DNA of 20,000 bases from an uncultured virus (IMG/VR IMGVR_UViG_3300031857_000106). Lineage: Duplodnaviria; Heunggongvirae; Uroviricota; Caudoviricetes. Where the stretch lies: positions 56,414 to 76,413 of IMG/VR virus record IMGVR_UViG_3300031857_000106. One strand, given 5' to 3'. A program made the translations under genes and the position numbers. Position 1 is the first letter of the stretch. The number at the start of each line of letters is the position of its first letter. The notes under the pieces were generated by a model that saw nothing but the letters and a program-made list of their open reading frames with translations, did no database searches and had not been told where the DNA came from. Positions 1 to 20,000 of this stretch are shown here, one piece after another.

Positions 1-2
1 TC

Positions 3-593
3 TGCGATAATAGCGGATCTGCATGGGGAAGCTGCAATTCAGAATATGGATCGGTCACCGTAGCAGAGATCGCGAACCTCTCGGCTTTGATCACCGGAGC
101 CAATGCCGAAGAAGGCCACGTCGGAGTCTTTGGAGATAAATTAGAAACTCGTGGAGTTTCCAAAAGGAACGGCATCATGGCCCAACTGGAAGAATCGAAT
201 GCAATTGGCAACACGGTCGGACAGAGCACTGAAAACGGGATCTGGCTCTTCTGGGACAAAGCAATCAAGAACAAGGAGCACTGGGACACCGTCTTCATCT
301 ACTCTGATATGCAGGCCGGCACCGGAGGCCTCTACGGAGTCAATGCTGAAGACTATAAAGAGTTCAGACATAAAGACGGCAGACACATCGACGTCCTTGC
401 TCTGGTCCAAAAATACCGAAGAGAAGTAAACTCAAGAGTGAACGTCTTTTCGGTCCAAGTTGCAGGTTACGACAATTCAGTCCTTCCGGGTAACATTTAC
501 CGAGGAGCAATTCTCACAGGTTGGACAGGCAAAGAATCACTCTACGCCCAGGAGATCATCAAAATCTGGGACGAAATAGAAAATATAAAATGA
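3..593 (+). CDS. TROVE/Ro60-like protein, C-terminal vWA domain (5' truncated by window)
   Basis: Frame is open from base 3: CDNSGSAWG (MIDAS DxSxS), then GVFGD, NTVGQSTENG, FIYSDMQAG and SVQVAGY, matching the layout of the TROVE-associated vWA domain. Confidence 0.75.
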   Translation, partial: CDNSGSAWGSCNSEYGSVTVAEIANLSALITGANAEEGHVGVFGDKLETRGVSKRNGIMAQLEESNAIGNTVGQSTENGIWLFWDKAIKNKEHWDTVFIYSDMQAGTGGLYGVNAEDYKEFRHKDGRHIDVLALVQKYRREVNSRVNVFSVQVAGYDNSVLPGNIYRGAILTGWTGKESLYAQEIIKIWDEIENIK

Positions 594-691
594 AAAAGTT
601 TTTCGCTTTGATGAAGAAGTTCTATAATTTCCTCAAGCTGGTCGAGGAATTGAGAATGAAGTGTATGATAAAATCAGGCAGAGGCTATTAA
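590..691 (+). CDS. small hypothetical protein (33 aa, MKKFFALMKKFYNFLKLVEELRMKCMIKSGRGY)
   Basis: ATGA overlap with the upstream stop; fills the gap; below the ORF-track size cutoff. Confidence 0.5.
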   Translation: MKKFFALMKKFYNFLKLVEELRMKCMIKSGRGY

Positions 692-709
692 CTTACAAAA
701 TGCTAAAGC

Positions 710-1426
710 ATGAGAGAAATAAAAAGGAAGAGCTCGAAGCTCGTTGATTGGGAACTCTATGAAGCAATCCCACAAGTCTACGTAGTCCGAGTCGAAGACT
801 CTTACCAGAGAGCAATGCTCTTCCTCAGATACCAAGAACACTACGAATCTCCCTACAACAAGTTCCAAGGAAAGAGCTTCAACATTTTTGAGTTCATGGA
901 CCACTACCGAAAAGACCGAGGAGCCTGTGCTTTTCTTTATCCGAGCGAGTGGTCAGGGTACAACATACCGAGCAGCTCTCTTCTCAAATGTTACGTCGAG
1001 GTAAAAGACAACAACCCATACGATGAAGCAATGGGCGAAATCATCATCAAGATCTCAGAGGAGCTCCTCGCTGGAAAAGCTCCTGGGCAGAAAGCTCCTA
1101 AATTCTATCTCATCGGTGTCGACAAGATTGAAGGAGGAGTCATGGACCACGAAATTGCACACGCTCTCTTCTTCATCGATCCTCAATATAGAAAGAAGGC
1201 CACAGATCTCGTCTCAAAGCTCGCTCCTCGAAAAAGAGAGAAGATGGAGAAGATACTCCTCGGCCTCGGCTACCGCCCTCAAGTTCTAGTAGATGAGATT
1301 CAAGCTTTCATGAGCACTGGTCTTTGGCCTGGCATGGCAAAGGTCGTCACTGAAAAGGATTGTAAGCCCTTCATTGAAAATTGGCTTGACACCTCGTTAG
1401 CGTGTTCTCCCGATTTCAAGAGATAA
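710..1426 (+). CDS. hypothetical protein with HExxH zinc-metallopeptidase-like motif
   Basis: 238 aa; DHEIAH followed downstream by DEIQAF (possible third ligand). Confidence 0.6.
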   Translation: MREIKRKSSKLVDWELYEAIPQVYVVRVEDSYQRAMLFLRYQEHYESPYNKFQGKSFNIFEFMDHYRKDRGACAFLYPSEWSGYNIPSSSLLKCYVEVKDNNPYDEAMGEIIIKISEELLAGKAPGQKAPKFYLIGVDKIEGGVMDHEIAHALFFIDPQYRKKATDLVSKLAPRKREKMEKILLGLGYRPQVLVDEIQAFMSTGLWPGMAKVVTEKDCKPFIENWLDTSLACSPDFKR

Positions 1427-1460
1427 TTTTCTCTTCTCGTTTCATTTTTCTATATTTTAC
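1427..1460 (+). promoter_or_regulatory. Bacteroidota-like promoter TTTC-N19-TATATTTT
   Basis: Same spacing as copies at 4176, 9551 and 10988; ATG lies 11 nt after the start of the TA box. Confidence 0.6.
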
Positions 1461-1461
1461 T

Positions 1462-1764
1462 ATGAAAAGAATAATCATATTTTGTCTATTCCTCGTAGGA
1501 TGCGTCGACAGGAAGGACTTCGTCGAAGAACGCATATCATATAAGATCGACTCAGTGGCTTATCACCCTGTCGGTTTTCCTAGCGTGGCCAACCTCGATC
1601 CCCGTTGGATCGCCTACACTGAATTCGGACAATTTACCTATCACCATCCGGTCGAAGTCGGAGACAGCGTTGAGGTGATCATCATGACTCCAAAAAGAGA
1701 CACTATGGTCTTTGATCCGATATTAGAACACAGCAAAATAAAAGAAGATGACACCCTTAGATAG
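1462..1764 (+). CDS. putative lipoprotein
   Basis: MKRIIIFCLFLVG-C lipobox-type signal; start moved to ATG 1462. Confidence 0.65.
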   Translation: MKRIIIFCLFLVGCVDRKDFVEERISYKIDSVAYHPVGFPSVANLDPRWIAYTEFGQFTYHHPVEVGDSVEVIIMTPKRDTMVFDPILEHSKIKEDDTLR

Positions 1765-1978
1765 AATGATCGAGTACGTGAGAACCCGTTTCGAAATGGG
1801 AGAGGCTTTTGAGAACATGGCTTCTAACTTGAAAACCGAGGAAAAGAAGATCATTAGCAGAGCTTGGCACGACGGTAACATCATCGGCAGAAATGGCTGG
1901 ATCAGAGAAGAGTACGAAACAGGAGAACAATACTACGAAAAAACTTATGGGCATGAACGAAATGTTGGAGGAAAATAG
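1748..1978 (+). CDS. hypothetical phage protein
   Basis: 76 aa in operon context; ends with EQYYEKTY-type motif. Confidence 0.65.
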   Translation: MTPLDRMIEYVRTRFEMGEAFENMASNLKTEEKKIISRAWHDGNIIGRNGWIREEYETGEQYYEKTYGHERNVGGK

Positions 1979-2126
1979 CTACTGGGACATCGACATCCTG
2001 ATAGAATACCGAAAGAGAAAAAAGAAAGAGATCGATCGGTTGGAAAAAACCCTCTGGTCTCGGATCTGGAACTGGAAGAAGATCAAGAAATTGAAAGAAG
2101 ATCTCGCAAAAATAAGATACGTATGA
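1953..2126 (+). CDS. small basic hypothetical protein
   Basis: Fills gap; ATGA-coupled to the next gene; start uncertain (1947/1953/1962). Confidence 0.55.
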   Translation: MNEMLEENSYWDIDILIEYRKRKKKEIDRLEKTLWSRIWNWKKIKKLKEDLAKIRYV

Positions 2127-2785
2127 GAATCAAGATTAAAAATAAAGAGAAGGTCTGGATCTTCAGCGATCCACACTACAACCACAAGAACATCTGCAGA
2201 GGAGTCACCAACTGGAGGATGACTGATGGTTCAGTTCCTGAAGCACAGACCCGAAATTTCAAAGATCTAGATCAGATGAACGCGGCCATCGTCAATAACA
2301 TCAACGATACGGTAGGCCAGCAAGACATCCTCATCTGTTTAGGAGATTGGTCCTTCGGAGGCTTTGAGAGCATCACAGAGTTCTGGGATCGTCTGATATG
2401 TAAGAACATATATCTCATACTTGGGAACCACGATCACCATATCGAGAATAACCGAGATGACATCGAAAAGCTCTTCTTGGAGGTCGGACACTACGCCACG
2501 CTGGAAATTGAAGACGGTTACAAGTTCAGGTTGATGCACTACCCGATCTCATCCTGGGACGGGTTGAGAAAAGGCGTGATCCACCTCCACGGCCACTGTC
2601 ACCTTCCGACTGATAAGAGGTTTGGAGAAGGAAAGAGGATGGACGTTGGCATGGACGGGCACCCAGAGTTCAGGCCCTATGATCTCAGAAGGGAAATCAT
2701 TCCTCTGATGAACAAGAGGCCTATCGGATCAGAGCTCGGTTCAGAGGACCACCACATGGACGACATTAAAGGAATTGTAGGATAA
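2123..2785 (+). CDS. calcineurin-like metallophosphoesterase
   Basis: Motifs SDPH, LGDW, GNHD, MHYP and HGHCH. Confidence 0.9.
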   Translation: MRIKIKNKEKVWIFSDPHYNHKNICRGVTNWRMTDGSVPEAQTRNFKDLDQMNAAIVNNINDTVGQQDILICLGDWSFGGFESITEFWDRLICKNIYLILGNHDHHIENNRDDIEKLFLEVGHYATLEIEDGYKFRLMHYPISSWDGLRKGVIHLHGHCHLPTDKRFGEGKRMDVGMDGHPEFRPYDLRREIIPLMNKRPIGSELGSEDHHMDDIKGIVG

Positions 2786-2795
2786 AACTAATAAC

Positions 2796-3110
2796 ATGGC
2801 AGAAAAGAAAGAAACGATTGCAGAAGGAATGGGACTCAACGAAGAGTGGGCTCTCATCAACAGGCACCGAGCAGAGAAAATTCTCGAAGAGAATAACACG
2901 GTGTCAGATGCTCTACTGAGCATGGCTGCAGACCTCAGAGAAGAAGAGTTCGGAGGAGGAATAGAAATCTCAATCTATGAAAAGAAGCTCATAATGATGG
3001 GCTTCCACCTCGCTCAACTCATCATGCAAAAACAACAAGAGTCGGTGATTGGAGCTTCTCTACAAGCTCTGCAGACTCTGCAAGAATTGAGAAAAAACTT
3101 AGATGAATAG
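2796..3110 (+). CDS. hypothetical protein
   Basis: 104 aa ORF with A-rich start context. Confidence 0.7.
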   Translation: MAEKKETIAEGMGLNEEWALINRHRAEKILEENNTVSDALLSMAADLREEEFGGGIEISIYEKKLIMMGFHLAQLIMQKQQESVIGASLQALQTLQELRKNLDE

Positions 3111-3582
3111 CATGGAGCACTTAAGAATCAACATACCGATCACGAAGCCTCTGGTCCTCATCGACATGGACGGAGTTCTCTGTGATTTTGAAAAGAGAAA
3201 GAAAGAGATAGAAGCAAAAGGCTTCAAAGGCGGAAGCGTCTTCAAGCACCCAGATGCTTACAAAAACTTGGAGCCGATAGAAGGTGCGATCGAGGCGTGG
3301 CACAAGCTCCAAGAAAAATACGAGACTTACATTCTGAGCACTCCAGCGTGGAGCAATCCAGACAGCTGGTCAGAAAAGCGGATCTGGGTCGAGGAGAACT
3401 TGGGCCGATCAGCTCACAAAAAACTGATCCTCTCGCATCACAAAGGATTGATCAAGGGAGACTATCTCATCGATGACAGAGAAGCAAACGGTGTCGGAGA
3501 TTTCGAGGGCACTCACATTCATTTTGGTACTGAACTCTATCCTGATTGGGAACACGTTCTTCAAAGACTAGGCATTGTATGA
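3103..3582 (+). CDS. 5'(3')-deoxyribonucleotidase, NT5C-type HAD family
   Basis: IDMDGVLCDF (HAD motif I), ILST, EKRIW, GDYLIDD. Confidence 0.9.
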   Translation: MNSMEHLRINIPITKPLVLIDMDGVLCDFEKRKKEIEAKGFKGGSVFKHPDAYKNLEPIEGAIEAWHKLQEKYETYILSTPAWSNPDSWSEKRIWVEENLGRSAHKKLILSHHKGLIKGDYLIDDREANGVGDFEGTHIHFGTELYPDWEHVLQRLGIV

Positions 3583-4175
3583 TCGATAACATTGAACTCA
3601 TCAAACCTCTCCTGAACTTTGACAGAGAAGGAGACTTCTACATGCTCTACGTTTTTAAGAGAAAGAAAGACCAACCTGAAGGAGAGAGGGACAACCACCA
3701 ATCAGTGAGGACGATCAAAACATATTGCATTGAATCAATAGAACATCTTGATCGGCGATACGAGGAGATCAAACAGCTCTGCGAAATGTTCAGAGCTCGA
3801 GCATACATTCACGTCCAAAAGCAAAACCACATGGACGTCTCTTTGGAGATGATGGTCTCTCTAGCTACAAGGATCAAGAACGGACAGACTAATCAGAAGG
3901 GCCTTTTTGATTCTGTTGTCGGCCAGATCAAGACTCAAGAAAAGCGTTGGATCGTAGACATAGACACTAAAGACATCGATTTGACAACTATTGTGTTGTG
4001 GATCGATACTCAGTGTAGGCCCGAAGGTTCTAAAGTCGAAGCTTTAATTCCAACCAAAAGCGGTTTTCACTTAATCACGAGAAGATTTGATGTGATGGAG
4101 TTTAAGAAGAGATACCCTGAGATAGATCTCCAGAAAAAGAATCCTACGTGTTTGTACGTACCTGATTCTCTCTAA
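3579..4175 (+). CDS. hypothetical protein with archaeo-eukaryotic primase (AEP)-like motifs
   Basis: WIVDID and PTKSGFHLI resemble AEP motifs I and II; ATGA-coupled start at 3579. Confidence 0.55.
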   Translation: MIDNIELIKPLLNFDREGDFYMLYVFKRKKDQPEGERDNHQSVRTIKTYCIESIEHLDRRYEEIKQLCEMFRARAYIHVQKQNHMDVSLEMMVSLATRIKNGQTNQKGLFDSVVGQIKTQEKRWIVDIDTKDIDLTTIVLWIDTQCRPEGSKVEALIPTKSGFHLITRRFDVMEFKKRYPEIDLQKKNPTCLYVPDSL

Positions 4176-4209
4176 TTTTCTGGTGTCATCGCCTTTAACT
4201 ATCTTTTAA
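4176..4209 (+). promoter_or_regulatory. Bacteroidota-like promoter TTTC-N19-TATCTTTT
   Basis: Conserved motif and spacing; ATG 11 nt after the start of the TA box. Confidence 0.6.
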
Positions 4210-4210
4210 T

Positions 4211-4375
4211 ATGAAAAAGAAGAAGACGATAAGGTGGAGACAGAAGCTGAACCGAGAAGCCGCGAAAGAACAGGGCTTCTACGACGGCAGGTTCAAACCG
4301 AGGATCGTCAAAGACAAGAAGAAGTGGAATTCTAAACGAGGCTCCCGTGGGTGGAGGCCTGAAAACGAAAACTAA
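4211..4375 (+). CDS. small very basic protein (54 aa), possible ArfA-like ribosome-rescue factor
   Basis: MKKKKTIRWRQKLNREAAKEQGFYDGRFKPRIVKDKKKWNSKRGSRGWRPENEN; directly after a promoter motif; TAATG-coupled to the next ORF. The function is speculative. Confidence 0.6.
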   Translation: MKKKKTIRWRQKLNREAAKEQGFYDGRFKPRIVKDKKKWNSKRGSRGWRPENEN

Positions 4376-4572
4376 TGTTTAACGAACAAGAGCTTTATGA
4401 AAGATACATGCAGGTCTATGAAATCGAGATCAGAGAAACTTCTTCGCCTCTAGGAAGAAAGTTATTGGCCGAGATCAATATGCTCGAAGATCTTACTCTC
4501 GAAGAATTCGAGGAGAGGCTCAAAGAAGACGAAAAATTTAGAAAAAAATGGGGAAACGAACAGATTTTTTAA
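4375..4572 (+). CDS. hypothetical protein
   Basis: 65 aa acidic ORF, translationally coupled. Confidence 0.65.
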   Translation: MFNEQELYERYMQVYEIEIRETSSPLGRKLLAEINMLEDLTLEEFEERLKEDEKFRKKWGNEQIF

Positions 4573-4724
4573 GAAGAGTAGAATGGATTTGGGAATTTTA
4601 TTTTGTCTACTTTATCTTCAACCCAATGAAAATTCACAGATATCACGACTACATGTGGCAGAAATGGGGCTCTAGATATTGTAGCCGAGAAGAATACGAA
4701 AATTACAAAAAAACCATATCATGA
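4548..4724 (+). CDS. small hypothetical protein (58 aa, MGKRTDFLRRVEWIWEFYFVYFIFNPMKIHRYHDYMWQKWG...)
   Basis: Manually translated; fills gap; ATGA-coupled to the ORF at 4721. Confidence 0.55.
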   Translation: MGKRTDFLRRVEWIWEFYFVYFIFNPMKIHRYHDYMWQKWGSRYCSREEYENYKKTIS

Positions 4725-4903
4725 CACAAGTAGGTAAAGGCAGAAAACCCCTGTACAAGAAAAACCACAATGCTTTCGAAGAAAAGAAAGACGAGCTCAT
4801 TAAAGTCCAATTGAACCACAAGACCTGGGTCTATGTGAAAAAGGACATTACAGAGAGCATGATTGAACAGCTCAGAAAAAAGTACACTCCACAATTAGCA
4901 TAG
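4721..4903 (+). CDS. hypothetical protein
   Basis: 60 aa basic ORF. Confidence 0.6.
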   Translation: MTQVGKGRKPLYKKNHNAFEEKKDELIKVQLNHKTWVYVKKDITESMIEQLRKKYTPQLA

Positions 4904-4934
4904 AGCAAAATATATAGTAAAAATAGAAAAGAGA

Positions 4935-5816
4935 GTGAGATTTATTCAGACTTACGACGGCTTTCTAAACGAATCAGCCTTCATAAACGAATCAGCATTC
5001 AGGTTCCTCGGCGAGGCCAAAGAAATGGAGGTTCTAGTTGATCTAGAAGAAGTCGGCAAAAACCCATCAGATTTCTTCGGAGCATTCGACGGCATCTATG
5101 TAATCAACTTAAAGCAAAGAGACGATAGATTAAAATCGTTCAAAGACCAGATGAAAGCAGCAGGCGTCAACGCCGGTGACATAAAGAGAGTAGAGGGCTA
5201 CAATGGAAAAGAGATGGCTGATAAGGTCTTCAAAGATCCCATGTATCTCCTCGATAAGTATTCTGATCTCGTTGACGTAAAAAAGCTCACTGAAGGAAAC
5301 CTTGACAGAGTAAAGCAAGAACCTGGCTGTTATGCATGTTCTGAAAGCCACCGATTGGCGGTAATGCAGGCACAAAAAGACGGTTGTAAAAGACCCCTCA
5401 TTTTCGAAGACGACGCAGTACTTACCAAAGCTCTCTTCACTCAGGGATCTAAGATGAGAGAAAGAATCGATTCTCTCAAGTACGACTTCCTTAACATGGG
5501 TCTCGGAGAGACCAAATTCAACGGAAGAAACTTTAACGGCAGAGGCCTCGTTCAGAAGCTCGTCAAAGGATCCCCTACAAAATTCCACGCATATTCAGTA
5601 GAAGAAAAATCGATGGACGATTTCATCAAAGCTTCTCTCAAGAACTGGACCTACCACGTGGACATTGTAGTAACTAACGAATTCAGAGACGGCGGAAAGA
5701 AATTCTACGCAATGAACCCAAGACCTTTTACTCAGCTCGGAGATCATTCAGACATCCAGGGCAAAGAAATCGGTAAAGGCGGTAAGGGTGAAATGGCTTT
5801 CAAATTCGAAGGCTAA
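4935..5816 (+). CDS. glycosyltransferase family 25-like protein with N-terminal FLNE/FINE leader
   Basis: YVINLKQRDDRL, VEGYNG, GCYACSESH and LIFEDDA are GT25 (Lic2A/LgtB-type) motifs. Confidence 0.8.
   Translation: MRFIQTYDGFLNESAFINESAFRFLGEAKEMEVLVDLEEVGKNPSDFFGAFDGIYVINLKQRDDRLKSFKDQMKAAGVNAGDIKRVEGYNGKEMADKVFKDPMYLLDKYSDLVDVKKLTEGNLDRVKQEPGCYACSESHRLAVMQAQKDGCKRPLIFEDDAVLTKALFTQGSKMRERIDSLKYDFLNMGLGETKFNGRNFNGRGLVQKLVKGSPTKFHAYSVEEKSMDDFIKASLKNWTYHVDIVVTNEFRDGGKKFYAMNPRPFTQLGDHSDIQGKEIGKGGKGEMAFKFEG
4962..4997 (+). repeat. 18-nt in-frame tandem duplication (FLNESA/FINESA)
   Basis: tttctaaacgaatcagcc / ttcataaacgaatcagca. Confidence 0.8.
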
Positions 5817-5836
5817 CATAAAATAGATCAATCTTG

Positions 5837-5864
5837 AAAGGACTTCCTCGGAAGTCCTTTTTTT
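5837..5864 (+). terminator. Rho-independent terminator
   Basis: AAAGGACTTC-CTCG-GAAGTCCTTT followed by more Ts. Confidence 0.9.
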
Positions 5865-5923
5865 GTGAGAGTTTCAAAATACATATACCAAGAGGGCAAC
5901 CTCTGCAAAATAAAAACATAACA

Positions 5924-6748
5924 ATGTTACTTAAGAACGGATCGAAGGGCACCGATGTGGCTGCTCTTCAGAAATTTCTAGGTCTGGCCGCTGATGGCAA
6001 TTTCGGCCCAGGCACGGAAAAAGCAGTAAAAGATTGGCAGGCGAAAAACGGCCTCACTGCCGATGGAATAGTAGGACCTGGTACTTGGGCTAAGATGGGT
6101 CTCGGTGCTGCAGCTCCCGTAGCTGAGTCTGCGCCAGTTCCACCATCAAACTTCAAATTGGAGAAGTTAAAAGGTCACATTCCTGATGCAGTGATCGCAC
6201 AGATCCCTGATACTGCAGCCAAGTTTGGCATCACCAACACTTTGAGACTTGCTCACTTCCTCGCTCAGTGTGGTCACGAATCTGGAGGCTTCAAAGCAGT
6301 TTCCGAGAATTTGAACTACTCTGCAGACGGTTTGAAGAAGATCTTCCCTAAGTATTTTCCAGGAAACTTGAACGAGTCTTACGCTAGAAACCCTGAGAAG
6401 ATCGCTAACAAAGTCTATTCTTCTAGAATGGGTAACGGCGATGAGAAATCTGGTGACGGCTTCAAATTCAGAGGTCGTGGTTACATCCAATTGACGGGCA
6501 AGGACAACTACACAAGGTTTGACAAGACTGTGGATGACGACATCCTCGCAAATCCTGATCTCGTGGCTACTAAGTATCCTCTTTCTTCAGCTGCATTCTT
6601 CTTCAACTCAAACGGGCTCTGGTCCATTTGTGATAAAGGAGCAGACGAAGCGACAGTGACGGCAGTGACCAAGAGAGTCAACGGCGGCACGATCGGTCTC
6701 GCTGACCGCATCAAGCACTTCAAAGAGTACTATCACCTACTCGCATGA
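5924..6748 (+). CDS. endolysin: N-terminal peptidoglycan-binding domain + GH19 (chitinase/lysozyme-like) domain
   Basis: LKNGSKG..V..LQ..LGL.ADG.FGPGTE.AVK.WQ..NGL.ADGIVGPGT (PG_binding_1); HFLAQCGHESGGF, FRGRGYIQLTG.DNY, TKRVNGG (GH19). Start moved to ATG 5924 because the ORF-track extension crosses the terminator. Confidence 0.92.
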   Translation: MLLKNGSKGTDVAALQKFLGLAADGNFGPGTEKAVKDWQAKNGLTADGIVGPGTWAKMGLGAAAPVAESAPVPPSNFKLEKLKGHIPDAVIAQIPDTAAKFGITNTLRLAHFLAQCGHESGGFKAVSENLNYSADGLKKIFPKYFPGNLNESYARNPEKIANKVYSSRMGNGDEKSGDGFKFRGRGYIQLTGKDNYTRFDKTVDDDILANPDLVATKYPLSSAAFFFNSNGLWSICDKGADEATVTAVTKRVNGGTIGLADRIKHFKEYYHLLA

Positions 6749-6756
6749 TAAATAAG

Positions 6757-6786
6757 AAAGAGCGGTAATAAACTTACCGCTCTTTT
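6757..6786 (+). terminator. stem-loop (terminator or 5' leader hairpin)
   Basis: AAAGAGCGGTAA-TAAAC-TTACCGCTCTTT-T, 12-bp perfect stem. Confidence 0.7.
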
Positions 6787-6800
6787 ACAATAAAAGAACT

Positions 6801-7025
6801 ATGAAAAATCTTTTAATCTTCGAGGACTTCTCGAAAACATACGGAGAAAAGATCACTCTCGATCAATTCAGATCTATCAAACCTGGAAGCACTGTCACTT
6901 ATTTAGGTTCAAAATACGAAGTTGTCAAAAATGACGGCTTTGTTCTCTCTTTAAAGAACGAGAGAAGCAGCTTTACCGTCAACTACAGCATGTTCAACCA
7001 CGGTGGCTTCATCAAAAACAGCTAA
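6801..7025 (+). CDS. hypothetical protein, possible internal head protein
   Basis: 74 aa; MKNLLIFEDF leader. Confidence 0.7.
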   Translation: MKNLLIFEDFSKTYGEKITLDQFRSIKPGSTVTYLGSKYEVVKNDGFVLSLKNERSSFTVNYSMFNHGGFIKNS

Positions 7026-7028
7026 GCA

Positions 7029-8357
7029 ATGAAAAGCAAAGACTTCAAAGAGCTCGAAAAAATAGTTCTCAAGCATTTCCCAAACGCAAGATGGGACGAA
7101 AAAACTCTTAAGTGGAGCGCAGAGACGAAACCTAATCCAAAAGATTCTTGGGACGAACCTGAGGCTCTACGGAAATTTGACGCAGAAGCATCGAAGAAAT
7201 TTTATTCTAAGATGTCAGGAAGCTCATGGGACAACGAGGGTAACATCACCATCGGCGTCAGATCTCTCTTTGAGGATCACGTCCTCACCTTTGCTGGCTT
7301 CTTGAACGAGAAGAAACCGGCCGGAGCTCCCGATTGGCACGATTCAGACGCCCCTGACGCAGAAGGTCGTTTCAGAGATCTAGGCATCAAGGACCTAGCA
7401 GCTTGGTTGATCAAGACTCGAAAGAAAGACGTGAAGAAGATCAGCGGCAGCATCACTCAACAGATAGTCTTCAACCGCAAGAGAGATCCTGAATATGCAG
7501 ATAAGATGGAGAAGGTGAGAAAAGAAGTCTATAAACAATTGGGAAGAGAAGATCTTCTCGACGAGGAATTCATAACGGAGGCTGCTTCTAACCCTCTCGT
7601 TGACAAAGTTTTGGAAGCTCTAGAGTCTACCATCGTTGACATGGTTAACAAGACTGAAAAGTTCTACACTGAGAAAGGTTTGAATTTTACAGCTTTTGAT
7701 AGAGAGCTCACAAGGCTCACCGTCATCTACGATCTGCTTAGATCAATCGAGGCTTACACCCTGCCTACTGACACTCTCATCTCAATCAACCCTAGAACCT
7801 CTGGTAAAGGTAACATCGAGATCTATGGAAAGTTGCAGAGGGGAGAAGACACCTACACATTTGAGACTGAGGCGATCATCGCAGGAGGCTACAACATTCA
7901 AAGAGCACACTACAGATACATTACTAAGACGAACTTACCGAAGACCGGTAGAAGCGAAAAAGCCACTGAATACTCTGACAGGATCAAGAAGATGAGCAAG
8001 CTCGAAAAGCTGAACCAAGAGATCAGAACCTGGGAAGAGCGGATGAAGAAGAACGAAGAACACATCGCTTGGGCACAGTCTCTTACTGACGATGAGGTCC
8101 TCAAGAGATACCGAGACGGAGAAAACTCGAGTCGGACAAAGATAAAAGACGATCCAACTTGGGAAGAGATCGTAAAAAACGGAGCTGACAAGAACTACGA
8201 TTACGACAGGAACAAGTACGAACAATCAAAGGCAGAATTCCGCCAGAGCAACATAGACTTTTGGAAGTTGCAAAACATCAAGTGGAAGCAGCAGGACAAC
8301 GTCACCGGAGCAAAGAGAATTGCAGACCTTAACAAGAAAATTGAAGCCGCAATCTGA
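7029..8357 (+). CDS. modular hypothetical protein, possible internal head polyprotein
   Basis: 442 aa; segments separated by LFED, FLNE and FITE motifs; C-terminal coiled coil. Confidence 0.75.
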   Translation: MKSKDFKELEKIVLKHFPNARWDEKTLKWSAETKPNPKDSWDEPEALRKFDAEASKKFYSKMSGSSWDNEGNITIGVRSLFEDHVLTFAGFLNEKKPAGAPDWHDSDAPDAEGRFRDLGIKDLAAWLIKTRKKDVKKISGSITQQIVFNRKRDPEYADKMEKVRKEVYKQLGREDLLDEEFITEAASNPLVDKVLEALESTIVDMVNKTEKFYTEKGLNFTAFDRELTRLTVIYDLLRSIEAYTLPTDTLISINPRTSGKGNIEIYGKLQRGEDTYTFETEAIIAGGYNIQRAHYRYITKTNLPKTGRSEKATEYSDRIKKMSKLEKLNQEIRTWEERMKKNEEHIAWAQSLTDDEVLKRYRDGENSSRTKIKDDPTWEEIVKNGADKNYDYDRNKYEQSKAEFRQSNIDFWKLQNIKWKQQDNVTGAKRIADLNKKIEAAI

Positions 8358-8857
8358 TGTTAGAAGATTTAGAAGAGACCGACTGGGACGAGGCGAGAAA
8401 GTATTTCAATTTGGCAATAGAGGCTCTAAACTGGAGCCTCGTATTGCAATGCTTCCAACAGACAAGCATGGTCTGGAGAGATCCGGACAGCGAGACCATT
8501 AGAATACCTAACCGAGAAGACCTTGAGAAGGAACTCGAAGACGTCTTCGCAGAGATGATGGAGGACGAGCTCACAGAATGCCAGATCGGTCCCTGGATAG
8601 TCAGGATCGAAAACGTGTTAGATCTCGGAACAGAAGTCGAGATCATTTTTACTCCGACTTCTTCTTACGTGATGGACTACGAAGGTTCTGAGAAGGAGAT
8701 GAGAAAGTGGATCAACAACCACGCAATCAAGGACGTGCTCGCTGAAGACCTCAAAGTTGCACTAAGACACTGTGAAGAGTCTGAAAATTACGAGTGGGCT
8801 CGTAAGATACAGAAAGAGATCAAAAGAAGAGAGAAGATCGATTCTAAGAAGAGTTAG
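8357..8857 (+). CDS. acidic hypothetical protein with C-terminal UVR (UvrB/C)-like helical motif
   Basis: ALRHCEESENYEWARKIQKEI resembles the UVR consensus A..E.YE.A..I...I. Confidence 0.65.
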   Translation: MLEDLEETDWDEARKYFNLAIEALNWSLVLQCFQQTSMVWRDPDSETIRIPNREDLEKELEDVFAEMMEDELTECQIGPWIVRIENVLDLGTEVEIIFTPTSSYVMDYEGSEKEMRKWINNHAIKDVLAEDLKVALRHCEESENYEWARKIQKEIKRREKIDSKKS

Positions 8858-8883
8858 AAACTTTACCCACAGACAGAATATAA
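8857..8883 (+). promoter_or_regulatory. promoter-like motif GAAAC-N17-TATAA
   Basis: Identical architecture at 13989-14015; both preceded by TTA. Confidence 0.5.
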
Positions 8884-8888
8884 GAACA

Positions 8889-9533
8889 ATGATATACTAC
8901 AAAATCCCTGGATGGTTCGACTTTCAAGATATTTACGATTTTGCAATCGATAGATCTTCTGACGGAGCAAAATTCTTAGAAATCGGAAGTTGGTTTGGAA
9001 GAAGCTCATGTTACATGGGTGAGAGAATCCTCCAATCTGGCAAAAAGATCACTCACTATTCTGTAGATCTCTGGAACCACCCAGGCCACGAAGCCATGGG
9101 GCACCACGAGACGATCCAAAAAAGAGGCGGGACAATGCTCTCTGCTTTTAGGTCTTACATGGAAGAAGCAGGCGTCTCACACATCGTCAATCCTATTCAA
9201 GGAAACTCACACCAAGTCCACGAGAACTTTGAGAATGAGAGCCTAGACTTCATTTACGTCGACGGCGACCACAGCTGGGACGGTGTAAAGAATGATATTG
9301 TTTTTTGGTGGCCAAAGTTGAAACCGGGAGGTGTCATGGCAGGCCATGATTATTTTGAGTACGGATCTTACACAGATGCCGGCAGAGCAGTCGATTTCTG
9401 CTTCAACCTGGATAACCGCGGTTTCTCTCAGAAAGCCCACATCAGGAACGGATCGTGGATGATGGAAAAGACTCTGACCGGTGACTTCGGCAGATTTGGA
9501 CCAGCCGCGATGGACCGCGAGGAAAAAATCTAA
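8889..9533 (+). CDS. class I SAM-dependent methyltransferase (Methyltransf_24-like)
   Basis: FLEIGSWFGRSS, SVDLW, LDFIYVDGDHSW..V..D...W...LKPGGVMAGHDY; start at ATG 8889. Confidence 0.88.
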   Translation: MIYYKIPGWFDFQDIYDFAIDRSSDGAKFLEIGSWFGRSSCYMGERILQSGKKITHYSVDLWNHPGHEAMGHHETIQKRGGTMLSAFRSYMEEAGVSHIVNPIQGNSHQVHENFENESLDFIYVDGDHSWDGVKNDIVFWWPKLKPGGVMAGHDYFEYGSYTDAGRAVDFCFNLDNRGFSQKAHIRNGSWMMEKTLTGDFGRFGPAAMDREEKI

Positions 9534-9550
9534 AAATAGTTCTCACTTTA

Positions 9551-9582
9551 TTTTCTCTTTTCGTCTTTTTTGATTAGATTAG
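9551..9582 (+). promoter_or_regulatory. Bacteroidota-like promoter TTTC-N19-TAGATTAG
   Basis: Same spacing as the other copies, with a variant -7 box. Confidence 0.5.
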
Positions 9583-9630
9583 TAATGGGTCGGTACAGAC
9601 TAACCCATAAAATAATCATACCCAGCATTG

Positions 9631-10026
9631 ATGAAATTGAACACCACCGAGACTTGTCTTCCCAAAAATGTGCGGAAGACAATAGAAGAGATGTACGATT
9701 TTTTGGACAGAAGGGACGAGGAAGGATTGAGCTTTTTCGATGAAGCCGAGATGCACGACAGAAAAGTCTGCTCTTGGGTCCTCGAAGATTTAATGGCTCC
9801 AATGTGCATTAAGAATTGGATTCAGCACGGAGATCCCAGCCTCACTAGATCACAGGCCGGAAAATTGTTAGAGAGAATTCCTCTCCTCTACACATTTCAC
9901 ACACTAAAAATGAAAGGGCTGATGGACAGCATGGAGAACGAGAAGGGAGAAGAGATCTACTTCCTCTCAGAAAAAGGCAAAGAGTTCGGACGCCTCATGG
10001 AATGGAACAAAAAAACAAAGACATGA
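9631..10026 (+). CDS. hypothetical protein with winged-helix-like C-terminus; true start may be 9585 via frameshift
   Basis: LKMKGLM...EEIYFLSEKGKE resembles a wHTH wing. Confidence 0.65.
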   Translation: MKLNTTETCLPKNVRKTIEEMYDFLDRRDEEGLSFFDEAEMHDRKVCSWVLEDLMAPMCIKNWIQHGDPSLTRSQAGKLLERIPLLYTFHTLKMKGLMDSMENEKGEEIYFLSEKGKEFGRLMEWNKKTKT

Positions 10027-10175
10027 TAAAGAACCTAGCCATTTTCTTAGCGACCGGCACCCTGGCACTGGCAGCATTCATCCTCCTCGAGAGAAAAGCC
10101 GAAAAGAAACCCGGCACCAAGTTCTCGAGGTGGTGGAGAAAGCACATTGTTTCAGACACACACAAAGAAGAATGA
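10023..10175 (+). CDS. small membrane protein (50 aa)
   Basis: MIKNLAIFLATGTLALAAFILLERK...FSRWWRKHIV; ATGA-coupled on both sides. Confidence 0.65.
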   Translation: MIKNLAIFLATGTLALAAFILLERKAEKKPGTKFSRWWRKHIVSDTHKEE

Positions 10176-10840
10176 AATACCTTAGCATAGACATCGAGAC
10201 TTCTGGATTAGATCCAGCTCTCAATCAAATCCTCTCAATCGCAGCGATCTTCGAAGACACCGAGAAGAAGCTCCCATGGGACGAAGTACCTAAATTTCAC
10301 GTAGGCATTGTTCGACACCAGATCACCGGATCTCCCAGAGCAATCAACATGAACTCAAAACTCATCGATTGGATGGGGAGGTGGTTAGAACCGAAAGATG
10401 CCACTGAGAGAGCTTTTGTCTCTCTCGAATCCGGAATGGAATGGGTACAAGAAGAAGAGGCTGCAAAAAAGTTCTATCGTTTTTTATGCGATTGCGGTCT
10501 AGGTGAATCTGTACAGCTCAAACCTGAAGGATCGGAAAATTGGGAAGCAAAAGAGATTGTTTTCAACGGAGCCACTAAACCGATCACGATCAACGTCGCT
10601 GGAAAGAACTTTGGCACCTTCGATAAGAAATTTTTAGAGCTCCTCCCTTGGTGGCAGAAACTGATCAGAGTCCGCCAAAGAATCATTGATCCAGCAGTGC
10701 TCTTCGTCGACTGGAAAGAAGATGAGTCTCTTCCTGGATTAGACAAATGTAAAAACCGAGCAGGCATCCACGGCCTGGTGACACACAACGCCCTCGAGGA
10801 TTCTTGGGATGTAATTGAACTTTTGAGAAAACACTATTGA
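10172..10840 (+). CDS. DEDDh 3'-5' exonuclease (DnaQ/oligoribonuclease-like)
   Basis: SIDIETSGLD, AGKNFGTFD, HNALED. Confidence 0.88.
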   Translation: MKYLSIDIETSGLDPALNQILSIAAIFEDTEKKLPWDEVPKFHVGIVRHQITGSPRAINMNSKLIDWMGRWLEPKDATERAFVSLESGMEWVQEEEAAKKFYRFLCDCGLGESVQLKPEGSENWEAKEIVFNGATKPITINVAGKNFGTFDKKFLELLPWWQKLIRVRQRIIDPAVLFVDWKEDESLPGLDKCKNRAGIHGLVTHNALEDSWDVIELLRKHY

Positions 10841-10841
10841 G

Positions 10842-10988
10842 ATGAAAGAACTGACTTTTAACGAATGGCAAAAACACATTGCTAAAGAACTAGAAAAGAA
10901 CTACAGAAAGTTGAAACTCGTGAGAGTCCACCCTTCAAAATCGATACATTCTATCGATCGAAAGCAGGGATCCTCTTTATGTAAATAG
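10842..10988 (+). CDS. small hypothetical protein (48 aa, MKELTFNEWQKHIAKEL...)
   Basis: Manually translated; fills gap up to the next promoter motif. Confidence 0.5.
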   Translation: MKELTFNEWQKHIAKELEKNYRKLKLVRVHPSKSIHSIDRKQGSSLCK

Positions 10989-11020
10989 TTTCTGCTTTCG
11001 TCCATTTTTTCTATCTTTTA
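10988..11020 (+). promoter_or_regulatory. Bacteroidota-like promoter TTTC-N19-TATCTTTT
   Basis: Conserved motif and spacing. Confidence 0.6.
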
Positions 11021-11041
11021 TTCATTCTTAACTAAAGAAAT

Positions 11042-11299
11042 ATGGAGAAGACAAAGATATTTGAGAACAACAAATTCTCTTGGTACGTGACTGAAGAGAC
11101 CAAGTTGGCCGGAGCTTACGCTAAGTCAAAGGGCATGTTTCAACTCCTGGTGGCGCAAGTAGAAGACAGAGCTGATGGGAGATTGGAATACGTGATACTC
11201 AAAGCAGATGAGGAGGGTAAGACAGAACCCGTTTTTGCATCCACAGCAATAAATGAAGTACTGTCACATTTAGAAGCATTAACTGAAACGAAAGAATGA
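11042..11299 (+). CDS. hypothetical protein
   Basis: 85 aa ORF after promoter motif. Confidence 0.7.
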   Translation: MEKTKIFENNKFSWYVTEETKLAGAYAKSKGMFQLLVAQVEDRADGRLEYVILKADEEGKTEPVFASTAINEVLSHLEALTETKE

Positions 11300-12027
11300 C
11301 GAACACAAAATCTCTCAAATGCCCTTGTTGCTTCAGCGATTTAGCGGTGACGCACCAAGGCAAATACGAGACTCTGATAGAACACGTAGAATGTAGAGAG
11401 CCTGATATGAAAGACGGGTACCAGTGTCCTAACAGCAGATGTGCAGCCTATGAGTTCAACGGAGTATGGATAGAAGACGGAGATTTCTGGATCAAGGAAC
11501 CACCGGCTGGCATGAACCACGAAGAAGCTGAACAACAGATAGAGAACCATAGCCTCACCGGAAGAACATACGCAGTAAACAGTTTCTCTGACGGGTACGA
11601 AAGATACCGAGATGAACAGGCAAAGAGCACAGTGACTTTAAACCTCCACTGGTTCATCCTTGAATTTACTCCTCGATTTGAAAGAATTGAAGGTTCCAAC
11701 GAATGGGTAAAAACAGGCAAGTGGAAGCGGACAATAATGAGATCAGTAGGCGATGGACGGTATGTTCATTTCATGACCTTCTGGGACATCTATTACTATG
11801 AATTGGATAACTATAAGAGGAACTTCATCGGCCTTCTGGAAGGTGACGAGGAGGCTACTGCGGACATTCTCAAAATGATAGAGAACGAAGATATGTGGGG
11901 AAAGAAAGAAAAGAGGTTCTGGTGGAAGATAGCTCGTTACTTCATCTGTTGGGTTTGGAACAGAGGAACGTCCAAAAAGATAAAACAATACCATGAGAAA
12001 AATGATAGAAAATTACGGGTACTTTGA
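11296..12027 (+). CDS. hypothetical protein with N-terminal zinc-ribbon-like Cys pairs
   Basis: CPCC...CPNSRC. Confidence 0.7.
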   Translation: MTNTKSLKCPCCFSDLAVTHQGKYETLIEHVECREPDMKDGYQCPNSRCAAYEFNGVWIEDGDFWIKEPPAGMNHEEAEQQIENHSLTGRTYAVNSFSDGYERYRDEQAKSTVTLNLHWFILEFTPRFERIEGSNEWVKTGKWKRTIMRSVGDGRYVHFMTFWDIYYYELDNYKRNFIGLLEGDEEATADILKMIENEDMWGKKEKRFWWKIARYFICWVWNRGTSKKIKQYHEKNDRKLRVL

Positions 12028-12313
12028 TGCCGAGGGTCTCAGAGTCGGTAGAATGATCTCAGGATCTAAATCTTCCTACAGAGAAAGATATCCAGATCAC
12101 GAAATCTGCTTCAACGCCAACATCTTCTCTTTACAACAGGGAAAGATCTGGTACGGAGATTTAGATCTCACTTTAGATAGCGAAAAGCTAGACAGAATCG
12201 CAGAGAGCCTCGGAGAGAAACTCTATGTGGTGAGAGAAATGGACGGAAGATTCGAGAACGAGAGCCTTACAGAGATCAAAGTAATGCAAAAAGCAATTTA
12301 TACTACGAAGTAA
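11993..12313 (+). CDS. hypothetical phage protein
   Basis: 106 aa; GRMISGSKS.Y...FNANI...WYGDLDL...LYV.RE.DGRF. Confidence 0.7.
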   Translation: MRKMIENYGYFDAEGLRVGRMISGSKSSYRERYPDHEICFNANIFSLQQGKIWYGDLDLTLDSEKLDRIAESLGEKLYVVREMDGRFENESLTEIKVMQKAIYTTK

Positions 12314-12513
12314 TGTTAGAAAGAACGAAAGGTACTATTTTCATCGGAGAGAGCTACGGAGTTCGAGTTACTGTTGAGTTAGACAGAGCTGATATTGAGC
12401 TTGAAGATGCTTTCAACGCGTTCAGAACTGTCCTCACAGGTCTCAGTTGGAACAACGAGCAGATAGAAAATTGGATAAAAACAAAAGCAGAAGAATTAAA
12501 AGAAAATGAATAA
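12313..12513 (+). CDS. hypothetical protein
   Basis: 66 aa, TAATG-coupled. Confidence 0.65.
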   Translation: MLERTKGTIFIGESYGVRVTVELDRADIELEDAFNAFRTVLTGLSWNNEQIENWIKTKAEELKENE

Positions 12514-12922
12514 AAAGCTCTACATAGTACGAGGTCTTCCAGGATCTGGAAAATCTACATTTGCTGAAGCCTTAGTCGGTTCAGATTTTTTAGTTTGTGA
12601 AGCTGACAAATTCTTTTATGACAGAGAAGGCAACTACAATTTCGATGGTTCAAAATTAAAAGAGGCTCACGAATCATGTAGAAGCCGAGTAGAGACCTAC
12701 ATGAAAGATTCTCTGGTGAACGACCAGTTCTATAGAAAGATAGCAGTCTCTAACACTTTTACTCGTGAATGGGAAATGCAGCCTTACGTAGATCTTGCGG
12801 AGAAGTACGGTTACCAAGTCTTCTCGGTGATAGTTGAAAACAGACACGGCGGAAAAAATGTTCATGGAGTTCCAGACGAAGTGATTGAAAAGATGAAAGA
12901 GAGATTTGAAATAAAATTATGA
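12506..12922 (+). CDS. P-loop kinase (polynucleotide-kinase/AAA_33-like)
   Basis: IVRGLPGSGKST, EAD, VSNTF, NVHGVP; coupled to the RNA ligase gene. Confidence 0.85.
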   Translation: MNKKLYIVRGLPGSGKSTFAEALVGSDFLVCEADKFFYDREGNYNFDGSKLKEAHESCRSRVETYMKDSLVNDQFYRKIAVSNTFTREWEMQPYVDLAEKYGYQVFSVIVENRHGGKNVHGVPDEVIEKMKERFEIKL

Positions 12923-13989
12923 AGTTTGATCTAGATATCCTGAACTCTTACTTAGAAAAAGGTCTCTTGGAAAAGAACGATCATCCGAACCTCCCTCTTT
13001 CTATTTGGAACTATTCTCGGACTTGTCAGTACTCTGGATCTTGGGATGAGATCACTCTCAAGTGTCGAGGACTGATCTTGGACAATGAGGGGAATGTCGT
13101 TGCTCGAGCATTCGACAAGTTCTTCAACTACGAGGAGGTCGTCGATCAGGTTCCTGTCAGAGGAGACTACGTTTATGTCCAAGAAAAACTGGACGGTTCT
13201 CTAGGAATCTTGTTCCACTATGCAGACGATTGGCACATGGCCACGAAGGGATCATTCACATCAGACCAAGCGAAAAGGGGAATGGAGATCATCAAGTCAA
13301 AATATCAGATGAGAACTTTTCTTCCTCAGATGACTTATCTCTGTGAGATCATCTACCCTGAGAACAGGATCGTGGTCGATTACAGAGGAAAGGAAAAAGT
13401 AGTTTTCATCGGAGTGACCTCAGAAGGAGAAGAGCTCCACTGGACCATGGCTCAATCGATCTTCATCGCAACAGGGATTGAGAAAAAAGACAGAGTAGAG
13501 ACTGAACAGCATTTCTCTTTCGGTCCTGAACTCTATCGTTCTCTAAAGGAAAAACAAGAGGGTAACCGAGAAGGCTACGTCCTCAGGTTCCAGCCGGGTA
13601 ATTTTAGAATGAAGATCAAGTTCGAAGAGTACGTAAGGCTTCACAGAATTTTGACAGGCTTTTCTAACAAAGACATCTGGGAGTACCTCAAAGACAAGAG
13701 AGACTTTAATAAGTTGTTGGACAGAGTTCCTGACGAATTTGACTCTTGGGTGAGAGAGACAGCTGAAGACTTGAATACGAAATATGAAAGCATCCAACGA
13801 GATTATGTTTCGCACTTCTTAAAAATTAGAGAAAAGACTCCTGACAGAAAATCTTTCGCTGAAGAGGCAAAGAAGTTCCCGCATTCTGGCATACTTTTCG
13901 CGATGTTAGATGGGAGAGAATATGACGAGCACATTTGGAAAATCATCAAACCTGATTATCAGAAACCCTTTTGGAAGAGAGAAGATTAG
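12919..13989 (+). CDS. T4 Rnl1-like RNA ligase
   Basis: CRGLI...ARAFDKFFN, EKLDGSLG (motif I), ATKGSF, CEII, REGYV (motif IV), KIKFEEY (motif V). Confidence 0.9.
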   Translation: MKFDLDILNSYLEKGLLEKNDHPNLPLSIWNYSRTCQYSGSWDEITLKCRGLILDNEGNVVARAFDKFFNYEEVVDQVPVRGDYVYVQEKLDGSLGILFHYADDWHMATKGSFTSDQAKRGMEIIKSKYQMRTFLPQMTYLCEIIYPENRIVVDYRGKEKVVFIGVTSEGEELHWTMAQSIFIATGIEKKDRVETEQHFSFGPELYRSLKEKQEGNREGYVLRFQPGNFRMKIKFEEYVRLHRILTGFSNKDIWEYLKDKRDFNKLLDRVPDEFDSWVRETAEDLNTKYESIQRDYVSHFLKIREKTPDRKSFAEEAKKFPHSGILFAMLDGREYDEHIWKIIKPDYQKPFWKRED

Positions 13990-14015
13990 AAACATTTCTT
14001 CCTCGAAATCTATAA
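13989..14015 (+). promoter_or_regulatory. promoter-like motif GAAAC-N17-TATAA
   Basis: Matches 8857-8883; ATG follows 3 nt later. Confidence 0.5.
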
Positions 14016-14018
14016 AAC

Positions 14019-15158
14019 ATGATGAACATTGACGAACAATATAAGAATCTCCTCAGAGACATTCTAGAAAACGGAAGGGCCAAAGAAGACCGAACTGGAA
14101 CTGGAACACTAAGCGTTTTCGGAAGACAGATCAGGCATCGAATGAGAGACGGCTTTCCTCTTCTCACCACGAAGAAGATGGCCTGGAAGTCAATAGTAAT
14201 AGAGCTCCTCTGGTTCTTGCAAGGCAGAACCGATCTCAGATATCTCCTCGCAAATGGTTGCCACATTTGGACCGGCGACGCTTACAAAAAATGGGACAAG
14301 AACTACGATTACGAACATCCACCCTTCAGCGGCCCCTATCCACCGAGGCTGACGCACAAAGAATTTGAGGAAAAGATCCTCACCGATCCCGACTTCGAGA
14401 AGATGTACGGAGAACTCGGACCGATCTACGGTAAGCAATGGAGAAAATGGGAAAGAAAAGCAACAAGAGAAGAAAAGATCGTTGATCCTGGAGTCTATAG
14501 CGTTTTCATTGACCAGGTTCAAATCCTGCTCGATGAACTCGTATCTAACCCTGATAGCAGACGTTTGATGGTCAACGCTTGGAATGTTGGAGAACTGGAT
14601 CAGATGACTCTACCGCCTTGCCACTACGGTTTCCAAGTCTACACTCGAGAGCTCACGCCTCAGGAAAGATACAGATACTGGTTCGATCACAATTACGAGA
14701 CAGGAATGGAATACAATGATGAACAGGTACCAGACTATGAAGACTCTTACTACTCACCTACTCCGAAGAGAGCAATCTCTCTCATGTGGAACCAGAGATC
14801 GGTGGATACTTTTCTAGGACTGCCTTTCAACATTGCTTCTTACGCTCTTCTCTTGAAAATCATCGCTGAGATCACCGGTTACATGGCTGACGAGCTCATC
14901 GGAAACTTGGGAGACACTCACCTCTACATGGATCACATAGATCAGGCAAAAGAACAGCTCGCTCGAGAGCCTTTTGGATCTCCTAGGTTGGAACTGAACA
15001 CTGAGTTCTGGTGCCCAGGCACTGAGGAAGGCTGTATCGGAACACCGGGAAGCTACACCAAAAACTTCGATGCTCTGGTCAAAAGCTTCGACGTAGAAGA
15101 CTTTCAGATATTTCATTACCGATACCATCCGGCGATCAAGGCGCCACTTTCAAATTGA
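14019..15158 (+). CDS. thyA: thymidylate synthase with insertions
   Basis: DRTGTGT, FPLLTTKK, ELLWFL, LGPIYGKQWR, SRRL, LPPCH, QRSVD.FLGLPFNIASY, DTHLY. Confidence 0.96.
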   Translation: MMNIDEQYKNLLRDILENGRAKEDRTGTGTLSVFGRQIRHRMRDGFPLLTTKKMAWKSIVIELLWFLQGRTDLRYLLANGCHIWTGDAYKKWDKNYDYEHPPFSGPYPPRLTHKEFEEKILTDPDFEKMYGELGPIYGKQWRKWERKATREEKIVDPGVYSVFIDQVQILLDELVSNPDSRRLMVNAWNVGELDQMTLPPCHYGFQVYTRELTPQERYRYWFDHNYETGMEYNDEQVPDYEDSYYSPTPKRAISLMWNQRSVDTFLGLPFNIASYALLLKIIAEITGYMADELIGNLGDTHLYMDHIDQAKEQLAREPFGSPRLELNTEFWCPGTEEGCIGTPGSYTKNFDALVKSFDVEDFQIFHYRYHPAIKAPLSN

Positions 15159-15159
15159 T

Positions 15160-15669
15160 ATGAAGAAATGGATATACTTAGACGATGTTAGAACTCCGGC
15201 ACAGGACATCCAGGTGTCCTGGGGAGGCTCTAGTCCCGTCAAAATAGAATGGATCGTGGTCAGAAGCTATCACGAGTTCGTGGATAAGATACTAGAGATC
15301 GGATTAGACTCAATCGACGGAATCTCATTCGATCACGATCTAGGACCCCAAGCGATGGCTGAGTACTACAGAAACGTGATGCCTAACTATACACTAGACT
15401 ACAGTAACATTGACGAGCTCACAGGCTATCATGCATGCAGATGGTTAGTCGATCACTACTACGAGAAGAATCCTCAGAGGTTAGAGATGGAGAGGAAAGA
15501 AAAGAAGGAAACCTCATTCAGTTTTCCAGTTCTCACCGTACACTCAGCGAACCCAGTCGGATCAGCCAACATCATGGGATATCTGAACAACTTTCTCAAA
15601 AATGAGGCTCAACCTCAATCTTGCATCCGTCACTTTTGGGAGCTCAGTCCCACATCAGAAACAATTTAA
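15160..15669 (+). CDS. cyclic-phosphate-processing receiver (cREC)-like domain protein
   Basis: YLDDVRTP, W.VVRSY.EF, ISFDHDLG, TGY...WL, VHSANPVG..NI. Confidence 0.75.
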   Translation: MKKWIYLDDVRTPAQDIQVSWGGSSPVKIEWIVVRSYHEFVDKILEIGLDSIDGISFDHDLGPQAMAEYYRNVMPNYTLDYSNIDELTGYHACRWLVDHYYEKNPQRLEMERKEKKETSFSFPVLTVHSANPVGSANIMGYLNNFLKNEAQPQSCIRHFWELSPTSETI

Positions 15670-15670
15670 C

Positions 15671-15868
15671 ATGGATTTGAAGCCTCAATATGAATGGATC
15701 ATTAAAGGGTCTCTCGAAGAAATCTTAGCTTACAAAAAACCTGATGAGGATCCTGTCTTCATCGATTCTGAAAAAGCTGTTCTCCAATGCATCGAAGTGA
15801 TGAACGCGATGAAGAACTCTCACAAAAATACTCAAAATCTCCTTGCCGACCTTTCACGGCACCTCTAA
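15671..15868 (+). CDS. hypothetical protein
   Basis: 65 aa from ATG 15671. Confidence 0.55.
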   Translation: MDLKPQYEWIIKGSLEEILAYKKPDEDPVFIDSEKAVLQCIEVMNAMKNSHKNTQNLLADLSRHL

Positions 15869-15915
15869 TCTGTTCTGTTTTTTTCTCATCTCTGAATAAA
15901 TAAACTAGAATTCAG

Positions 15916-15962
15916 AAAAATGAGATGCAAGAGAACGGAAAGCTCTTCTCATTTCTGGTTAT
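15916..15962 (+). repeat. 47-nt exact direct repeat, copy 1 (hairpin over start codon)
   Basis: aaaaatgagatgcaagagaacggaaagctcttctcatttctggttat, identical at 16442-16488. Confidence 0.95.
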
Positions 15963-16178
15963 CACTCCTCTTTTAATGGCTTTATCTAAGCCTGAAAGAG
16001 CTGCGATATATCGGACCACAGAGAAGTATATCGATACTATTAACACTAGTGTCAAAATTAGAGACAGTGTCCTCGACGCTGATATCTCTCGCCTTTCCCC
16101 TTCTATATCATCTTTCACAAGGACAGAAATGTTCTGAAAGAGTGCGTCTTGTTGATCGAAAAAATAAAAAGTAAAACT
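15925..16178 (+). pseudogene. internally deleted, frameshifted paralog of the 16451-16993 gene
   Basis: Shares MQENGKLFSFLVI; YIDTINTSVKI~YTVDRVKNSVQI; in another frame IFHKDRN~VFHKDKN and NVLKECVLLIEKI~NALKKTCISLVEKL. Confidence 0.7.
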
Positions 16179-16433
16179 ATGAAATGGTTCAAGTCGCTCT
16201 TCGATGACAACAACTCAATCAACGAAAAATCTGTAGTGGGATTTTCGGCTTTCGTGATGATGGTGATCACTCTAATTACTGACATCACTACCGGTGTAAT
16301 GGGTAGAGAAATGCCAATTCACGAATTTGTGTTCGATGGCTTCATGGTCATCGTCCTCGGATCTTTCGGTATCGCTTCTGTCGATAAGTTCATCAACAAA
16401 AGAAAAGGTAAGGACTCAGACACAGAAGAATAA
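16179..16433 (+). CDS. small two-TM membrane protein (holin-like topology)
   Basis: Two hydrophobic segments and a charged C-terminus; start at ATG 16179. Confidence 0.7.
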   Translation: MKWFKSLFDDNNSINEKSVVGFSAFVMMVITLITDITTGVMGREMPIHEFVFDGFMVIVLGSFGIASVDKFINKRKGKDSDTEE

Positions 16434-16441
16434 GAAAAAAC

Positions 16442-16488
16442 AAAAATGAGATGCAAGAGAACGGAAAGCTCTTCTCATTTCTGGTTAT
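16442..16488 (+). repeat. 47-nt exact direct repeat, copy 2
   Basis: Identical to 15916-15962. Confidence 0.95.
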
Positions 16489-16993
16489 ATCTTGTTTGTT
16501 CTTAATGTCTTTGACGCTAAAGACAGACAACGTTCGTAAACAACAGGACACCTATACAGTGGACAGAGTGAAAAACTCTGTCCAAATAGGTCCACTAGCC
16601 GGAAATAGAAATTTGGCCTTCGGGGTCAAGAACATCGCAGAAGAAGTCCTGCAAGAAAAAGGCTTCGAATTGGTAGAAGAATCTGACGCCACTCATCACC
16701 TGTTCATCGAGATCGTTTATTTCGATATCGAACAGGTGAAATCTAACGTTGGCGTATTCCACAAAGACAAGAACAATACCCTCATCAGAATGAAGGGAAC
16801 TCTCATCGTCAGCGGCAAGACTTTAAGAACTGCCGTTGCTGAAGAAGTCTCTTCTGAAATTTCTACGTCTACTTTTATCGTCGATGAAGGCGGCGGCTTC
16901 AACCAACAAGCTGCTAGTAATGCTCTGAAAAAGACGTGCATCTCACTCGTAGAAAAACTCACAAATCCAGCCCCAACAAAAAACAAAAAATAA
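16451..16993 (+). CDS. exported protein, possible CsgG/TolB-N-like alpha/beta fold
   Basis: N-terminal hydrophobic signal; helix-LQEKGFELV-strands-ALKK helix pattern parallels the 17595 protein. Confidence 0.65.
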   Translation: MQENGKLFSFLVISCLFLMSLTLKTDNVRKQQDTYTVDRVKNSVQIGPLAGNRNLAFGVKNIAEEVLQEKGFELVEESDATHHLFIEIVYFDIEQVKSNVGVFHKDKNNTLIRMKGTLIVSGKTLRTAVAEEVSSEISTSTFIVDEGGGFNQQAASNALKKTCISLVEKLTNPAPTKNKK

Positions 16994-16995
16994 CA

Positions 16996-17343
16996 ATGAA
17001 AAAACTCACAAATTTCTTCGGAGGAAAAAGTGAATATGTTCCAGTAGAAGACAAGAACAGATTCTATTTCATGCTCCAACAAATGCAGTCTAACAGATGG
17101 AAGATCACCGCCATCGTGTTAGGTCTTTTCACCCTGATCATCGTAGGCATCAACGCAGGCGTTTTCTTAGGCGCATCTATCGGTGAAGATTGGAAAGAAA
17201 TGCTCCTCATCCTCCTCGGTGCTTTCGTCGGTAACTTGAACAAGGTGGTCGACTATTGGTTCAATTCAGAGGACAGAGACAAGATGTTGATCCAAAAAGT
17301 TGACGAAGAAGACGGTGTCTCTCTTTCTAACACAAACGAATAA
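16996..17343 (+). CDS. two-TM membrane protein
   Basis: ITAIVLGLFTLIIVGINAGVFL and MLLILLGAFVG..VVDYWF; start at ATG 16996. Confidence 0.75.
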   Translation: MKKLTNFFGGKSEYVPVEDKNRFYFMLQQMQSNRWKITAIVLGLFTLIIVGINAGVFLGASIGEDWKEMLLILLGAFVGNLNKVVDYWFNSEDRDKMLIQKVDEEDGVSLSNTNE

Positions 17344-17362
17344 AGAAAAATAAAATCACGTT

Positions 17363-17590
17363 ATGAAAAAATTTACAGAATTCTTTGATGAGAAGATATT
17401 CCCATCAATGCTTTACCTCAGCGGTTCTTTCATCATCTTCGCTTTCATCACTCAAGTCACTATGGCTGTCATGACTGCGGTAGTCCCAGAAGATAGAATG
17501 CTCAACATCTCAAATAAGATGTCTTGGAAGTTTGACGGTACTTTTAAGAATCATCCAGACAACATCTTTTACGAGGGAGAAATAAAGTAA
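17363..17590 (+). CDS. small single-TM membrane protein
   Basis: 75 aa with one long hydrophobic segment. Confidence 0.65.
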   Translation: MKKFTEFFDEKIFPSMLYLSGSFIIFAFITQVTMAVMTAVVPEDRMLNISNKMSWKFDGTFKNHPDNIFYEGEIK

Positions 17591-17594
17591 AGCA

Positions 17595-18314
17595 ATGAAA
17601 AGAATCGTAGGCATAGTAGCGCTGAGCTTGCTGAGTTTTGCAGCAAGCTCTCAAACCATCGGAACTACCAAAACCGAAGACTTCAAAGCTGACTTTGAAA
17701 AGAAGAAAGACATTTCGGCTTACCTCGATTATGAAGGTCCACAGATCCCTATTCAAATCTTGAAAGCTGGGATATCTGAAGAAGTGTACGAAATGTACCC
17801 TGAGTTGAAAGAGAAGAGAGTAGGTCTCGGAGTTGCGAACATCTCTATGGAATACTTAGAGAACTTGAACCGTTTCAAGTTTACTGAAGACAAGACAGAG
17901 ATCAAAAACAGAATGGTGAAGCAGTTTCAAGCGAGCCAGGCCGGCATCTCTGAGAATAAGTTGGACGGCCGCGGAAAGATCAACCTCGCAGAATACTTTG
18001 TGACCATTGAAGTCTACGACTATTCAATCTCTGAGGACGAGACTATCAACCTCAAAGACGGCGTCAAAGACAACTTGGTCACACGTCTCGGTCTTCAAGT
18101 ACGTTTCACTAACGCTGAAACCGGAGTAGTTTTCGGAGCTTCAGGGTTAGGTGAAGCAAAGACTACCAGAGAACTCACTCTCTTGAGCGATGCAACTATA
18201 GATCCGATTAAGTTCAACCAATCTACTATCAGCATCGCGACAAAAAAGGCTCTCGACATTGCTTGTGCCAACATTCTGGATAGAATGATCAAGAAAGGCA
18301 TCTTTCAAAAATAA
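17595..18314 (+). CDS. CsgG/HfaB-family (curli assembly/transport-like) exported protein
   Basis: Signal peptide ending ASS-Q; GLGVANI..E.L...NRF...E, A.YFV...VYDY, LQVRF.NAETG.V, KKALD.A pattern typical of CsgG-like proteins. Confidence 0.7.
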   Translation: MKRIVGIVALSLLSFAASSQTIGTTKTEDFKADFEKKKDISAYLDYEGPQIPIQILKAGISEEVYEMYPELKEKRVGLGVANISMEYLENLNRFKFTEDKTEIKNRMVKQFQASQAGISENKLDGRGKINLAEYFVTIEVYDYSISEDETINLKDGVKDNLVTRLGLQVRFTNAETGVVFGASGLGEAKTTRELTLLSDATIDPIKFNQSTISIATKKALDIACANILDRMIKKGIFQK

Positions 18315-18322
18315 AGAGAAAA

Positions 18323-18928
18323 ATGAATCTCAGAAGATGGGGATTGTTTGCTGTTTCTCTGCTTCTTCTTTTTGCTAGCTGCAAAGAGAAGAAAAAAGAC
18401 GTCCCGATCTCGGTTCCGCAAGAAATGGTGCACGACACACTTGCAGTTCACGATACTATTCTCGTTGCTGAACCCTATCCCGTCCCTTACGAAACAGTAA
18501 GGGACAGCATAGTTTATAGAGACGTGGCAATCAACGTGGATACGTTGGCAATACTCAAAATGTTCGATCAAAAGAATGTCTATAGAGACACTCTCAAATT
18601 TGAGTTCGGTTACTTGCTGGTCACTGACACTATCAAAGGCGGCTCCATCGTATCGAGAAATTATCTAGCCAAAGTGAAGCCGCCGGCAGCAAAAGTCAGA
18701 ATTGAGGAAGCTGAGCCGACTAACAAATACTACATAGGAACTAATTTCGGCTTTGACAGACCGAACTATGTGTATTCGTTGGGGACTTCTTTCTTATATG
18801 AAACAAAAAATGACAAGATCTACCAAATTGGATTGGGTGTGAGAAACCGAGTGCTTGACGGAAACACCGGAGTCTTTGAACCTTTCATTCAAGGCGGAGT
18901 ATATTGGAAACTAAAAAACAAAAAATGA
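18323..18928 (+). CDS. putative lipoprotein with DT/DS-rich stalk and beta-rich C-terminus
   Basis: LLLFAS-C lipobox; repeated VHDT/VRDS/RDT; C-terminal amphipathic strands ending GGVYWKL. Confidence 0.7.
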   Translation: MNLRRWGLFAVSLLLLFASCKEKKKDVPISVPQEMVHDTLAVHDTILVAEPYPVPYETVRDSIVYRDVAINVDTLAILKMFDQKNVYRDTLKFEFGYLLVTDTIKGGSIVSRNYLAKVKPPAAKVRIEEAEPTNKYYIGTNFGFDRPNYVYSLGTSFLYETKNDKIYQIGLGVRNRVLDGNTGVFEPFIQGGVYWKLKNKK

Positions 18929-20000
18929 AAAAACACATCGCGGCCACGTTAGGACTCGCATTGACAGCTTTTTCGAGCTTTGCTCAGCTCTCGATCAATC
19001 GATCGATAGTTCAGCAACCGCCTTACAAAGTAGGCGATACTCTCACCGTAAACTATACTGTGACGAGAGGAACTACCACACCTCGTTATTTCTGGCTTAG
19101 ATACCAGCACAATAACCAAGCTCTGTCTCTGGTGAACAACAGCACCACTTTTACGCAAGGCAATCAGACTCAGACGTTTTTCACGAAATGGGACAACTAT
19201 TCTTTCACGCCTTCTAACGCCGGATCTAATCTCTATGCTCAATATACCAGCACTCCTTGGAACTATGTTGCAAATTCAAGCTGGAACGTAGGACAGTTGA
19301 CTGTACAGAGAGTGGATGCTTCTATCGATGGCACATTAGCCACTCAGAAATTTGTGCTAGGCGACGTTTCAGACTACTCAAACATCCACAAATTAGATCT
19401 TGCTTATTCAGTAGACGCTGCAGGTGCTTACATCTCTCCTATCAATACCACCAGCGCTTCTTTGTCGATCGCCAACAATAATGTCAGTGGTAACACTGCC
19501 GGTCTTTCCATCAGAATCACATATCCATCTAACGATACTTCTATCACAAACCTGAAAGCTGTCGCTTACCCTGTAGTGAACGGAGCGCCTGTGACTTCTG
19601 GACAACCTCTAGAAACAAAAACATTTAACGCTCAAGGTCTAGCAGTTTTCACAACTTTGAAAGTAGGAGACACTGTAGCAGTGTACGTAGTACCTACGAT
19701 CAGTCAGACTTATTTGAATAATATAGTCACCGTGACAGATGCCTACAAAGCATTCTTAGCAGTTTCTAACGTAGGTCTTAACGGAGGCTCTACATTTTTC
19801 ACGTATCCAGTTCTGGAAAATAAGATTGGTAACGTTACCATCGGAGATACTACTTTCACGGTGGACGATTCTTACTATTCTTTCGCTTATGTGATGGGAC
19901 AGAACGTCTCAGCCAACGCATCGATCCCGACTTCGACTTCATCTTCCATTAAGATGCTTTCTTCGAAGAGATCAACATGGGCCAGTGGAATACAGAACAA
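18925..20000 (+). CDS. large secreted protein with cohesin-like and dockerin-like segments (3' truncated; absent from ORF track)
   Basis: Open from ATG 18925 to the window end: MKKHIAATLGLALTAFSSFA-Q signal, YKVGDTLTVNY, T/S/N-rich beta content, NNIVTVTDAYKAF and GNVTIGDTTFTVDDSYYSFAYVMG. Confidence 0.75.
   Translation, partial: MKKHIAATLGLALTAFSSFAQLSINRSIVQQPPYKVGDTLTVNYTVTRGTTTPRYFWLRYQHNNQALSLVNNSTTFTQGNQTQTFFTKWDNYSFTPSNAGSNLYAQYTSTPWNYVANSSWNVGQLTVQRVDASIDGTLATQKFVLGDVSDYSNIHKLDLAYSVDAAGAYISPINTTSASLSIANNNVSGNTAGLSIRITYPSNDTSITNLKAVAYPVVNGAPVTSGQPLETKTFNAQGLAVFTTLKVGDTVAVYVVPTISQTYLNNIVTVTDAYKAFLAVSNVGLNGGSTFFTYPVLENKIGNVTIGDTTFTVDDSYYSFAYVMGQNVSANASIPTSTSSSIKMLSSKRSTWASGIQN

Follow-up and report, generated by a model that had tools for sequence, protein, structure and literature searches.

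The locus and its relatives

The DNA analysed here, a 20,000-nt stretch hereafter called the window, is the terminal part of a 76,413-nt viral contig with a completeness estimate of 26%. The contig carries tail-fibre genes as well as genes for RNA ligases, a TROVE-like RNA-binding protein, an endolysin and thymidylate synthase. Between a 65-amino-acid (aa) gene ending at 15868 and an operon for exported or membrane proteins starting at 16179 lies a segment (15913-16145, + strand) that an earlier, sequence-only reading had described as the relic of a collapsed gene. The first intact gene behind it (16179..16433, + strand; dN/dS 0.04) specifies an 84-aa hydrophobic protein without a family in Pfam, PHROG and NCBIfam. 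An intact gene for a 180-aa YajG/Lipoprotein_16-like exported protein occupies 16451..16993 (+ strand); the protein has 1270 homologues and matches Pfam PF03923 at E 1.6e-4, under the curated cut-off, and the 5′ coding region of its gene shows the same RNA structure as the relic.

Shine-Dalgarno (SD)-like cores are found in only 3 of 80 genes of the contig, and homologous operons encode proteins with T9SS tails (two of the three large proteins tested, those from loci L026 and L028 and not that from L003). Together, these traits make it probable that the host is a Bacteroidota bacterium; the phage is probably a large one. Stop-codon recoding need not be invoked, as table 11 covers 93% of the + strand. 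Five tRNAs were the whole yield of an Rfam search of the contig. Neither a protein nor a DNA match was found in annotated phages, and none in GTDB genomes. The sequence itself is no assembly artefact, since contigs from three other DNA runs confirm it: X12 (15915-16164) without differences from the relic, X16 (15933-16163) with one and X17 (16023-16259) with four. Metatranscriptome contigs (X18, X19) cover 16204-16354, 16448-16640 and 16337-16546, and the relic appears in none of the three RNA runs; as these contigs are of low depth, the coverage may stem from DNA and the relic's absence shows nothing.

A metagenome scan recovered ten loci. Three (L021, L022, L030) represent the same genome as the window; one (L023) carries a diverged relic in an identical gene arrangement; three (L024, L025, L026) have an intact gene straight after a TAAATA box and no relic; and three (L027-L029) contain distant homologues without the element. 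Full relic haplotypes number only two, and a leader profile search returned no further family members in 113 loci. The 5′ part of the relic includes an exact 47-nt repeat (15916-15962 = 16442-16488, both on the + strand), the second copy of which, at the start of the intact paralogue, lacks the promoter box and the upstream arm described below. Both relics align better with the L026 gene than with the L024 gene or the window's own intact gene (scores 226/190/178 and 218/184/164), and at the protein level the identity is 58% (48 aa) with the L026-type protein and 41% with the neighbour. These comparisons show the parent to be an L026-type gene and not the intact gene 526 nt downstream, so that the locus is a tandem of two homologous units, the first of which has decayed.

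Relative to a gene of the parental type, the first ~150 nt of the relic are colinear and the other ~400 nt have shrunk to ~100 through several deletions with uncertain borders. The collapsed alignment along the homologous gene and the 47-nt repeat bear out the proposal of a gene relic; with colinear homology, deletions and loss of protein constraint, the segment qualifies, as judged from sequence, as a pseudogene of a YajG/Lipoprotein_16-like phage family. Its collapsed layout is common to both relics, indicating that the collapse was complete before they split. Since then, the two have come to differ by 38 substitutions (28 of them transitions) and three 3-nt indels, to be compared with intergenic indels of 4 and 1 nt in the same pair of loci. 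All 38 differing sites lie in the middle, the ends being invariant over 58 nt (5′) and 43 nt (3′). The 3′ block, 16122-16164, adjoins a 68-nt identical tract of the next gene and could be a recent recombination patch.

Inherited and new structure in the relic RNA

Folding of 15913-16145 yields -67.8 kcal/mol (z -4.45) on the + strand, an energy reached by none of 200 shuffled sequences; the - strand gives z -1.98. The expectation that folding would beat shuffled controls was therefore borne out. When the window was scanned in 150-nt tiles, z fell below -3 in 13 of 199, including the tiles at 15801 and 15901, and the lowest value (z -5.23, tile 16501) was obtained within the intact paralogue. 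Likewise, the first 200 nt of three out of four intact genes have z between -4.5 and -4.75 (-4.48 for the 16451 gene), the fourth, from L026, standing at -1.18.

Six consecutive hairpins had been proposed by eye. Five of these (hairpins 1, 2, 4, 5 and 6) form in local folding (span at most 60 nt), with mean pair probabilities of 0.72-0.97, and recur in the diverged relative. Hairpin 3 (16005-16032) was rejected, its pair probability being 0.10 in local folding and its z -0.03 when taken alone, and hairpin 1 drops to probability 0 in the unrestricted fold, where a longer stem takes its place. The region is thus not simply a row of six hairpins. The long stem (15945..16026, + strand) includes hairpin 2, and its outer helix (15945-15950/16021-16026) captures the 3′ arm of hairpin 1; it is kept in both relics, with pairing probabilities of 0.85 and 0.91 in full-length folds, as part of one compact global fold common to the two. 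Hairpin 4 (16033..16053, + strand) shows compensatory changes: among six copies, three of its eight pairs are changed on both sides, including one that differs in this way between the two relics. In hairpin 5 (16060..16089, + strand), the inner stem can be traced to the parent gene, being visible by eye in the L026 sequence, and the outer stem arose after the deletions; position 16068 varies (T, C or A), the variants coming from single low-depth contigs.

Hairpin 6 (16111..16141, + strand; z -2.93) has a GAAA loop, contains the stop codon of the reading frame considered below and is specific to the relics. Its arms derive from FHKD and NALKK codons that are far apart in the intact gene, which bears out the view that it spans a deletion junction and postdates the collapse. 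A sequence pattern said to be shared by hairpins 2 and 6 is present in the window's lineage and does not extend to L023 or the outgroup L026, both of which read TGACAGAG in hairpin 2; its single occurrence in the window compares with an expectation of 0.79.

Covariation across relatives was assessed over 27 pairs in six copies. Paired cells amounted to 95%, and four pairs were changed on both sides; slid structures gave 40-57%, a control to be read with the relatedness of the copies and the derivation of the structure from the same sequences in mind. Intact homologous genes already possess hairpins 1, 2 and 4 and the inner hairpin-5 stem, with compensatory changes. Folding models and covariation together show that hairpins 1, 2 and 4 and the long stem were inherited. 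The only novelties postdating the collapse are hairpin 6 and the outer stem of hairpin 5, both kept in the two relic lineages. This leaves little of the notion that a dead paralogue was reshaped into a regulatory RNA, as most of the structure predates the collapse. Pairing between the pyrimidine linker 16090-16110 and the loop of hairpin 1 did not exceed that of shuffles (494 and 979 of 2000), the + strand of 15000-17500 contains no terminator pattern, and Rfam 15 returned no match to the relic at gathering score, only sub-threshold ones.

Elsewhere in the window, the coding region of the intact gene is strongly structured at 16488-16650, where a perfect 10-bp hairpin with a GAAAA loop covaries in relatives. 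Other low-z tiles in coding regions are at 5901-6050, 8401-8550, 18001-18550 and 18901-19150.

The start codon: an invariant hairpin and a predicted switch

Hairpin 1 (15921..15954, + strand) presents the AUG of the relic, at 15925, in a 4-nt bulge. Its 34 nt are identical in all six aligned copies, one of which belongs to a gene at 60% protein identity. The encoded peptide, MQENGKLF, is invariant in the 14 closest proteins and found in 25 of the 26 additional cluster members whose N-terminus is complete (eight others are called from an internal start); it is missing in the next-closest P0014-P0016 and in 14 more distant proteins, among the 30 of 1270 homologues aligned. The signal region outside this peptide varies among homologues. 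Elsewhere in the gene, the window and L026 use the same codon at only 42 of 93 conserved residues, and the chance of identity at nine degenerate codons is, by an arithmetic estimate, ~0.001. The identity of the 34 nt where synonymous codons otherwise vary, and the fixity of MQENGKLF next to a variable signal region, place the constraint on the nucleic acid. This invariance suggests an additional trans-acting partner, in which case the element would offer a compact, testable handle on a trans-acting factor of a widespread, unstudied phage envelope cassette. Translational operators of T4 (the gene 43 hairpin, RegA sites), as described in passages of PMC3014915, are hairpins near the start with loop bases conserved between phages. 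The relic resembles them in having a conserved hairpin near the start and departs from them in that 34 nt are invariant over codons 1-10 and the binding partner is hypothetical.

Just before the region lies an ATAAATA box (15896..15902, + strand), which the sequence-only reading had rightly located and which is likely a T4-type late promoter. The box reads GATAAATA in L023 and L026. The motif occurs 11 times in the 76-kb contig, 10 times on the + strand and 6 times at most 80 nt upstream of an ORF start. Two helices and an open reading frame had escaped the sequence-only reading, the key regulatory helix lying partly outside the segment then delimited. In an RNA reading through from upstream, an anti-start arm at 15869..15897 (+ strand) is predicted to pair with 15910-15939, placing the ATAAATA box at the 3′ end of the arm and in the loop. 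The fold has an MFE of -23.1, matched by 2 of 200 shuffles, and the duplex between the relic's own arm and own start is the strongest among 92 genes. Analogous arms, with other sequences and the same pairing, are found in L023 and L024; the arms of the two relics thus differ in sequence and both pair with the start. The L026 arm is weaker (duplex -11.1 versus a background mean of -11.6; fold z -1.07). In the two internal copies that lack a promoter box, the arm is missing as well, with duplex values of -5.0 and -10.2 versus -23.9, -23.1 and -20.6.

We calculated the cost of opening positions -8 to +12 in the four promoter-bearing copies. In the read-through RNA, this amounts to 14.2, 13.3, 20.2 and 10.9 kcal/mol, values reached by shuffled-arm controls in 3, 5, 0 and 0 of 150 cases. 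In a late-type RNA extending to +130, the cost is 2.7, 5.0, 3.8 and 2.7 kcal/mol, values as low being reached in 0, 14, 5 and 2 of 150 cases when the downstream part is shuffled. The late-type cost varies with RNA length, from 8-11 kcal/mol early on to 2.7-5.0 at 110-160 nt and 6.6-9.0 for the full-length relic, a return that may leave the relic poorly translated even late. In the relics, the drop coincides with formation of the helix 15945-15950/16021-16026. A second ATAAATA-headed gene of the contig shows the same predicted switch (1.5 versus 13.0 kcal/mol), with the box in the loop; in four of the six ATAAATA-headed genes the switch was not seen.

Such an arrangement recalls T4 genes e, soc, 49 and I-TevI, whose long early transcripts, in the passages of PMC3014915 concerned, are silenced by a helix the 5′ arm of which is missing from late-promoter transcripts. 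As in the gene e type so described, an upstream arm pairs with the start in the read-through RNA (in folding, all four copies beat shuffled arms, L026 being the weakest), a TATAAATA-like box lies within the structure and the target is an envelope gene; the T4 parallel extends to the read-through RNA, which here comes from a thymidylate-synthase block. Unlike the gene e type, the relic has no Shine-Dalgarno sequence, its short form keeps a second, invariant AUG hairpin and a reopening downstream helix, and the switch sits on a dead gene heading an operon. According to PMC6847099, structure tunes initiation in Bacteroidota, and in Flavobacterium it does so instead of SD pairing. In searches of the literature outside subscription journals, none of the papers listed dealt with the start element, GATAAATA or the envelope cassette.

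Two individual sites with such boxes were noted. At L038:73-124 (contig 73-124), a textbook hairpin of the T4 gene e type has GATAAATA in its loop and the AUG of an unannotated 175-aa gene in its 3′ arm. At window 6748-6790, between the endolysin gene and a 74-aa gene, a GATAAATA box is followed immediately by a 12-bp hairpin and a T-run; by its sequence, this is a candidate interleaved terminator and late promoter.

A probably retained leader and the alternatives

From the AUG in hairpin 1, a frame of 70 codons (15925..16137, + strand; 71 codons in L023) runs into the stop within hairpin 6, its first ~45 codons being in the frame of the parent. This candidate leader ORF is called as a gene on 11 contigs, one of them 216 kb long. 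All three of its indels are of 3 nt, and with substitutions alone a frame that stays open is to be expected (P 0.60). In the one pair available, its dN/dS is 1.35-1.40, versus 0.04-0.26 in eight neighbouring genes. A programmed frameshift into the 16179 gene was considered and dismissed, as no conserved slippery site was seen by eye.

With middling confidence and, as regards function, on the basis of folding models, we interpret the relic as an inherited promoter-choice switch that has probably been kept as the leader of the envelope operon. The suggestion of a structured leader in that place is supported, and the element is more likely a device that continues to time the downstream genes than an RNA gene of recent origin. 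Read-through RNA from the thymidylate-synthase block would carry the arm 15869-15897, which would pair with 15910-15939 and bury the start codon at a cost of ~11-20 kcal/mol. RNA begun just after ATAAATA would lack the arm and hairpin 1 would fold first; from ~110 nt onwards, the helix 15945-15950/16021-16026 would compete with it, lowering the cost of opening the start to ~3-5 kcal/mol. In a host that dispenses with SD pairing, exposure of the start would decide ribosome loading. Translation of the 70 codons, whatever the product, would then protect the downstream genes or couple to them, and untranslated early RNA would be cut short or degraded. If translation rather than the product is needed, an open frame free of amino-acid constraint finds an explanation. 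In bacterial leader ORFs and uORFs, too, translation itself and not the product may matter, through coupling or polarity control; the relic differs from these in that its frame derives from a collapsed paralogue, spans 70 codons and has no attenuator terminator that we could find.

We read the invariant ends, the changed arms that still pair, the frame-preserving indels and the two new helices kept in both lineages as support for continued use. The same relic might instead be a neutral leftover whose promoter was retained while the rest decays, the hairpins being the parent's residue and hairpin 6 a product of chance. This is possible, if doubtful: a dN/dS of ~1.4, a position 16068 in three states and 38 substitutions in a variable portion of ~165 nt, close to the synonymous rate of two flanking genes (0.23-0.24), speak in its favour, and simulated neutral decay reaches the observed energies. 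Starting from a best-case, well-folded ancestor, such decay accounts for the middle hairpins with a joint P of 0.12, or 0.05 with outgroup polarisation. We discounted a broken-pair test (5 versus 11 expected, P 0.004), as half of the changes are on the tested sequence's own branch and inflate the null. Harder to reconcile with a leftover are the 58 nt unchanged at the 5′ end in spite of no protein need (at a uniform rate, 51 unchanged nt have a probability of ~1e-6), a collapse that stopped before the lineages split and was followed by 3-nt indels only, and two arms of different sequence that both still pair with the start. A discrete ncRNA of ~230-250 nt, transcribed from the late promoter and acting in trans, for instance as a decoy for any factor that recognises the invariant hairpin, comes nearest to the idea originally put forward. 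It would suit the compact fold common to both relics and the retention of hairpin 6 and the outer stem of hairpin 5, and the stable GNRA hairpin could mark a processed 3′ end; it is nonetheless quite improbable, given that neither a + strand terminator in 15000-17500 nor an Rfam match was found, that frame-preserving indels are unexpected in a pure RNA and that the structure is mostly older than the relic.

The dN/dS contrast with the eight neighbouring genes argues as well against a functional 70-aa product, such as a small exported or membrane peptide inhibiting the intact protein as a truncated version of it, and no homologue of 38-123 aa besides the peptide itself turned up among 5.8 billion proteins. 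We hold this explanation to be very improbable despite a frame open in both relics, the identity of the last four residues and stop, a still hydrophobic N-terminus and the gene call on 11 contigs. Least credible is that the 47-nt repeat is a recombination site, an attC-like start module with the 526-nt unit as an inserted cassette. The direct repeat is indeed exact; however, its two copies are the only ones in the contig and both stand at starts of one protein family, RYYYAAC/GTTRRRY cores are absent, the DNA folds are weak, and the back-translated start occurs in 16 viral loci with the hairpin only in this genome. As the contig is only 26% complete, an integrase could be encoded elsewhere in the genome.

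Returning to the inherited switch, we regard the relic element as a real feature, a piece of T4-like control logic surviving on a dead gene, and do not claim for it the status of a new ncRNA. On this interpretation, a leader would have been born without invention: the gene dies, most of its distal part is deleted and the RNA switch at its start is retained. Promoter-choice control of the T4 type would extend to a large, SD-free phage probably infecting Bacteroidota, with the invariant AUG hairpin and the competing downstream helix as an added layer.

A possible antisense RNA and neighbouring RNA-related genes

An antisense RNA of the phage, encoded 18 kb upstream, might target the invariant start hairpin; we consider this proposal, drawn from base complementarity, unlikely. 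The candidate site, contig 54044-54064 (L040:15044-15064), would pair perfectly over 16 positions and add a further 5 pairs across the AUG, at -36.5 kcal/mol; the match comprises 21 nt with wobbles and one mismatch, and lies within a stem closed by a U-rich tail. Its first 16 nt (54044-54059) constitute the sole perfect long-range inverted match of at least 16 nt on the + strand of the contig, with the proviso that about one such match is expected by estimate in 76 kb and that the site was found after the fact. The match to the start element is the best among 92 gene starts, its score being reached by 2 of 1000 shuffles. The 16-mer occurs in 39 viral loci, none related except two of this genome. 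A 21-nt match to the element at L035:1480-1520 (- strand; also in L088), across the stop of an HNH-like ORF in an unrelated phage, was treated as chance.

The candidate site is in non-coding DNA directly behind two Y-RNA-like units and ahead of an RNA ligase and the Ro60/TROVE gene. Tandem units of this kind, two or three in number, precede TROVE in five related phages (G000 contig 53750-54105, equivalent to L040:14750-15105, and L042-L045). Their YYGAWGCGG...TAC(T/A)TC motif is conserved and their stems covary (8 of 13 pairs in six units); no Rfam family, YrlA included, matches them. The other four TROVE loci have the units without the antisense site, their own, partial records offering perfect complements of 13-15 nt at best; one of the five TROVE records has a YajG-like gene, a distant one, and the 16-mer is absent there even at two mismatches. 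Passages of PMC4201824 describe bacterial and phage Y RNAs beside Ro60/TROVE with a GNCGAA-type motif. The present units resemble these in their repetition upstream of TROVE, a 5′ YCGAAG-like motif and paired ends; unlike them, they would include antisense targeting of an mRNA start, which is not described in those passages. If the proposal were true, the dead gene would be kept because it carries an antisense target at the head of the operon, the pseudogene acting as a docking site, and a late envelope mRNA would be silenced or degraded under the guidance of a Ro60-associated RNA locus.

A probable RNA end-healing and repair gene cluster is distributed over contig 54319-57006 and window 2123-2785, 12506-13989 and 15160-15669. 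Its members include two RNA ligases, TROVE and a cyclic-phosphate-processing receiver domain, along with a phosphoesterase-like and a kinase-like ORF recognised by eye. Near gene starts, a recurrent upstream motif ending in (C/A)TAT(C/A)TTTTA was observed at window 1424-1468, 4173-4217 and 10989-11020 and at contig 54085-54125. The motif bears a loose resemblance to the Bacteroidota -7 element and, by its sequence and placement, is a probable early or middle promoter.
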